Assembly (NCBI GenBank): GCA_051866635.1
Contig: JBJDXJ010000046.1
Coordinates: 1 to 64,000 of the forward strand
Length of the DNA: 64,000 nucleotides
Reading direction: 5' to 3'
DNA from: Clostridia bacterium
GTDB taxonomy: Bacteria > Bacillota > Clostridia > UMGS1883
Shown here piece by piece: positions 1 through 64,000 of this stretch (its first letter is position 1; the number at the start of each line of letters is the position of its first letter). The notes under the pieces are model-generated. The model ran no database searches and was not told where the DNA came from. It saw only the letters and a program-made list of their open reading frames with translations. The translations under genes were made by a program, and so were the position numbers.

Positions 1-5
1 TTGTT

Positions 6-62
6 GGGACAGTCCCGAAATGGTCTTTTTGTTATATCAGTGTTGACTTTTTTTAAAGTCTC
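6..62. repeat. Right end of a GGGACAGTCCC-palindrome MITE-like repeat (family B), truncated by the window edge
   Basis: 6-40 matches 44058-44092 at 34/35 nt; 45-62 (GACTTTTTTTAAAGTCTC) is a near-inverted copy of 43969-43985 (GAGACTGTAAAAAAGTC). Confidence 0.8.
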
Positions 63-2480
63 TTATTTAAAATAAATCATTCTGCAAGAGGCGTTCATAC
101 TGCCCTCTGTTTCATTTTCAAGTGCCGCATAGGAGAACAATCCGGCACCTTCTGCCGAATTCCATCCTCCACCGTAATGAAGGGTATATTCTTCATTATC
201 GTCATTGTGAAGGTAGCTGTCACCGTAATATGTGGAGCTTGTGGCACCGTCCCCCACAACAGAAGGGAGCATTACCCCCGGATGATTTTCGTCATAGCCC
301 ATGGTCTTAATCATTGTATCCACGCTTTTAGAATAGCTATCTGTAGGTAATTTGTAAGAAAGGGTGTATGTTTCACCATATCTGTCAATTAAAGTTGCCA
401 CACCGTTTCTTACACGGATATTGTCAACGTAGATATGTGTATTGCCCCATATATTTTCCATATAGCGATACTTAAAGGACAATGTTCCTCGTGTTGTTGC
501 CCTTGCACCTGTATGGTAGCCTATGCCGTCAGCACCGCCGTTATCTTTTGCGATATGTGCAATTGCTGTTACATTTTCTTTAACATCTACAGGTTCACCT
601 GTGAAGAATACAGAAACCGTATTGTCACTGTTTTCTATAACTGCTTTAACCACTCTTATGTCATTGATACCTGACATATAGCTTTCGTCATAGTTTAAGG
701 TGTTGAACAAAACTATATTATCGCCCTGGTTATATGTATAATCACCGTTTACATCAATGCAGTTTGTTTTGGTGTTGGACTTTACCGAAACAGAATAGCC
801 GCTTTCGTCCTCAGATAGTGATGCGATAGAAAATCCGCATACGCCCATATACAAGCACTGTGAATTTCTTACACCTGTTTCAACCATGAAAAGCTTTTGT
901 ACTGCCGACAATGCCGCATAGTCAAAGGCTTTATAGCCCTCTCCCTTTTCCTGTATTTTTGCCTTCATATCATTAGGCGACATATATAACACAGGAGATG
1001 AACCGCTTGTGCTTCTCATATTGCCGTTATCGTCCACAGATGTTATATAAGCACCTATATAGATTTTATCGGCTTCCCCGTTTCCTGTGATAAAGGCTTC
1101 GTCCACAGAAAATCCATCATGGCAGTAGCCCGATATTGAAATGGTGTCGTAATTTTCGTCTACAACACGTCTTGTGTAAAATTTGGGAATTTCAACGAAC
1201 ACATCACCGGCTTCCCCTGTATCGGAAAAGCCTTCTTCACCCTTATAAATAATATTTCCGTCCTTAATGGCACAAAGTTTGATTTCACTCCAAGGATAAA
1301 TATTGTCAAAATCGTTTTCGCCTTCGGACAAAAATCCTTCCCCTACAGCACCGTTAAAGGACAAGTTTTTAGCATCGTCCAATCTTTCACCGGTATTTGA
1401 AGGGTTGTTTTTATCAAACCTTACGGTGTATATGCCGTCTTTGTCAAATTTGGGCAAATCAGAGGTATCAAAAGTTACTCTGCCTAAAACAGTGCCGTTT
1501 ATTATAACGCAACTGCCCTTTTCAAGAGAAGGCGTTGCCCAGTCGGACAAGACTGTTTCGCCATTTTCATCTGACATTTTCCATACACCGTTTTTATATG
1601 TTATTTTCTCCCCTTCTTTAAGGTCGGGTATTTTGTACGTTACGCTGTTTGTACTTCTGCTTTCTCCTGGCAATCTGCCGTACACAACAGTAAGCCTTTC
1701 TTCAGGGGATGCAGTAGATTCATGAAGACTTTCATCATAATAAGTTACACGGCATTTTACAGTCTTTTCGGGAATAATTACACGTGCCATCTGATAAACA
1801 CTTACCGAATTTGAGTCCTTTTTCCTGTAAGTGTTTCCGCTTTGAGCGTAATTTGTTATAATGCCGTCTTTATCCATAAACTGCCATATGGCACAGTTAA
1901 AGCCGCCGCTTAAAGTAAGGTAACTGCCTTCAGGGTTCACATTAAACCAGGTAGTTGTCTTATACCCTTCCTCATCTGTAAGGGGATATTCATATTCGTA
2001 AATGCTTCCCTGTTCATAACTGTCAGGTGCAAGATTATAACCTGTTATAGTAAGGGTCATATCCTTGGTAATTCTTACATCGGGTGTAATTTCAATCCCG
2101 TATTCGTCCATGCTTTTTAATAAAACTTCCTGGGTGTTTTTAATGGTCAAGGGAGAAATCTGTGCATCCTCGGCTTTTTTATTATACGCCGCAGAGTTAT
2201 AACATTCATACGCCTTTTCATCTTCTCCGTTTTCCATATACCAGTCGCCTAAAGTTGTCTTTGCATCAATATCTGTTACACAATACTGGCAATAAGTGCT
2301 TAAATTGACAATTGCATCCTCTAAGTTTCCTTGAGCATACAAAGCTTCCGCCTGACTTTTCACATCATCAATGCTTTCGGCTATATCATAGCGGTTTTGC
2401 ATAAAAAACACGGAAAGGGCGGCAAGTATTAAAAGGACAACAATTGCCAAAGCTGTTATAATTCTTACTTTACCTTTCAC
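63..2480 (-). CDS. Membrane-anchored TPR protein with C-terminal phage-tail/DGR-target-like C-type-lectin (FGE-sulfatase-like) domain
   Basis: 805 aa ORF with GTG start; N-terminal hydrophobic helix; TPR-like segment (AEALYAQGNLEDA...LGDWYMENGEDEKAYECY); motifs VFVEIPKFY, KIYIGAY, YRYMENIWGN, GGGWNS..GAGLF...SCR. Confidence 0.7.
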   Translation of the reverse strand: MKGKVRIITALAIVVLLILAALSVFFMQNRYDIAESIDDVKSQAEALYAQGNLEDAIVNLSTYCQYCVTDIDAKTTLGDWYMENGEDEKAYECYNSAAYNKKAEDAQISPLTIKNTQEVLLKSMDEYGIEITPDVRITKDMTLTITGYNLAPDSYEQGSIYEYEYPLTDEEGYKTTTWFNVNPEGSYLTLSGGFNCAIWQFMDKDGIITNYAQSGNTYRKKDSNSVSVYQMARVIIPEKTVKCRVTYYDESLHESTASPEERLTVVYGRLPGESRSTNSVTYKIPDLKEGEKITYKNGVWKMSDENGETVLSDWATPSLEKGSCVIINGTVLGRVTFDTSDLPKFDKDGIYTVRFDKNNPSNTGERLDDAKNLSFNGAVGEGFLSEGENDFDNIYPWSEIKLCAIKDGNIIYKGEEGFSDTGEAGDVFVEIPKFYTRRVVDENYDTISISGYCHDGFSVDEAFITGNGEADKIYIGAYITSVDDNGNMRSTSGSSPVLYMSPNDMKAKIQEKGEGYKAFDYAALSAVQKLFMVETGVRNSQCLYMGVCGFSIASLSEDESGYSVSVKSNTKTNCIDVNGDYTYNQGDNIVLFNTLNYDESYMSGINDIRVVKAVIENSDNTVSVFFTGEPVDVKENVTAIAHIAKDNGGADGIGYHTGARATTRGTLSFKYRYMENIWGNTHIYVDNIRVRNGVATLIDRYGETYTLSYKLPTDSYSKSVDTMIKTMGYDENHPGVMLPSVVGDGATSSTYYGDSYLHNDDNEEYTLHYGGGWNSAEGAGLFSYAALENETEGSMNASCRMIYFK

Positions 2481-2482
2481 AA

Positions 2483-3469
2483 TTATTCACCCTTTCTGTC
2501 TCTTCCCATCAAACTTGCAACAGCCTCCCTGGGGTTCATACCACAGTTCAGTACAGAGTTTACAGCTTCCACGATGGGCATCTCAACATTGTATTTTTCC
2601 ACAAGCTTCATTGCCGCAGGAAGCATATTTATGCCTTCCACAACCATGCCCACTTCCTTTTTTGCTTCCTCAACGCTCATACCTTCGCCGATAAGTCTTC
2701 CTGCTTTATGGTTTCGACTATGTACGCTGGTGCATGTAACAATCAAATCGCCAACGCCTGCCAAACCGTAAAAGGTTTCACGGTTACAGCCCATTTCAGT
2801 TCCCAGCCTTACGATTTCCGCAAGACCACGTGTTATAAGTGCAGCAGTTGTATTATCCCCAAAGCCCAGTCCACGGGAAATACCCACGCCCAGTGCCATA
2901 ACATTTTTTATACTGCCTGCAAATTCAACACCCTTTATGTCCGTATTTGTATACACACGGAAAAAGTCTGTCATAAAAATTTCCTGAACATACTTTGCCA
3001 ATTTTTCGTCATTAGATGCGGCAACAATTGTTGTGGGCAAATCAAAAGCAACCTCTTCGGCATGGGTAGGGCCTGTCAGAGCAACAACCTGTGCATTTCC
3101 TAAAACATCTGTTATAATTTCACTCATTGTGAAAAGGCTTTCAGATTCCATCCCCTTTGCCACATCCACAATCACTTGACTATGTTTGTAATATGGCTTT
3201 ATCTTTTCCGCCGTAGAACGGACAAATACAGAGGGCACTGCCAAAAGAATAACCTGACTTTCATCAAGTGCCAAAGGTAAGTTTTTAGTAAATACAATGT
3301 TTTTCGGAATAACCATATCCTTTAAAATGGGGTGCTTCCAATTTTCCGTTAAATAATCAATTTCGCTTTCAATTGCAGACCATACATAAACGCTGTAGTT
3401 TTTCAAAGCAAGCAATCTTGCCAACGCCATACCCCATGTACCTGCACCTATTACTGCTATTTTTGTCAT
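2483..3469 (-). CDS. gpsA: NAD(P)H-dependent glycerol-3-phosphate dehydrogenase
   Basis: GAGTWG Rossmann motif, AKG, GPTHAEEV, KNV, GDLIVTC.S.HSRN, VVEG. Confidence 0.95.
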   Translation of the reverse strand: MTKIAVIGAGTWGMALARLLALKNYSVYVWSAIESEIDYLTENWKHPILKDMVIPKNIVFTKNLPLALDESQVILLAVPSVFVRSTAEKIKPYYKHSQVIVDVAKGMESESLFTMSEIITDVLGNAQVVALTGPTHAEEVAFDLPTTIVAASNDEKLAKYVQEIFMTDFFRVYTNTDIKGVEFAGSIKNVMALGVGISRGLGFGDNTTAALITRGLAEIVRLGTEMGCNRETFYGLAGVGDLIVTCTSVHSRNHKAGRLIGEGMSVEEAKKEVGMVVEGINMLPAAMKLVEKYNVEMPIVEAVNSVLNCGMNPREAVASLMGRDRKGE

Positions 3470-4995
3470 GCTTTTTTCCCCCTCATAAACATATTTATAA
3501 CGCTCTTAAACACCTTTGTTTTACAAAAACAAATAAGGAACAAAAGGTTGTATAAAAGGAAACATAATCCTATCTTTAAAACAAGTCCCAAAATGCCTTC
3601 AAATGCCACATATCCCAACACGCAGTTTATAACTACACCACAAAAAAGGGCAAAAACGAAATACAAAGCATATGTTCCGAAAAACTTCATTGGTGATTTA
3701 TTAAGCCTGTTTTTGAAAACAAGGTACCCGTCAACCCATGTTGTTGTGGCAAGTCGGGAAATTGCCGTTGCCATAAAAATACCCGAAAGTCCTATAAGAT
3801 TGCCTAAAACAATGGAAAGGACAATATTTAAAATTGCCGAAACTAATGGTGCCAAAATGCTTTCACGGAAAAGCCCCATTGTTGTACGGTATGTATATCC
3901 TGCAAACTGCATACCTTCCACGTAAAATGAAAGTGCCATTGCACCGATTGACCATTTGTCAAGGATAAGGTTTTTGCCAAGCCATATGCTGATAAGGCTG
4001 TCTGACACGGTGAAAAATCCAACGGAAAGAAGCCCGTAAAGCCAAAGGGAAACAAATAAAAGCTTGAAAAACACATTTTCCTTGCTTTTATTGTCCTCTC
4101 CTGCATTCAAATCACCAACGCTTGCGGTAATTCCGTTTAAAAGCTGATTGGCAAGCAGTCTGAAATTCACTATAATCATTGAAAAGTTTGAATAACGGTT
4201 CAAACTTGCAAAATCAATAATCGCCTGGATTAAAATGCTGTCTGTACTGCCAAGTGCCACCCCTGACAGCTTATATACCAAAAGAGCCTTCACATTGTCA
4301 AAAATGCTCTTTTTTTCTTCCTTTGCAAGATTAAATTGCGGTTTTTCATTTACCACAGGGTAACGCATAGAGCAAATATGTGCAATAATAACATTACGCA
4401 CCTGATTACACACAATCATAGTTGCAAGATAAAGTATAAAGTTATGTGTGGTGTAAAGAAGAACTATCTGTACCAGAACCTGAATAATGGTAAAAATCTG
4501 CTCAACTACAGTGCCTATATACCTTTCCTGATTTGCCGTCATAAAGGTGCGTTTCCATACGCAGAAATATGAAATTACCGTATTTGCCAGATAAAGAAGG
4601 TAAATTACAGTAAGGTTATCGGGAATGTTTGGCTTATCAACAATAATTACATCTAAAAGGGGAACCATAAGAAGCCCGAAGACAGCAACTATAAAACCGA
4701 TTATCCTGTATGCTGATTTGTAAAAATATACATACTGACGGATTTTGTCCGTATCCTTATCCCTTATAGGCTTATAAAGACTGAACACAATGGCATTACC
4801 TATGCCCAATTCCGCAAAGGAAAGCACCTGAAGAATATTGGTAAACAGTCCGTTAACACCTAAATAGTCCTCTGCAAGAGTATGTACAAACACACTTCTT
4901 ACAACAAAGCCTAATATAAGGGTGGTTACTTCGGCAAAAAGTCCAAAAGCAGAATTACGTATTGAGTTTTTAAGCCTTGACGCACTTTTCGCCAT
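3466..4995 (-). CDS. Wzx/MATE-like polysaccharide or teichoic-acid flippase
   Basis: 509 aa multi-TM protein; SR..NS.RN, YLGVNGLFTNIL.VLSFAELGIG.AI.FSLYKP typical of Firmicute flippases; ATGA overlap with gpsA. Confidence 0.85.
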   Translation of the reverse strand: MAKSASRLKNSIRNSAFGLFAEVTTLILGFVVRSVFVHTLAEDYLGVNGLFTNILQVLSFAELGIGNAIVFSLYKPIRDKDTDKIRQYVYFYKSAYRIIGFIVAVFGLLMVPLLDVIIVDKPNIPDNLTVIYLLYLANTVISYFCVWKRTFMTANQERYIGTVVEQIFTIIQVLVQIVLLYTTHNFILYLATMIVCNQVRNVIIAHICSMRYPVVNEKPQFNLAKEEKKSIFDNVKALLVYKLSGVALGSTDSILIQAIIDFASLNRYSNFSMIIVNFRLLANQLLNGITASVGDLNAGEDNKSKENVFFKLLFVSLWLYGLLSVGFFTVSDSLISIWLGKNLILDKWSIGAMALSFYVEGMQFAGYTYRTTMGLFRESILAPLVSAILNIVLSIVLGNLIGLSGIFMATAISRLATTTWVDGYLVFKNRLNKSPMKFFGTYALYFVFALFCGVVINCVLGYVAFEGILGLVLKIGLCFLLYNLLFLICFCKTKVFKSVINMFMRGKKA

Positions 4996-5026
4996 TTAGT
5001 TAACCTCTTTCACAATATGATTAAAA

Positions 5027-5902
5027 CTATAAATCCCTGTAGCTCTTATCCGGGTCAAAATATATGGTAGTGTGCTGGGCAGTGCCTTTTTTAAATACCA
5101 TATAATCATCACCGTACTGAACAGAAAGCCTTTCGTGGTAATTTTCGGGGCATGTAACAGTACGCCACTCAAAAGGCAGTTCAACTGTTTTATCAAAAAG
5201 TGTTCTGTCCCACTCATAAATTTTTACACCCGGGCGAAAGGCGGTAACACCAACTTTTTTCGTGTTACCTTTTACGCTTTTAACTTTTTTTAAGTACTTC
5301 ACAGAAAGTTTTTCATGTGTTGTAAAAATACTTAAAAAGCCTATTACTACATGTGCAAAAACCTTTGAAATTTTCTTTGCACGGGGCGAGTGGGGTACTT
5401 CGTAGCCAAGGAGCAAAAGCCTGAAAATTTTAAGATATGTTGTATGTAAAAAATAGCTGATTTTTCCATCGGGGATATTATCAAGAGGGAATATGTCAAT
5501 AAATATGCCTCTGTGCCAAGCGGGAAAACACTCGCTTTCAAAACGTGTACTTCCTGTGGTAGAGTCGTCACGAAGTTTTGCGTGCCAAGGCTGAAAACCC
5601 TTTTCACTGCCTGACCACTGCAAAAAATAAGGCTCCTTCAGCTCAGTTTTGCAAACTTCAATAAACCTGTCATAATCTTCCCTGAGCATCTGAATATCAA
5701 TATCATCATCCCATGGTATAAAGCCCTTGTGCCTTACTGCACCTAAGAGGGTCCCACCGTCTGCAAACCACCTTATATTATACTTTTTACATATTTCCTC
5801 CATAACAGAAAGGAGGTTCATATCACAAAGCCATACTTTTTTCATTGTTTCGTCAACGAAAAATCCGCATCGCTCTTCACCTTTAAGAAAATCCTTATCC
5901 AA
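5027..5902 (-). CDS. LicD-family phosphotransferase
   Basis: GGTLLGAVRHKGFIPWDDDIDI and GIFIDIFPLD signature motifs. Confidence 0.92.
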   Translation of the reverse strand: MDKDFLKGEERCGFFVDETMKKVWLCDMNLLSVMEEICKKYNIRWFADGGTLLGAVRHKGFIPWDDDIDIQMLREDYDRFIEVCKTELKEPYFLQWSGSEKGFQPWHAKLRDDSTTGSTRFESECFPAWHRGIFIDIFPLDNIPDGKISYFLHTTYLKIFRLLLLGYEVPHSPRAKKISKVFAHVVIGFLSIFTTHEKLSVKYLKKVKSVKGNTKKVGVTAFRPGVKIYEWDRTLFDKTVELPFEWRTVTCPENYHERLSVQYGDDYMVFKKGTAQHTTIYFDPDKSYRDL

Positions 5903-5941
5903 AACCTCACCGCCAAAGCATAATTACACAAAATAATTATA

Positions 5942-6550
5942 TCATTTTACCTTCTTACTGTCAATACAACTTGCCTTGTACTCCATAGGTGTTTGTCCGC
6001 ATATATTTTTAAAGGCACGTTGCATTGTTTTTACACTGCCAAAGCCTGCACATTCGGCACACTGTTCGTTATTTAACCCCTCTAAAAGCATTTTCTTCGC
6101 CTTTTCAACCCTTACCCTTAAGATGAATTCACGCATTGTAACATTGTGCTTTTTCAAAAACAAAGCATCTGTTCTTTTCCTGTTCAAATTAAGAGCATCA
6201 CAAACATACTGTGGTGACAAATAATCGTACTGGTAGTTTTTATATATGTAATCCTCTGCCTCATCACGTGTTTCTTCACTACTTGGCACAGGGTTAATTT
6301 CCTCGTTGTCGCTTTTTGTCTTGATAATAATGAAAAATTCTTCCTTTAGTGTTTTAACTTCCTTAATAACTTTCATGCCTTTTTCAAAATCATTATCTGC
6401 CACGGTAAAAACCAAATTGTCATTTGTAAAATCTATACCGATTTCATTCAAGACTTTTTCCACTATATATTTTGCATTATCTTCTTTTTCTCTTTCAGAA
6501 AGAGAGTATTTATCAAAAAATATACGACTACAGTCAACTTCAAATTTCAT
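5942..6550 (-). CDS. AraC-family HTH transcriptional regulator
   Basis: C-terminal RVEKAKKML..AECAGF.S...RAFK...GQTPMEYK; short unassigned N-terminal domain. Confidence 0.85.
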   Translation of the reverse strand: MKFEVDCSRIFFDKYSLSEREKEDNAKYIVEKVLNEIGIDFTNDNLVFTVADNDFEKGMKVIKEVKTLKEEFFIIIKTKSDNEEINPVPSSEETRDEAEDYIYKNYQYDYLSPQYVCDALNLNRKRTDALFLKKHNVTMREFILRVRVEKAKKMLLEGLNNEQCAECAGFGSVKTMQRAFKNICGQTPMEYKASCIDSKKVK

Positions 6551-6605
6551 ACGTTCACCTAATATTAAAGGGATACGTTGCCGTACCCCTTTATTTACAT
6601 TAAAT

Positions 6606-8120
6606 TTATTTAATTAAACTTTCGCCTGTCATTTCCGCGGGCTTTTCCAAGCCTAATATATCAAGCATTGTAGGTGCGATGTCTGCCAGACGACCGCCTT
6701 CTTTAAGCTGACAATCCTGACCTACAACAATAAAGGGTACAGGATTTGTAGTGTGTGCAGTAAAGGGGCCCTTTGTATCAGGGTCAATCATCTGGTCCGC
6801 ATTGCCGTGGTCAGCGGTGATACATGCTACACCGCCCTTTGCCATTATGGCATCAACCATCTTGCCTACACATTCGTCAACAGCTTCAACAGCCGCTACT
6901 GCCGCAGGGATGATACCCGTGTGACCAACCATGTCGCAGTTAGCGTAGTTAAGAATTATAACATCAAACTTATCGCCGTTAATTGCTTCCAAAACAGCGT
7001 CACATACTTCATAAGCACTCATTTCGGGCTTCATATCAAATGTTGCCACATCGGGAGACTTAATAAGTATTCTGTCTTCCCCACCAAACTGCTTTTCTTC
7101 ACCGCCGTTGAAGAAGAATGTTACGTGAGCATACTTCTGTGTCTCGGCAATTCTCAGCTGTGTAAGACCCTTCTTTGAAAGGTATTCGCCAAGTGTCATA
7201 GTGAGTTCTTCCGGAGGATATGCAACTGTTACGTTGGGCATTTCAGCATCGTACTGTGCCATGCACACAAAGTGAAGGGGGAAGTAACCCTTACGTCTTT
7301 CAAAGCCTGTAAAAGACTCATCAACAAATGTTCTTGTAAGCTGGCGTGCACGGTCGGGGCGGAAATTGAAGAAGATAACGCTGTCGCCCTCCTTAATCTG
7401 ACCGTTTTTGTCAACAACAGTGGGAAGCATAAATTCGTCTGTTACGCCATTTGCATAGGAATTTTTAACAGCCTCCACAGCATCTGTTTCTTCTACGCCT
7501 TCGCCGTAAACAAGTGCCGCATATGCCTTTTCAACTCTGTCCCAAGCGTTGTCACGGTCCATTGCATAAAATCTGCCTGCAACAGTTGCAATAGAGCCAA
7601 GACCTATTTCGTCAATTTTCTTCTGTAATTCTTCCATATATTCTGCCGCAGAAGAAGGAGGCACATCTCTGCCGTCTAAGAATGTGTGAACATAAACCTT
7701 TTCAACACCCATTTTTTTCGCCATTTCAATAAGACCGTAAAGATGTGTGTTGTGGCTGTGTACACCGCCGGGAGAAAGAAGCCCCATAAGGTGAAGAGCC
7801 TTTCCCTTTGCGTTTTCCATAGCGTCACAAAGAACCTTGTTCTTTAAAATTGTACCGTCCTGAATATCTTTTGTAATCTTAACAAGCATTTGATAAACAA
7901 CTCTGCCGGCACCGATATTTGTGTGTCCCACTTCGCTGTTACCCATCTGACCGTCGGGAAGACCAACATCAAGACCGCTTGCCGCAATTGCGGTGTTTGG
8001 GCATTCTTTAAAATACTTGTCAAGATTGGGAGTATTTGCTTCGTAAATAGCATTACCTTCATGGCTTGGGTTAAGACCGTAACCGTCCATGATGATAAGT
8101 GCAACAGGTTTCTTACTCAT
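6606..8120 (-). CDS. gpmI: 2,3-BPG-independent phosphoglycerate mutase
   Basis: [43 protein letters not shown]. Confidence 0.97.
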
Positions 8121-8163
8121 AGTAAACTATCCTTTCTGTAAAACTTTTAAACACAAAAGGCTT

Positions 8164-8913
8164 TTAAGCGTTAGCTATAATAGAAAAGTCTGCACTCTTA
8201 AGGCTAGCACCGCCTACAAGACCGCCGTCAATATCGCTCATTGCAAAGAGTTCTGCCGCACAGTCCTTATTAACACTGCCGCCGTAAAGGATTGTTGTGT
8301 TTTCGGCAGTTTCTTCATCATAAACAGATGCAAGGCACTTACGGATGTCAGCACAAACTTCGTTTGCCTGTTCACTTGTTGCAACCTTACCTGTACCGAT
8401 AGCCCAGATAGGTTCGTAAGCAATAACAATCTTTCTCATGTCTTCCTTGGACACACCACGGAGAGCAATCTTAATCTGTGTACGGATAAAGTCAAATGTT
8501 ACGTTGTCTTCTCTCTGCTGGAGGCTTTCACCACAGCAAAGAACGGGGATAAGACCTTTTTCAAGAGCCTTTGTAACCTTTTTGTTGATGATTTCATCTG
8601 TTTCGCAGAAATATTCACGTCTTTCGCTGTGACCGATAATTACGTATTCAACGCCCAAATCCTTTAACATATCAGCACTTACTTCACCTGTGTAAGCGCC
8701 CTTGTCCATGTAGTAGAAGTTCTGTGCACCAACTTTAATATTTGTACCCTTTGTAGCCTCTAATACTACGGGAAGGTCTACAAGAGGAGGGCATACAAGG
8801 ACATCGTTCTTTGCACCCTTACACTTTTCAACAAGTTCACCTATAAGCTGTTTTGCTTCGGAGGGAGTCATATTCATTTTCCAGTTGCCTGCCGCTAAAA
8901 TCTTTCTTGCCAT
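8164..8913 (-). CDS. tpiA: Triosephosphate isomerase
   Basis: [38 protein letters not shown]. Confidence 0.98.
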
Positions 8914-8949
8914 AATAAATTCATCCTTTCAAATGTTTAATATATCGTG

Positions 8950-9185
8950 TTTAGACTAATGAGTTTGGATGTAGAACGGACAAAATTCAGGAGGATGCAA
9001 GATTTGCATCCGACCTCTGCCCGACGGCGTACTTTGGTACGTCGAGTGGTGAATTTTGTTCGTAGTTTAAAAGCAATCATATCAACGAAATCCGCACTCA
9101 TAGGTGCGGATTTCTACTTTCTAAAATTGCCCAGCGATTAAACCGACCGCACTCACAGTCTTTTTTTGCTTTTAAACGGTCTGCG
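8950..9185. repeat. Highly structured ~235 bp intergenic insert (MITE-like or ncRNA), family C
   Basis: Nested stems 8976-8989/9050-9063 and 9065-9076/9166-9177; inner hairpins 8993-9011, 9025-9044, 9087-9114; single copy in this window. Confidence 0.55.
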
Positions 9186-9191
9186 CCGAAA

Positions 9192-10373
9192 TCATTTGTC
9201 TAAAAGTGCAACGATACCGGGAAGTTCCTTACCTTCAAGGAATTCAAGAGAAGCACCGCCGCCTGTGGAAATGTGGCTCATCTTATCGCCAAGACCTGCC
9301 TGGTTAACAGCCGCAACACTGTCGCCGCCGCCGATAACAGTAACAGCGTCCAATTCAGCAAGCATGTTAGCGATTTCGTTAGTACCCTTTGCAAAGTTAG
9401 GCATTTCAAATACGCCCATAGGACCGTTCCAAACAACAGTTTTTGCGTCCTTAAGTGTTTCCTTAAAGAGTGCAACAGACTTAGGACCGATATCCAAACC
9501 TTCCCAACCTTCGGGAATATCGCCTTCAACAACCTTAGATTCAGCATCGTTGTTAAATTCCTTAGCAACTACTGTATCAACGGGAAGAACGATCTTGTCG
9601 CCTGCTTCATCAAGCATCTTCTTTGCGTATTCGATATAATCCTTTTCAAGAAGAGAATTGCCTGTTTCTTTACCCAAAGCAGCCATAAATGTATAAGCCA
9701 TACCGCCGCCGATAATGAGCTTGTCTACCTTCTTCAAGAGGTTTTCGATAACGGAAATCTTACTTGAAACCTTACTGCCGCCCAAAATAGCAACCAATGG
9801 ACGGTTGGGGTTATTTACAGCGTTTCCGAGATATTCAATTTCCTTATTAATAAGGTAACCGCCTACAGCAGGGATATACTGTGCAACACCTACGTTAGAG
9901 CAATGTGCACGGTGAGCTGTACCGAAAGCATCGTTTACGAATACATCTGCCAAGGATGCAAGTTCCTTGCTGAATTCGTCAACGTTCTTTGTTTCTTCTT
10001 TTCTGTAACGTGTGTTTTCAAGTAAAACTACATCGCCGTCTTTCATTTCGGCAACTGCTTTCTTTGCGTTTTCGCCTACAACGCAGTCGTCTGCGGCGAA
10101 GATAACTTCCTTACCGAGCTTTTCGGAAAGTCTCTTTGCAACAGGTGCAAGACTCATGGAAGGAACGGGTTCACCCTTGGGCTTGCCCATGTGAGAACAA
10201 AGGATAACCTTTGCACCATTTTCTACAAGGTAGTTGATTGTGGGCATAGCACCTACAATTCTGTTTTCGTCTGTGATATTTCCATCTGCATCAAGGGGAA
10301 CGTTGAAGTCACATCTTACAAGGACTTTTTTGCCTTTTACTTCAACATCTTCAAGTGTTTTCTTGTTTAACAT
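9192..10373 (-). CDS. pgk: Phosphoglycerate kinase
   Basis: [38 protein letters not shown]; start moved to ATG 10373 behind GAGGTG RBS. Confidence 0.98.
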
Positions 10374-10408
10374 TGCTATCACCTCATAATATATTTTCAT
10401 ATGGCTTT

Positions 10409-10438
10409 ATTATAACACACATTATTACTTAATTGCAA
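10409..10438 (-). promoter_or_regulatory. Sigma-A promoter of pgk operon
   Basis: TTGCAA-18 nt-TATAAT with extended -10 TG. Confidence 0.6.
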
Positions 10439-10486
10439 TAATTTTCTTATTTTTTTCTTTTCAAAAAAATTTGCCCTTTTAATGGA

Positions 10487-10523
10487 CAAAAAGGCATGGG
10501 AAATTGTCATTTCCCACGCCTTG
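10487..10523 (-). terminator. Intrinsic terminator after degV
   Basis: AAGGCGTGGGAAAT-gaca-ATTTCCCATGCCTT followed by U tract on minus strand. Confidence 0.75.
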
Positions 10524-10530
10524 GTTTTAA

Positions 10531-11394
10531 CTATTCCACTTCTTTTTCGATAATTGCAATACCTGCCGCATTCATGCCCACATGGCATGCAATACTGCAG
10601 GGCAATTGCCAGTAGCCCACAGAAAATTCGGGGAACTCCTCCTGCACCATTTTAAGCCACTTTTCCGCTTTTTCTTCGCTTTCAAAAGTTCCCGCTGTAT
10701 CAATTTCAAGCTGTGAATTCTCTTTATCGTTAAAACGTTCCTCCCTGTCCTTTTTTATTGCCTTTATCATTTCTCTTTCCGCCTGATTTAAGCCTCTCAC
10801 CTTGGCATGAGTGTCCAATTTATCACCTTGAATTGTAAGAACAGGCTTTATATTGAGTACCGTTGCAAAGGCTGCCACAGCGGGAGTAATTCTGCCGCCT
10901 TTTTTCAAATATTCCAAAGAATCTACCGTTACGAATATGCTTGCATTATATGCACGTTCTTCTAAGTATGATTTGATTTCTTTAGCAGTGTATCCCCTCT
11001 TTGCAAGTGATAAAGCCGCATAGACAGACTCCTTTTGTGTTACGGAAATTCTGTGATTGTCCACCACACAAACTTTACCGTCAAGATCGCTTGCAAAGAG
11101 TATTGCATTTTGACAGGAACCGCTTAATCCGCTTGACATGGGGATGTAGACAATTTCATCATAGCCTGAGTTTAAAAGCTCCTCCCAAAACTCCATAAGC
11201 TGTCCCGGTGAAGGCTGAGATGTAGAAATATCTTTATGCTCTTTCATAGCTTCATAAAGCTCACTGTTTGTTATATTTTCACCCTCTAAGTACATTTCAC
11301 CGTCAATGATTACAGGCATCGGAAGCACGTGAATATCTTTATTTTCATCCTTCAATATACCGCTGTTTGAATCTGTTGCTATAGCTATGTTCAT
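10531..11394 (-). CDS. DegV/FakB fatty-acid-binding protein
   Basis: IAIATDS, STSQPSPG, MSSGLSGS, LEYLKKGGRI, NIKPVL, HVG; start at ATG 11394 with AAGGAG RBS. Confidence 0.93.
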   Translation of the reverse strand: MNIAIATDSNSGILKDENKDIHVLPMPVIIDGEMYLEGENITNSELYEAMKEHKDISTSQPSPGQLMEFWEELLNSGYDEIVYIPMSSGLSGSCQNAILFASDLDGKVCVVDNHRISVTQKESVYAALSLAKRGYTAKEIKSYLEERAYNASIFVTVDSLEYLKKGGRITPAVAAFATVLNIKPVLTIQGDKLDTHAKVRGLNQAEREMIKAIKKDREERFNDKENSQLEIDTAGTFESEEKAEKWLKMVQEEFPEFSVGYWQLPCSIACHVGMNAAGIAIIEKEVE

Positions 11395-11436
11395 TTTTAT
11401 ACGGCTCCTTTTGTTGACTAATTTAAAATCTGTGAT

Positions 11437-11512
11437 ATGATACAATTGTATCATGTTATGCGGGTTAATTCAACCACAGTTAATGAAACAATATCTCAAA
11501 TTATGTTTCATT
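11437..11512. promoter_or_regulatory. Candidate TetR operators between divergent degV and tetR
   Basis: Perfect 18 bp palindrome ATGATACAATTGTATCAT (11437-11454) and related inverted repeat AATGAAACA-N13-TGTTTCATT (11482-11512). Confidence 0.65.
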
Positions 11513-11528
11513 TTCAGAAAGGATAAGT

Positions 11529-12068
11529 ATGGATAAACGAAAAAAAGAAAACATCAGGGTAAAAAGCAGTATTACAGATGCACTGTTTTCTCTTATGGAA
11601 AAAAAGAGCATTAACGACATTCACATTACCGAGCTTGTGGAAAAAGCCCATGTTGCCCGAGCCTCCTTTTACAGAAACTATTCTTCCAAGGATGATATTA
11701 TTATTACCCTTATACGTGACATTTTAGACGATTACCGTGAAGGAAGTGACCTTGAGAATAAAAGCATTTACGATTATGAAAATGTTTTAAGATGCTTTCA
11801 GTATTTCAGGAAGTACCAAAGCTATATACTTAATTTACAGCGTTGCGGTTATACATCCGTTTTGCTGGAGGAATTGAATAATTTTCATGTTAGTATCGAA
11901 GGGGATATGCCCCGTGATTCCATTGAAAAATACCAACTTTACATGTACATAGGGGCACTTTTAAATACGGCAATAAACTATCTTACAGATGAAAGGGAAA
12001 TTTCAGAGGAAGATATTGCCCTGTACTTTTTTACAAAAACCAATAAAAAGCCGTCTGTGGAAGCATAA
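11529..12068 (+). CDS. TetR/AcrR-family regulator
   Basis: N-terminal HTH ITDALFSLM..K.I..I.ITELVEKAHVARASFYRNY.SK. Confidence 0.9.
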   Translation: MDKRKKENIRVKSSITDALFSLMEKKSINDIHITELVEKAHVARASFYRNYSSKDDIIITLIRDILDDYREGSDLENKSIYDYENVLRCFQYFRKYQSYILNLQRCGYTSVLLEELNNFHVSIEGDMPRDSIEKYQLYMYIGALLNTAINYLTDEREISEEDIALYFFTKTNKKPSVEA

Positions 12069-12086
12069 ACTTTCACAGACGGCTTT
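12046..12086 (+). terminator. Hairpin overlapping tetR stop codon, directly followed by MITE
   Basis: AAAGCCGTCTGTGGAAG...CTTTCACAGACGGCTTT. Confidence 0.65.
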
Positions 12087-12316
12087 AGCGTGTCGAAATG
12101 TCGACACGTGACCTCAAAGGCGGACTACGTCGTTGGGCACTTTGAGGTCTAATATTTTTAAGGAACAAAGTGGCAATTTCTCGTGCAAGGGGTCTACGAC
12201 CCCCTAAAATAGCCACTTTCGGAGCCGAAAATGTGATTTCCGGCTCCGATTTCATTTGGGGAGTCTTACTCCCCAAACCCCTTGCGACTGAATAAAAATA
12301 GGTTTATCGACAGACT
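12087..12316. mobile_element. 230 bp MITE-like element, family A, copy 1
   Basis: Inverted copy of the same length at 58943-59172; imperfect TIRs AGCGTGTCGAAA / TTTATCGACAGACT; multiple internal hairpins; no credible ORF. Confidence 0.85.
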
Positions 12317-12325
12317 TATTATTTA

Positions 12326-12709
12326 TCAAACGAGAGGTTCGGGTCTATAAATAAGGTGGAGGATATTGCCTTCAATATCACGGAAGAAGAATGTGGAAAT
12401 ACCCTTTGCACTTGTTGCAGGCTCTGTTACAACTTCAACATTTTCTGCCATAAGTCTTTCAACAGACGCATCAAAATCGTCAACGGATATTGCAATATGG
12501 CGTATGCCCTGACGCTTGGGTGACAAGTCTTCCCTTTCGTTTTCGTCGCAGGGGATAAATTCAATCATGCTTTTATCCGAAAATGCAAGGAAAATTGTAC
12601 CCTTGCCGTTGTCATAAACGACTTCTGTGTCAAATACCTTTCTGTACCAATCTGTAAGTGATTTTGTGTCCTTTGCAATAATTGCAAGATGTTCAATACC
12701 GAATTTCAT
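12326..12709 (-). CDS. VOC/glyoxalase-family protein
   Basis: IEHLAI...WY..VF; GIRHIAISVDD; FFFRDIEGNILHL. Confidence 0.88.
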   Translation of the reverse strand: MKFGIEHLAIIAKDTKSLTDWYRKVFDTEVVYDNGKGTIFLAFSDKSMIEFIPCDENEREDLSPKRQGIRHIAISVDDFDASVERLMAENVEVVTEPATSAKGISTFFFRDIEGNILHLIYRPEPLV

Positions 12710-12750
12710 GTTTTTAGTCCTTTCTTTTTATAATTTATATTTTAATTTTT

Positions 12751-15015
12751 TTACCTTCTCGGAGGCGGAGGGCCGGGAGGTCCGCCCGGTCCTCTGCCTC
12801 TGCCGCCGCCACCGCGACCTTCATCTGCATTAAAGTTCATTGCGTTCATTGTACGCTGTGCTTTTACAAGTCCTGCATAAATGCCGTCCCTTTCCATAAG
12901 GAAGTCATGGGTACCTGTTTCGGCTATTCTGCCCTCCTCTAAAACAATGAGCCTGTCTGCATTTTTTAGGGTGGACAGCCTGTGTGCTATAGCAAAGGTT
13001 GTTCTTCCCTTTATAAGCCTTTTTAAAGCCTGTTGAATCTGTGCTTCCGTTTCAGTATCAACGGAAGCCGTTGCTTCATCAAGTATAAGTATCTTCGGGT
13101 CGGTTATTACCGCACGGGCTATGGCAATACGCTGTCTTTCGCCACCTGACAGTCTGTAACCCTTTTCGCCTACATAGGTGTCATAGCCGTTGGGAAGTCG
13201 CATGATAAAATCGTGGGCGTTTGCAATCTTTGCCGCACGTATAACGTCGTCAACAGTTGCATCGGGCTTTGCATAGCAGATGTTTGACAGAATACTTCCT
13301 GAGAAAAGGTAGCTTTCCTGCAAAACTACACCAAGGTTGTGCTTGTAGTACGTTTTGTCAATATGTGAAATATCCACACCGCCTATTTCAATTTTTCCCT
13401 CGTCCACATCATAAAGACGCATAAGAAGGTTAATAAGGGTACTTTTACCTGCACCTGAATGACCTACAAGACCAATCATTTCCCCTGATTTAACATGGAA
13501 TGAAAAGTCCTTTATTACACTTTGGTAGCTTTTATAGCCGAAGGTTACATTTTTAAATTCAATATCCCCTGTAAGATCCGGTGTAACAGTTTCTACCTCT
13601 GTTTCCAAATCCGACTCTTCGTCCAAAACTTCAAACACACGCTGAGCACTCACTGCCACTTCGCTTAAGTGCCTTGGAAGCATGCTGAACCAGTCAAGAC
13701 GGTTATAAAGGTAAGACGCATAGGTTGAAAACTGCATCAGTTCACCCAATGTAAGAGAGCTTTTCACAACAAGGCTTCCGCCGTACAAAAGCACAAAATA
13801 ACTGCCGAAGCCAATTAAAAACCATATGAGGGGCCATATTGTACCCGAGAACTTATCGTTATCGATTGTCTGTTCCCTAACTTCAATTGCCACATCGTTA
13901 AATGCCCCTATTGCGGCTTCTTCACGGCCAAATGCCTTTACAACACGCATGCCGTTTAAAATGTCGTTTAGTTTACTTGTCATTTTATCGGTCTTACGCC
14001 ATTGGATGTGATACCTTCTTCCCACCTGATGCTTTACTTTGTTCACGATTACAAGGACATGGGGAATAGGCACCAGAATAAGTATTGCCATTTTCCAGTT
14101 ATAGGCAAAAAGCACCACTGCAACGCATATAAACAAAATTATTTCGTTCAATGCCATAATTGCAATGTTCTGAATGAAATTACCAATCCGTCTGGTATCA
14201 CGGTTTATTCGTTGCATCATGTCCCCTGTTTTTTTGCTTTCAAGTTTGCCGATGCCCATGCTTTGAAGTTTTGAATAAACCTCACGCCTTAAATCTTTCA
14301 CCAAAAGACTGCTTGCCTTTACGGAAAAAATACGTCTTGCAATTGTAATTGCCGTTGCAATCATGTTACAAAGTGCCGTAAGTAAAACAAATATAAGTAA
14401 AACCTTAATTGTTCCGTTGGGGTTTGTGATGGCATCGTTAATCATTCTTTTCTGAATTTCGGGGGTTATAAGCATTACAGCCGAATTAAGCCAGAATAAA
14501 ACTAAAATACCTATGTACAAGTTTTTGCAATTTGATGCAAGATGGAAAAGGCGTTTGAACATACCCAGTTTGTCCGAACATTCAGGGCAAATTCTTGTAT
14601 TTCTCAAATAATTTCTTCCGCATTTCGGACACTTACGGGATTCGTCATAACTTTCATGAAATCTTTCTTCCCCGTCAATAAATTCACAAACTATCCTTTC
14701 CATCATGGCAAACTGAGGCATAAATTCCGCTGTAAAATTTGACATAACGTGCCATATTCCGTCAACCTTAACCTCCAATCTGCCGCATCCTACCATTTCA
14801 CTGTTTTTCACTTGGGTTACTTTATTTTTTAAAAACACCTGTTCAATGGAATTATCAATTACGGAAATTAAATTTGTTTTGGTAATTATAAAATACCCTT
14901 TTATAAAATTTCCTTTTGGGGAAATATCAAAAGGAACGGCATATATAATTTCACCTAAGGAGGCACTTTCAATTTTTTCTTCAACCCCTGCATCCAAAGG
15001 GCATTTCAAAATCAT
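12751..15015 (-). CDS. ABC exporter (TMD+NBD fused) with N-terminal extension and CxxC-CxxC knuckle; Gly/Pro/Arg tail
   Basis: GHSGAGKS, LSGGERQR, ILDEATASVD, IAHRLST; CPKCG...CPEC. Confidence 0.92.
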   Translation of the reverse strand: MILKCPLDAGVEEKIESASLGEIIYAVPFDISPKGNFIKGYFIITKTNLISVIDNSIEQVFLKNKVTQVKNSEMVGCGRLEVKVDGIWHVMSNFTAEFMPQFAMMERIVCEFIDGEERFHESYDESRKCPKCGRNYLRNTRICPECSDKLGMFKRLFHLASNCKNLYIGILVLFWLNSAVMLITPEIQKRMINDAITNPNGTIKVLLIFVLLTALCNMIATAITIARRIFSVKASSLLVKDLRREVYSKLQSMGIGKLESKKTGDMMQRINRDTRRIGNFIQNIAIMALNEIILFICVAVVLFAYNWKMAILILVPIPHVLVIVNKVKHQVGRRYHIQWRKTDKMTSKLNDILNGMRVVKAFGREEAAIGAFNDVAIEVREQTIDNDKFSGTIWPLIWFLIGFGSYFVLLYGGSLVVKSSLTLGELMQFSTYASYLYNRLDWFSMLPRHLSEVAVSAQRVFEVLDEESDLETEVETVTPDLTGDIEFKNVTFGYKSYQSVIKDFSFHVKSGEMIGLVGHSGAGKSTLINLLMRLYDVDEGKIEIGGVDISHIDKTYYKHNLGVVLQESYLFSGSILSNICYAKPDATVDDVIRAAKIANAHDFIMRLPNGYDTYVGEKGYRLSGGERQRIAIARAVITDPKILILDEATASVDTETEAQIQQALKRLIKGRTTFAIAHRLSTLKNADRLIVLEEGRIAETGTHDFLMERDGIYAGLVKAQRTMNAMNFNADEGRGGGGRGRGPGGPPGPPPPRR

Positions 15016-15027
15016 AAACTTCCCTCC

Positions 15028-15555
15028 TTACAGCCATATATCAAGAATTTTCATTGCCTTGTCATCTGCCTTTTTTAAGTCCGGAATAAGATATCTTGAC
15101 CCGTCAACATCAATAAGCATCAGGGAATTTTCACTTATTCTTACAAGACTTGAAGCCATATCAAAGGTGGTAAAACTTCTTTCGCCGCAATTTGTCTGAA
15201 CCTCCCAGTATGTATGACCGAATTCCTCTTTAACATTATTAACCTTCTCTATTTCGGGAACGAAGTAACGCCTGTCAAGCTCATGATTGATAAGTTCCTT
15301 CTGGTCCTTATCAAATGGTGCAATTTCTTCAATTATGCCCATTTCCGTATTTCTGTCACGGTGACCTTCACTCATTCGCCTGACCGAGATATATTTATCC
15401 TTCATATGAAGGGGGAAAAGCCTTAATAAATCAACCCTTCCCACATCATTACCGTCAATTACGGCACCTAAAAGTCCGCCTTTTGTTTCGTAAAACTTTA
15501 TATCATTTTTTGTAAGATACCTTATCTGTGCCGCTTCTCTGAATTCATTTTTCAT
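15028..15555 (-). CDS. DUF1854-family protein
   Basis: RLFPL...YISVR, ELDRRYFVPEI..V..VKEEFG..YWEVQT..GER.F, DVDG.RY.IPD; start at ATG 15555 behind GAGGTG. Confidence 0.82.
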   Translation of the reverse strand: MKNEFREAAQIRYLTKNDIKFYETKGGLLGAVIDGNDVGRVDLLRLFPLHMKDKYISVRRMSEGHRDRNTEMGIIEEIAPFDKDQKELINHELDRRYFVPEIEKVNNVKEEFGHTYWEVQTNCGERSFTTFDMASSLVRISENSLMLIDVDGSRYLIPDLKKADDKAMKILDIWL

Positions 15556-17779
15556 CTTCCGCACCTCGCAATTTCAAAGCTTCCTTCTGCTTGCCTAACA
15601 TGTCGGCATATATTCCACCCATTTTTTCAAGTTCCTCATGGGTGCCCTGTTCTGCAATTTCGCCCTGTTCGATTACAACAAGTCTGTCCGCATTTTTTAA
15701 TGTTGACAATCTGTGTGCTATGGCAATGGTTGTTCTGCCTTTTGTAAGGGTATCAATTGCCTGCTGTATCTGAAGCTCCGTTTCCGTATCAACAGATGCG
15801 GTCGCTTCATCAAGTATTAATATAGCAGGGTCAAGAAGGATTGCCCTTGCAATATTAATTCTCTGCCTTTCGCCACCTGAGAGGTTTGTGGAACGCTTGC
15901 CCAATTCCGTTTCATAGCCGTCGGGAAGCTTCATAATAAAGTCATGGGCATTTGCAAGGCGTGCCGCACAAATAATCTCTTCCATTGTGGCATCGGGTCT
16001 TGCGTAAGCGATATTTTCCATTATTGTGCCCGAAAAAAGATGTGTTTCCTGTAAAACCATACCTATACGCCTGTGTAAATCATCAGGATAAATGTCCTTA
16101 ATATTCACATTGTCAATTGTAATTTCACCTTCTTCAACATCGTAAAGACGGGTGATTATATTTGTAATTGTACTTTTGCCGGCACCTGAATGACCCACAA
16201 GCCCTATCATTTCGCCCTTTTTAATATCAAGATTAATATTTTTAAGAACGGGCTTATTGGGTTCATAGGAGAAGGTTACGTTTTTAAGTGAAATGTTTCC
16301 TTCGATATTTTTCATCCTTACAGGATTTTTTGAAGGCATAACTTCGCTTTTACGGTCTATTATTTCAAAAAGTCTGTGTGCACAGTTTAAACATTCCGTC
16401 AGCCAGTCAATGCTGTTTACGATGGAATCAATAGGTCCTAAAACCATGCTCATGTACCCTACAAAGGTCATAAGCATACCAAAGGTCATATTTGTTCCCT
16501 CCATAACCTGAGCACCACCCACTGCCCATACAAAAAGACCGCCCAGCTGTGTTATGTAGCCCATTACAGGGAAGGTTTTTGCACCCCGTATCCCCTCTTT
16601 TATGCTGGCATCGTAAAGCTCACCCGATGCTTTGTCAAAGCGGTCAATTTCACTTTCTTCATTACCGAATGCCTTTACAACTCTTATGCCTGAAAGTGCA
16701 TCGTTAATTACGGAATTAAGTTTGCTCCTTTTCTGCCAGGAGGCATTTTTCACCTTTCTGAATTTTGGGAAGGACACCTTCATCATATAAACGGTGAAAG
16801 GTACGGGAATGAACACAATTACGCTTAAAAGAGGGTTCATACCAAACATTACAACAACCGTACCTATAAGTGTTAAAACATTTATAACAAAATCGGGTAT
16901 TCTGTACAAAATAGTAGTACAAATCTCTTCCGCATCGTTATTGACCCTGTTCATAAGACTGCCTGTGTGCTGTGAATTAAAAAAGCTCATTGAAAGATGC
17001 TGCATAGCGGAAAACACCTGTGATTTTATGTCAAACACAATATTTGCCGACACAACTGCCGCAATACGTTCCTTGAAAATGCCAAGAAAAAGCTTTACCA
17101 CTTCCAGCAAAATAAGGGCAAAGACAACAGGCAGTACCATTCCGAAATATTTACCGCCTTCTGTTAATACCTCATCATAAAAGGTTGTACCGCTTACATA
17201 AGGACGGAGAACACCTACAAGGGAGGTAAGCACCATCAGAACACCCATAGCGGCAATGTGGAACTTGTATTTGGGCAGATACCCCAAAAGCCTTATTATA
17301 ATAGCTTTTCTGTTCATGCATTTAGGGCATATTTTTCTCCTTGGGTCACGGTACACTCTGCCGCAGGTGGGGCATACGTTATCGTCACCCATAGTTTCAA
17401 AATCCTCATCGGCAGGTACTTTTTTATCCTTAAGCTTCATCACAACCATACTGAAGCGTCCTGCGGTACGGTTTAAAGAGTTTGAATAAAAGGCAATTGG
17501 ATAACATTCCCCATCTCTTTTAATTACAAACTGTCCCGTATTTATAAAGCCTTCGTTATGAATTTCTTCAAAAGAGTCATAATCATAAGTTGACATAGCT
17601 TTTGTCTTTACATCTATGACACGAAGCTTATCTTCATATGCCAAAAGCCATACAGTGCCGTAATGCAAATCAGAATCCATATCGCAACATATTGTTGCCA
17701 CAGGATTATCGAGCCCGTAAGATGCGATTACTGACAATATTGTATTATCAAGTTCAGAAAAACCTTTTACCAAGACCAT
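15545..17779 (-). CDS. ABC exporter (TMD+NBD fused) with N-terminal extension and CxxC-CxxC knuckle
   Basis: GHSGAGKS, LSGGERQR, ILDEATASVD; CPTCG...CPKC; start ATG 17779 or TTG 17773. Confidence 0.92.
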   Translation of the reverse strand: MVLVKGFSELDNTILSVIASYGLDNPVATICCDMDSDLHYGTVWLLAYEDKLRVIDVKTKAMSTYDYDSFEEIHNEGFINTGQFVIKRDGECYPIAFYSNSLNRTAGRFSMVVMKLKDKKVPADEDFETMGDDNVCPTCGRVYRDPRRKICPKCMNRKAIIIRLLGYLPKYKFHIAAMGVLMVLTSLVGVLRPYVSGTTFYDEVLTEGGKYFGMVLPVVFALILLEVVKLFLGIFKERIAAVVSANIVFDIKSQVFSAMQHLSMSFFNSQHTGSLMNRVNNDAEEICTTILYRIPDFVINVLTLIGTVVVMFGMNPLLSVIVFIPVPFTVYMMKVSFPKFRKVKNASWQKRSKLNSVINDALSGIRVVKAFGNEESEIDRFDKASGELYDASIKEGIRGAKTFPVMGYITQLGGLFVWAVGGAQVMEGTNMTFGMLMTFVGYMSMVLGPIDSIVNSIDWLTECLNCAHRLFEIIDRKSEVMPSKNPVRMKNIEGNISLKNVTFSYEPNKPVLKNINLDIKKGEMIGLVGHSGAGKSTITNIITRLYDVEEGEITIDNVNIKDIYPDDLHRRIGMVLQETHLFSGTIMENIAYARPDATMEEIICAARLANAHDFIMKLPDGYETELGKRSTNLSGGERQRINIARAILLDPAILILDEATASVDTETELQIQQAIDTLTKGRTTIAIAHRLSTLKNADRLVVIEQGEIAEQGTHEELEKMGGIYADMLGKQKEALKLRGAEDEK

Positions 17780-17961
17780 CCCCCCTTTTAATCCAATTAT
17801 TAGTATACCAACTATTTTTTTGAAAAGCAATATTTTTTCAAATATTTTAAATTTTATGTAGAATTTTTTCTTTACATATGTTATTATATGATAGATAGTG
17901 TGTCACTTTGGCATACCTTATATTTCTAACACTACTTCCTTTCAGAAAGGCAACGGTATTT

Positions 17962-20469
17962 ATGGCAACACAACAGAGAAAAAGAATATCAAAAACAACT
18001 TCAACAGGCAGAAAGAGAGCGACCGAAAAGAAAAGTACGGCAAAAAGCAAGGCTGTACGCACTCCCATGCGGCGTGAAATAAAGATATTTATATCATCAT
18101 TTGTTACACTTGTTCTATTTTTGTCCTACTACACTCCCCTTTTCGGAGCGGTAGGCAACTTTGTAAGGAAAGTCGGTCTTGCGTTTTTTGGCTATCCGGC
18201 TTACGCATTGCCTGTTTTTATCGGCATATTTATATTGCATAAATCAATCAAGGGCTCTGTGAAGCCATATCGTGTCACATATATCTATGCCTTGGGCGTG
18301 ATGCTTCTTTTAAGCTTTATGGCAACTATAAACGCCTCTACAGGGGACACAGAATACCTTGTGACAACAAGCGTTTTCGACAGTGTTGTTCAGTGTATAA
18401 ATAACGGCATAACAACTACCGATGGCGGACTTTTAGGTGCATTGGGTATACCCCTTATGGCACTTTGCAGTCCTTTCGGTGCAAGGCTTCTGATTGTTTT
18501 CGGAATAGTTTTTTTGGTTGCCGCAATTACGAAGTTTATCCCCATTATCTGGGTTATTAATTTAATACGTGACAATATTGTATTATTACAAGAAAAATTC
18601 AGGGAGGTTTCTTCCGAAATTGAGGAAGACGAAGCTGAATACGAAGAGGGAAATGACATAAAGCCTAAAAAGGTCCGTGAGGTAAAGGTAAAAGAAAAGA
18701 ACAAGCAGATGGAGCTTGACTTTGAAAAGGCAAAGGAAGATGAAGAAAAGAACCCTGATTCCAAGAAATCATTTGCCTTACCCACAGTAAAAAGTAAGCC
18801 GTTGGAAGAAAAAAAGGCTGATAAGGACCCATTGGAAAATGCCAGCATCAATATTTTCCTCCCTTCAGAAAATACGGAAGAAGAAGAAAAACAGGCAGAA
18901 GTTAATCTTCCAAAGCCTTCAGAAAATATAAAAGAGGATTTGACAGTTACGGTTGAACCTTCAGCACCTGTTTTAAAAAGCGAACCTAACACTGCAATCG
19001 GATTGAGCGAGGATGAATTTATCGAGCCTGTAAAGCCCTATGTATTTCCGCCCATAAACCTTCTTGAAAAAAATACGGAACGTGCCCCTTCAGGCAAAGG
19101 AGGCGATTTAAGGGAACAGGCAAGGGTCCTTATTGAAACATTAAAAAGCTTTGGTGTTGAAGCAAAAATTCTGGAGGTTAATAAAGGTCCTACGGTAACA
19201 CGTTTTGAACTCCAGCCTGCAACAGGCGTAAAGGTAAGTAAAATTGTAAACTTAGCTGACGACATTGCATTAAACCTTGCGGCTCTGTCAGTGCGTATTG
19301 AAGCTCCTATCCCCGGAAAGGCCGCTGTAGGTATTGAAATACCAAATGCAGGCGGTGCTTTGGTAAGATTAAGGGAAGTTATCGACTCTGAGGAATTTAA
19401 GTCCTTTAATGCCAAAACAGCATTTGCTTTAGGCAAAAACATAACGGGTACGCCCATTGTAACCGACATTGCAAAAATGCCTCACGTGCTTATTGCAGGT
19501 GCTACGGGTTCAGGTAAAAGTGTGTGCATAAATTCCCTTATTACAAGTATTATTTACAAGGCGGACCCCCGAGAAGTCAAATTTATCATGATTGACCCCA
19601 AGGTGGTTGAGCTTAAGGTGTACAACGGTATTCCCCACCTTTTAATCCCTGTTGTTACAGACCCGAGAAAAGCTGCAGGTGCACTTAACTGGGCAGTACA
19701 GGAAATGACAAAGCGTTATAAAATGTTTGCTGACAATAACGTGAGAGATATTAAAGGCTATAACGAGCTTGCCCTTCTTCAAGGCGAAAAACAGCTTGAA
19801 CAAATTATTATTATAGTAGATGAACTTGCAGATTTAATGATGGTTGCACCCCGTGATGTGGAAGATGCCATTTGCCGATTGGCACAGATGGCGAGAGCCG
19901 CAGGTATGCACCTTGTTGTTGCAACACAGCGTCCTTCTGTTGACGTTATCACAGGTGTTATCAAGGCTAACATACCTTCACGTATTGCCTTTGCAGTATC
20001 CAGCCAGATTGACTCAAGAACAATTTTAGATATGGGTGGTGCAGAAAAGCTCTTAGGCAAGGGCGATATGCTGTTTTTGCCCATGGGTGCATCAAAGCCC
20101 ACACGTATTCAAGGTGCTTTTATTACCGATAAGGAAGTCGAAAAGGTTGTAGACTTTGTTAAACAGGAAGATGTTAAGTACGATGAAGACGTTATGGAAA
20201 AAATAGAAAACGGTGTTTCAGGTGAAAAAGCACCTGACGGCGGTGATGCCGACGAGCTTTTGCCCAGTGCAATCGAAATCGTTGTTGAAGCAGGACAGGC
20301 CTCCGCTTCCCTTCTTCAAAGAAGATTAAAGGTAGGCTACAGCCGTGCAGGCAGGCTTATAGACCAGCTTGAGGAAAGGGGAATTATAGGTCCTCATGAA
20401 GGTGCAAAGCCCCGTTCGGTTTTAATCAGCCGTGCAGAATATGCGGAAATGACAATGCAATCAGAATAA
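17962..20469 (+). CDS. ftsK: DNA translocase FtsK/SpoIIIE
   Basis: N-terminal TMs, [27 protein letters not shown], gamma domain [15 protein letters not shown]. Confidence 0.96.
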
Positions 20470-20481
20470 CAGGAGCAGAAA

Positions 20482-22434
20482 ATGGCAAACAGATTTTTAC
20501 CTATTACAAAAGAAGATATGAATAATTTAGGGTGGGACTATTATGACTTTCTATTCATAAGTGCAGATGCCTATGTTGACCACCCCTCTTTTGGTGTTGC
20601 CATATTATCAAGGTTACTTGAAAAAGAGGGCTACAGGGTGTGCATACTTCCCCAGCCCGACTATAAATCCACAAAGGACTTTTTAAAGTTCGGCAGACCC
20701 AGATTAGGTGTTTTGATTTCAGGCGGCGTTATTGACTCCATGGTAAACCACTACACCGCCGCTAAAAAACGCCGCAGTGAGGATGTGTACTCCCCCGGGG
20801 GCAAATCCGGGTTCCGTCCTGACAGGGCAACTATTGTTTACGCGAACCGTGTCCGTGAAGCCTTTGGTAAAATACCCATGATTATCGGCGGTACGGAGGC
20901 AAGCCTCAGGCGTTTTGCCCACTATGACTATTGGTCAGACTCTGTCAGACGAAGTATTATTTTTGACTCACAGGCAGACTTTATTTCTTATGGCATGGGC
21001 GAAAGAAGCATTATTGAGCTGGCAAATATGCTTGCGGAGGATGTTTCTCCCCATCAGGGCAATATACCAAGGGGCGTTTGCTATGTTTCGGACCAACTTC
21101 CCAAGGGTGCAGTGGAATTGCCTTCCTTTGAAGAAGTTAAAGAAGATAAAAAGGCTTACGCATTAGCCACTAAAATTGAATATGAAGAACAGGACCCTTA
21201 CCGTGGTAAAATTCTTGCACAAAAGCACGGTGACAAATATATTGTACAGATGCCCATGAGTTTGCCCCTTACAGAGGCTGAAATGGACAGGGTTTACGCT
21301 CTTCCCTACACAAGGGAGTATCATCCCTCTTATGAAAAGGACGGGGGAATCCCCGCAATAGAGGAAGTTAAATTTTCGGTAACTTCTTCACGTGGCTGTT
21401 TCGGTAGCTGCTCCTTCTGTGCAATAACATTTCATCAGGGCAGAATTGTTCAGGCAAGAAGTCACGCATCTATTTTAAATGAAGTAGAAAACATGACATG
21501 GATGCCCGATTTCAAAGGCTACATCCACGATGTTGGCGGTCCTACCGCAAATTTTCGCTTTCCTTCATGCAGTAAGCAGATGAAAGTGGGTACATGTAAG
21601 GAAAAGCAATGCCTTTATCCGGATGTTTGCAAAAACGCCAAGGTTGACCACAGTGACTACTTGGCACTACTAAGAAAAATACGTGCTGTGGACAAGGTTA
21701 AAAAGGTATTTGTAAGAAGCGGTATACGTTATGACTATTTAATAAAGGATGAAAACGACGAATTTTTCTATGAGCTTTGCAAGCACCATGTATCGGGGCA
21801 GTTAAAAGTTGCACCGGAGCATGTTTCAAGTAAGGTTTTATCCTATATGGGTAAGCCCGGGCTTAATGTTTATCAGAAGTTCTGTGATAAATTCGACAAA
21901 ATAAACAAAGAAATCGGCAAGGAGCAGTATCTTGTTCCCTACCTTATGTCCTCCCATCCGGGAAGTACATTAAATGAAGCAATTGAGCTTGCACTATATT
22001 TAAAGCGGAATAATATCCGCCCACAACAGGTACAGGATTTTTACCCCACACCGGGAACACTTTCAACTGCAATGTTTTACACAGGGCTTGACCCAAGGAC
22101 AATGAAAAGTGTATATGTTCCCAGAACATACGAAGAAAAGGCAATGCAACGTGCACTTTTACAAGCATCCAGACCTGAAAACTATCAGCTTGTGAAAAAA
22201 GCACTTATAGAGGCAGGCAGACGTGACCTTATAGGTTTCGGTCCCGACTGTCTTATAAAACCCGAAAGGAGAGATTTTAAAAATGGCAATGATACTGGAC
22301 GGAAAAGCGTTGTCCGCCAAAATAAAACAGCAAATCAAAGAGGAAGCAGCAACACTCAAAGAAAAGGGCGTAACACCGGCTCTGGCAGTAATAATCGTGG
22401 GGGACAATCCCGCAAGCAGGGTATACGTAAATAA
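20482..22434 (+). CDS. ygiQ: YgiQ (UPF0313) family radical SAM protein
   Basis: [41 protein letters not shown]. Confidence 0.92.
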
Positions 22435-23134
22435 TAAGAAAAAAGCCTGTGAAGAATGTGGCTTTATATCTGAAGAATATGCACTTAGTGAAGATACAAC
22501 AGAAAAGGAGCTTTTAGATTTAATTTCAACACTTAATAGCAGAAGTGATATTGACGGCATCCTTTGTCAGCTTCCTCTTCCCTCTCACATTGACGAGGAA
22601 AAGGTTTTGCTTTCCATTGATTACACAAAGGATGTGGACGCATTTCATCCTGTAAATGTCGGCAAAATCATGATAGGTAATTTTGACTTTCTCCCTTGTA
22701 CACCTGCAGGTGTTATGGAGCTTATTAACCTTACGGGGATAGAAGTTTCAGGCAAGGAATGTGTTGTTATCGGCAGAAGTAACATCGTTGGCAAGCCCAT
22801 GTCAATGCTTTTATTGCACAAAAACGGCACCGTTACGGTATGCCATTCAAAAACAAAGGATTTGGCAGCTGTTACCCGTCGTGCCGATATTTTAGTAGCC
22901 GCAGTAGGCAAGGCAAAATTTGTTACGGCAGATATGGTTAAGGAGGGTGCCGTTGTAATTGACGTAGGAATGAACCGTGTTGACGGAAAACTTTGCGGTG
23001 ATGTTGACTTTGAAAAGGTTTCCACTGTTGCTTCCGCAATCACCCCCGTTCCCGGTGGTGTGGGACCCATGACAATCGCAATGCTTATGAAAAACACAAT
23101 TAAAGCAGCTAAACTGCACAACTCAATAGATTAA
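22283..23134 (+). CDS. folD: Methylenetetrahydrofolate dehydrogenase/cyclohydrolase
   Basis: [41 protein letters not shown]; GAAAGGAG RBS inside ygiQ. Confidence 0.97.
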
Positions 23135-23149
23135 GGGAGGGTTATAAAA

Positions 23150-24484
23150 ATGAAAAAAATACTATCAATACTTATAGCACTATGTATATGCCTTTCTGCT
23201 ATGCCTGCATTTGCGGAAACTTACATCAGCGTTGACAGCCTTGAATATGACGAATATATGTATGAGGAAACCGTTTGTATTTACGGCAATTCAAACGTGT
23301 ATGTTGTTGTAAGCCTTTACTACCCCGAAGAATTCGGAGGTGAGGCAAAATATATAATGACCTATTCTCCCGAGGAGCTTCGTGAAGGCATTGAAATACA
23401 GCTTGGTGAAAACACACCCCTTTGGCCCGAAGGACTTTGGACAATAACTGTTCAGTCAGGCGAAGCTATAGAATATTTGGAATTTTATCTTACGGAATTT
23501 GCTGACAGAACAGAAGAACCCGATGATGACAAAACAGAAGAACCTGACAACCCCGGCAGTTCAGATGGCGGCAATTCAAAGCCATCAACAAAGCCTTCAG
23601 GCGGAAATGGTGCAACGGTTACTTCCATTGTTCCCGATAAAACCTCTGTTACACTTTCTGTTTCCGATACAGAAAAGGTAAATATCACGTCAACCTCCTC
23701 TTTAACACTGGAAGTTGAAAATAAGGATGTTGTATCAGCTTCGCTTTCGGGAAAGACATTGACAATTACAGGACTAAAACGCGGCACAAGCCAGATTTGG
23801 GTAAAATCAGGCGGAAATTACGCCTCCATTAACGTAACGGTTACGGAAAGTGAAGTCCCCACAGAAGAACCTACAGATACTCCTACAGAAGCCCCCACAG
23901 AGGAGCCAACAGAGGAGCCAACAGAAGAAACCACAGAGGTTGTAAACCCCTTTAACGACATTGAAAATCACTGGGCTAAGGAAAGCATCCTTACTTTGTA
24001 CCAAAAGAACATTATCAACGGTATGGATGAAGATACATTTGCTCCTGACGATTTTGTTACACGTGCACAGTTTGTAACAATGCTTTACAAGGCATTTAAC
24101 TTACCTTGCAAAACCACAACATCACCCTTTAATGATGTAGAAGGAGACGACTGGTATTTCACTTATGTAATGGCGGCATTTGACAACGGTATTACAACAG
24201 GCGACACGGAGGGCAATTTCAATCCTTCAAGCCTTGTTACAAGACAGGATATGGCTGTTTTTGCACACAGGACAATATCACTGTACGGAAAATCATTGCC
24301 TCTCTCACCTGATTTCAAGGTATTTGACGACCATGATATGATTAAGGATTACGCCCTTGAGGCAGTATATTCCATGAAACAGATGGGAATTATCAACGGT
24401 ATGACAGAGGTAACCTTTGAACCCCTGGGAAATGCCACACGTGCACAGGCGGCACATATTATAGCAAAGCTTTTAGAATTATAA
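23150..24484 (+). CDS. Secreted S-layer homology protein with Ig-like domain and PTEE linker
   Basis: Signal peptide; PTEEPT repeats (~23857-23938); three SLH repeats (TRAQF, TRQDM, TRAQA). Confidence 0.88.
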   Translation: MKKILSILIALCICLSAMPAFAETYISVDSLEYDEYMYEETVCIYGNSNVYVVVSLYYPEEFGGEAKYIMTYSPEELREGIEIQLGENTPLWPEGLWTITVQSGEAIEYLEFYLTEFADRTEEPDDDKTEEPDNPGSSDGGNSKPSTKPSGGNGATVTSIVPDKTSVTLSVSDTEKVNITSTSSLTLEVENKDVVSASLSGKTLTITGLKRGTSQIWVKSGGNYASINVTVTESEVPTEEPTDTPTEAPTEEPTEEPTEETTEVVNPFNDIENHWAKESILTLYQKNIINGMDEDTFAPDDFVTRAQFVTMLYKAFNLPCKTTTSPFNDVEGDDWYFTYVMAAFDNGITTGDTEGNFNPSSLVTRQDMAVFAHRTISLYGKSLPLSPDFKVFDDHDMIKDYALEAVYSMKQMGIINGMTEVTFEPLGNATRAQAAHIIAKLLEL

Positions 24485-24518
24485 TTAACTATATATAAAA
24501 ACTTAGGAGGAAACAAAT

Positions 24519-27500
24519 ATGCTTCGTATTTTTGTAGAAAAGAAGCCCGGTTACGATGTTGAAGCCCGTGGTTTGCTCAGCGACCTTCGTGAAAACCTGG
24601 CAATGGACAACCTTAAAAATGTCCGCATTGTAAACCGTTACGACATTGAAGGAATTTCTGATGAGGAATACAGGGCGGCAAAGCCTTTGGTTTTTTCCGA
24701 ACCTCCCGTAGATTTTGCCTACGATGAACACCTTACTGTATCCGATGACGAAACTGTTATTGCAACAGAATTTCTCCCCGGTCAGTATGACCAGAGAGCA
24801 GACTCTGCGGCAGTTTGTATACAGATTCTCACTCAGGGCGTTAAGCCCACTGTAAGGGTTGCAAAACTGGTTATCTTAAAGGGTGACCTTACAGAAAATG
24901 ATAAGGAAAAGGTTACAAAGTACTATGTAAACCCTGTTGATTCACGTGTTGCAAAACTTGAAAAGCCCGCTTCCTTAATTGAAGAAGCGGCTGTTCCCGA
25001 TGATGTTAAGACAGTTACAGGCTTTATAAATGCTGACGATGATGCACTTTCCGCACTGGCAAAGGAAATGGGCTTTGCCATGGATATGGGCGATTTGAAG
25101 TTCTGTCAGGCTTACTTCCGGGACGAAGAAAAGCGTGACCCCTCTTACACAGAAATGCGTGTAATTGATACATATTGGTCCGACCACTGCCGTCACACAA
25201 CATTCTCCACAATTATTGACAATGTTGAAATCGAAGACGGTTTTACAGCACTTAAGGACTCCTTTGATGCATATATCGCATCCAGGGAAAAGCTTTATGT
25301 AAATAAGAAGAAAAACCTCTGTCTTATGGATATGGCAACTATTGCAGTTAAAGACCTTAAGAGCCGCGGTATGTTAAAGGAAATTGACGAATCCGAAGAA
25401 ATCAACGCATGTTCTATTGTAGTTGAAGCTGACGTTGACGGGAAAAAAGAAGATTGGCTTCTTATGTTCAAGAACGAAACACATAACCACCCCACCGAAA
25501 TTGAACCCTTCGGTGGTGCGGCAACATGTCTTGGCGGTGCTATCCGTGACCCCCTTTCAGGCAGAAGCTACGTATATCAGGCAATGCGTGTAACAGGTGC
25601 ATCTGACCCCAATGTTCCCGTAAGTGAAACACTTCCCGGTAAGCTTCCTCAGAAAAAACTTACACGTACTGCTGCCGCAGGCTATTCCTCCTACGGTAAC
25701 CAGATTGGTCTTGCAACAGGTCAGGTAAACGAAGTTTACCATCCCGGTTATGTTGCAAAGAGAATGGAAATCGGTGCAGTTATAGGTGCCACACCCAAGT
25801 CAAACGTTGTTCGTGAAGTACCCAAAGAAGGGGATGTTATCATCCTTTTAGGCGGTAAAACAGGAAGAGACGGCTGTGGCGGTGCAACAGGAAGCAGTAA
25901 AGCTCATACAGAATCCAGTATTGAAACATGCGGTGCAGAAGTTCAGAAGGGTAATCCCCCGGAGGAGCGAAAAATTCAGCGTCTTTTCCGCAACAGTGAA
26001 TTGACACGCATGATTAAGCGTTGTAACGACTTTGGTGCAGGCGGTGTATCAGTTGCAATCGGTGAGCTCAGTGACGGCTTGGTAATTAACCTTGACGCTG
26101 TTCCCAAAAAGTACGACGGTCTTGACGGTACAGAGCTTGCCATAAGTGAAAGCCAGGAAAGAATGGCAGTTGTAGTTTCCCCCGAAAATGTTGAAAAGTT
26201 CATGGCGTTTGCATCTGAAGAAAACCTTGAATCAACCTGTGTTGCAACAGTTACAAGTGATAACCGCCTTACAATGAACTGGCGTGGTAAAACAATCGTT
26301 TCCATCAGCCGTGACTTTTTGAACACAAACGGTGCCGAAAAACATGCCGATGTAAAGGTTGTAAAGCCTCAGGGTAACCTTTTTGAAAAGAAAGAAGTAA
26401 GTGATATTAAATCCGAATGGTTAAAAACTGTTTCCGATTTGAACGTATGTAGCCAGAAGGGTCTTGTGGAACGCTTTGACTCCTCTATCGGCGGTGCAAC
26501 AGTTCTTATGCCCTACGGTGGCAAGACTCAGCTCACACCTGTAGACGGTATGGCGGCAAAACTTCCCGTAATGAGTGGCAAAACAACTACAGCATCCCTG
26601 ATGGCATATGGCTTTAACCCCATTCTTTCTTCCAAGTCACCTTATCACGGTGCCCTTTATGCAGTAGTTGAATCCGTTGCAAAAATTGTTGCATTAGGCG
26701 GTGATCACAAGACTGTTTACCTTACATTCCAGGAATACTTTGAAAGACTTCGTGATGATGCTACACGTTGGGGCAAGCCCTTCAGTGCACTTTTAGGTGC
26801 ATATACGGCACAGATGAAATTAGGCTTAGGTGCAATCGGTGGCAAGGACTCAATGAGTGGTTCCTTCGATGAATTGGACGTTCCTCCCACACTTGTATCC
26901 TTCGCTGTAACGGTAGAACATACAGATAATATTATTTCTCCCGAATTCAAAAACCCGGGCAATAAGCTTGTTCTTCTGCCACTTACAATTAATTCTGACG
27001 GTGTTTGTGACTTTGACAAGCTCCACGAAACATATTCTCTTGTTCACCGTGCAATTGTTGACAAGAAGGTTCTTTCCGCATCTGTAATCAAGGCAGGGGG
27101 CGTATGTGAAGCAGTAAGTAAGATGTCATTCGGCAATATGATTGGTGCCCATCTTGAATGTGACAATTCCCTTCTCTTCTCCCTTCTTCCCGGTGCAATT
27201 TTGGTTGAAACAACAGATGCATCTGTATTTGAAGGCGTTTCAAACATTGTAATCGGTGAAACAACAAAAGAAGAAACTATTGTTGCAAACGGTGTTGAAA
27301 TGTCAATTTCCGAAATTCTTTCTTCTTGGACAAAGACACTTGAAAAAACATTCCCCACAAAGGCAAAGGAAGAAACAACACCTATTGTTGACTATGCTTA
27401 CACAAAGAGAAATATCCACGTCGCAAAGAATAAGGTTGCAAAGCCCATGGTATTTATTCCAGTATTCCCCGGCACAAACTGTGAATACGATTCCGCACGT

Positions 27501-28238
27501 GCCTTTATCAATGCCGGTGCAGAAGTTGATGTGTGCGTTTTCCGTAACCTTACTATGAACTGCGTTACCGAGTCACTTCGTGAATTTGCAAAGAGAATTG
27601 ACCAAAGCCAGATAATTATGTTCCCCGGCGGTTTCTCAGGCGGTGACGAACCTGACGGAAGTGGCAAGTTCATTGCAACAGCTTTCAGAAATCAGCTTGT
27701 AAAAGAAGCTACAATGAACCTTCTTAAGAACCGTGACGGTCTTATTTTAGGTATCTGTAACGGTTTCCAGGCTATTATAAAATTGGGTCTTGTACCTTAC
27801 GGTGAAATCAGGGATATGGACGACAATTCACCTACACTTACATTCAACAACATAGGCCGTCATGCTTCCTGTATGAGCTACACCAAGGTTGTAAGTACAC
27901 TTTCACCCTGGTTCAGTGAATCAGAAGTAGGCGATATCCACGCTGTGCCCATTTCCCACGGTGAAGGCAGATTTGTGGCACCTGAAGCGGTTCTTAAAAA
28001 GATGATTGAACAAGGTCAGGTTGCAACAAGATATGTTGATTTAAACGGAAATCCCACACATGACATTCACTTTAACCCCAACGGCTCCTTTGATGCCATT
28101 GAAGGTATTACATCACCTGACGGTCGCGTTTTAGGTAAGATGGCACACAGTGAACGTATGGGCGATGCCGTTTCCAAGAACATCCCCTTCCAAAAAGACC
28201 AGAAGATTTTTGTATCAGGCGTTAACTACTTTAAATAA
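24519..28238 (+). CDS. purL: Phosphoribosylformylglycinamidine synthase, fused large type
   Basis: YWSDHCRH, KNETHNHPT, DFGAGG, SESQERM, PGTNCE, GICNGFQ, MAHSER. Confidence 0.96.
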   Translation: MLRIFVEKKPGYDVEARGLLSDLRENLAMDNLKNVRIVNRYDIEGISDEEYRAAKPLVFSEPPVDFAYDEHLTVSDDETVIATEFLPGQYDQRADSAAVCIQILTQGVKPTVRVAKLVILKGDLTENDKEKVTKYYVNPVDSRVAKLEKPASLIEEAAVPDDVKTVTGFINADDDALSALAKEMGFAMDMGDLKFCQAYFRDEEKRDPSYTEMRVIDTYWSDHCRHTTFSTIIDNVEIEDGFTALKDSFDAYIASREKLYVNKKKNLCLMDMATIAVKDLKSRGMLKEIDESEEINACSIVVEADVDGKKEDWLLMFKNETHNHPTEIEPFGGAATCLGGAIRDPLSGRSYVYQAMRVTGASDPNVPVSETLPGKLPQKKLTRTAAAGYSSYGNQIGLATGQVNEVYHPGYVAKRMEIGAVIGATPKSNVVREVPKEGDVIILLGGKTGRDGCGGATGSSKAHTESSIETCGAEVQKGNPPEERKIQRLFRNSELTRMIKRCNDFGAGGVSVAIGELSDGLVINLDAVPKKYDGLDGTELAISESQERMAVVVSPENVEKFMAFASEENLESTCVATVTSDNRLTMNWRGKTIVSISRDFLNTNGAEKHADVKVVKPQGNLFEKKEVSDIKSEWLKTVSDLNVCSQKGLVERFDSSIGGATVLMPYGGKTQLTPVDGMAAKLPVMSGKTTTASLMAYGFNPILSSKSPYHGALYAVVESVAKIVALGGDHKTVYLTFQEYFERLRDDATRWGKPFSALLGAYTAQMKLGLGAIGGKDSMSGSFDELDVPPTLVSFAVTVEHTDNIISPEFKNPGNKLVLLPLTINSDGVCDFDKLHETYSLVHRAIVDKKVLSASVIKAGGVCEAVSKMSFGNMIGAHLECDNSLLFSLLPGAILVETTDASVFEGVSNIVIGETTKEETIVANGVEMSISEILSSWTKTLEKTFPTKAKEETTPIVDYAYTKRNIHVAKNKVAKPMVFIPVFPGTNCEYDSARAFINAGAEVDVCVFRNLTMNCVTESLREFAKRIDQSQIIMFPGGFSGGDEPDGSGKFIATAFRNQLVKEATMNLLKNRDGLILGICNGFQAIIKLGLVPYGEIRDMDDNSPTLTFNNIGRHASCMSYTKVVSTLSPWFSESEVGDIHAVPISHGEGRFVAPEAVLKKMIEQGQVATRYVDLNGNPTHDIHFNPNGSFDAIEGITSPDGRVLGKMAHSERMGDAVSKNIPFQKDQKIFVSGVNYFK

Positions 28239-28304
28239 TAGTCAATACAACTAATAATAACCACAAAATTTTATCTTTTTTAGATAAAATATCTAAAAAT
28301 AACA

Positions 28305-28333
28305 TTGACTATTTTTAAAACATATACTATAAT
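28305..28333 (+). promoter_or_regulatory. Sigma-A promoter of serC-serA
   Basis: TTGACT-17 nt-TATAAT. Confidence 0.7.
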
Positions 28334-28419
28334 AACGTAAATAGACTTTTGTCTTGCCGAATGCACCTCATGTCTATGGGGTGCATTTTGCATTTCAAAC
28401 AATTGAAAGGTAGTGTTAA

Positions 28420-29502
28420 ATGATGGAAAGAGTGTATAACTTTTCCGCAGGTCCTTCCCAGCTTCCTTTATCTGTATTGGAAGAAGCACAGAAGGATTTA
28501 GTAAATTACAAAGGTACAGGCATGTCCGTAATGGAAATGAGCCACCGTTCCAAGGATTATGAAGCAATAATTTACGGAGCAGAAGAGCTTATCCGTTCTA
28601 TTATGAATATTCCTGAAAGCTATGAAGTTCTGTTCCTTCAGGGCGGTGCTTCCACACAGTTTGCAATGGTTCCCTTGAACCTGTTTAAGAACAAAAAGGC
28701 TGATTTTGTTATAACAGGTCAGTGGGCTAAAAAAGCCGCACAGGAAGCAGGCAAGTTTGGTGTTGCAAATGTTGTTGCATCCAGTGCCGATAAAACTTTC
28801 TCCTACATTCCCAAGCTTGACAAGTCCGCTTTCTCTCCCGATGCTGACTACTTCCACATTACACATAACAACACAATTTACGGCACAAAGTGGAATACAC
28901 TTCCCGAGGTTGGCGATATTCCCCTTGTTGCCGATATTTCTTCCGATATTATGAGCGAAGAATTGGACGTTACAAAGTTCGGTGTTCTCTATGCAGGTGC
29001 ACAGAAGAATGTGGGTCCCGCAGGCTTGACAATTGCAATTGTACGTAAGGACCTTATCGGTAACGAGCTTGATATTTGTCCGACAATGCTTTCTTACAAA
29101 ACTCATGCTGATGCAAGAAGCATGTACAACACACCTCCCTGCTTCTCTATTTACATTTCAAAGCTTGTTTTTGAATGGGTTCAGAGCATGGGCGGTATAA
29201 AAGAGCTTGAAAAGGTAAACCGTGCTAAGGCGGCTGTTTTATACGACTTTTTGGATTCTTCTTCCCTCTTTAAGGGCACAGTTGTAAAGGAAGACCGTTC
29301 CATTATGAACGTTCCCTTTGTTACAGGCAACGAAGAGCTTGACAAGAAGTTTGTAGCAGAAGCCAAAGAAGCAGGCTTTGTTAACCTTAAGGGTCACAGA
29401 ACAGTAGGCGGTATGCGTGCAAGTATTTACAACGCTATGCCTATGGAAGGTGTAAAGGCTCTTGTAGACTTTATGGCAAAATTTGAACAGAACAATAAGT
29501 AA
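28420..29502 (+). CDS. serC: Phosphoserine aminotransferase
   Basis: YNFSAGPS, EMSHRS, YAGAQKN.GPAG, YNTPP, KGHR.VGGMRASIYNA. Confidence 0.97.
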   Translation: MMERVYNFSAGPSQLPLSVLEEAQKDLVNYKGTGMSVMEMSHRSKDYEAIIYGAEELIRSIMNIPESYEVLFLQGGASTQFAMVPLNLFKNKKADFVITGQWAKKAAQEAGKFGVANVVASSADKTFSYIPKLDKSAFSPDADYFHITHNNTIYGTKWNTLPEVGDIPLVADISSDIMSEELDVTKFGVLYAGAQKNVGPAGLTIAIVRKDLIGNELDICPTMLSYKTHADARSMYNTPPCFSIYISKLVFEWVQSMGGIKELEKVNRAKAAVLYDFLDSSSLFKGTVVKEDRSIMNVPFVTGNEELDKKFVAEAKEAGFVNLKGHRTVGGMRASIYNAMPMEGVKALVDFMAKFEQNNK

Positions 29503-29516
29503 AAGAGGTTTTGGTA

Positions 29517-30674
29517 ATGTATAACATTTTAACTCTTAATAAGATTTCTCCTGTAGGTATTGCAAACTTTACAGATAACTACAAAGTGTCAGACAACATG
29601 GAAAATCCCGAAGGCATCCTTTTAAGGAGCTTTAAAATGCACGATATGGAATTGCCCGCATCTCTTCTGGCAGTTGCACGTTGCGGTGCCGGTGTTAATA
29701 ATATTCCCATTGACAAGTGCAGTGAAAAGGGTATTGTTGTTTTTAACACTCCCGGTGCTAACGCAAATGCTGTTAAGGAGCTTGTAATTGCATCGTTGTT
29801 CCTTTCCTCCCGTGATATTGTGGGCGGTTACAACTGGGCACAGACTTTAACAGAAAATGTTGCGGCGGCAGTTGAAAAGGGCAAGGGTCAGTTTGTAGGT
29901 CCCGAGCTTACAGGCAAAACATTAGGCGTTATAGGTCTTGGTGCAATCGGTGTATTGGTTGCAAACACAGCTACTGATTTAGGCATGAAGGTTTACGGCT
30001 ATGACCCCTTCCTTTCTGTCACAGGTGCCATGAGCCTTAAAACAACTGTTAAATATACTCAGTCTCTTGACGATATTTATGCAAATTGCGACTATATTAC
30101 AGTTCATGTACCGCTTAACGATTCAACACGCGGCATGATTAATGCACAGGCACTTGCAAAGTGCAAAGAGGGCGTAAGGATATTGAACCTTTCTCGTGCG
30201 GACCTTGTTGACTCTGCCGCGATTAAAGAAGCTCTTTTGTCAGGTAAGGTTAAAAAATATCTTACAGACTTCCCCACAGAAGAAACTGTAGGCGTTGAAA
30301 ATATTATTACACTTCCCCACTTAGGTGCTTCCACTCCTGAAGCAGAAGATAACTGTGCTGTAATGGCTACAATTCAGCTTATGGACTATATTGAAAACGG
30401 TAACATAAAGAACTCTGTTAACTTCCCCAACTGTCAACTTCCCGACAACGGAAAGGACAGAATTTGCGTACTTAACAAAAATGTTCCTGCCGCCATTGCC
30501 ACCATCACAGGTGTCATTGCTGAAAAGGGCATTAATATTGACCATATGGTTAATGCAAATAAGGGCGACAACGCTTATACACTTATCACCATTGACGGTA
30601 CTGCCGATGATAGTATAAAGGATGCTATCAGTGCAATTGACGGTGTAATCAGCGTAAGAATTATTAATAAGTAA
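29517..30674 (+). CDS. serA: D-3-phosphoglycerate dehydrogenase with C-terminal ACT-like domain
   Basis: GAGVNNI, NTPGANANAVKE, GLGAIG, PHLGAST.EAE; follows serC. Confidence 0.92.
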   Translation: MYNILTLNKISPVGIANFTDNYKVSDNMENPEGILLRSFKMHDMELPASLLAVARCGAGVNNIPIDKCSEKGIVVFNTPGANANAVKELVIASLFLSSRDIVGGYNWAQTLTENVAAAVEKGKGQFVGPELTGKTLGVIGLGAIGVLVANTATDLGMKVYGYDPFLSVTGAMSLKTTVKYTQSLDDIYANCDYITVHVPLNDSTRGMINAQALAKCKEGVRILNLSRADLVDSAAIKEALLSGKVKKYLTDFPTEETVGVENIITLPHLGASTPEAEDNCAVMATIQLMDYIENGNIKNSVNFPNCQLPDNGKDRICVLNKNVPAAIATITGVIAEKGINIDHMVNANKGDNAYTLITIDGTADDSIKDAISAIDGVISVRIINK

Positions 30675-30683
30675 ATATTTTTT

Positions 30684-30733
30684 AGCGGATTTGTTAATTT
30701 TTTGTTGACAAATCCGCTTTTTAATGTCATAAT
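30684..30733 (+). terminator. serA terminator overlapping the promoter of the riboswitch transcript
   Basis: AGCGGATTTGTTAA...TTGACAAATCCGCT + T tract; TTGACA (30705)-17 nt-CATAAT (30728) with extended TG. Confidence 0.75.
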
Positions 30734-30764
30734 AGAGGGGACATTTTAATAAAGGCTAAGTGAT

Positions 30765-30925
30765 GTGCACAGGAAATGGCATATGCCCCCGAAGGAGTAA
30801 CACTCTCAGGTGCCGCAAGGTGAGGACTGTGTGCTGATAGCAATCCGGAGAAGCTCGTTTTTACACGGGTGCCGAAGGTGCAAAATGCAGAAATGCTTAA
30901 TCTCTCAGGCAAAAGGACGGAATTT
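30765..30925 (+). ncRNA. Tandem glycine riboswitch
   Basis: Two aptamers, each GGA..CCGAAGG...CTCTCAGG...GGAC; upstream of an alanine/glycine:cation symporter. Confidence 0.9.
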
Positions 30926-31027
30926 TACTCATTTATAATGGGTTTATTTTGTTTTATTGTTTTGAGAGCTAAGCTTATCGCTTGGCTCTTATTTTGTTCT
31001 ATTTTATTTGTAAAGGGGTTTAGTAAA

Positions 31028-32569
31028 ATGAATGTACTTAATACTATCGCACAGTATAACGATGTAATTAACACATTCGTGTGGACTACTTTAGGTCTTG
31101 TGCTTTTAATCTGTACAGGTATTCTCACTACTGTAGTCACAAAGTTCTTCCAGGTTACACACATTAATCTTTGGTGGAAGCACACAATCGGCAGTCTTTT
31201 CCATAAAGACGTTATCGGTCATTCCAATGATAAAAAGTCCATCTCTCCTTTCCAGGCACTTTGTACAGCTCTTGCCGCTACAATAGGTGTTGGTAACATT
31301 GCCGGTGTTGCGGCGGCTATCGTTATCGGTGGTCCCGGTGCCGTTTTCTGGATGTGGGTTGCGGCATTTTTCGGTATGATGACAAACTATTCCGAAAACG
31401 TTTTAGGTATTTACTACCGTCGCAGAAATAAAGAGGGCGAATGGTCCGGCGGTGCAATGTACTACCTCCGTGATGGTCTCGGTGCAAAGAAGGGTTGCAA
31501 AACAATCGGTAAGGTGTTAGCAGTTCTCTTCTCCATCTTTACACTCTTTGCTTCCTTCGGTATAGGTGCAATGGGTCAGATTAACAAAATCGTTGTAAAT
31601 ATCGAATCTGCGTTTAAGATTAATGCACTTTCCAATATTGAGCTTTATGAAGGCGTAACAGCATATTCCGTAATTTTAGGTGCAGTTCTTGTTATTATTG
31701 CCGCACTTATCACTCTTGGTGGTCTTAAGAGAATTGCCGCCTTCGCAGAAAAAGTTGTTCCCTTCATGGTTGTGCTTTTCGTTACAGGCAGTATTTTATT
31801 AATCGGTATTAACTATGCCTCCATTATTCCTGCATTTAAGGCAATCTTCACAACAGCTTTGGGTATTGATGCAGTTGCCGGCGGTACTGTAGGTGTTGTA
31901 GTTTCCAAGGTTGTTCAGCAGGGCTTCAAGCGTGGCGTATTCAGTAACGAAGCAGGTTTAGGTTCCTCCGTTATGGTACACTCCAACTCCAACATTAAAG
32001 AACCTGTTAAGCAGGGTATGTGGGGTATATTCGAAGTATTTGCCGACACAATGGTAGTTTGTACAATGACAGCTCTCGTTGTTCTTACATCAGGTCTTTA
32101 CAGCCTTGATACATTTACTCTTGCTGAAGGCGTTACAGATGCTACACTTGTTGCACAGGCGTTCAACTCTGTATTCAGCTACGCCGGTATCGGTGCTAAG
32201 TTTATTGCAATTGCAATTGCACTCTTTGCCTTCACAACAGTTCTCGGTTGGGACCACTATGGTTCTAAGGCTTGGGAATATCTTTTCGGTACAAAGTCCG
32301 TTCCCGTTTATAAGGTTATCCACCTTGTAACTATTATGTTCGGTGCTCTCCTTACATCCTCCCTTGCTTGGGATATATCCGATACATTCAACGGTTTGAT
32401 GATGATTCCCAACCTTATCGGTGTAATTGTTCTTTCAGGCACTGTTTATAAGATTACAAAGAACTATATCGACAGAGAAGTTAAGCATAAGGATGTAAAG
32501 CCTATGCTCTCCGCCTTTGAAGATGTTCAGTCCCAGCAGGAAAAAGAATTAGAAAAAACTTCAAAGTAA
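31028..32569 (+). CDS. Alanine/glycine:cation symporter (AGCS/AlsT family)
   Basis: ALAATIGVGNIAGV, GGPGAVFWMW, RGVFSNEAGLGS, EVFADT, NGLMMIPNL; start at ATG 31028 downstream of riboswitch. Confidence 0.94.
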   Translation: MNVLNTIAQYNDVINTFVWTTLGLVLLICTGILTTVVTKFFQVTHINLWWKHTIGSLFHKDVIGHSNDKKSISPFQALCTALAATIGVGNIAGVAAAIVIGGPGAVFWMWVAAFFGMMTNYSENVLGIYYRRRNKEGEWSGGAMYYLRDGLGAKKGCKTIGKVLAVLFSIFTLFASFGIGAMGQINKIVVNIESAFKINALSNIELYEGVTAYSVILGAVLVIIAALITLGGLKRIAAFAEKVVPFMVVLFVTGSILLIGINYASIIPAFKAIFTTALGIDAVAGGTVGVVVSKVVQQGFKRGVFSNEAGLGSSVMVHSNSNIKEPVKQGMWGIFEVFADTMVVCTMTALVVLTSGLYSLDTFTLAEGVTDATLVAQAFNSVFSYAGIGAKFIAIAIALFAFTTVLGWDHYGSKAWEYLFGTKSVPVYKVIHLVTIMFGALLTSSLAWDISDTFNGLMMIPNLIGVIVLSGTVYKITKNYIDREVKHKDVKPMLSAFEDVQSQQEKELEKTSK

Positions 32570-32582
32570 TTTAATACAAAAA

Positions 32583-32620
32583 GAAACGCTCTAAAATTCT
32601 GAATTTTAGGGCGTTTTTTT
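32583..32620 (+). terminator. Intrinsic terminator
   Basis: AAACGCTCTAAAATT..AATTTTAGGGCGTTT + T tract. Confidence 0.75.
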
Positions 32621-32935
32621 GTATTGAATAGAATTTTCCAAATAAGCCAGATTAGAAATATTGTCCATCAAAACAAAGTTCTCTTTGCCTACCGAATACT
32701 GAGAATTTATATAGTCGTACAAAGGTCTGTATTCAAGCAGATGGTCAAACTCCGGCAAGTTAAAATTGATTTGAATAATATTGTGATCGGGTACATTTTG
32801 TTCAACATAATTTCTATATGCTTCCAGTAGCTTCGATTTTCCACTACGGCGAACACCGGTAATGACCTTGATATCCGGAGTACCGATTACACTGATTAGT
32901 TTGTCTAAATACTGATTTCGAGTAATAAGTTTCAT
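32606..32935 (-). pseudogene. Truncated AAA_14/DUF4143-type ATP-binding protein
   Basis: R..YLDKL, ITGVRRSGKS Walker A; similarity breaks at the Walker B position (FVLMD), then runs into the opposite terminator; family members are ~400 aa. Confidence 0.75.
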
Positions 32936-33028
32936 TATTCTTCACCTCTCTGTACAGTATTATATCACAAATACTTTCCATTTTCAATGAATTCTCAAAA
33001 ATGGTAAATAGAATTTTTAAATATTACG

Positions 33029-34531
33029 TTAATTCCGCAAATCTTTTCTTTCGTATAAGAAATATGTTCTGTCCTTTCCTTCAAAATAGAAGGATTCCTG
33101 TGCTACCACTTCGTACCCACATCCTATTACAAAATCATCTTGCTTGTCCTGACGCTTAACAACAAAGTCAACCTTTTTATCACGTATCAGGCTCTTCTGT
33201 TCATCATCCATACCGGGAACAAGAAGATTTGAACGGTAGAAGTATTTATTTATAGGTTTTATATCTGCCGCAAAATAAAAACCGCCATCTAAGAACTGAT
33301 AATTCAAAAGGGTGGGATTTTCCACCGAGTTTATTATTTTCGCAAATTTATACTGGGGCATATCCTCTTTTTTGTAGTCCATAAGATACACATTACTGCT
33401 TAAATTAAAGCACATAACAAAACAGACAACCACACTTATAACAGGTAATATACACATGGAATAATCTTCTTTTTGCTTTTCTTCTTTCTCTTGCACATAA
33501 AAAAGGTTCAAACACTCATCTGTCAAGCCAATGCTTAAAAATGCGAATACAGCTATTATCATAGCATAATATGAAAGGTAGCCCCCAAAATATATACCAA
33601 AGACTGCAGTTGTAAACGATGCTAAAATAAGAGAGGCTTCCTTTGCCTTGCCCTTAAAAAGGTACACAGCAACGGCCACATAAATGGGAATAACAAGGGC
33701 ATTGTTGTAATATGTCATGTTCAAAACCCTTGTGTGTACATTTTTGAGTTTCTCGCCTAATGATGCTTCATCACCGTAAAGGAAAATATTGTCGTAAAAG
33801 TAAACTTCCCACAAGTCTTTTAAGGCACCGTTCACCATGAAGTACACAAAAACAGGCAAACTGACAATAAGAAAACCTGCAATATTCCAAAGTATATCAA
33901 AAACACACTGTTCTTTTTCTTTCTTATAAAGCCTGTAAATGATACAAGTCAGATACGCACCAATATAAAAGCCAACCATTGTGAACTTCATCCAGAAAAC
34001 CACACCAACGCATGCACCTGCAATTATATGTCCGGTCTTTGAAAGTTTCTCATCCTTCATTATGCGAAGAAAATAATAAAGGCTGTAGCTTAAGGGCAAT
34101 AGTGCCAATTCCTCACAGCTTCCGCCATGTGTAAATGCTTTTGTCGTTAAAATAATAAGTGCTTGCACTGGCATCAATGTGTAAATGACCCACTTGTTTT
34201 TTATAAAAAGCTTTGCACTTTGCATGGAGAAAAACAACAGCCCTGAAATGCTTATTATTTCAAAAAGCCATACCCCAATAAATGAAGTGGAGGATATAAA
34301 CGATGAAAGCATAAATATAAAATATAACCAAGGTCCCTTGTGGTCAAATATATCCTTGTATAAAACTGCACCATCGCCCATTGATTTGCCTACCGTAAAA
34401 ATACAGTCCGTGTCCACCCAGTCATTCATGGGGTACAATGGTGAGCTTTTAGAGCATACAAGTAAAAATAAAATTGCCACAACTAAGGAAAAGCCTGCTT
34501 CTAATAATGTTATCTTTTTATTTTTGCACAT
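33029..34531 (-). CDS. Polytopic GT-C/GtrC-like membrane glycosyltransferase
   Basis: SSPLY..N.WVD..IFTVGK, LYKDIFDHKGP, many TMs; downstream of gtrA and GT2. Confidence 0.75.
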   Translation of the reverse strand: MCKNKKITLLEAGFSLVVAILFLLVCSKSSPLYPMNDWVDTDCIFTVGKSMGDGAVLYKDIFDHKGPWLYFIFMLSSFISSTSFIGVWLFEIISISGLLFFSMQSAKLFIKNKWVIYTLMPVQALIILTTKAFTHGGSCEELALLPLSYSLYYFLRIMKDEKLSKTGHIIAGACVGVVFWMKFTMVGFYIGAYLTCIIYRLYKKEKEQCVFDILWNIAGFLIVSLPVFVYFMVNGALKDLWEVYFYDNIFLYGDEASLGEKLKNVHTRVLNMTYYNNALVIPIYVAVAVYLFKGKAKEASLILASFTTAVFGIYFGGYLSYYAMIIAVFAFLSIGLTDECLNLFYVQEKEEKQKEDYSMCILPVISVVVCFVMCFNLSSNVYLMDYKKEDMPQYKFAKIINSVENPTLLNYQFLDGGFYFAADIKPINKYFYRSNLLVPGMDDEQKSLIRDKKVDFVVKRQDKQDDFVIGCGYEVVAQESFYFEGKDRTYFLYERKDLRN

Positions 34532-34937
34532 TTTTTCCACCTCTGAACACAATAAACTTGCTTAAAACATAATTTATTATAATTACAATCACATTTGTAA
34601 AAAGTTTCATATAAGTTCCGTTGAAATGAAAAATGTCCACCAAAAGCCACATCATCCCCACTTCTATGACGCCTGTGCCTATTCTGCACAGAAAAAAGTT
34701 TACCGCTTCGCCTAAAGCTTCTTTATTTTTCTTTTTGCTTTCAAACACAAACAGCTTATTTGTTACAAAAGCAAAGGTAACTGCAATAACCCATGCAATG
34801 ACTGTGCTTACAACATTAATTATATGTAATTTGTCATATGCAATGTGGTAGGAAATAACGTTTATAACAGTTGTCATTACTCCGAAAACCAAATATAAAA
34901 TTATACCTTTATACCTTTTCAGTAACTCTTTAATCAT
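34518..34937 (-). CDS. GtrA-family flippase-like protein
   Basis: YLVFGVMTTVIN, FAFVTNKLFVF, NYVLSKFIVF; four TMs. Confidence 0.9.
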   Translation of the reverse strand: MIKELLKRYKGIILYLVFGVMTTVINVISYHIAYDKLHIINVVSTVIAWVIAVTFAFVTNKLFVFESKKKNKEALGEAVNFFLCRIGTGVIEVGMMWLLVDIFHFNGTYMKLFTNVIVIIINYVLSKFIVFRGGKNVQK

Positions 34938-34953
34938 TTTTTGTCTGCTCCCA

Positions 34954-35673
34954 TTAAATATCGTCAAGTGTTTTATTTATCTTAATAAAATCCACCACAG
35001 CTTTTTCCCCGATTTTGAAGATTTTGGGCAGATTAATGGAATTTACCCCACCTTGCCTGGGGCGGAATGTTATGGGGATAAACTTAACCTTAAGCTTCTT
35101 TTTTACATATATAACAGACAAAATCACATTTGACAGATTAAATCCCTCAGGTATATATTTTATGTATTTGCCAAGGGTATCTGCCTTCATCAATCTAAAA
35201 GGAGTGTTTGCATCCGTAACTGTTACACCAAAACATATTTTTAAAACTGCCTTTAACACAAAGGTAACCATTTTTCGTGACAAACCGTCCTCACGCTTAT
35301 TACGGTTACCTATGACCAAATCATAATCATACCTTAAATCCCAGAACTTATGAAATTCAGAAGATAAAGTCTGCCCATCGGAATCTGTCTGGAAAATAAA
35401 ATCTGCCCCATTTTCAAGGGCGTAATTATATCCGTACAAAAGGGTTGCACCATGCCCTCCGTTTTCCTTTGTAAGCGGCAAAAAAAGAGGCTTGTCCTTC
35501 CCGTATTCGCACATTATCTCATAAGTATCGTCACGACTGCCATCGTTTATTATAACAAGCCTTGATTGCCCGCCACAGTTGTATTTTTCCACAATGGGGT
35601 ACCAGTCAGCAATAACCGATTTTATATTTTCCCTTTCGTTATATGCCGGAATAATTATGTATAATTTATCCAT
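34954..35673 (-). CDS. GT2 polyprenol-phosphate glycosyltransferase (GtrB/DPM-like)
   Basis: IIPAYNE, INDGSRD, NGGHG, QTDSDGQ, D.NTPFRL, FRPRQGG. Confidence 0.9.
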   Translation of the reverse strand: MDKLYIIIPAYNERENIKSVIADWYPIVEKYNCGGQSRLVIINDGSRDDTYEIMCEYGKDKPLFLPLTKENGGHGATLLYGYNYALENGADFIFQTDSDGQTLSSEFHKFWDLRYDYDLVIGNRNKREDGLSRKMVTFVLKAVLKICFGVTVTDANTPFRLMKADTLGKYIKYIPEGFNLSNVILSVIYVKKKLKVKFIPITFRPRQGGVNSINLPKIFKIGEKAVVDFIKINKTLDDI

Positions 35674-35828
35674 GTTAACACCTTCTTTTACTCATGGACT
35701 ATATTCTACCATATAATATACGTAAGTGCAAATGTTTTTATAGAATTTATACTATATTATGCTTGACAACTTTTTCTGCATATGATAGTATAAAATTACA
35801 AAATATTACAAATTCAGGAGGGTATTTT

Positions 35829-36443
35829 ATGGACAGAGTTACATTGAAGAAAACTGCGTTGGAACAGATTAAGGGCAAAATAGGACTTTTGTTCCTTATT
35901 GGGCTTATTCAAGTGGGATTTTCGATAGTTTTATCGTTTATTCCTGTGGTGGGAAATATCGTGTACAGCTTTGTTTTTGCACCTGCGTTCTTTCTTTCCG
36001 AGGCAATAATTTATTTAAAGCTTGTTAATGGGGAAGCATTTTCCGTGTCAGATGTTTTCGCAGGCTTTTATGATTTGTGGTCTGCTATAAAGGTTAGCTT
36101 TTTTATTACACTTTTTACATTTTTGTGGAGCCTTCTTTTCTTCATTCCCGGTATAATTAAGGGTATATCATACTCCATGTCTATGTATATTTTAGCTGAA
36201 AATAAAGGCATGGGTGCCCTTGAAGCAATTAGCCGTTCCAAGAAAATGATGCACGGTCATAAGATGGATTTCTTCGTTCTCCGGCTTTCTTTCTTAGGTT
36301 GGATAATTTTAGGTATTTTCACACTGGGTATTCTTTACATCTGGCTTGTCCCCTATATGAATGCAGCTTATCTTAACTTCTACAACAGCATTAAGCCTCA
36401 CAACGAAACTCAGAGCGTTAATGACGATTTTATCAGGGAATAA
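35829..36443 (+). CDS. DUF975-family membrane protein
   Basis: LWSLLFFIPGIIK..SYSM..YI.AEN, S.KMM.GHK, LW.VPY-like motif; promoter TTGACA(35763)-17-TAGTAT. Confidence 0.88.
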   Translation: MDRVTLKKTALEQIKGKIGLLFLIGLIQVGFSIVLSFIPVVGNIVYSFVFAPAFFLSEAIIYLKLVNGEAFSVSDVFAGFYDLWSAIKVSFFITLFTFLWSLLFFIPGIIKGISYSMSMYILAENKGMGALEAISRSKKMMHGHKMDFFVLRLSFLGWIILGIFTLGILYIWLVPYMNAAYLNFYNSIKPHNETQSVNDDFIRE

Positions 36444-36456
36444 AAGTGAATGGTAG

Positions 36457-36497
36457 AAAAAAACGACAACTTTCGAAATAAAGTTGTCGTTTTTTTT
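36457..36497. terminator. Bidirectional intrinsic terminator
   Basis: A7CGACAACTTT-cgaaat-AAAGTTGTCG-T8. Confidence 0.8.
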
Positions 36498-36577
36498 GTA
36501 AAAGCCAAACAATTTAGTTATCCGTGTTATTTATTAGATTATGCTATAAATTTATCTTCATTAGCGAAATATGCCTT

Positions 36578-36660
36578 TTACATTTGCGAAGCAAATATTT
36601 CACAACGAAGTTATTTCACAATGCGTTAGCATTATTTCACACGCCGTAAGGCGTATTTCG
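36578..36660 (+). repeat. Array of four mini-hairpins spaced by ATTTCAC
   Basis: ATTTGC-gaa-GCAAAT atttcac AAC-gaa-GTT atttcac AATGC-gtta-GCATT atttcac ACGCC-gtaa-GGCGT atttcg. Confidence 0.85.
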
Positions 36661-36696
36661 TTAAAAAAATGACTTGTCGAAACAAGTCGTTTTTTC

Positions 36697-36862
36697 TGGT
36701 GGATCTTTAGTTCGTACGTTAAGAAAACAGTCCGGTGGACTGTTTTTAGTCCGAAGTCCCTGCGTGCTGAAAACGAGCAACTCTTTGCGATGTTTGAAGC
36801 CGCCCGAAGGGAAGATTCACCAAAAAATGCCCTTTTGCATTGGCATGCAAAAGGGCATTTTT
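36697..36862. repeat. tRNA-tail element with direct and inverted copies of the tRNA-Ile2 3' end
   Basis: 36697-36710 matches 36863-36876 (13/14); 36811-36874 is a palindrome with 30 bp arms and 1 mismatch; AAAACAGTCC-ggt-GGACTGTTTT at 36724-36746. Confidence 0.75.
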
Positions 36863-36939
36863 TGGTGGATCTTCAGGGACTCGAACCCCGGACCGACCGG
36901 TTATGAGCCGGTAGCTCTAACCAACTGAGCTAAAGATCC
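36863..36939 (-). tRNA. tRNA-Ile2 (CAU anticodon, lysidine type; Met(CAU) less likely)
   Basis: 77 nt cloverleaf GGATCTTTAGCTCAGTTGGTTAGAGC...CT-CAT-AA...GTTCGAGTC...ACCA, body typical of Firmicute Ile2. Confidence 0.9.
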
Positions 36940-36941
36940 GT

Positions 36942-37017
36942 TGGCTCCTCCAGCTGGACTTGAACCAGCGACATCATGATTAACAGTCATGCGCTCTACC
37001 GACTGAGCTATAGAGGA
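36942..37017 (-). tRNA. tRNA-Asn (GUU)
   Basis: 76 nt cloverleaf TCCTCTATAGCTCAGTCGGTAGAGC...CT-GTT-AA...GTTCAAGTC...GCCA. Confidence 0.96.
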
Positions 37018-37039
37018 ATATTATTAAATCAGCTTTTTT

Positions 37040-37068
37040 ATTATAATACCATCAATAGATTTTGTCAA
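37040..37068 (-). promoter_or_regulatory. Consensus sigma-A promoter of the tRNA pair
   Basis: TTGACA-17 nt-TATAAT. Confidence 0.85.
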
Positions 37069-37200
37069 GGGGAAATGTTAAATTTTTTAGTAAATTTTTT
37101 AAATTTTCACCAAACTTTAACTTTACTTTTGCTTCAGTCGGTGTTATAATTCATTTTTGGTGTAGGACACCATATATTTTATTATAAGGAAGCGATCAAA

Positions 37201-38493
37201 ATGTCAAGTATTTTATTATCTGTTTCCATTGCCCTCTTGGGCGGTCTTTTGATGACTCGTGCGTTTAAGCCTTTGAAATTACCTTCTGTAACGGCATATC
37301 TTATTGCCGGTGTCCTTATAGGACCTTATTGCATAGGCAGAATCGGTATTTCCGGTATCGGCTTTAACACAATGGAGGCTGTAGAAGCTTTAGGTATTAT
37401 CTCCGAAGTTGCATTAGGCTTTATTGCCTTTTCAATCGGTAGTGAGTTCAGATTAAATGATTTGAAGAAAACAGGTAAGCAGGCAGTTGTAATAGGTATT
37501 TTTCAGGCTGTAGCTGCAACTATTTTAGTTGATTTAGCTCTTTATGTACTGTATCTTTTAATTCTGGGTGCGATTACTGTTCCCCAGCTTTTGACTTTAG
37601 GTGCAATCGCTACTGCAACAGCACCTGCGGCAACACTTATGGTTGTAAGACAGTACAAGGCAAAGGGTCCTTTGACAAACCTTCTTTTGCCCATCGTTGC
37701 ATTGGACGATGCTGTTGGTCTTGTAGTATTTGCCGTATCCTTCGGCATTGCAAAAACACTTATTTCAGGCACTGTTGACATGGTTTCTATCATTGTTAAC
37801 CCCTTGGTTGAAATTGTTGCATCTCTCCTTTTAGGTTCTGTTATGGGTTGGCTTCTTACTCAGCTTGAAAAGATGTTCAACTCCAACACAAACAGACTTA
37901 ACATGACAATTGCTTTTGTTATGATGACAGTTGCACTTTCCAAGTTGGAGTTTCATATAGGACCTGTACACATAGCATTTTCTTCACTTCTTGTATGTAT
38001 GATGCTCGGTACAATTTTCTGCAACATCTGTCCCCTTTCTCATGATTTAATGGGCAGATCCGATAAGTGGACATCTCCTCTTTCCGCACTTTTCTTTGTT
38101 ATCAGCGGTGCAGAATTGGAACTTAGTGTATTTACAAGTGCAATCGTTGTTTTAATCGGCGTTGTTTATATTGTATTCCGTTCCTTGGGTAAATATTTTG
38201 GTTCTTTTGTAAGTGCAAAGTTTACAAAGTGTGAACCTAATATATGCAAGTACTTAGGTATTACACTTCTTCCCCAGGCAGGTGTGGCATTGGGTATGTG
38301 CACATTGGCGGCAGAAGGACTTGGTGCAGATGGTACTCTTGTTCGTAACATAACACTTTTTGCAGTTCTTGTTTATGAACTTGTCGGTCCTTTGTTGACC
38401 CGTATGGCACTTACAGCCGCAGGTGATATTAAGCCCATGAGCGAAGAAGTAAAGATGAGAAGACATAACATGTTAAAAGAAGTAAATAAGTAA
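37201..38493 (+). CDS. Cation:proton antiporter (CPA family)
   Basis: ALGFIAFSIGSEF, ATAPAAT, VALDD, FFVISGA, LLPQAGVA; multi-TM. Confidence 0.88.
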   Translation: MSSILLSVSIALLGGLLMTRAFKPLKLPSVTAYLIAGVLIGPYCIGRIGISGIGFNTMEAVEALGIISEVALGFIAFSIGSEFRLNDLKKTGKQAVVIGIFQAVAATILVDLALYVLYLLILGAITVPQLLTLGAIATATAPAATLMVVRQYKAKGPLTNLLLPIVALDDAVGLVVFAVSFGIAKTLISGTVDMVSIIVNPLVEIVASLLLGSVMGWLLTQLEKMFNSNTNRLNMTIAFVMMTVALSKLEFHIGPVHIAFSSLLVCMMLGTIFCNICPLSHDLMGRSDKWTSPLSALFFVISGAELELSVFTSAIVVLIGVVYIVFRSLGKYFGSFVSAKFTKCEPNICKYLGITLLPQAGVALGMCTLAAEGLGADGTLVRNITLFAVLVYELVGPLLTRMALTAAGDIKPMSEEVKMRRHNMLKEVNK

Positions 38494-38650
38494 TTATTCT
38501 GAGCTGTTGCAGAGAAGATTTCATAATTCTCGGTAGCAGCTCAATTTCTTTCTTTTAAAATTTTTATTTACATTTTAATTCTTTTATAGTATAATTACTT
38601 TGCATTTAAATATAGAAAAACATCTGACTCTTTAAAATTGGAGGTTTGTT

Positions 38651-40417
38651 ATGGACATATTCTCAATACTTACACTTGCCGGGGGTCTGGCATTGTTTTT
38701 GTACGGTATGGACGTAATGACAGACAGTCTGAAAAAGTTAGCAGGCGGTAAGCTTGAGTTGATTCTTTCAAAGCTTACTTCAAACAGGTTCATCGGTTTC
38801 CTGCTGGGCTTTTTTGTAACTGCCGTTATTCAGTCTTCCTCTGCCACAACGGTTATGTTAGTTGGTTTTGTAAACTCAGGTATTATGAAGTTAGGGCAGA
38901 CTATTTCCGTTATCATGGGTGCCAACGTAGGTACTACCGTTACATCCTGGCTTTTAAGTTTGTCAGGTATTGGAGGTTCAGGTCCTTTATGGCTTCAGCT
39001 TTTAAAGCCTTCTTCATTTACACCTGTACTTATCGTAATCGGTGTAATAATGCTTATGACTTGTAAGTCCGACAAAAAGAAAAACATTGCAACTATTTTA
39101 GTAGGTTTTTCCGTTCTTATGTTCGGTATGGAAATGATGAGCGATGCAATGAGCGGTTTAAAGGACAGCGAGGCTTTCCGTAACCTTCTTATCACATTTG
39201 AAAATCCCATTCTTGCAATTTTAGCCGGTACTTTGCTCACTGCTGTAATTCAGTCATCTTCCGCATCTATCGGTATTTTGCAGGCATTGGCACTTTCCTG
39301 TGATATACCCTTTGCTGTTGCCGTTCCCATTATCTTAGGTCAGAACATAGGCACAACAATTACGCCTATTCTTTCATCAATTACAGGTAATACCGAGTCA
39401 AAGCGTGTTGCAACCGCCTGTCTTTACATAAAGATTTTAGGCGTTGGCATTGTTTACACATTGTTCTGTATCCTTAACGGTATTTTTGATTTTTCCTTTA
39501 TGTCAGGCAATGCTACCATTGCAAGTATCGCTGTTATACACACATCCTTCAACGTTATTTCTTCATTCATTCTTATCTTCTTCTGTAAGCCTATTGAAAT
39601 GCTTTCAATTAAGACTATCAGATCCAGAAAGGTTGAAGAAGTTTCCGAGTTTGGCATTCTGGATGATAGATTTCTTTCTATCCCCTCCTTCGCTGTTGAA
39701 AAGTGTCGTGAGATGGTTTGCGAAATGTCAAACAAAGCAAAGGATGCCGTTATCAATGCAACAAGTTTAATTGAGAATTACGAAAAAGAACGTGTTGAAA
39801 AAATTATCGAAAGTGAAAACCTTATCGACGTTTATGAAGATAAAATCAGCACATATCTTGTTAAAATCGCAAAATCTGACCTTTCTTCAAAAGACAGTAA
39901 GACAACAACAGAGCTTCTTCAATGTATAAGTGATATTGAGCGTATTTCTGACTATGCGGCTATTATTTCCGGAAACATTGATGAAATTAACAGAAACCAC
40001 TTAAAGTTTTCCGATTCTGCAATGTTTGAGCTTAAGACTATTGCTTCCGCAGTAACAGAGCTTTTAGGTTATACTCACAATGCACTTTTAAATAATGACC
40101 TTGAAGTAGCAAGAGAAGTTGAACCCTTGAGACAGGTTGTTGACAGGTTAAAGGTTAAGATTAAGACAAATCATGTTGTACGCCTTCAGGAAGGAAAATG
40201 TTCCATTGAAATGGGTCTTATCCTTTCCGACCTTTTGAACAACTATTCCCGTATTGCGGACCACTGTTCAAATGTTGCGGTCTGCCTTTTGGAAAGTGCC
40301 CGCGGCAGTATGGAAGCACACGGTTATCTTAACACTGTTGTTAACTCCGATGAGGACAAGTTCTTTACAGAAAAGTACAGACATTACAAGGATAAGTATT
40401 CAATAACAGCTAACTAA
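38651..40417 (+). CDS. Na/Pi cotransporter with PhoU domains
   Basis: Two QSSS repeats, GANVGTT/GQNIGTT, C-terminal DIERISD and SRIADH PhoU repeats. Confidence 0.93.
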   Translation: MDIFSILTLAGGLALFLYGMDVMTDSLKKLAGGKLELILSKLTSNRFIGFLLGFFVTAVIQSSSATTVMLVGFVNSGIMKLGQTISVIMGANVGTTVTSWLLSLSGIGGSGPLWLQLLKPSSFTPVLIVIGVIMLMTCKSDKKKNIATILVGFSVLMFGMEMMSDAMSGLKDSEAFRNLLITFENPILAILAGTLLTAVIQSSSASIGILQALALSCDIPFAVAVPIILGQNIGTTITPILSSITGNTESKRVATACLYIKILGVGIVYTLFCILNGIFDFSFMSGNATIASIAVIHTSFNVISSFILIFFCKPIEMLSIKTIRSRKVEEVSEFGILDDRFLSIPSFAVEKCREMVCEMSNKAKDAVINATSLIENYEKERVEKIIESENLIDVYEDKISTYLVKIAKSDLSSKDSKTTTELLQCISDIERISDYAAIISGNIDEINRNHLKFSDSAMFELKTIASAVTELLGYTHNALLNNDLEVAREVEPLRQVVDRLKVKIKTNHVVRLQEGKCSIEMGLILSDLLNNYSRIADHCSNVAVCLLESARGSMEAHGYLNTVVNSDEDKFFTEKYRHYKDKYSITAN

Positions 40418-40429
40418 TACTAATAATTC

Positions 40430-40467
40430 AAACACCTCAAAGTTTTCCGCTTTGAGGTGTTTTTTTC
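40430..40467 (+). terminator. Intrinsic terminator
   Basis: AAACACCTCAAAG...CTTTGAGGTGTTT + T tract. Confidence 0.78.
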
Positions 40468-40582
40468 CTTAGATTTATATAAAAAATTTACTTTTTTACA
40501 AAAAATTCATTATATTTAACTTGCAGGTTGTATATATTTCTGTTAAAATTACTATTAGTGTATTAAGTTAGGAGATAAAAAT

Positions 40583-41545
40583 ATGGCTAAAGATAAATGT
40601 GAAAAATCCTGTCATATAACGTCCATCGGCGGCAGTGCCGTTATGGAAGGCGTTATGATGAAGGGACCCAAGGAAATTGCTACTGCAGTACGAAAGCCTG
40701 ACGGTGAAATCATTATTGATAAAAAGCCCGTAGGCAGTCTTGTTACAAAATATCACGTTAATAAAATTCCCATTGTACGTGGTATTTTCGCCTTTTTTGA
40801 CTCTATGGTTTCCTCAATGAAGGCACTTATGTTCAGTGCTGAATTTGTTGATTTGGAAGGCGAAGAGGATGAAATGGGGAAATTTGAAAAATGGCTTACA
40901 AATAAGTTAGGTGACAAAATGAAGGATGCGGTAATTTACTTTTCTGTAGTTATTGCTGTTATTTTCTCAATCGGACTTTTCATGCTTCTTCCCCATGCGT
41001 TAGGCATGCTGGCAGGCATTTTTATAAAAAACACCATGGTGCTTACCTTAATTGAAAGCGTTGTTAAAATTATTATTTTCTTAGGATACATTTTGCTTAT
41101 TTCCCAGATGGAGGATATTAAAAGGGTGTTCCAGTACCACGGTGCAGAGCATAAAACAATCGCCTGTTATGAACATGGTATGGAGCTTACACCGGAAAAC
41201 GCCGCCAAGTGTTCACGCCTTCATCCCCGTTGCGGCACCAGCTTTTTAGTGTTTGTTATAGTTATAAGCATTATTCTTTTCGCACTTGTGTCACGCTATT
41301 CCTGGGGTAATTACTTCGTAGGCTTAGGCATCAGGCTTTTGCTTTTACCTGTTGTTTCAGGTCTTTCTTACGAGGTTATCCGCTGGGCAGGCAAAAGTCA
41401 GAATGAATGTGTTGCACTTCTCTCAAAGCCCGGTATGTGGATGCAGAAGATTACAACACGCGAGCCCGATGAAAAACAGTTAGAAGTTGCAATTGCCTCC
41501 ATGAAAGCTGTTCTTACAGACAATAAAGAGGATGATAAGTGGTGA
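40583..41545 (+). CDS. DUF1385-family membrane protein
   Basis: IGG.AVMEGVMM, FQYHGAEHK, HPRCGTSF, Q..TTREP. Confidence 0.92.
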   Translation: MAKDKCEKSCHITSIGGSAVMEGVMMKGPKEIATAVRKPDGEIIIDKKPVGSLVTKYHVNKIPIVRGIFAFFDSMVSSMKALMFSAEFVDLEGEEDEMGKFEKWLTNKLGDKMKDAVIYFSVVIAVIFSIGLFMLLPHALGMLAGIFIKNTMVLTLIESVVKIIIFLGYILLISQMEDIKRVFQYHGAEHKTIACYEHGMELTPENAAKCSRLHPRCGTSFLVFVIVISIILFALVSRYSWGNYFVGLGIRLLLLPVVSGLSYEVIRWAGKSQNECVALLSKPGMWMQKITTREPDEKQLEVAIASMKAVLTDNKEDDKW

Positions 41546-42348
41546 GTTTAGTAAATAAATACTACAAATTATTGTCAGGCTATTCTGATTCGCCCTTGCA
41601 GGATGCGAGGGCGTTTTTGTCATATGTGCTTCAAGCAGACCCACTTCTTATATGGCGTGAGCTTACAGAGGAAGAAGAGGGGAAAATTCTTGACTGTATT
41701 GAAAAACGCAAAAGCGGAATTCCCGTTGCCTATATAACAGGAGAGAAGGAATTTATGGCTCTCCCCTTTTTTGTTGATGAATCCACCTTAATCCCACGGC
41801 CTGATACTGAAACAATAGTTGAAACGCTGATGGAAGAAAACCCTTTCAAAAGCCCTGTTATAACGGACCTTTGCTGTGGCAGTGGGTGCATTGGAATTTC
41901 CCTTGCCCACTATATAAAAGATGCCACAGTTACAATGTGGGATATTTCAGAAGGGGCAATTAACATTGCAAACAAAAACATTAAAAGAAACAATCTTACA
42001 AGCCGTGTAACAGTAGCTTACGGCAATGTTTTAGAGGATGATTATCCCGAAAGTGATATTATCGTTTCAAACCCCCCATATATTGCAAATGATATTGTAG
42101 ATACTCTGGAGGTTTCAAAATTTGAACCTCACCTTGCATTAAAGGGCGGTGTAGATGGGCTGGATTTTTACCGTACAATGATACCTAAGGCTTATAAAGC
42201 ATTAAACCCCAACGGTATTTTAGCCTTTGAAATAGGTTATGACCAGGGTAAAGAGGTAAAAGAGCTTATGGAGGGGTATTTTTCCCATGTTAAAGTAAAA
42301 AAAGATTATCAACATAACGATCGTATGGTTTACGGATATAAAAGATAG
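41539..42348 (+). CDS. prmC: Release factor glutamine methyltransferase
   Basis: P.AYITG.KEF, LIPRPDTE, DLCCGSG, SNPPY, FEIGYDQ. Confidence 0.94.
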   Translation: MVSLVNKYYKLLSGYSDSPLQDARAFLSYVLQADPLLIWRELTEEEEGKILDCIEKRKSGIPVAYITGEKEFMALPFFVDESTLIPRPDTETIVETLMEENPFKSPVITDLCCGSGCIGISLAHYIKDATVTMWDISEGAINIANKNIKRNNLTSRVTVAYGNVLEDDYPESDIIVSNPPYIANDIVDTLEVSKFEPHLALKGGVDGLDFYRTMIPKAYKALNPNGILAFEIGYDQGKEVKELMEGYFSHVKVKKDYQHNDRMVYGYKR

Positions 42349-42407
42349 TTGAAATAAGCTATTTTTTGTGTTATTATATACAAAGAATATGTTAGGAGTT
42401 GAAAACA

Positions 42408-43565
42408 ATGACCACAATTACAAACGATATCAAATATGTAGGCGTAGATGATTATAAAATTGACCTTTTTGAAGGGCAGTATAAAGTTCCTCACGGTATG
42501 TGCTACAATTCATACCTTATCTTGGATGAAAAAACAGCTGTTATGGACACAGTTGACATTAATTTCACCGAAGAATGGCTTAATAATATTGATTCTTTTT
42601 TAAGCGGCAAGGCACCTGATTATCTTATAGTACAGCATATGGAGCCTGACCATTCCGCAAATATTTTAAACTTTGCAAACCGTTATCCCGATGCAAAAAT
42701 TGTGTCATCTCAAAAAGCATTTGCAATGATGAAGGGATTTTTCGGAACTGACTTTTCGGACAGAGGCGTTGTTGTGGGCGAAGGTGACAGTCTTTCCCTC
42801 GGAAAACACAACCTTACCTTTGTAACTGCACCCATGGTTCACTGGCCTGAAGTAATTGTAACATATGACAAAACTGACAAGGTTCTTTTCTCTGCTGACG
42901 GCTTTGGCAAATTTGGCAATATTGATGCCAAGGAGGATTGGGCAGATGAGGCAAGAAGGTATTACATCGGCATTGTAGGAAAATACGGTATGCAGGTTCA
43001 GGCACTTTTGAAAAAGGCGGCAAATCTTGATATTGAGATTATATGCCCTCTTCACGGACCTGTGCTCAGCGAAAACTTAGGCTATTATATTAACCTTTAT
43101 GATATATGGTCAAGCTACAGAAGCGAAGAGGATGGCGTTGTGATTGCCTACACTTCCGTTTACGGAAACACAAAGAAGGCAGCCTTGTACCTTTCAGAGC
43201 ATCTTTTGGAAAAGGGATGTAAAAATGTTAAGGTATACGACCTTGCAAGGTGTGATATGGCACAGGCAGTTGCAGACACATTTAAGTACAGCAAGACAGT
43301 TTTTGCAACAACAACTTATAATGGTGATATCTTCCCCTTTATGAAGGAGTTTATCAATCACCTTACAGAGCGTAATTTCCAAAATAAAACCGTTTCCTTT
43401 ATTGAAAACGGAACATGGGCGCCTGTTGCCGCAAAGGTTATGAAATCTATGCTTGAAAAGAGCAAGAATTTAACATATGCGGAAAATGAAGTTAAAATCA
43501 TGTCAGGCTTGAATGAAGAAAGCAAAAAACAGCTTAATGCCTTAGCTGACGAGCTGTGCAAATAA
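42408..43565 (+). CDS. fprA: Flavodiiron protein (A-type flavoprotein)
   Basis: YNSYLI, HMEPDH, PMVHWPE, SADGFG, PLHGP, flavodoxin SVYGNT; start ATG 42408 or TTG 42399. Confidence 0.92.
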   Translation: MTTITNDIKYVGVDDYKIDLFEGQYKVPHGMCYNSYLILDEKTAVMDTVDINFTEEWLNNIDSFLSGKAPDYLIVQHMEPDHSANILNFANRYPDAKIVSSQKAFAMMKGFFGTDFSDRGVVVGEGDSLSLGKHNLTFVTAPMVHWPEVIVTYDKTDKVLFSADGFGKFGNIDAKEDWADEARRYYIGIVGKYGMQVQALLKKAANLDIEIICPLHGPVLSENLGYYINLYDIWSSYRSEEDGVVIAYTSVYGNTKKAALYLSEHLLEKGCKNVKVYDLARCDMAQAVADTFKYSKTVFATTTYNGDIFPFMKEFINHLTERNFQNKTVSFIENGTWAPVAAKVMKSMLEKSKNLTYAENEVKIMSGLNEESKKQLNALADELCK

Positions 43566-43593
43566 TTTAAAACTACTAAGGAGGAACAACACT

Positions 43594-43941
43594 ATGGAAC
43601 AGAAGCTTTATATCTGTGAACATTGCGGACAAATTATTATTAAAGTTAAGGATAAAGGCGTACCTGTAATGTGCTGCGGTGAACCCATGAAGGAATATGT
43701 TCCCGAAGCGGCACCTGTTTGCGACCTTAAGCCCGTTAACACAAAGTCAAACGAAGATTATATTGTATGTAAATGCAATAATGTAAGCTATTTTGATATT
43801 TTAGATGCAGTTCAGTCACATAACAACTTTGATGACCTTATGAAAGTTTTTGGCGATGTTAAAAACACCACAAAATGCTCCACAGGTTGCGGTGGCTGTT
43901 ACGATAAGGTAATCGAAATCATATCTGCAAGTATGCACTGA
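43594..43941 (+). CDS. Desulforedoxin-domain + BFD-like [2Fe-2S] fusion protein
   Basis: CEHCG...MCCGEPM, then CKCNNVS...TKCSTGCGGC; AGGAGG RBS. Confidence 0.82.
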   Translation: MEQKLYICEHCGQIIIKVKDKGVPVMCCGEPMKEYVPEAAPVCDLKPVNTKSNEDYIVCKCNNVSYFDILDAVQSHNNFDDLMKVFGDVKNTTKCSTGCGGCYDKVIEIISASMH

Positions 43942-43968
43942 TAAAAATACATTTTTCCGGCAAAAAAA

Positions 43969-44100
43969 GAGACTGTAAAAAAGTCTCGAAAGAAATAAGT
44001 TAAGACCATTTGGGACAGTCCCCCTTATGGCAAATTGGGAAACAATTTGTCATAAGGGGGACTGTCCCGAAATGGTCTTTTTGTTATATCAGAGCCACTT
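43969..44100. repeat. GGGACAGTCCC-palindrome MITE-like repeat (family B)
   Basis: 78 bp near-perfect palindrome 44002-44079; shares 35 nt with positions 6-40; TIR-like GAGACTGTAAAAAAGTC. Confidence 0.8.
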
Positions 44101-44115
44101 TTTGTTTGCTTTATT

Positions 44116-44733
44116 TTAAAATTCAATACTTAATGCTCTTTTTGCAATAATCAATGCTTCCTGTACTGTGCAGTTGCCTAAGGGGTTAATCTTGTTTTCG
44201 TCAGTACCCTTTATAAGCTCTGCCATCACCATAAACTTTACAGCGTCCTCTGCCCAATCGCTTACCTCACTACCGTCTGCAAATTCAGAAAGTGAAGGAA
44301 GATACGATGAAAAATCAACATCTTCGGGAATAAATTTATCAGCAATTCTGTAAAGCATCACACAAATCTGCTCACGTGTTACAGATAAATCGGGGGCAAA
44401 CTCTGTTTCGCTTACACCCTTTACCAAGCCTAAACCGTATGCAGTTACAACAAAAGGATTATTGCAGTCTGTAAATGGGTTAGAAACGCTCATTTTCGGT
44501 ATTTCCATATTAGACATGGATGCATAAATATAAAGTGCTATCACGGCAAATTCTTCTCGGGTGATTTCCTTTTTGTAGTCTATCTCACTTTTAATTACAC
44601 TTTTAAGAAATCTTGCCCCTTGATAATCAACTTCAGCAGCTGCCCATTCATCAGGCTCACTTTGTGCAAAAACTGCCATGCTAACAGAAAACGCCATCGA
44701 AATAACAAGTAACAATGCTACAACCTTTTTCAT
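44116..44733 (-). CDS. Small secreted S-layer homology protein
   Basis: Signal peptide; ITREEF, VTREQI, F.D..EVSDWA...T.QEA. Confidence 0.85.
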   Translation of the reverse strand: MKKVVALLLVISMAFSVSMAVFAQSEPDEWAAAEVDYQGARFLKSVIKSEIDYKKEITREEFAVIALYIYASMSNMEIPKMSVSNPFTDCNNPFVVTAYGLGLVKGVSETEFAPDLSVTREQICVMLYRIADKFIPEDVDFSSYLPSLSEFADGSEVSDWAEDAVKFMVMAELIKGTDENKINPLGNCTVQEALIIAKRALSIEF

Positions 44734-44748
44734 TATCTCATCCCCTAA

Positions 44749-45861
44749 TTATTCGTTATTTTGAGAAGAATATCTCAAATATTCATTTATAAAACCGTCT
44801 ATATCCCCGTCCATAGTTGCACCGATATTACCAACTTCATAGTTTGTACGGTGGTCCTTAACCATGGTGTAGGGATGGAACACATAAGAACGAATTTGAC
44901 TACCCCATGCGATTTCCTTCTGAACGCCCTTTATGTCTTCAATCTTTTCCTTATGTTCTGCTTCTGCAATTTCAGCAAGTTTTGCCTTAAGCATCTTCAT
45001 ACACATATCCTTGTTCTGGAACTGGCTTCTTTCATTCTGGCATGCAACAGTAACACCTGTGGGAATATGTGTAAGTCTTACCGCAGAAGATGTTTTGTTT
45101 ACGTGCTGACCGCCTGCACCGCTTGCCCTGAACACGTCCATCTTAATATCTTCAGGTCTTATATTAACCTCAATTGTGTCGTCAATGTCGGGCATTACTT
45201 CAACAGATGCAAAGGATGTGTGCCTTCTTCCTGCCGAGTCAAAGGGAGAAATTCTAACGAGTCTGTGGATACCCTTTTCACACTTGGCATATCCGTATGC
45301 GTTATCCCCTTCAATAAGGATGGTAGCACCCTTTATGCCGGCTTCATCACCGTCAAGATAATCAATTGTAGATACGGAAAATCCACGTTTTTCAGCCCAC
45401 ATCTGATACATACGAAGAAGCATACTGCACCAGTCCTGAGCTTCTGTTCCGCCTGCACCGGCATGGAGAGTTATAATTGCATCGTTTTTGTCGTAGGGAC
45501 CTGACAAAAGTGTTTCAAGTTTTGTGGTTTCAATGTTATTAACTAAGCCTTCAACGCCTGCTTTAACTTCATCAAGGAAACTTAAATCATCCTCTTCCTC
45601 CGCAAGCTCAATAATTGTAAGAAGGTCCTCACGTTCACTTTTGATTTTTTCAAAGTGTTCAATCTTGCCCTTAAGCTGTTTAAGCTGTTTTAAAACCTTC
45701 TGGCTTTTATCCATGTCAGAATAAAAGTCAGGGTTCATTGTTTCCTGCTCTAAAGTTTCTGCCTGCTTTTTAACGCCTTCAATGCCCAGTGACTTACCAA
45801 GCTCCTCAATTTCCCCGGCAAGAGCGTTAAGATTTAATTTATACTGATCGTATTCAACCAT
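44749..45861 (-). CDS. prfB: Peptide chain release factor 2 (no programmed frameshift)
   Basis: GGTEAQDW, SPF anticodon motif, GGQ, WGSQIRSY; downstream of secA. Confidence 0.96.
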   Translation of the reverse strand: MVEYDQYKLNLNALAGEIEELGKSLGIEGVKKQAETLEQETMNPDFYSDMDKSQKVLKQLKQLKGKIEHFEKIKSEREDLLTIIELAEEEDDLSFLDEVKAGVEGLVNNIETTKLETLLSGPYDKNDAIITLHAGAGGTEAQDWCSMLLRMYQMWAEKRGFSVSTIDYLDGDEAGIKGATILIEGDNAYGYAKCEKGIHRLVRISPFDSAGRRHTSFASVEVMPDIDDTIEVNIRPEDIKMDVFRASGAGGQHVNKTSSAVRLTHIPTGVTVACQNERSQFQNKDMCMKMLKAKLAEIAEAEHKEKIEDIKGVQKEIAWGSQIRSYVFHPYTMVKDHRTNYEVGNIGATMDGDIDGFINEYLRYSSQNNE

Positions 45862-45911
45862 TTTGCAACATTCCTTTCGCTGTAGATATATTTAGTTCAA
45901 CTAAAAACCTA

Positions 45912-48713
45912 TCAGGGATTTTCATTCAATCCACAGCACTGCTTGTATTTTTTACCGCTTCCGCAGGGGCAAGGGTCATTACGTCCAATCTTAGGTTCCA
46001 ATCTTCTTACAGGCTGTTTTTTCACACTGCCATCACTGCCACCGGAGGCTACCGCTTTCTTCAAATCGGGGCCCTTCATTAATGAAGGTGCTTTTTCGCC
46101 GCCCATTTTTGCGTTCTTTTCGGCAACCGCATCTGCCACCCTTACATTCATGGCAGGCACAACGCCCATTACATATTTTACAGTATCCTCCTGCATAAGG
46201 TCAACCATTTCTTCGAACATATCAAAACCAACCATCTTGTATTCGTTCACTATGTCGTGGTTACCGTAAGCACGGAGTCTGATTTCGTTTTTAAGCTGAT
46301 CCATTGCATCCACATGTTCAATCCAGTGGTTGTCAACAGATTTAAGCATAATCTTTCTTTCGATTTCCCTCATTCTTTCTTCGCCGAATACATTTTCCTG
46401 CTCTTTATACCTTATTTGAGCATTCTTAATTACTTCATCGCGAATTTTTTCACGTGTAACCTTATTTATATCCATTGCAGAAATATCGATAAAGTTCTTT
46501 TTGTGGAAAATCTGTTCGCAGTAGCTTTCAAATTCAGCTATAAGCCAGTAGTCGGGATAATCTGCGTTAAGGAATTTTGTTATTGCGTTATCAGTAAGCT
46601 TTTCAATCATCTTTTCGATGGCAGGCTTAATATTTTCACCGTCTAAAACCTGTCGTCTCTGCTTGTAGATAATTTCACGCTGTGTATTTACAACATCATC
46701 AAACTGCAACACATTTTTACGCATGTCGTAGTTTCTGCCTTCAATATTCTTCTGGGCGTTTTCAATTACACCCGATAAAATCTTTTCGTCTATTACATCG
46801 TCCTCGTCAATCTTCATTGTGGACAAAAGTCTCTTAACTCTGTCACCGCCGAAAAGACGAAGAAGGTCATCTTCAAAGGAAACATAGAACTTTGCCTTAC
46901 CGGGGTCACCCTGTCTGCCGCTTCGACCCTGGAGCTGGTTGTCAATTCGCCTTGATTCGTGGCGTTCCGTACCGATTACATACAAACCGCCTGCCTTAAC
47001 AACTTCTTCCCTTTCAGGTTCAATTTCCTTCTTATATTCTTCATAATATTTTGCATATGTTGCTCTTGCATCAATGATTTCCTGATCTTCTGTTTCAGCA
47101 TAGCCTGTTGCTTCCACAATCAAGTCTTCACTGTAGCCTTCCTTCTGCATTCTGCTTTTTGCCATATATTCAGCATTACCGCCCAAAAGGATATCCGTAC
47201 CACGTCCTGCCATGTTTGTGGCAATTGTAACGGCACCTTTTTTACCTGCCTGTGCAATAATCTGTGCTTCTGCTTCGTGATACTTGGCGTTAAGCACTCT
47301 ATGTGTTACACCTTCACGCTTTAAAGCACGGGATAATTCTTCACTGCTGTCAATAGTTGCGGTACCTACCAACACAGGTCTGCCCACAGCGTGTGCCGCC
47401 TTAATTTCGTTTACAATAGCTTTTATCTTAGCGTTATGAGTCATGTAAACAGCATCGTTGGCATCCTCACGTATAACGGGAGAATTTGTAGGTATTGCCA
47501 CAACGTCAAGGGCATAAGTACCCCTGAATTCGTCCTCTTCAGTTAAGGCTGTACCTGTCATACCGGAAAGCTTCTTGTACATTCTGAAATAGTTCTGAAC
47601 TGTAATTGTAGCAACAGTTTTGCTTTCGTTCTTTACCTTTAAGCCTTCCTTCATTTCGATAGCCTGATGAAGACCGTTGGAATATCTTCTTCCCACAGCA
47701 ATACGGCCTGTAAAGCTGTCAACAATAAGAACTTCCCCGTCCTTTACAACATAGTCATCGTCCTTTTTCATAACACCGTGAGCCTTAAGGGCAATGTTAA
47801 TGTGATGAACAATACTCATGTTATTGGGATCGGAAAGGTTTTCAATATTGAAAAACTGTTCGGCTTTCTTTGTACCACGTTCTGTAAGTGTGGCATTCTT
47901 CGCTTTTTCGTCCACAATAAAGTCACAGTCAAGGTTGACACTTTCTTCCTTGCTGTCAAAGGACTCAACCTTTAACATTTTTAATGTTCTTACAAATCTG
48001 TCTGCCACCATGTAAAGGGCATCAGCCTCTGAATCGGGACAGCTGATTATATGAGGTGTTCTCGCTTCGTCAATTAAAATTGAGTCAACTTCATCCACGA
48101 TGGCATAATTGTGCTTACGCTGAACAACCTGGGATTTTTCTGTTCTGAGGTTATCCCACAAATAGTCAAAGGCAAATTCGCTGTTTGTACCGTAAGTTAT
48201 GTCAGCGGCATATGCAACATGCTTTTCTTCCTGTGTTCCCTGAGGGATAATAAGCCCTACAGTAAGACCAAGGTAACGGTACACCTTTCCCATCCATTCG
48301 CTGTCACGCTTTGCAAGATATTCGTTGGCAGTTACAATATGCACACCATTACCCTCAATAGCATTAAGGTATGCAGGAAGTGTTGCAACAAGTGTCTTAC
48401 CTTCACCTGTTTTCATTTCGGCAATTCTGCCCTGATGAAGGATAATACCGCCTATAATCTGCACGGGGAAATGCTTCATCCCCAAAACTCTCCAGCTGGC
48501 TTCTCTGACAGTTGCAAAAGCCTCGGGAAGTATGTCGTCCAAGGTTTCACCCTTTTTAAGTCTCTGGCGGAACTGTTCCGTTTTACCCTTAAGCTCATCT
48601 TCACTTAATTGCGAATATTCCTCCTCAAGGGAAAGGACCTTTTCCTTCAAGGGTTGTATTTTTTTTACTTCTTTAGTTGAATAATCACCAAAAATTTTTG
48701 AAAAAAGACCCAT
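45912..48713 (-). CDS. secA: Preprotein translocase SecA
   Basis: [60 protein letters not shown]; promoter TTGACA(48795)-17-TACAAT. Confidence 0.97.
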
Positions 48714-48811
48714 CTGTATCACCATTTTCTATTTATTACCGAGCATACAAAAACTCATTATATAATATTGTACCACATAATAATAACCATGTCAAATTAA
48801 TAAACAGTTAA

Positions 48812-50590
48812 TTATATTGCCTTTGTTTCATTTAAAAGCCACGCTCTTTCATCTTCCGACAAATAAGGCGACAGTTTTTCGTAAACCTTTTCATGAAAAT
48901 CATTTAACCACTTAATTTCATCATCTGTTAAAAGGTTCTTATCAACAGCCCTTGTATCGATAGGACAGTATGAAATCATTTCAAACTGATAAAACTCACC
49001 ATCGGAATTTTGGGTAAAAGGAACAACTATAACATCGTTTTCAATTCTTATACCGTATTTCCCCTCTTTGTAAACGCCGGGTTCAACGGTAACATTCATA
49101 CCTAATTCCAAAGGTGCAGTATATCTCATCCTCGGTCCGAAGCCCTGAGGGCCTTCGTGAACATTTAAAAGATAGCCTACACCGTGACCTGTTCCGCACT
49201 TATAGTCAATGCCTTCATTCCACAAAAACTGACGGGCAAGAACATCAAGACAACTTCCCGTTGCACCCTTCAAGAATTTTGCTCTACAAAGGGCAATGTT
49301 ACCTTTAAGTGTTAATGTATAAGCCTTCTTTTCTTCATCTGAAATTTTGCCTAATATAAGTGTACGTGTAATATCCGTTGTGCCGTCATAATACTGACCG
49401 CCTGAGTCAATTAAAAGCATACCGCTTTTTTCTATAACCGCACTATTATTTTCATTGGGGGAATAGTGCATCATTGCCGCATTAGATTTATAAGCCGCAA
49501 TAGTATCAAAACTTGCACCTAAGTTTCCTTCCTGCTTTCCTCTTTCCTCCAAAAGTATGTCGCATACATCCTTTTCTCTCATACTTCCGCTTTCGGCATT
49601 ATAAATTTTATAAAAACCTTTCACCAGTGCAACACAGTCTTTTATATAGGCATTTTTTAAATTCTCGTTTTCAACCTCGTTTTTAACAGCCTTCATTTTT
49701 TCAATAAAGTTTGCGGTTTCCTTAACTTCACAGCCTGCCGCCTTAAATAGCATGTAATTTGTATCGGCTCCGTTTAAGGCAATCTTGCCTGTGTTTAAAG
49801 CGGCAAGGTCACTGTAAATTTCGTCATACTCCTTAACAGTAACGCCGTTTTTATCAAGGTAAGCTTTTACCTCATCTGTCATCTGTTTTCCCGATACGTA
49901 AAAAATCGCTTCGTTTTCTGTTATTAAAGCGTAGCTCAATGCAAAGGGACAGCAATGAACATCGTTTGCACGAACATTGTAAAGCCACATTACCGCATCT
50001 AATGTGCCTGTGGCATAGTAGTCAACCTTTTCCTTACGCATATTTTCACGAAGCCTGTTAACCTTACTTTCTGCACTTTCGCCTGTGTATTTTTCATCAT
50101 GCAAGAAGAGCTTTGTATATGGAAGTGAATCCCTTCTCTCCCATATATAAGACAAATCCATGTCAACTACAAGCTCAATACCCTTTTCGTTAAACTTTTT
50201 CTGCATATTTGTAACTGCATTTTTAGAAAAAAGTTTACCGTCTATACCTACACGGTCACCTTCCCGAAGTTCTTCGCAGAAAAATTCAATATAACTTATA
50301 ACATTCGGTTCATATGCACGGTATAGTACAATTTCACTGCCTGAAAGCTCAATTTCTGCCTGAATGTAATATCTTCCATCTGTCCACAGACCGCTTTTTT
50401 TATCGGTCAATGCGAAGGTACCGGCACTTCCCGTAAAGCCTGAAATCCATCTGCGGAACCTGTAAAAATCTGCCACATATTCAGAAATATGAGGATCCCC
50501 TGTAGGTATGATATATCCCTTTAAATTATTTTTATCCATTTCGTTTCTTAAAAGAGCAACCTTTTCATTTGTTGTCATAATACATTTCAT
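48812..50590 (-). CDS. Xaa-Pro aminopeptidase (M24B)
   Basis: DPH.SEY, GFTGSAG, DSGGQY.DGTTDITRT, GTGHGVG..LNVHEGP, EPG.Y, GIRIEN. Confidence 0.93.
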   Translation of the reverse strand: MKCIMTTNEKVALLRNEMDKNNLKGYIIPTGDPHISEYVADFYRFRRWISGFTGSAGTFALTDKKSGLWTDGRYYIQAEIELSGSEIVLYRAYEPNVISYIEFFCEELREGDRVGIDGKLFSKNAVTNMQKKFNEKGIELVVDMDLSYIWERRDSLPYTKLFLHDEKYTGESAESKVNRLRENMRKEKVDYYATGTLDAVMWLYNVRANDVHCCPFALSYALITENEAIFYVSGKQMTDEVKAYLDKNGVTVKEYDEIYSDLAALNTGKIALNGADTNYMLFKAAGCEVKETANFIEKMKAVKNEVENENLKNAYIKDCVALVKGFYKIYNAESGSMREKDVCDILLEERGKQEGNLGASFDTIAAYKSNAAMMHYSPNENNSAVIEKSGMLLIDSGGQYYDGTTDITRTLILGKISDEEKKAYTLTLKGNIALCRAKFLKGATGSCLDVLARQFLWNEGIDYKCGTGHGVGYLLNVHEGPQGFGPRMRYTAPLELGMNVTVEPGVYKEGKYGIRIENDVIVVPFTQNSDGEFYQFEMISYCPIDTRAVDKNLLTDDEIKWLNDFHEKVYEKLSPYLSEDERAWLLNETKAI

Positions 50591-50610
50591 CCTTTCAGTT
50601 TAATTAACCC

Positions 50611-51609
50611 TCAGTCCAATCTGAGATTTGGAACTGCGTTAAGTGATAAATCACCACGTACGCCCTTTACATAATTAAGATATCCCGCACAGGAAATCAT
50701 GGCTCCGTTGTCAGTACATAATTCAATAGGAGGGCAATAAAATTCCATCTTGTTTTTCTTTGCACTCTCCTCCATTTGTTTGCGTAAAAAGGTGTTTGCG
50801 GCAACGCCTCCTGCAAGTGCAATTTTATTGCATCCTACACTTTTTGCCGCATCGACGGTGTTCTCAACCAAAACATCGCACACTGCACTTTGGAAAGAAG
50901 CCGCCACATCTGCCTTATTTATTTCTCTGCCCGCCTGTTCTTCCTTGTGAACATAGTTTATAACAGCTGTTTTCACACCGGAAAAACTAAAGTCAAAACC
51001 GCTTTTCGGTCTGGGGAATTTAATCGCATCACAATTTCCTTCTTCGGCTAACTTATTAACCTTAGGTCCGCCGGGGTATCCTAAGCCTAAAACCCTTGCA
51101 ACCTTGTCAAAGGCTTCCCCCGCCGCATCGTCATGGGTCTGACCTAATATTTCAAAATCATGATAGTCCTTCATGTGAAGTATGTGACTGTGGCCCCCCG
51201 ATGCCACAAGGCACACAAAGGGCGGTTCCAAAGTCTTATGTGCTATATAATTTGCCGCAATGTGACCTTGTATGTGATTAACGGGAATATTGGGCTTGCC
51301 TAAGCCATAGGCAAAGGCCTTTGCCGCAGATACACCTACCAAAAGTGCACCTACAAGACCGGGAGAATATGTTACCGCAACTCCGTCAAGCTCTTCTTTT
51401 GTAATTTTTGCTTCTTTTAAAGCTTCATCAATAACCCATATGATTTTATCTATATGCTTTCTTGATGCTATTTCAGGCACCACACCACCATAGAGCGTAT
51501 GTATATCAATCTGCGAATAAACAACATTGCTTAAAACTTCTCGCCCGTCACGTGTTACCGATGCCGCCGTTTCGTCACAGGAGGTTTCTATACCTAATAT
51601 ATATGCCAT
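50611..51609 (-). CDS. tsaD: tRNA t6A threonylcarbamoyltransferase
   Basis: [51 protein letters not shown]; start ATG 51609. Confidence 0.96.
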
Positions 51610-51613
51610 GTTA

Positions 51614-52054
51614 TCAATCCTTTCCAAAACATAAATCCATAAGCACCCCGTCACAAACAGGGTTACTGTAGTAATTTTTTCGAATTCCCACCTTTTTGAA
51701 CCCCAACGATTCATAAAGGGCAATGGCAGGGTAATTGTTCGCTCTTACTTCCAGGGTAAAAAACTTAACTGAGTCATTTTTTGCAATTTCAATAACCCTT
51801 TCAAAAAGCTCTTTCCCGTAACCTTTTCGTCTGTAATCCGGATGAACTGCCACAGAAATAATCTGCCCTTCGTCAAGTACCTTTTCATAGCATAAAAACG
51901 CCACAAAATCCCCATCAAAAAGCCCGTAACAATAGTAGCTTTCCCTTTTAAGGTCACTTATCATGGTTTCTTTTTTCAATGGGTCCGAAAAAGACTTAAC
52001 TTCTATATCATATATTTTATCAATATCTTCTGATGTACATCTTTTTACTATCAT
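51614..52054 (-). CDS. rimI: Ribosomal protein alanine N-acetyltransferase (GNAT)
   Basis: [26 protein letters not shown]...G.RKNYY. Confidence 0.88.
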
Positions 52055-52476
52055 TTCAATTTCTCAACTATTTTTTCAATATAACCGTATAACTCTTTTG
52101 CACATTTGTCATATACTTCCTGACTTTTGCCATATGGGTCAGAAATATCCTCTCCGTCTGCATATTCCCCGATTGTAAACACATTTGCATCAGCTACAGC
52201 GGACAAAATTGCATCTTTATGGCTTTTTGTCATGGTAAGAATTAAATCAGCACTTTCCACATCTTCTTTTGTCAGTTGCCTTGACACATGACCTGTTATA
52301 TCAATTCCCATTTTTTCCATGGCTTTAACAGCCTTTTCACTTGCAGGATTTCCCTCCTCTGCCATAAGACCACGGGATGCGGCACCTTGTGAGAAGAAGT
52401 TAAAAATCCCTTCTGCCATAGGACTGCGGCATGTATTGCCTGTGCATACAAATAAAACTCTTTTCACGTCTATCAA
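52051..52476 (-). CDS. Low-molecular-weight protein phosphatase, YwlE (arginine phosphatase)-like
   Basis: CTGNTCRSPMAE P-loop with Thr, DPYG. Confidence 0.88.
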   Translation of the reverse strand: MIDVKRVLFVCTGNTCRSPMAEGIFNFFSQGAASRGLMAEEGNPASEKAVKAMEKMGIDITGHVSRQLTKEDVESADLILTMTKSHKDAILSAVADANVFTIGEYADGEDISDPYGKSQEVYDKCAKELYGYIEKIVEKLK

Positions 52477-52668
52477 AACCCCTTATTTATCGGATTTTCT
52501 TCCTTTAATCTCTTTCTTTTATTATAAGTATAACCCATAATTTTACACGTAATTTCTTCTTCCTTCATAAAAAGAAGCTTTAGTGCAACAACAGTATAAT
52601 ATCACACATAAAGCATTTTTTCCACATTTATTTTGTTTTTCTTTAAATTTATATTCCGCAGTTGTCAA

Positions 52669-52794
52669 TGATATACTCCCATTAGAGTAGACACTTGAAA
52701 TAACAAAAAGATTTCAAGACTATTCTAAGGGGAGTATATCAAAATGAGCAAGGGTCAATACTTAAGAAATATTAAAAATGGTAAATATAGATAG
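52669..52794 (+). mobile_element. IS3/IS150-like left-end remnant or 73 bp mini-element
   Basis: TGATATACTCCC...GGGAGTATATCA (52669-52741) long imperfect inverted repeat with TG...CA ends, then RBS and a 16-codon stub MSKGQ... Confidence 0.55.
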
Positions 52795-53160
52795 GGATTA
52801 TAAAAGACTTCGGAGAATTTTTCCGAAGTCTTTTCTTTTAATCACTATCCTTTTTCTTTTTCCATAACGATATCGCCATTACAATGTGGATGTGCCTATT
52901 TTTTTAGCAAAAAGAAATAACCGCCCAAGTGACCAAACATTCAAGTGTAATCATTGCAGTTATACTTATACTTAGTAGCGATTTTTAATAGGGGAGAGAG
53001 CATAACAAAAGAGCCGGTCAAACGACTGACTCTTGGTGTTTATGTTTACCTACCATACTCCTTATCCACAATTTGTACCTCCTAATTTAAAATTATTTAA
53101 GTTGCCAATCTATATAGATTTTGGTATATTTTTCTGGTTTTTTTAATTAGTATAGACAAA

Positions 53161-53205
53161 AAGAAGCACCCACGGAGGAAATTTAATCCTTTTTGGGTGC
53201 TTTTG
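53161..53205 (-). terminator. Terminator after mazF
   Basis: AAGCACCCA..AGGA...TCCT..TGGGTGCTT hairpin. Confidence 0.6.
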
Positions 53206-53208
53206 CTT

Positions 53209-53547
53209 TTAAATCATTTCAATAAATGAGTAAACCATATCAACCACTTCCAGAAGTTTATCATCAGGCAGCTTTTCAATAAATGCTGCCTGTCGTGCCG
53301 TTGCATCAAGCATTTTTGCTTGTTCACACAATATAACACCTGTTGTCTTTGTCCTGTTGTCTAACTCAACGTGAAAGGGGTGACTTTTGTTGGTGCTAGT
53401 TATCGGGCACAGCATAAGCATAGCACTTAACCTGTTAAAAGTATTATTGCTTATAACCACAGCGGGTCTTCTTCCCATTTGCTCATGCCCTGCTTGAGGG
53501 TTTAGTGTAATATACACAATATCGCCTTGCTCAAATATATTTACCAT
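53209..53547 (-). CDS. mazF: MazF/PemK endoribonuclease toxin
   Basis: GDIV...NPQAGHEQ.GRRPAVVIS, CPITS. Confidence 0.93.
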   Translation of the reverse strand: MVNIFEQGDIVYITLNPQAGHEQMGRRPAVVISNNTFNRLSAMLMLCPITSTNKSHPFHVELDNRTKTTGVILCEQAKMLDATARQAAFIEKLPDDKLLEVVDMVYSFIEMI

Positions 53548-53810
53548 ACTTCTTCACCCACAGGACTACCTGTGTCAATCTCTTCTGGCTGCTCTACTGA
53601 GCCGATTTGTTCTATTGGCTTACCGTAAAATGCTTCAAGACGGTCTTGCAGAGTGATATGCTTATGCTTTTCTGCCTTTCTCAGTATTATGCAATCTTCG
53701 GAAGCTATCACTTCAACCTTGTCATTCTCTTTAAAGTTCAACTGGTCAAGGATTATTTTCGGAATTCTTATCCCTTGTGAGTTCCCCCACTTTTGTATTG
53801 TTGCGTTCAT
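53541..53810 (-). CDS. mazE: MazE/AbrB-type antitoxin
   Basis: IQKWGNSQGIRIPK ... DTG.PVGEEVW; overlaps mazF start. Confidence 0.92.
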   Translation of the reverse strand: MNATIQKWGNSQGIRIPKIILDQLNFKENDKVEVIASEDCIILRKAEKHKHITLQDRLEAFYGKPIEQIGSVEQPEEIDTGSPVGEEVW

Positions 53811-53831
53811 ACTATCAACTCCTTTAATGTA

Positions 53832-53860
53832 AGTATATACAAAGTTTATACACCTGTCAA
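53832..53860 (-). promoter_or_regulatory. mazEF promoter with overlapping operator-like palindrome
   Basis: TTGACA-17-TATACT; GTATATAC-aaa-GTTTATAC at 53833-53851. Confidence 0.75.
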
Positions 53861-54058
53861 TAGTAATATTCAAAAATAGCTCAATTCTTTCACTCAATAA
53901 CAATAAAAACACCCTCAACCGTTCAAAGTTAAGGATGCTTATTTTAGCTAAATTATTTCCATTAATTCTTATATTTATTTATGTTCTCCAAACCCTTTTG
54001 ACACAAAATCACAGGAGGACTTTTTGTGACTATTTCTGTCGGAAGGGCACAACTATTT

Positions 54059-55048
54059 TTATATTACCTTTCCGCCTGCCGATTTTAAAAGCCTGTTACG
54101 TACCGCCACACCTATTCCCTTATTTTCGGGAAGTGTGGCGTAGATTTTTTCTATGCCTTCATCATCTGCTTTCCGAAGGAGATAAAAAAGCCTTGCGGCA
54201 TAGTCCTTATCTGTGGCACCTGCGGAATAAAAGCGGGCGTTTTTAGCATAGCTCTTAAACATATCGTAAGTTATAACAGCAGTTTTCCCATCATCGGGAA
54301 TTGTGATGCTTTTAATATCATTAACAGCAACAACATCTGCCTTAGGACTGTAATGGGTATATTTCATGCCGGGACACTTGGGAGCATCCGAATATTCGCC
54401 CCCGTAAATACAATCACCGCATACATTTTCGATATCTTCCCTCGTAATTGCACCGGGACGCAGAATAACGGGCACTTCACCTGTCATGTCAACCACCGTG
54501 GACTCAACCCCTATAGTGCATTCGCCCCCGTCAATTATCATGTCTACCCTTCCATCCATATCTTGTTTGCAATGTAAAAATGTAGTAGGACTTGGGCTTC
54601 CCGACAAATTGGCAGAAGGAGCCGCAATAGGGGTGCCTGATAGTCGTATAAGTGCATTTGCAACGGGATGTGACGGCATCCTTACAGAAACGGTATCCAA
54701 ATTAGCAGATACTATATCGGGAACATTATCTTTTCTTTTTAATATGATTGTCAACGGTCCGCCCCAATACTCCTCCATAAGGTTCTTTGCCTTTTTGGGC
54801 ACCTCCCTTGCCAGCATATTAACAGAGTCAATATCGGCAATATGTGAAATCAAAGGATTGTCAGAGGGTCTGCCCTTTGCCTTGTATATGTTTCCCACAG
54901 CCTGAGAGTTAAAGGTATCTGCCCCCAAGCCATACACAGTTTCAGTGGGAAAAGCCACCAATCCCCCCTTTTTTATACACTCTGCCGCTTCCTTAAGAAC
55001 GCTTTCGTCAAAGGATAAGGGGTTTACTTTTACATAAACAGTTTTCAT
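54059..55048 (-). CDS. tsaC: Sua5-type threonylcarbamoyl-AMP synthase
   Basis: VAFPTETVYGLGA, KGRPSDNPLI.H, AAPSAN.SG, G.ESTV, PGMKY.HYSP, NRL.K. Confidence 0.95.
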   Translation of the reverse strand: MKTVYVKVNPLSFDESVLKEAAECIKKGGLVAFPTETVYGLGADTFNSQAVGNIYKAKGRPSDNPLISHIADIDSVNMLAREVPKKAKNLMEEYWGGPLTIILKRKDNVPDIVSANLDTVSVRMPSHPVANALIRLSGTPIAAPSANLSGSPSPTTFLHCKQDMDGRVDMIIDGGECTIGVESTVVDMTGEVPVILRPGAITREDIENVCGDCIYGGEYSDAPKCPGMKYTHYSPKADVVAVNDIKSITIPDDGKTAVITYDMFKSYAKNARFYSAGATDKDYAARLFYLLRKADDEGIEKIYATLPENKGIGVAVRNRLLKSAGGKVI

Positions 55049-55125
55049 AAAACTAACCTTCTATACTCAAAAAGAAGTATCAATCAGGATAATTGATACT
55101 TCTTCTTTATTTTTGTACAATGCAT

Positions 55126-56571
55126 TTATTCAACTCTGCCGTAGCCATAATAAGAATAGTTATACTTCTTACTGTATCCGCCGGGCAGGATTGATGTGTC
55201 TGTAACATTGTTGAATACAAAACCGATAAGTTCAGCATTTGACTGGCTCACATCATTTGCAACGGAAATGACATCTTCTATATTCGCACTGTTTTGTCTT
55301 ACAACCAGAATTGCCGCATCCGTATATTCCGTTATAATAACAGCATCTGTAAATAGCTGTGAGGGAGGTGTATCAACAATAATGTAATCGTAGATTTCCC
55401 TTAATGCATCCATAGTCTTTTTAAGACCGGAGGTTGAAAGCACTTCCGAAGAATTGCCCACAGGCTTACCGCCGCAGATAAGGTCAACCTTTAAATTAGG
55501 TGTCTTTACAATAGCTTGTTCAACGCTTGCCTTTCCTGTAATTACATCCAATACAGAATACTTTACTTCTTCCTTTACATCAAGAATTTTAGCTACGGCA
55601 GGCTTTCTGAGGTCACAGTCAATCATAATAACCTTGTTATTATTCTGTGCCAAGGAAAGTGCAATGTTTGCCGCAACAGTAGTTTTGCCTTCATTTTCAA
55701 GGGCACTTGTTACCAGAATTGTCTTAGCGTTATTTTTCTTCGAATATCTTTCAATCTTTGTTCTCATAGACTTATAAGTTTCGCTGAAAACAAAGCCTGT
55801 TTTCTTATTTGTAACAAGCATGGGTTCATGAGTATCTTTTCCGCCATTCTTGCCATTTTTACCCTTCTTGCCTTTGTTTATTTCAACATGGGGAACAGAT
55901 CCGATATACTTAATATCAATTTTACTTGTAAGTGCGTTAGGTGTCATAACAGGTTCTTTAATAAGCTGTATTACAACAATAGCCGCCACTGCAAGAAAAG
56001 CACCTATTATAATGCCCAAAAGCCCCATCTTAATAAGGTTTCTGTTGGCATCGGGCATAACAGCCTTTATTGGTGTTTCCAACGCCTCCAGACTGCCTGA
56101 ACGTACAGTTTCCTTTGCTTTTTCAGGAAGATAAGTGTTAATCGCCTCTGCAATGCGGTAAGTCACATCAGCATCAGGTGTTCGTACCGTTATCCTCATA
56201 ATGTTGGAGTTTTCCACCAAACTTGAAGAAATATAACTGTTAATATCCTCTTCGTAACCTGTTTCAGCCTTTATCCTCTGCACAAAGTCACGGCTCTTTA
56301 TTAAATAAGAGTATGTATTTGCCAGGTATTCGGCTACAATGAATTCATTTTGTGTAAGACTGCCGTCTGTATTAGTTTTTGAATTAATTACATAACTTAT
56401 TGTGGAGGTATAACTCGGCACATAAGTAACCGCCGCAAAAATAATGCCAAGCAAAGCACATATAAGTGCACATGCTGCAACACTTTTCCATTTTTCAAGA
56501 ACACACTTTATAAGTATAGTTATTTCAATACGGCTTTCATTTTCTTCATTCATGGCTTTTTCGTAAGTCAC
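55126..56571 (-). CDS. Fused Wzz/CpsC-CpsD polysaccharide tyrosine autokinase (BY-kinase)
   Basis: Two TMs flanking an extracellular loop; TSALENEGKTT, IDCDLRKP, VDTPP, C-terminal Tyr cluster; GTG start with GGAGG RBS. Confidence 0.9.
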   Translation of the reverse strand: MTYEKAMNEENESRIEITILIKCVLEKWKSVAACALICALLGIIFAAVTYVPSYTSTISYVINSKTNTDGSLTQNEFIVAEYLANTYSYLIKSRDFVQRIKAETGYEEDINSYISSSLVENSNIMRITVRTPDADVTYRIAEAINTYLPEKAKETVRSGSLEALETPIKAVMPDANRNLIKMGLLGIIIGAFLAVAAIVVIQLIKEPVMTPNALTSKIDIKYIGSVPHVEINKGKKGKNGKNGGKDTHEPMLVTNKKTGFVFSETYKSMRTKIERYSKKNNAKTILVTSALENEGKTTVAANIALSLAQNNNKVIMIDCDLRKPAVAKILDVKEEVKYSVLDVITGKASVEQAIVKTPNLKVDLICGGKPVGNSSEVLSTSGLKKTMDALREIYDYIIVDTPPSQLFTDAVIITEYTDAAILVVRQNSANIEDVISVANDVSQSNAELIGFVFNNVTDTSILPGGYSKKYNYSYYGYGRVE

Positions 56572-56689
56572 TTTATCTCCTCCCGTTACTACATATCTAT
56601 TGTATCTTATTCTAAGTATATCTTTTTTTTCTTCCAAAGTCAAGCACAACCGATATTTAGACATATCTTTTTTATTGCCAACAAAATCT

Positions 56690-56741
56690 ATACAATATAT
56701 TGTATTTTGTTATTGACATCGCTACAATATTTGTGTATAAT
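56690..56741 (+). promoter_or_regulatory. Tandem NrdR boxes over the nrdD sigma-A promoter
   Basis: ATACAATATATTGTAT (56690) and CTACAATATTTGTGTA (56722), 32 bp apart; TTGACA(56713)-17-TATAAT(56736). Confidence 0.85.
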
Positions 56742-56778
56742 GATGTTGTCTAAATTATGAACTTTTGGAGGATTGAAA

Positions 56779-58905
56779 ATGAAAGTTATAAAGAGAGATG
56801 GCTCTACTGTGGACTTTGACCGCAGTAAAATAGTTATTGCCATAAAAAAAGCCAACGCCGCTGTTGAAGAATCCAGTCGCATCGCCGAAGACAAAATAGA
56901 AGAAATTGTTTCACACATTGAAAGTATTCACCGCCAGAGGGTTCTGGTTGAAGATATACAAGATATGGTGGAATCTCATCTTATGGAGGCAGGTAAGTAC
57001 GATTTGGCAAAAACGTACATTATCTACCGCTATAACCGTGCCTTAGTAAGAAAGGCAAACACAACAGACGAATCTATTCTTACATTGATTAAAAACTCAA
57101 ACAAAGACCTTATGGAGGAAAATTCAAACAAAAATGCAATTATGGCGGCAACTCAGCGTGACCTTATTGCAGGTGAAGTGTCAAAGGATTTAACAAAGAG
57201 GCTCCTTCTTCCCGATCATATTTCAAAAGCTCACGAGGAAGGTGCAATCCATTTCCATGACGCCGATTATTTCCTTCAGCCCATATTCAACTGTTGCCTT
57301 ATAAACATAGGCGATATGCTTGACAATGGCACCGTTATGAACGGAAAGCTTATTGAAAGCCCCAAGAGCTTCCAGGTTGCATGTACTATCATGACACAGA
57401 TTATTGCTTCTGTTGCCTGCGGTCAGTACGGCGGACAGAGCGTTGATGTATCACACTTAGGCAAGTACCTTCGTAAGAGTAAGGACAAATTCTCTGCCCA
57501 GCTTACAAAGGAGTTTGGCGGTACTCTTTCTCCTGAAATCATTGAAAAGATTGTTGAACAAAGACTTCGTGATGAACTTAAAAGTGGTGTTCAGACAATT
57601 CAGTACCAGATAAATACCCTTATGACTACAAACGGTCAGTCCCCCTTTGTTACTCTTTTCCTTAACCTTAAGGCAGACGATGAGTACATCGAAGAAAACG
57701 CAATGATTATCGAAGAAATTCTCCGTCAGAGATATGAGGGTATAAAGAACGAGTGCGGTGTGTATGTAACGCCTGCATTTCCCAAGCTTATTTACGTTTT
57801 GGACGAATACAACTGCTTAAATGGCGGTAAGTACGACTATATTACACGGCTTGCGGTAAAGTGTTCCGCAAAGCGTCTTTACCCCGACTATATTTCCGCA
57901 AAGAAGATGCGTGAAAACTATGAAAACAATGTATTCTCCCCTATGGGATGCCGTAGTTTCCTTTCTCCCTGGAAGGACGAGGACGGAAATTATAAATTTG
58001 AAGGCAGATTTAACCAGGGCGTTGTTTCACTTAACCTTCCTCAGATTGGTATTCTTGCCAAAGGAGACGAGGACAAATTCTGGGAAATCTTAAACGACAG
58101 GTTAAAGCTTTGCTTTGAAGCACTTATGTGCCGCCATCAGGCATTGGAAGGCACAATTTCCGATACAAGTCCCGTTCACTGGCAGTACGGTGCAATTGCA
58201 AGGCTTGAAAAGGGAGAAACCATTGACAAATACCTTCATGACGGTTATTCAACCATTTCTTTAGGCTATATCGGTCTTTATGAAGTTACAAAGCTTATGA
58301 AGGGTACAAGCCATACGGAGGGTGAAGGCAAGGAATTTGCCTTAAACCTTATGAAACGTCTCCGTGCACAGTGTGAGGAATGGAAAAAGGAAACAGGTAT
58401 CGGTTTCGGTCTGTACGGAACACCTGCCGAAAGTCTTTGCTATCGTTTCGCACGCATTGATAAGGAACGCTTCGGTACAATCAAAGATGTTACCGATAAG
58501 GGTTATTACACAAATTCCTACCATGTTGATGTCCGTGAAAATATTGATGCATTTTCCAAGTTTGAATTTGAAAGCCAGTTCCAGAAGATTTCTTCCGGTG
58601 GTGCTATAAGCTATATTGAAATTCCCAACATGCGTCACAACCTTCCCGCACTGGAGGCACTTGTAAAGTTTATTTATGAAAACATCCAGTACGCTGAATT
58701 TAACACAAAGAGTGACTACTGCCATGTTTGCGGTTATGACGGCGAAATACTTATTAACGATGACCTTGAGTGGGAATGTCCCGCATGCCACAACAAAGAC
58801 CAGAAGAAGATGAATGTAACACGCCGCACTTGCGGATATTTGGGTGAAAATTTCTGGAATGTAGGTAAAACAAAAGAAATTAAGTCCCGTGTTCTTCACT
58901 TGTAA
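56779..58905 (+). CDS. nrdD: Anaerobic (class III) ribonucleoside-triphosphate reductase
   Basis: ATP cone VIKRDG, HFHD, NCC, MGCR, YGTPAE, YTNSYH, CxxC..CxxC, RTCGYL glycyl radical motif. Confidence 0.97.
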   Translation: MKVIKRDGSTVDFDRSKIVIAIKKANAAVEESSRIAEDKIEEIVSHIESIHRQRVLVEDIQDMVESHLMEAGKYDLAKTYIIYRYNRALVRKANTTDESILTLIKNSNKDLMEENSNKNAIMAATQRDLIAGEVSKDLTKRLLLPDHISKAHEEGAIHFHDADYFLQPIFNCCLINIGDMLDNGTVMNGKLIESPKSFQVACTIMTQIIASVACGQYGGQSVDVSHLGKYLRKSKDKFSAQLTKEFGGTLSPEIIEKIVEQRLRDELKSGVQTIQYQINTLMTTNGQSPFVTLFLNLKADDEYIEENAMIIEEILRQRYEGIKNECGVYVTPAFPKLIYVLDEYNCLNGGKYDYITRLAVKCSAKRLYPDYISAKKMRENYENNVFSPMGCRSFLSPWKDEDGNYKFEGRFNQGVVSLNLPQIGILAKGDEDKFWEILNDRLKLCFEALMCRHQALEGTISDTSPVHWQYGAIARLEKGETIDKYLHDGYSTISLGYIGLYEVTKLMKGTSHTEGEGKEFALNLMKRLRAQCEEWKKETGIGFGLYGTPAESLCYRFARIDKERFGTIKDVTDKGYYTNSYHVDVRENIDAFSKFEFESQFQKISSGGAISYIEIPNMRHNLPALEALVKFIYENIQYAEFNTKSDYCHVCGYDGEILINDDLEWECPACHNKDQKKMNVTRRTCGYLGENFWNVGKTKEIKSRVLHL

Positions 58906-58920
58906 TTTAATAGAGCTTAC

Positions 58921-59192
58921 AGGGCGGATTTTATCCGCCTACAGACTGTCGATAAACTTATTTTTATTCAGTCGCAAGGGGTTTGGGGAGTAAGGCTCCC
59001 CAAATAAAATAGGAGACGGAAATCGCATTTTCGGCTCCGAAAGTGGTGATTTTAGCATGTCTAGACCCCTTGCACGAGAAATTGCCACTTTGTTCCTTAA
59101 AATTACAGACCTCAAAGTGCTGAAGGACGTAGTCCGCCTTTGAGGTCGCGTGTTGACTCTTTTCGACACGCTAGGGCGGATTTTATCCGCCC
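58921..59192. mobile_element. 230 bp MITE-like element, family A, copy 2 (58943-59172), flanked by a duplicated REP-like hairpin
   Basis: Inverted homolog of 12087-12316; AGGGCGGATTTTATCCGCC at both 58921-58939 and 59173-59191. Confidence 0.87.
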
Positions 59193-59213
59193 ATGCTTTT
59201 AGGAGGGTATGAT

Positions 59214-59798
59214 ATGAATTATGCAACAATAAAGAAACATGACATTGCAAACGGTCTCGGGGTACGTGTTTCCCTTTTTGTATCAGGCTGTACTCATCAC
59301 TGCAAAGGTTGTTTTAACCCCGAAACATGGGATTTTAATTATGGAAAGGAATTTACGAAGGCAGTTGAGGCGGAAATCATTGATTCCTTATCTCACGATT
59401 ACATTTCCGGGCTTTCACTTTTGGGCGGTGAACCTTTTGAGCCTGACAACCAGGCAGTTCTGGCACCTTTTCTTACAAAAGTAAAAAAGCTTTTTCCCAA
59501 TAAGGATATATGGTGCTATTCAGGCTACAACTTTGAAACAGATATGCTCACAGGCAAACTTGGAGACAGCTCTGTTACAGATGAAATGCTCAAAAACATT
59601 GATATTCTTGTAGACGGTGAATTTGTGGAAGCATTAAAGGATATATCCCTTCGCTTTAAAGGCTCGTCAAATCAGCGTATTATTGATGTACAGCGTTCAT
59701 TGGAGGAAGATCATCTCATTCTTTGGGATGGGGAAAGTAATATTGACCGCAAGGATGTATCGGGGGAAACTGTCCACTGTCCCTCCTGCGGAGAATAA
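59214..59798 (+). CDS. nrdG: Anaerobic RNR activating enzyme
   Basis: DIANG.GVRVSLFVSGCTHHCKGCFN, GGEPF, DG.F, GSSNQR. Confidence 0.96.
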   Translation: MNYATIKKHDIANGLGVRVSLFVSGCTHHCKGCFNPETWDFNYGKEFTKAVEAEIIDSLSHDYISGLSLLGGEPFEPDNQAVLAPFLTKVKKLFPNKDIWCYSGYNFETDMLTGKLGDSSVTDEMLKNIDILVDGEFVEALKDISLRFKGSSNQRIIDVQRSLEEDHLILWDGESNIDRKDVSGETVHCPSCGE

Positions 59799-59811
59799 GA
59801 AAGGATTTACC

Positions 59812-60249
59812 ATGACAAACGTGAATATTAAAAAACTTAACCCAAACGCAATAATCCCCACATACGGAAGTGAATATGCCGCAGGATGTGACCTTTACGC
59901 ATGTCTTTCAGAGCCTGTTACAATCTTACCTCACGAAACAGTGCTTATAAAAACAGGTATTGCTTTGGAAGTTCCTGTAGGCTATGCAGGGCTTATTTAT
60001 GCAAGAAGCGGACTTGCTTCAAAGAGAAATCTTGCACCTGCCAACAAAGTAGGTGTTGTTGATTCTGATTACCGTGGCGAAGTTATGGTTGCACTCCATA
60101 ACCACGGCACAACAGTGCAAACTGTAGAACACGGAGAAAGGATTGCACAGATGGTTATTGCCCCCTTCCTTACTGCAAACTTTGTGGAAGTTAATGAACT
60201 TTCAGATACTGTACGTGGCGAAGGCGGTTTTGGTTCAACTGGCAAATAA
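59812..60249 (+). CDS. dut: dUTP diphosphatase
   Basis: AGCDL, RSG, GVVDSDYRGE, RIAQ, RGEGGFGSTG. Confidence 0.97.
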   Translation: MTNVNIKKLNPNAIIPTYGSEYAAGCDLYACLSEPVTILPHETVLIKTGIALEVPVGYAGLIYARSGLASKRNLAPANKVGVVDSDYRGEVMVALHNHGTTVQTVEHGERIAQMVIAPFLTANFVEVNELSDTVRGEGGFGSTGK

Positions 60250-60316
60250 GCTGATTGACAAAAGACGTATTTCATTATAAAATATAGTCATAAATTACAG
60301 AAAGGACTTGTTAAAC

Positions 60317-60955
60317 ATGAAAATTGCACTTATTAACGAAAACAGCCAGGCGGCTAAAAACGCTCTTATCGAAGCTACACTTAAGAAGGTTGTTGAACCT
60401 CTCGGTCACGAAGTTTTCAACTATGGTATGTACTCCGCTGAAGATACTGCACAGCTTACATATGTTCAGATTGGTATTCTTGCCGCTATCCTTCTTAACT
60501 CCGGTGCGGCTGACCTTGTAATCACAGGTTGCGGTACAGGTGAAGGTGCTATGCTTGCTTGCAACAGCTTCCCCGGTGTTCTTTGCGGTCATGTTGTTGA
60601 CCCCACAGATGCTTATCAGTTCACACAGGTTAACAACGGCAACGCTATTGCTCTTCCCTTTGCAAAGGGTTGGGGCTGGGGTTGCGAATTAAACCTTCAG
60701 TATGTATTTGAAAAGCTCTTTGTTGAAGAATGGGGCGGTGGCTATCCTAAGGAAAGAGCAGTTCCCGAACAGAGAAACAAGAAAATTCTTGACGAAGTTA
60801 AGAAGGTTACTCATCAGGATATGTTCTACATTCTTGAAAACATTGACCAGGACCTTTTAAAGGGTGCAATTGCAGGCGAAAAGTTCCAAGAATTATTCTT
60901 CGCTAACTGCAAGTGTGACAAGATGGCAGAAGTTATCAAATCCAAGCTTGCATAA
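60317..60955 (+). CDS. RpiB/LacAB-family sugar-phosphate isomerase (long type)
   Basis: MKIALINENSQA.KN, TGCGTGEGAMLA.N, GGGYPKER; promoter TTGACA(60255)-17-TAAAAT. Confidence 0.88.
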   Translation: MKIALINENSQAAKNALIEATLKKVVEPLGHEVFNYGMYSAEDTAQLTYVQIGILAAILLNSGAADLVITGCGTGEGAMLACNSFPGVLCGHVVDPTDAYQFTQVNNGNAIALPFAKGWGWGCELNLQYVFEKLFVEEWGGGYPKERAVPEQRNKKILDEVKKVTHQDMFYILENIDQDLLKGAIAGEKFQELFFANCKCDKMAEVIKSKLA

Positions 60956-60969
60956 ATAAAGCACAATAG

Positions 60970-61010
60970 AAAAAACCTTTGCAGATAAAACTGCAAAGGT
61001 TTTTCTTTTT
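60970..61010. terminator. Intrinsic terminator
   Basis: AAAAACCTTTGCAG-ataaaa-CTGCAAAGGTTTTT. Confidence 0.8.
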
Positions 61011-61179
61011 ACATTATAGGAAATTTTTGATTTCCCATAATGTAAAAAAATTTTGATTTTATTGCCGTACGAGAATTTCCTCGCAAAGAGGAAAACGCAC
61101 ATGGCGTAACAAAGTGTTTTCTCCTCTGTTCATTTTAGAGGCAAATATTGCCAAAAGCGAGGAGACACTTTGTTCTTTA

Positions 61180-62397
61180 TTATTCCCTTATTTCTCCTGC
61201 CCATTTAAAGGCATATTTCGCAATTAACACAGCAATGATTTCATTTATAATAGCCGCCGCAACAATAGTGCCCGATATAACTGATGCTGAAGAAGGGTCT
61301 ACTCTGTTCAAGGTTGTTACCGCTATTCCCGTAAAAACAAGGGAAACACCTGAATGAGGCAAAAGTGTCAAACCAAGGTATTTTGTAACCGTGGGTTCTG
61401 CTTTTGTTATTTTTCCGCCCAGATACGCACCGCCTATTTTACCTAAAGCACGGGAAATAATATACGTTGCCGTAAACACCCCTGCTCCGGCAATAAGTCT
61501 GTAGTCCAAGGGCATACCCAGGTTGGCAATGACCACAACTAAAGAAAGGCTAAGCAAAGGGTTGTACAAAGACAATATGTTTTCGGTTTTATCTTCCGGC
61601 ATAAGATTAACCGCAGTTCCACTGTATGCCATACCAATCAGCAAATAATTAAGGGTAAATGAACCGTAAACTTTTAAATCTATTAAAAGTCCCATAGCTC
61701 CCGATAAAATCAAAAAGGAAACAAACACCATAAAGCAGGGAATTTTTTTGTTAATCCTATTAATTATAAACGATGCAATTATACCGCTTATAATACCGAT
61801 TACAAAGGGTATAACTACTATACCTATAACCGAAGCTAACGAGGTATTGGCATTTCCGCCTGTTCCTTCCACAATAGAAATCACCGTAAAGAACACAATC
61901 ACACCGATAACATCGTCAATTGCCGCCAAAGGGATAAGAGTGTTTGTTACCGCTCCACGTGTCTTGTACTCGTTCACAATGGACAATGCCGGTGCCGGAG
62001 CTGTTGCCAGAGCAATGCCGCCAAAAATAAAAGCGAGATACACAGGCAAACCACAAACTGCCAACACAACAGAAAATACAAGGCTTACGAATAAGAATGT
62101 TCCTATGGACTGAATAAAGGTTATCCCTATAATCTGTTTTCCCGAGGATGCAAGTTTTTTCAGTATTATTTCCCTGCCTATCATAACACCTGCAATGGCC
62201 TCAAAAAACTTAATTACAATTTTGTACCATACTGCATCAGTAATATCCAAAGTAACGACTTGTGCCAAATATGGTCCAAATACTATACCTGCAACAAGCC
62301 ATCCCAATATTGCCGGAAGATGCAGCTTAGCTGAAAGTTTTCCACATATTATTGCCGTACATATAAGTGCAAAAACTCTCAATATTGAAATAATCAT
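61180..62397 (-). CDS. Cation:proton antiporter (CPA family)
   Basis: ATAPAPA, AAIDD, LLPHSGVS; multi-TM; distant paralog of 37201-38493. Confidence 0.85.
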   Translation of the reverse strand: MIISILRVFALICTAIICGKLSAKLHLPAILGWLVAGIVFGPYLAQVVTLDITDAVWYKIVIKFFEAIAGVMIGREIILKKLASSGKQIIGITFIQSIGTFLFVSLVFSVVLAVCGLPVYLAFIFGGIALATAPAPALSIVNEYKTRGAVTNTLIPLAAIDDVIGVIVFFTVISIVEGTGGNANTSLASVIGIVVIPFVIGIISGIIASFIINRINKKIPCFMVFVSFLILSGAMGLLIDLKVYGSFTLNYLLIGMAYSGTAVNLMPEDKTENILSLYNPLLSLSLVVVIANLGMPLDYRLIAGAGVFTATYIISRALGKIGGAYLGGKITKAEPTVTKYLGLTLLPHSGVSLVFTGIAVTTLNRVDPSSASVISGTIVAAAIINEIIAVLIAKYAFKWAGEIRE

Positions 62398-62425
62398 AAT
62401 ACTTTCACCAGCTTTTTAACTACTT

Positions 62426-62986
62426 TTACTCTGTAACGTCTTCTCCCAACCAGTCGTAGTAGAAGTAGCCGTTATCATCATTTAATTCGTTAATATATTC
62501 ATTCCCGCTTTCGCCCTTGAAATAGAACACATCATTTTCAATCTGTTCTACCTCTACAATAGTGTCTTGAAACAGATTAAGCTGTCTGCCTTCAACCATA
62601 TCAATCTTATAGGTAATCATGTTTCCGACCTTATTGTCTTCGCTTTGGTAATAAATCCATCTGCCCTTTGCCCCAATAATTTCACCGTTGCCGAATTTAT
62701 GAATTTTCTTACCGTCTAAAGTAATCTGCATTGCACCGTCTGTGGTGTTAACATACAAATATTCACCAAGTGCGAAAAGGTTATAGTTTTTAATGTTGTC
62801 AAATTCACAGATAATTTCGTTATCCCGTGTGACATAGTTGTTTTCAATTGTGTATACACTGCCGCCTTTTGTTACCTGCCATGTACCATTGCCGATAATT
62901 TCTTCATTTTCGTCTAAGTTAACACCGCAAGATGCAAATGAAAGGCACAAACACATCATAAGAATTACAGATATAAATTTTTTCAC
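62426..62986 (-). CDS. Putative lipoprotein, beta-rich
   Basis: MKK + hydrophobic stretch + FASC lipobox. Confidence 0.7.
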   Translation of the reverse strand: MKKFISVILMMCLCLSFASCGVNLDENEEIIGNGTWQVTKGGSVYTIENNYVTRDNEIICEFDNIKNYNLFALGEYLYVNTTDGAMQITLDGKKIHKFGNGEIIGAKGRWIYYQSEDNKVGNMITYKIDMVEGRQLNLFQDTIVEVEQIENDVFYFKGESGNEYINELNDDNGYFYYDWLGEDVTE

Positions 62987-62990
62987 TCTA

Positions 62991-64000
62991 TTACCTCATT
63001 TCACCAATTGCCAAGTCCATTTCGCCCATGGCATCACCAAAGGCTGACCAATCGCCGTTTTTAAACGCACTTTGCATTTTATCATAAGCTTCAATAACCT
63101 TTTCTGCCGCAGATTGTGCAATCTCCACATCTGTATTTGTAACAGGAGGCGTAACTTCACCTGATGCATCAGAACCGAAAAGCACATTGAAACATTCATC
63201 CAAAGTTTCTCGCATTACAATTTGGTCGCCGTAGGATACTATTATACGCTTAACCTCTGGTACAGCCGCATTATTTGATGTTGTTATATATACAGGTTCA
63301 ACATAAATTATAGAATCTGCAATAGGTATAACAAGCACATTTCCTCTTAACACCTGACTTCCGCCCTGATTCCAAAGGGATAATTCCTTTGAAATATCAG
63401 CATCCGCATCAATACGGTTTTCAATATGAAGGGTACCGTAAACTGTTCTTCCCGAGGGGAATTTATAGCTTATAAGGTTGCCGTAACTGTCTGCCGCAAG
63501 CCATCCCACAAGATTTTCCTTATTTGCCGGCACAAAAGGCATCATAAGCACAAGCTGGGCACCGTCTCTGCCGAAATCTTCAACTGACAGAAGATTATAA
63601 TAAGGCTGAACATCAACGGCATTTTCGCCACGGTACTTTTCCTTTGCACGCATCCACAAATCGGAGTTTGAGTAGAATATTTCAGGGTCGTTCATATGAT
63701 AGCGAAGGTATACTTCACTTTGCAAGTTAAATATATATTCGGGATAGCGGATATGACTTTGTAAATCTTTCGGAAGTCCTCCCTTTTCAAATACGCCGGG
63801 ATATATCTTGTCATATGTCATAACCACACAATCGGTTTCATCAGTTATATAAACCTTGACTGTACCTTCGTATGCATCTACAACAGCCTTTGCACTGTTA
63901 CGGATATAATTTACACCACCGTAGTTTTTAGAATAGGGCATATTTCGTGAATATGTGTACAAATCAACAACCCATACAAGCTTGCCTTCATCTGTTATAA
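62991..64000 (-). CDS. UPF0182-family membrane protein (5' part outside window)
   Basis: NYIRNS.K.VVDAY.G.V, H.RYPE..F..Q, YHM..P..FY, RGN.LVIP, YVEPVY, PE.KR; frame stays open to the window edge. Confidence 0.9.
   Translation of the reverse strand, partial: ITDEGKLVWVVDLYTYSRNMPYSKNYGGVNYIRNSAKAVVDAYEGTVKVYITDETDCVVMTYDKIYPGVFEKGGLPKDLQSHIRYPEYIFNLQSEVYLRYHMNDPEIFYSNSDLWMRAKEKYRGENAVDVQPYYNLLSVEDFGRDGAQLVLMMPFVPANKENLVGWLAADSYGNLISYKFPSGRTVYGTLHIENRIDADADISKELSLWNQGGSQVLRGNVLVIPIADSIIYVEPVYITTSNNAAVPEVKRIIVSYGDQIVMRETLDECFNVLFGSDASGEVTPPVTNTDVEIAQSAAEKVIEAYDKMQSAFKNGDWSAFGDAMGEMDLAIGEMR

Follow-up and report, generated by a model that had tools for sequence, protein, structure and literature searches.

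This locus raises the question of what kind of element keeps a seven-nucleotide spacer constant while the hairpins between the spacers are all different. It is a short array near a pair of tRNA genes, in a stretch of 64,000 nucleotides from a Clostridia bacterium, which we call the window. The initial annotation had described four hairpins with different stems, closed by C-G and separated by an invariant heptamer. It had suggested a strand-specific landing pad for a multimeric protein or a mobility signal, possibly part of an undescribed system. We have compared the array with known RNA families, with the rest of its genome (G000) and with related genomes, which are numbered in the same way. 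Cn is a contig of the genome named, Lnnn is a locus with an array or a gene, and + is the forward strand of the window. The features of the locus are collected in Table 1.

Table 1. Features of the hairpin array and its surroundings. Positions refer to the window. For hairpins and heptamers, + indicates the strand on which they are read.
Feature	Position	Strand	Details
Unrelated convergent ORF beside the array	35694-36443		
Arm-2 remnant	36564..36577	-	ATTTCGC (degenerate ATTTCAC) and X' (GGCATATTTCG)
Hairpin 1	36582-36596	+	ATTTGC-GAA-GCAAAT
Rfam Gut-1 (RF01706) match	36592..36663	-	57.9 bits, gathering score 50; model positions 1-77 of 77
Heptamer ATTTCAC	36597-36603	+	exact; GTGAAAT on -
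Hairpin 2	36604-36612	+	AAC-GAA-GTT
Heptamer ATTTCAC	36613-36619	+	exact; GTGAAAT on -
Hairpin 3	36620-36633	+	AATGC-GTTA-GCATT
Heptamer ATTTCAC	36634-36640	+	exact; GTGAAAT on -
Hairpin 4	36641-36654	+	ACGCC-GTAA-GGCGT
Degenerate heptamer ATTTCGT, then TA	36655-36661	+	
Two-way terminator-like hairpin	36663..36696	.	A7, stem 36671-36677/36682-36688, T6
Separate repeat of about 125 nt	36697..36821	-	terminates in a degenerate tRNA-Met 3' end (...AAAGATCCACCA)
tRNA-Met	36863-36939	-	
tRNA-Asn	36942-37017	-	
Promoter-like site of tRNA-Met/tRNA-Asn	37068-37040	-	

The array of hairpins and heptamers is not a chance pattern. The four hairpins and the constant heptamer can be read directly in the sequence, and the pattern ATTTCAC-N9-14-ATTTCAC-N9-14-ATTTCAC has one match in the window, with 0.00 expected from 100 dinucleotide-preserving shuffles. 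The segment 36578-36662 folds better than all 200 shuffles on both strands, with DNA and with RNA parameters: The z-scores for the two strands are -3.66 and -3.06 (DNA), and -3.72 and -4.21 (RNA). All four loops (GAA, GAA, GTTA and GTAA on the + strand) are closed by C-G and belong to the cGNAg/cGNNAg class. On the same strand, GCGAAGC is found within hairpin 1 and GCGTTAGC within hairpin 3. The same association is found in the genome as a whole. In the 2.33 Mb of G000 there are 71 segments between consecutive RYGAAAT heptamers placed 14-30 nt apart, and 27 of them form a perfect stem of at least 3 bp beside a minimal loop. In 200 draws of random segments with matched lengths, the number of perfect hairpins averages 1.43 and never exceeds 5.

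The limits of the array are somewhat different from those first proposed. The array is present from 36578 on, as had been described, but the element extends further left, to 36564, with a closing helix. Apart from one change, the segment X' of this region is the complement of 36651-36661, where the array starts. The closing helix (36564-36577 with 36649-36662) is present in the minimum-energy folds, with z-scores of -5.28 and -5.40, and competes with hairpin 4. The terminator-like hairpin that follows the array is also present, with a G+C-containing stem followed by a T run. It is two-way: The consensus terminator scan assigns it to the - strand, while the + strand has the same stem, followed by a G and then T6.

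The array is a real but truncated copy of a repeat which is already catalogued, the Gut-1 RNA motif of Rfam. The match is above the cut-off and covers the whole model, and the sequence has the Gut-1 build: three consecutive hairpins between GUGAAAU heptamers, with stems that vary among copies. It also shares the gut-Clostridia setting. Hairpin 1 of the window is the fourth one in the Rfam orientation, and lies partly beyond the paired part of the model. At the other end, hairpin 4 with the degenerate heptamer and TA (36641-36663) is the 5' start of the family, TAACGAAAT, on the - strand. No other Rfam family comes near its cut-off between 36300 and 36900 at E values up to 10; for example, RAGATH-6 has 29.9 against 170, on the + strand. 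The pattern is not an undescribed one; a match with a described Rfam family had been set beforehand as a result against its novelty.

Little has been published on Gut-1. It was presented as a likely non-coding RNA ('RNA? Y') known from human-gut sequence only (Weinberg et al. 2010, Genome Biol 11:R31, PMC2864571), is filed in Rfam as Gene; sRNA (RF01706), and appears otherwise, under the name 'Gut-1 RNA', as a structure-prediction benchmark (PMC13674262). While Additional file 1 of the same authors may say more, the main text and supplementary tables of PMC2864571 are silent on any link with tRNAs, on a second arm and on a partner protein. Our full-text search of the literature found no paper tying Gut-1 to tRNA flanks or to PF05635, a protein family of the 23S rRNA intervening-sequence and Avd-like type which is described below. 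The motif itself is therefore already catalogued, and its family-level link to tRNA flanks and PF05635 is new to print by this search.

The pattern is not unique to this locus. G000 (63 contigs, 96.6% complete, 39% G+C) contains 15 Gut-1 matches, 8 of them above the cut-off. When G000 and 60 relatives are considered, a Gut-1 match is found in 36 of the 61 genomes and is above the cut-off in 23, with a maximum of 38 matches per genome. A pattern scan of named genomes, which informs on the identity of the carriers and not on their number, gave at least 123 stretches; about 45 passed a two-hairpin filter allowing G-T pairs, and four of these are plain tandem repeats. Among the matches listed, hairpin-type carriers are labelled Clostridia, Eubacteriales, Acutalibacteraceae, Ruminococcaceae, Oscillospiraceae and Faecousia, from human and ruminant gut, and one is labelled Bacteroidaceae.

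Gut-1 as published is a single arm, filed as a small RNA. Comparison of the copies shows that it is one arm of a mirror-image element with two arms. Arm 1, which is the Rfam motif, has three or four GTGAAAT-hairpin units, and arm 2 has three or four hairpin-ATTTCAC units. The first part of a complete element consists of tRNA-CCA, an A-run-hairpin-T-run, CA-AC-GAAAT, hairpin 1 and three GTGAAAT-hairpin units. The second part starts with a segment complementary to GAAAT and to the 5' arm of hairpin 1, followed by three ATTTCAC-hairpin units and a last ATTTCAC. The complementary segment covaries with hairpin 1, with at least 6 different sequences and pairing over 8-12 nt. A second arm, defined as at least 2 reverse-complement heptamers within 140 nt, accompanies 6 of the 8 copies in G000 and 15 of the 28 best hits elsewhere. 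A tRNA gene on the same strand lies 31-40 nt upstream in 6/8 and 12/28 cases, respectively. Of 27 pairs of adjacent arrays, 26 have the same convergent topology, and the remaining pair is found where two tandem elements meet. The same build is also found with other heptamers (ATGAAAT, GTGAAGT, GTGATAT/GTGGTAT, GCGATAT, GCTAAAT and others), and neighbouring arrays have different heptamers at some loci (L041, L053, L111).

Spacers and loops are kept in the family while the stems vary, as had been noticed in the window. The 121 arrays that could be parsed contain 324 hairpins, 237 of them different, around the same few heptamers. The parser demands near-perfect stems, so all stem statistics are conditioned on them. 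C-G closure is found in 213 of the 237 unique hairpins. Read on the ATTTCAC strand, the loop has the form GNA or GNNA in 154 of the 237, with 100 of the 152 triloops and 54 of the 85 tetraloops. Simple tandem duplication would not give identical spacers beside different stems, and is rejected.

Many complete elements are directly followed by a gene whose product matches PF05635 (E values from 3.6e-28 to 6e-26) and TIGR02436, 'four helix bundle protein'. These products also match PDB 2RLD, which has 5 chains, and the S23p protein of X. campestris is described as a homopentamer (PMC4990558). The motif and the gene tend to occur together: Both are found in 32 of the 61 genomes, only Gut-1 in 4, only PF05635 in 5 and neither in 20, counts which refer to related and hence not independent genomes. 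Both are absent from single genomes of otherwise positive genera (G005, G015, G029, G040). For 10 of the 11 proteins with at least 68% identity to the G007 protein (G007:C56:420-767), a listed Gut-1 hit lies just upstream. We have also analyzed the flanks of PF05635 genes, taking the best one per genome from 30 genomes. In 21 cases the flanks contain some 7-mer at least twice and its reverse complement also at least twice; with a threshold of three, 10 cases are left. The corresponding figures for 1000 random positions of G000 are 58 and 2. At three loci (L164, L181, L188) the arms enclose the gene, one upstream and one downstream.

The type of heptamer follows the protein. In a tree of 35 proteins, 30 of them labelled by eye with 13 heptamer classes and 5 unlabelled, the labels require 12 changes, the minimum possible, while the lowest value in 200 label shuffles is 19. 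The proteins associated with hairpin-type (Gut-1-like) arrays all belong to one major clade, and those with plain tandem-heptamer arms to the other (SH-aLRT 98). Such a match is expected from the joint inheritance of a gene and its flanks, so it is not evidence of co-evolution. The co-occurrence, the adjacency, the agreement between clade and heptamer and the pentameric relatives make the PF05635 protein a good candidate for the multimeric partner, encoded in trans, which the initial annotation had imagined. Of the neighbours that it proposed to survey, tRNAs and four-helix-bundle genes are found next to the arrays, and HUH/RAYT and reverse transcriptase genes are not.

In the genome of the window this partner has a different form. 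No PF05635 ORF is found in or beside the window array. The single PF05635 match of G000 is on another contig (C58:450-815), behind a tRNA-Pro gene, and has TATTCAT-type arms without hairpins. Its product is 54% identical to the class-matched protein, which is the one that goes with RTGAAAT heptamers. Class-matched proteins (at least 68% identity to the RTGAAAT class) are present in 9 of the 61 genomes, and in only 9 of the 23 with Gut-1 above the cut-off, all counts being taken from draft assemblies which may hide genes. Most carrier genomes thus have arrays that persist without a class-matched gene, and the eight Gut-1 copies of G000, which has none, are orphans in the assembly examined. The arrays of G000 look recently copied: Those in C4 and C12 are near-identical.

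The window copy is an arm 1 with four hairpins, which has a fourth hairpin and a closing helix beyond the Rfam model and lacks arm 2. The closest paralogue, in contig C30, matches it in two blocks, with 90% and 80% identity. These blocks abut in the window; in C30 they are separated by 45 nt with two arm-2 hairpins. Within 140 nt downstream of the window array (L006), no ATTTCAC-type heptamer is found on the - strand. Only a degenerate ATTTCGC is left, so arm 2 has been deleted. The window copy is probably an inactive relic, since it has lost arm 2 and G000 has no gene for a class-matched protein.

The surroundings have also changed. The array is flanked on both sides by two-way terminators. 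Between it and tRNA-Met there are a terminator and the separate repeat of about 125 nt, which sets the array 199 nt from the tRNA. Other copies of this repeat are found in G000 (C16:62427-62508), G001, G002, G003, G004, G006, G007 and G009, often in tandem, behind tRNAs of the genus, each with a ...CCACCA end. The CCC-GAA-GGG sequence at 36803-36811, which had been grouped with the array, lies inside this different repeat and is not preserved as a hairpin in its other copies. The terminator hairpin has been duplicated together with the array in G000: An identical or nearly identical hairpin is found ahead of the copies at C49:11329 and C4:12958. Between 36300 and 37100 we have detected no promoter-like site other than that of the tRNAs. 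The left flank of the window copy has no syntenic match in the congeners. In G007, a complete element of another kind, with a PF05635 gene, comes after the same tRNA-Asn/tRNA-Met pair, which is 95% identical and is inverted with respect to the adjacent gene. The window copy adds little alone, and is mainly an example of how Gut-1 elements decay.

The reading that we favour, with a probability of about one half, combines these results. The window array is a truncated, gene-less copy of Gut-1, most likely a relic, and the heptamers would be recognition sites whose candidate reader is a pentameric PF05635 protein. The invariant heptamers would act as sequence-specific sites, displayed single-stranded between compact mini-hairpins that may be exchanged for one another. 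The most likely reader would be the class-matched four-helix-bundle pentamer, as a candidate binder only. Each of its subunits might take one heptamer, with 4-5 heptamers per arm, and the substrate may be either RNA or single-stranded DNA.

The arms are reverse-complementary in every heptamer class that we have seen, and they might simply pair with each other. According to this alternative, GUGAAAU would pair with AUUUCAC in a transcript covering both arms, and the hairpins would branch off from the resulting segmented stem. This stem would be a target of RNase III or would control translation of the four-helix-bundle gene; the one-armed window copy would be inert. Intervening sequences (IVS) of 23S rRNA provide a precedent: In the IVS of Coxiella, RNase III cleaves a terminal stem of 28 bp, and tandem heptameric repeats are found ahead of the S23p ORF (PMC4990558). 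A nested ladder of this kind is frequent in the minimum-energy folds of 23 full elements, mostly with DNA and partly with RNA parameters. At five loci (L166, L169, L170, L173, L191) a ribosome-binding site immediately follows the last heptamer, and two of them (L169 and L170) have a promoter-like site before arm 1, which would place both arms in the mRNA leader. Nevertheless, the pairing between heptamers of arm 1 and arm 2 has no position-specific enrichment: It is perfect in 53 of 78 cases in the mirror register, and in 152 of 246 other combinations. Pairing alone does not require heptamers to stay constant beside drifting stems, leaves the loop rule and the fixed topology unexplained, and does not account for the solo arms, which are common (the second arm is missing in 13 of the 28 best hits). 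The constancy of the heptamers beside variable stems, together with the lack of position-specific covariation, makes a constraint other than pairing between arms seem likely. We consider the paired stem, the main rival of the reading that we favour, unlikely as an explanation.

The IVS which carry an ORF, as in Coxiella burnetii (S23p; PMC4990558) and in Leptospira and others cited there, have a protein of the same PF05635/TIGR02436 family and terminal inverted repeats built from heptamers. Gut-1-type elements differ in three ways: They follow tRNA genes instead of lying within rRNA, they have a different small hairpin between every two heptamers, and both arms are usually 5' of the gene rather than around it. 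The window copy, in contrast to an IVS cassette, has neither the PF05635 gene nor the second arm.

The strand on which the hairpins fold is the next point. On the GTGAAAT strand, only 2 triloops and no tetraloop have the GNA/GNNA form; the same loops read T-N-C (100/152) and T-N-N-C (54/85). The rule is mirror-symmetric between the arms, as the tRNA-sense strand has TNC in arm 1 and GNA in arm 2, so the loop rule does not by itself show single-stranded DNA. Imperfect pairs give an additional indication. When all hairpins are pooled, the GTGAAAT strand has 16 A-C and 3 G-T pairs. We have dropped this pooled count as evidence for the arm found in the window, because arm 2 alone is responsible for its signal. 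There are 10 G-T and no A-C pairs in arm 2 on the tRNA-sense strand, while arm 1, which is the type found in the window, has 3 G-T and 4-5 A-C pairs and is uninformative. Within the 23 fully oriented elements, arm 2 has G-T:A-C counts of 4:0 and arm 1 of 1:1. The excess of G-T pairs thus indicates that arm 2 folds on the tRNA-sense strand, and the stems of arm 1 have no strand signal. For arm 1, the Rfam strand is favoured only by the A-U and U-G pairs in which the heptamer ends take part. In the window, folds with DNA parameters are nearly equal on the two strands (-13.3 and -13.2 kcal/mol). Neither a pure RNA nor a pure single-stranded DNA reading explains all the strand observations.

A signal in single-stranded DNA, independent of the four-helix-bundle protein, is an improbable alternative. 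The mini-hairpins would form on the ATTTCAC strand, which has its 3' end outward in each arm, and would delimit a small element that inserts at tRNA 3' ends, or would act as priming or landing sites. The strong loop rule with its C-G closure favours this alternative. Triloops are more abundant than tetraloops, and 21 of the 54 GNNA tetraloops are not GNRA, which fits the DNA mini-hairpin class GCGNAGC/GCGNNAGC (PMC13037366; d(GNA) loops, PMC3201870). Hairpins 1 and 3 of the window and the loop rule of the family match this class, with the single-stranded state as a candidate reading here, and RNA versions of these mini-hairpins are described as much less stable (PMC13037366). The natural cases known so far, from priming sites of phages or plasmids and from N4 promoters, consist of one hairpin each and not of arrays with fixed spacers. 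The wobble counts do not support the ATTTCAC strand in arm 1. With the mirror-symmetric loops and with arms in the mRNA leader at several loci, the case for strand-specific single-stranded DNA is not made.

The same alternative may be judged by signs of mobility, which are mixed. Mirror-symmetric arms are expected of transposon-like ends, and insertions concentrate in the 3' flanks of tRNAs. Among five congeners, the 3' flank of tRNA-Leu(tag) is completely different, and several inserts end before a duplicated tRNA 3' end. These are mobility-like features, in line with the mobility signal proposed for the array. On the other hand, no recombinase, HUH/RAYT or reverse transcriptase gene linked to the arrays was found. 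The two PF01797 (Y1_Tnp) matches of G000, C46:95288-95482 (with an internal stop) and C38:210807-211049, do not lie beside any array, so that no array of this genome has a Y1 HUH gene next to it, and the single RVT_1 match is on another contig, apart from the arrays. The comparison of congeners gave no clean pair of empty and filled sites: At tRNA-Leu(tag), terminators and inserts differ in each of them. A phage origin has been set aside, as two loci (L238 and L309) are Gut-1-like among the 121 pattern matches listed from viral contigs, which also speaks against a single-stranded DNA signal.

A more ambitious proposal would unite Gut-1, the ORFs of 23S rRNA intervening sequences and PF05635 in one undescribed system of mobility or processing. 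The arms would be the working ends of a tiny mobile cassette, of a new kind, that homes to tRNA 3' ends, and its sole protein would be an Avd-like pentameric four-helix bundle, reading one heptamer per subunit on the single strand whose 3' end points outward. Gut-1 copies would be non-autonomous, MITE-like derivatives. We find such a system quite improbable as a whole.

A free-standing small RNA transcribed from the - strand, as filed in Rfam, is the least probable of these alternatives and very doubtful: It has in its favour the Rfam model and the 'RNA? Y' entry of PMC2864571, the A-U and U-G pairs at heptamer ends, which lengthen every stem on the - strand only, and an RNA-parameter fold which is stronger on that strand (-25.2 against -20.1 kcal/mol), but a terminator separates the tRNA from the motif, which has no promoter-like site beside it and is half of a mirror-image element, multi-copy and often truncated. 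The loops are a further point against it. Read on the - strand they are UNC and UNNC, and we know of no stable RNA class with such loops.

Two other known systems are close to these elements. REP/BIME sequences (REPIN) are short extragenic hairpin repeats, present in many copies, often behind terminators, with far fewer genes for candidate cognate RAYT proteins in trans. Gut-1 resembles them in its many extragenic hairpin repeats and its far fewer candidate partner genes in trans. It differs in having a four-helix bundle as the candidate partner, and not a Y1 HUH transposase, in conserving the spacer and not the palindrome, and in a copy number of tens, not hundreds. The second system is that of diversity-generating retroelements. 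PF05635 proteins resemble their Avd protein (PDB 4DWL compared with 2GSC; PMC10053308). In the loci that we have read, no reverse transcriptase or template/variable repeat pair adjoins the PF05635 genes, in contrast to Avd.

In summary, the locus in the window is a decayed member of a family with a characteristic build. The different strand evidence of the two arms is an added observation on this family. Gut-1 has been in Rfam since 2010 without a known function, and PF05635 is a large family which likewise has no known role outside diversity-generating retroelements. The link between them, with a heptamer type for each protein clade, gives both orphans a concrete partner that can be tested.

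Comparison of positions 36851-37944 of the window with a locus of the congener G007 (L020, contig C56) shows that, in the window, the tRNA-Asn/tRNA-Met pair has an inverted orientation with respect to the gene beside it (37201-38493). In G007, the tRNA pair, a full element of the Gut-1 repeat, a gene for a four-helix-bundle protein (PF05635) and the counterpart of this neighbouring gene are all co-linear.

The genome containing the window has a single PF05635 gene, found behind a tRNA-Pro(ggg) and a terminator. Its upstream region presents about five TATTCAT-like heptamers, followed by inverted AATGAAT heptamers, and hairpins are absent between heptamers. The same hairpin-less arrangement is found in five related genomes: G006, G019, G041, G049 and G053 (loci L182, L185, L187, L189 and L192). 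In two other loci, L171 (G055, contig C16) and L174 (G052, contig C39), the PF05635 gene carries AATTGAAA-type arms; a duplicated 5' part of tRNA-Leu precedes the gene and an intact tRNA-Leu follows it, as if this cassette had integrated into the tRNA-Leu gene.

Coordinates of the features (G000 is the genome containing the window, C-numbers are its contigs)
Feature	Location	Strand	Details
Complete two-arm element	G000:C38:97933-98003	-	32 bits against the Gut-1 model
~125-nt repeat	window 36697-36821	-
~125-nt repeat, another copy	G000:C16:62427-62508
Glycine riboswitch aptamer	window 30835-30930	+	Rfam RF00504, 56.9 bits, cut-off 32
PF05635 gene, only one in G000	G000:C58:450-815		arms in upstream 231-449

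In the two-arm element of contig C38, GCGATAT/ATATCGC heptamers replace GTGAAAT, and its upstream neighbour is a protein gene, not a tRNA. A complete Gut-1 element is also found in L238, an 842-nt locus whose contig is classed as viral. There it is followed by two further tandem repeats: An 11-nt unit repeated four times and a long run of CTATCTG-type heptamers.

A stretch of about 250 nt (G000:C49:21680-21926), whose end resembles a tRNA 3' end (...CTGCCCCTGCCA), separates tRNA-Trp from a Gut-1 copy, and an insert behind tRNA-Leu in G009 (contig C29) resembles it. The ~125-nt repeat is found behind tRNAs in 8 of the 9 congeners, frequently as tandem copies, and runs of TATTCAC-like heptamers often stand ahead of it. 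It terminates in a copy of the 3' end of the adjoining tRNA (...CCACCA), followed by its own terminator. This repeat has the appearance of a mini-insert flanked by att sites at the 3' ends of tRNAs.
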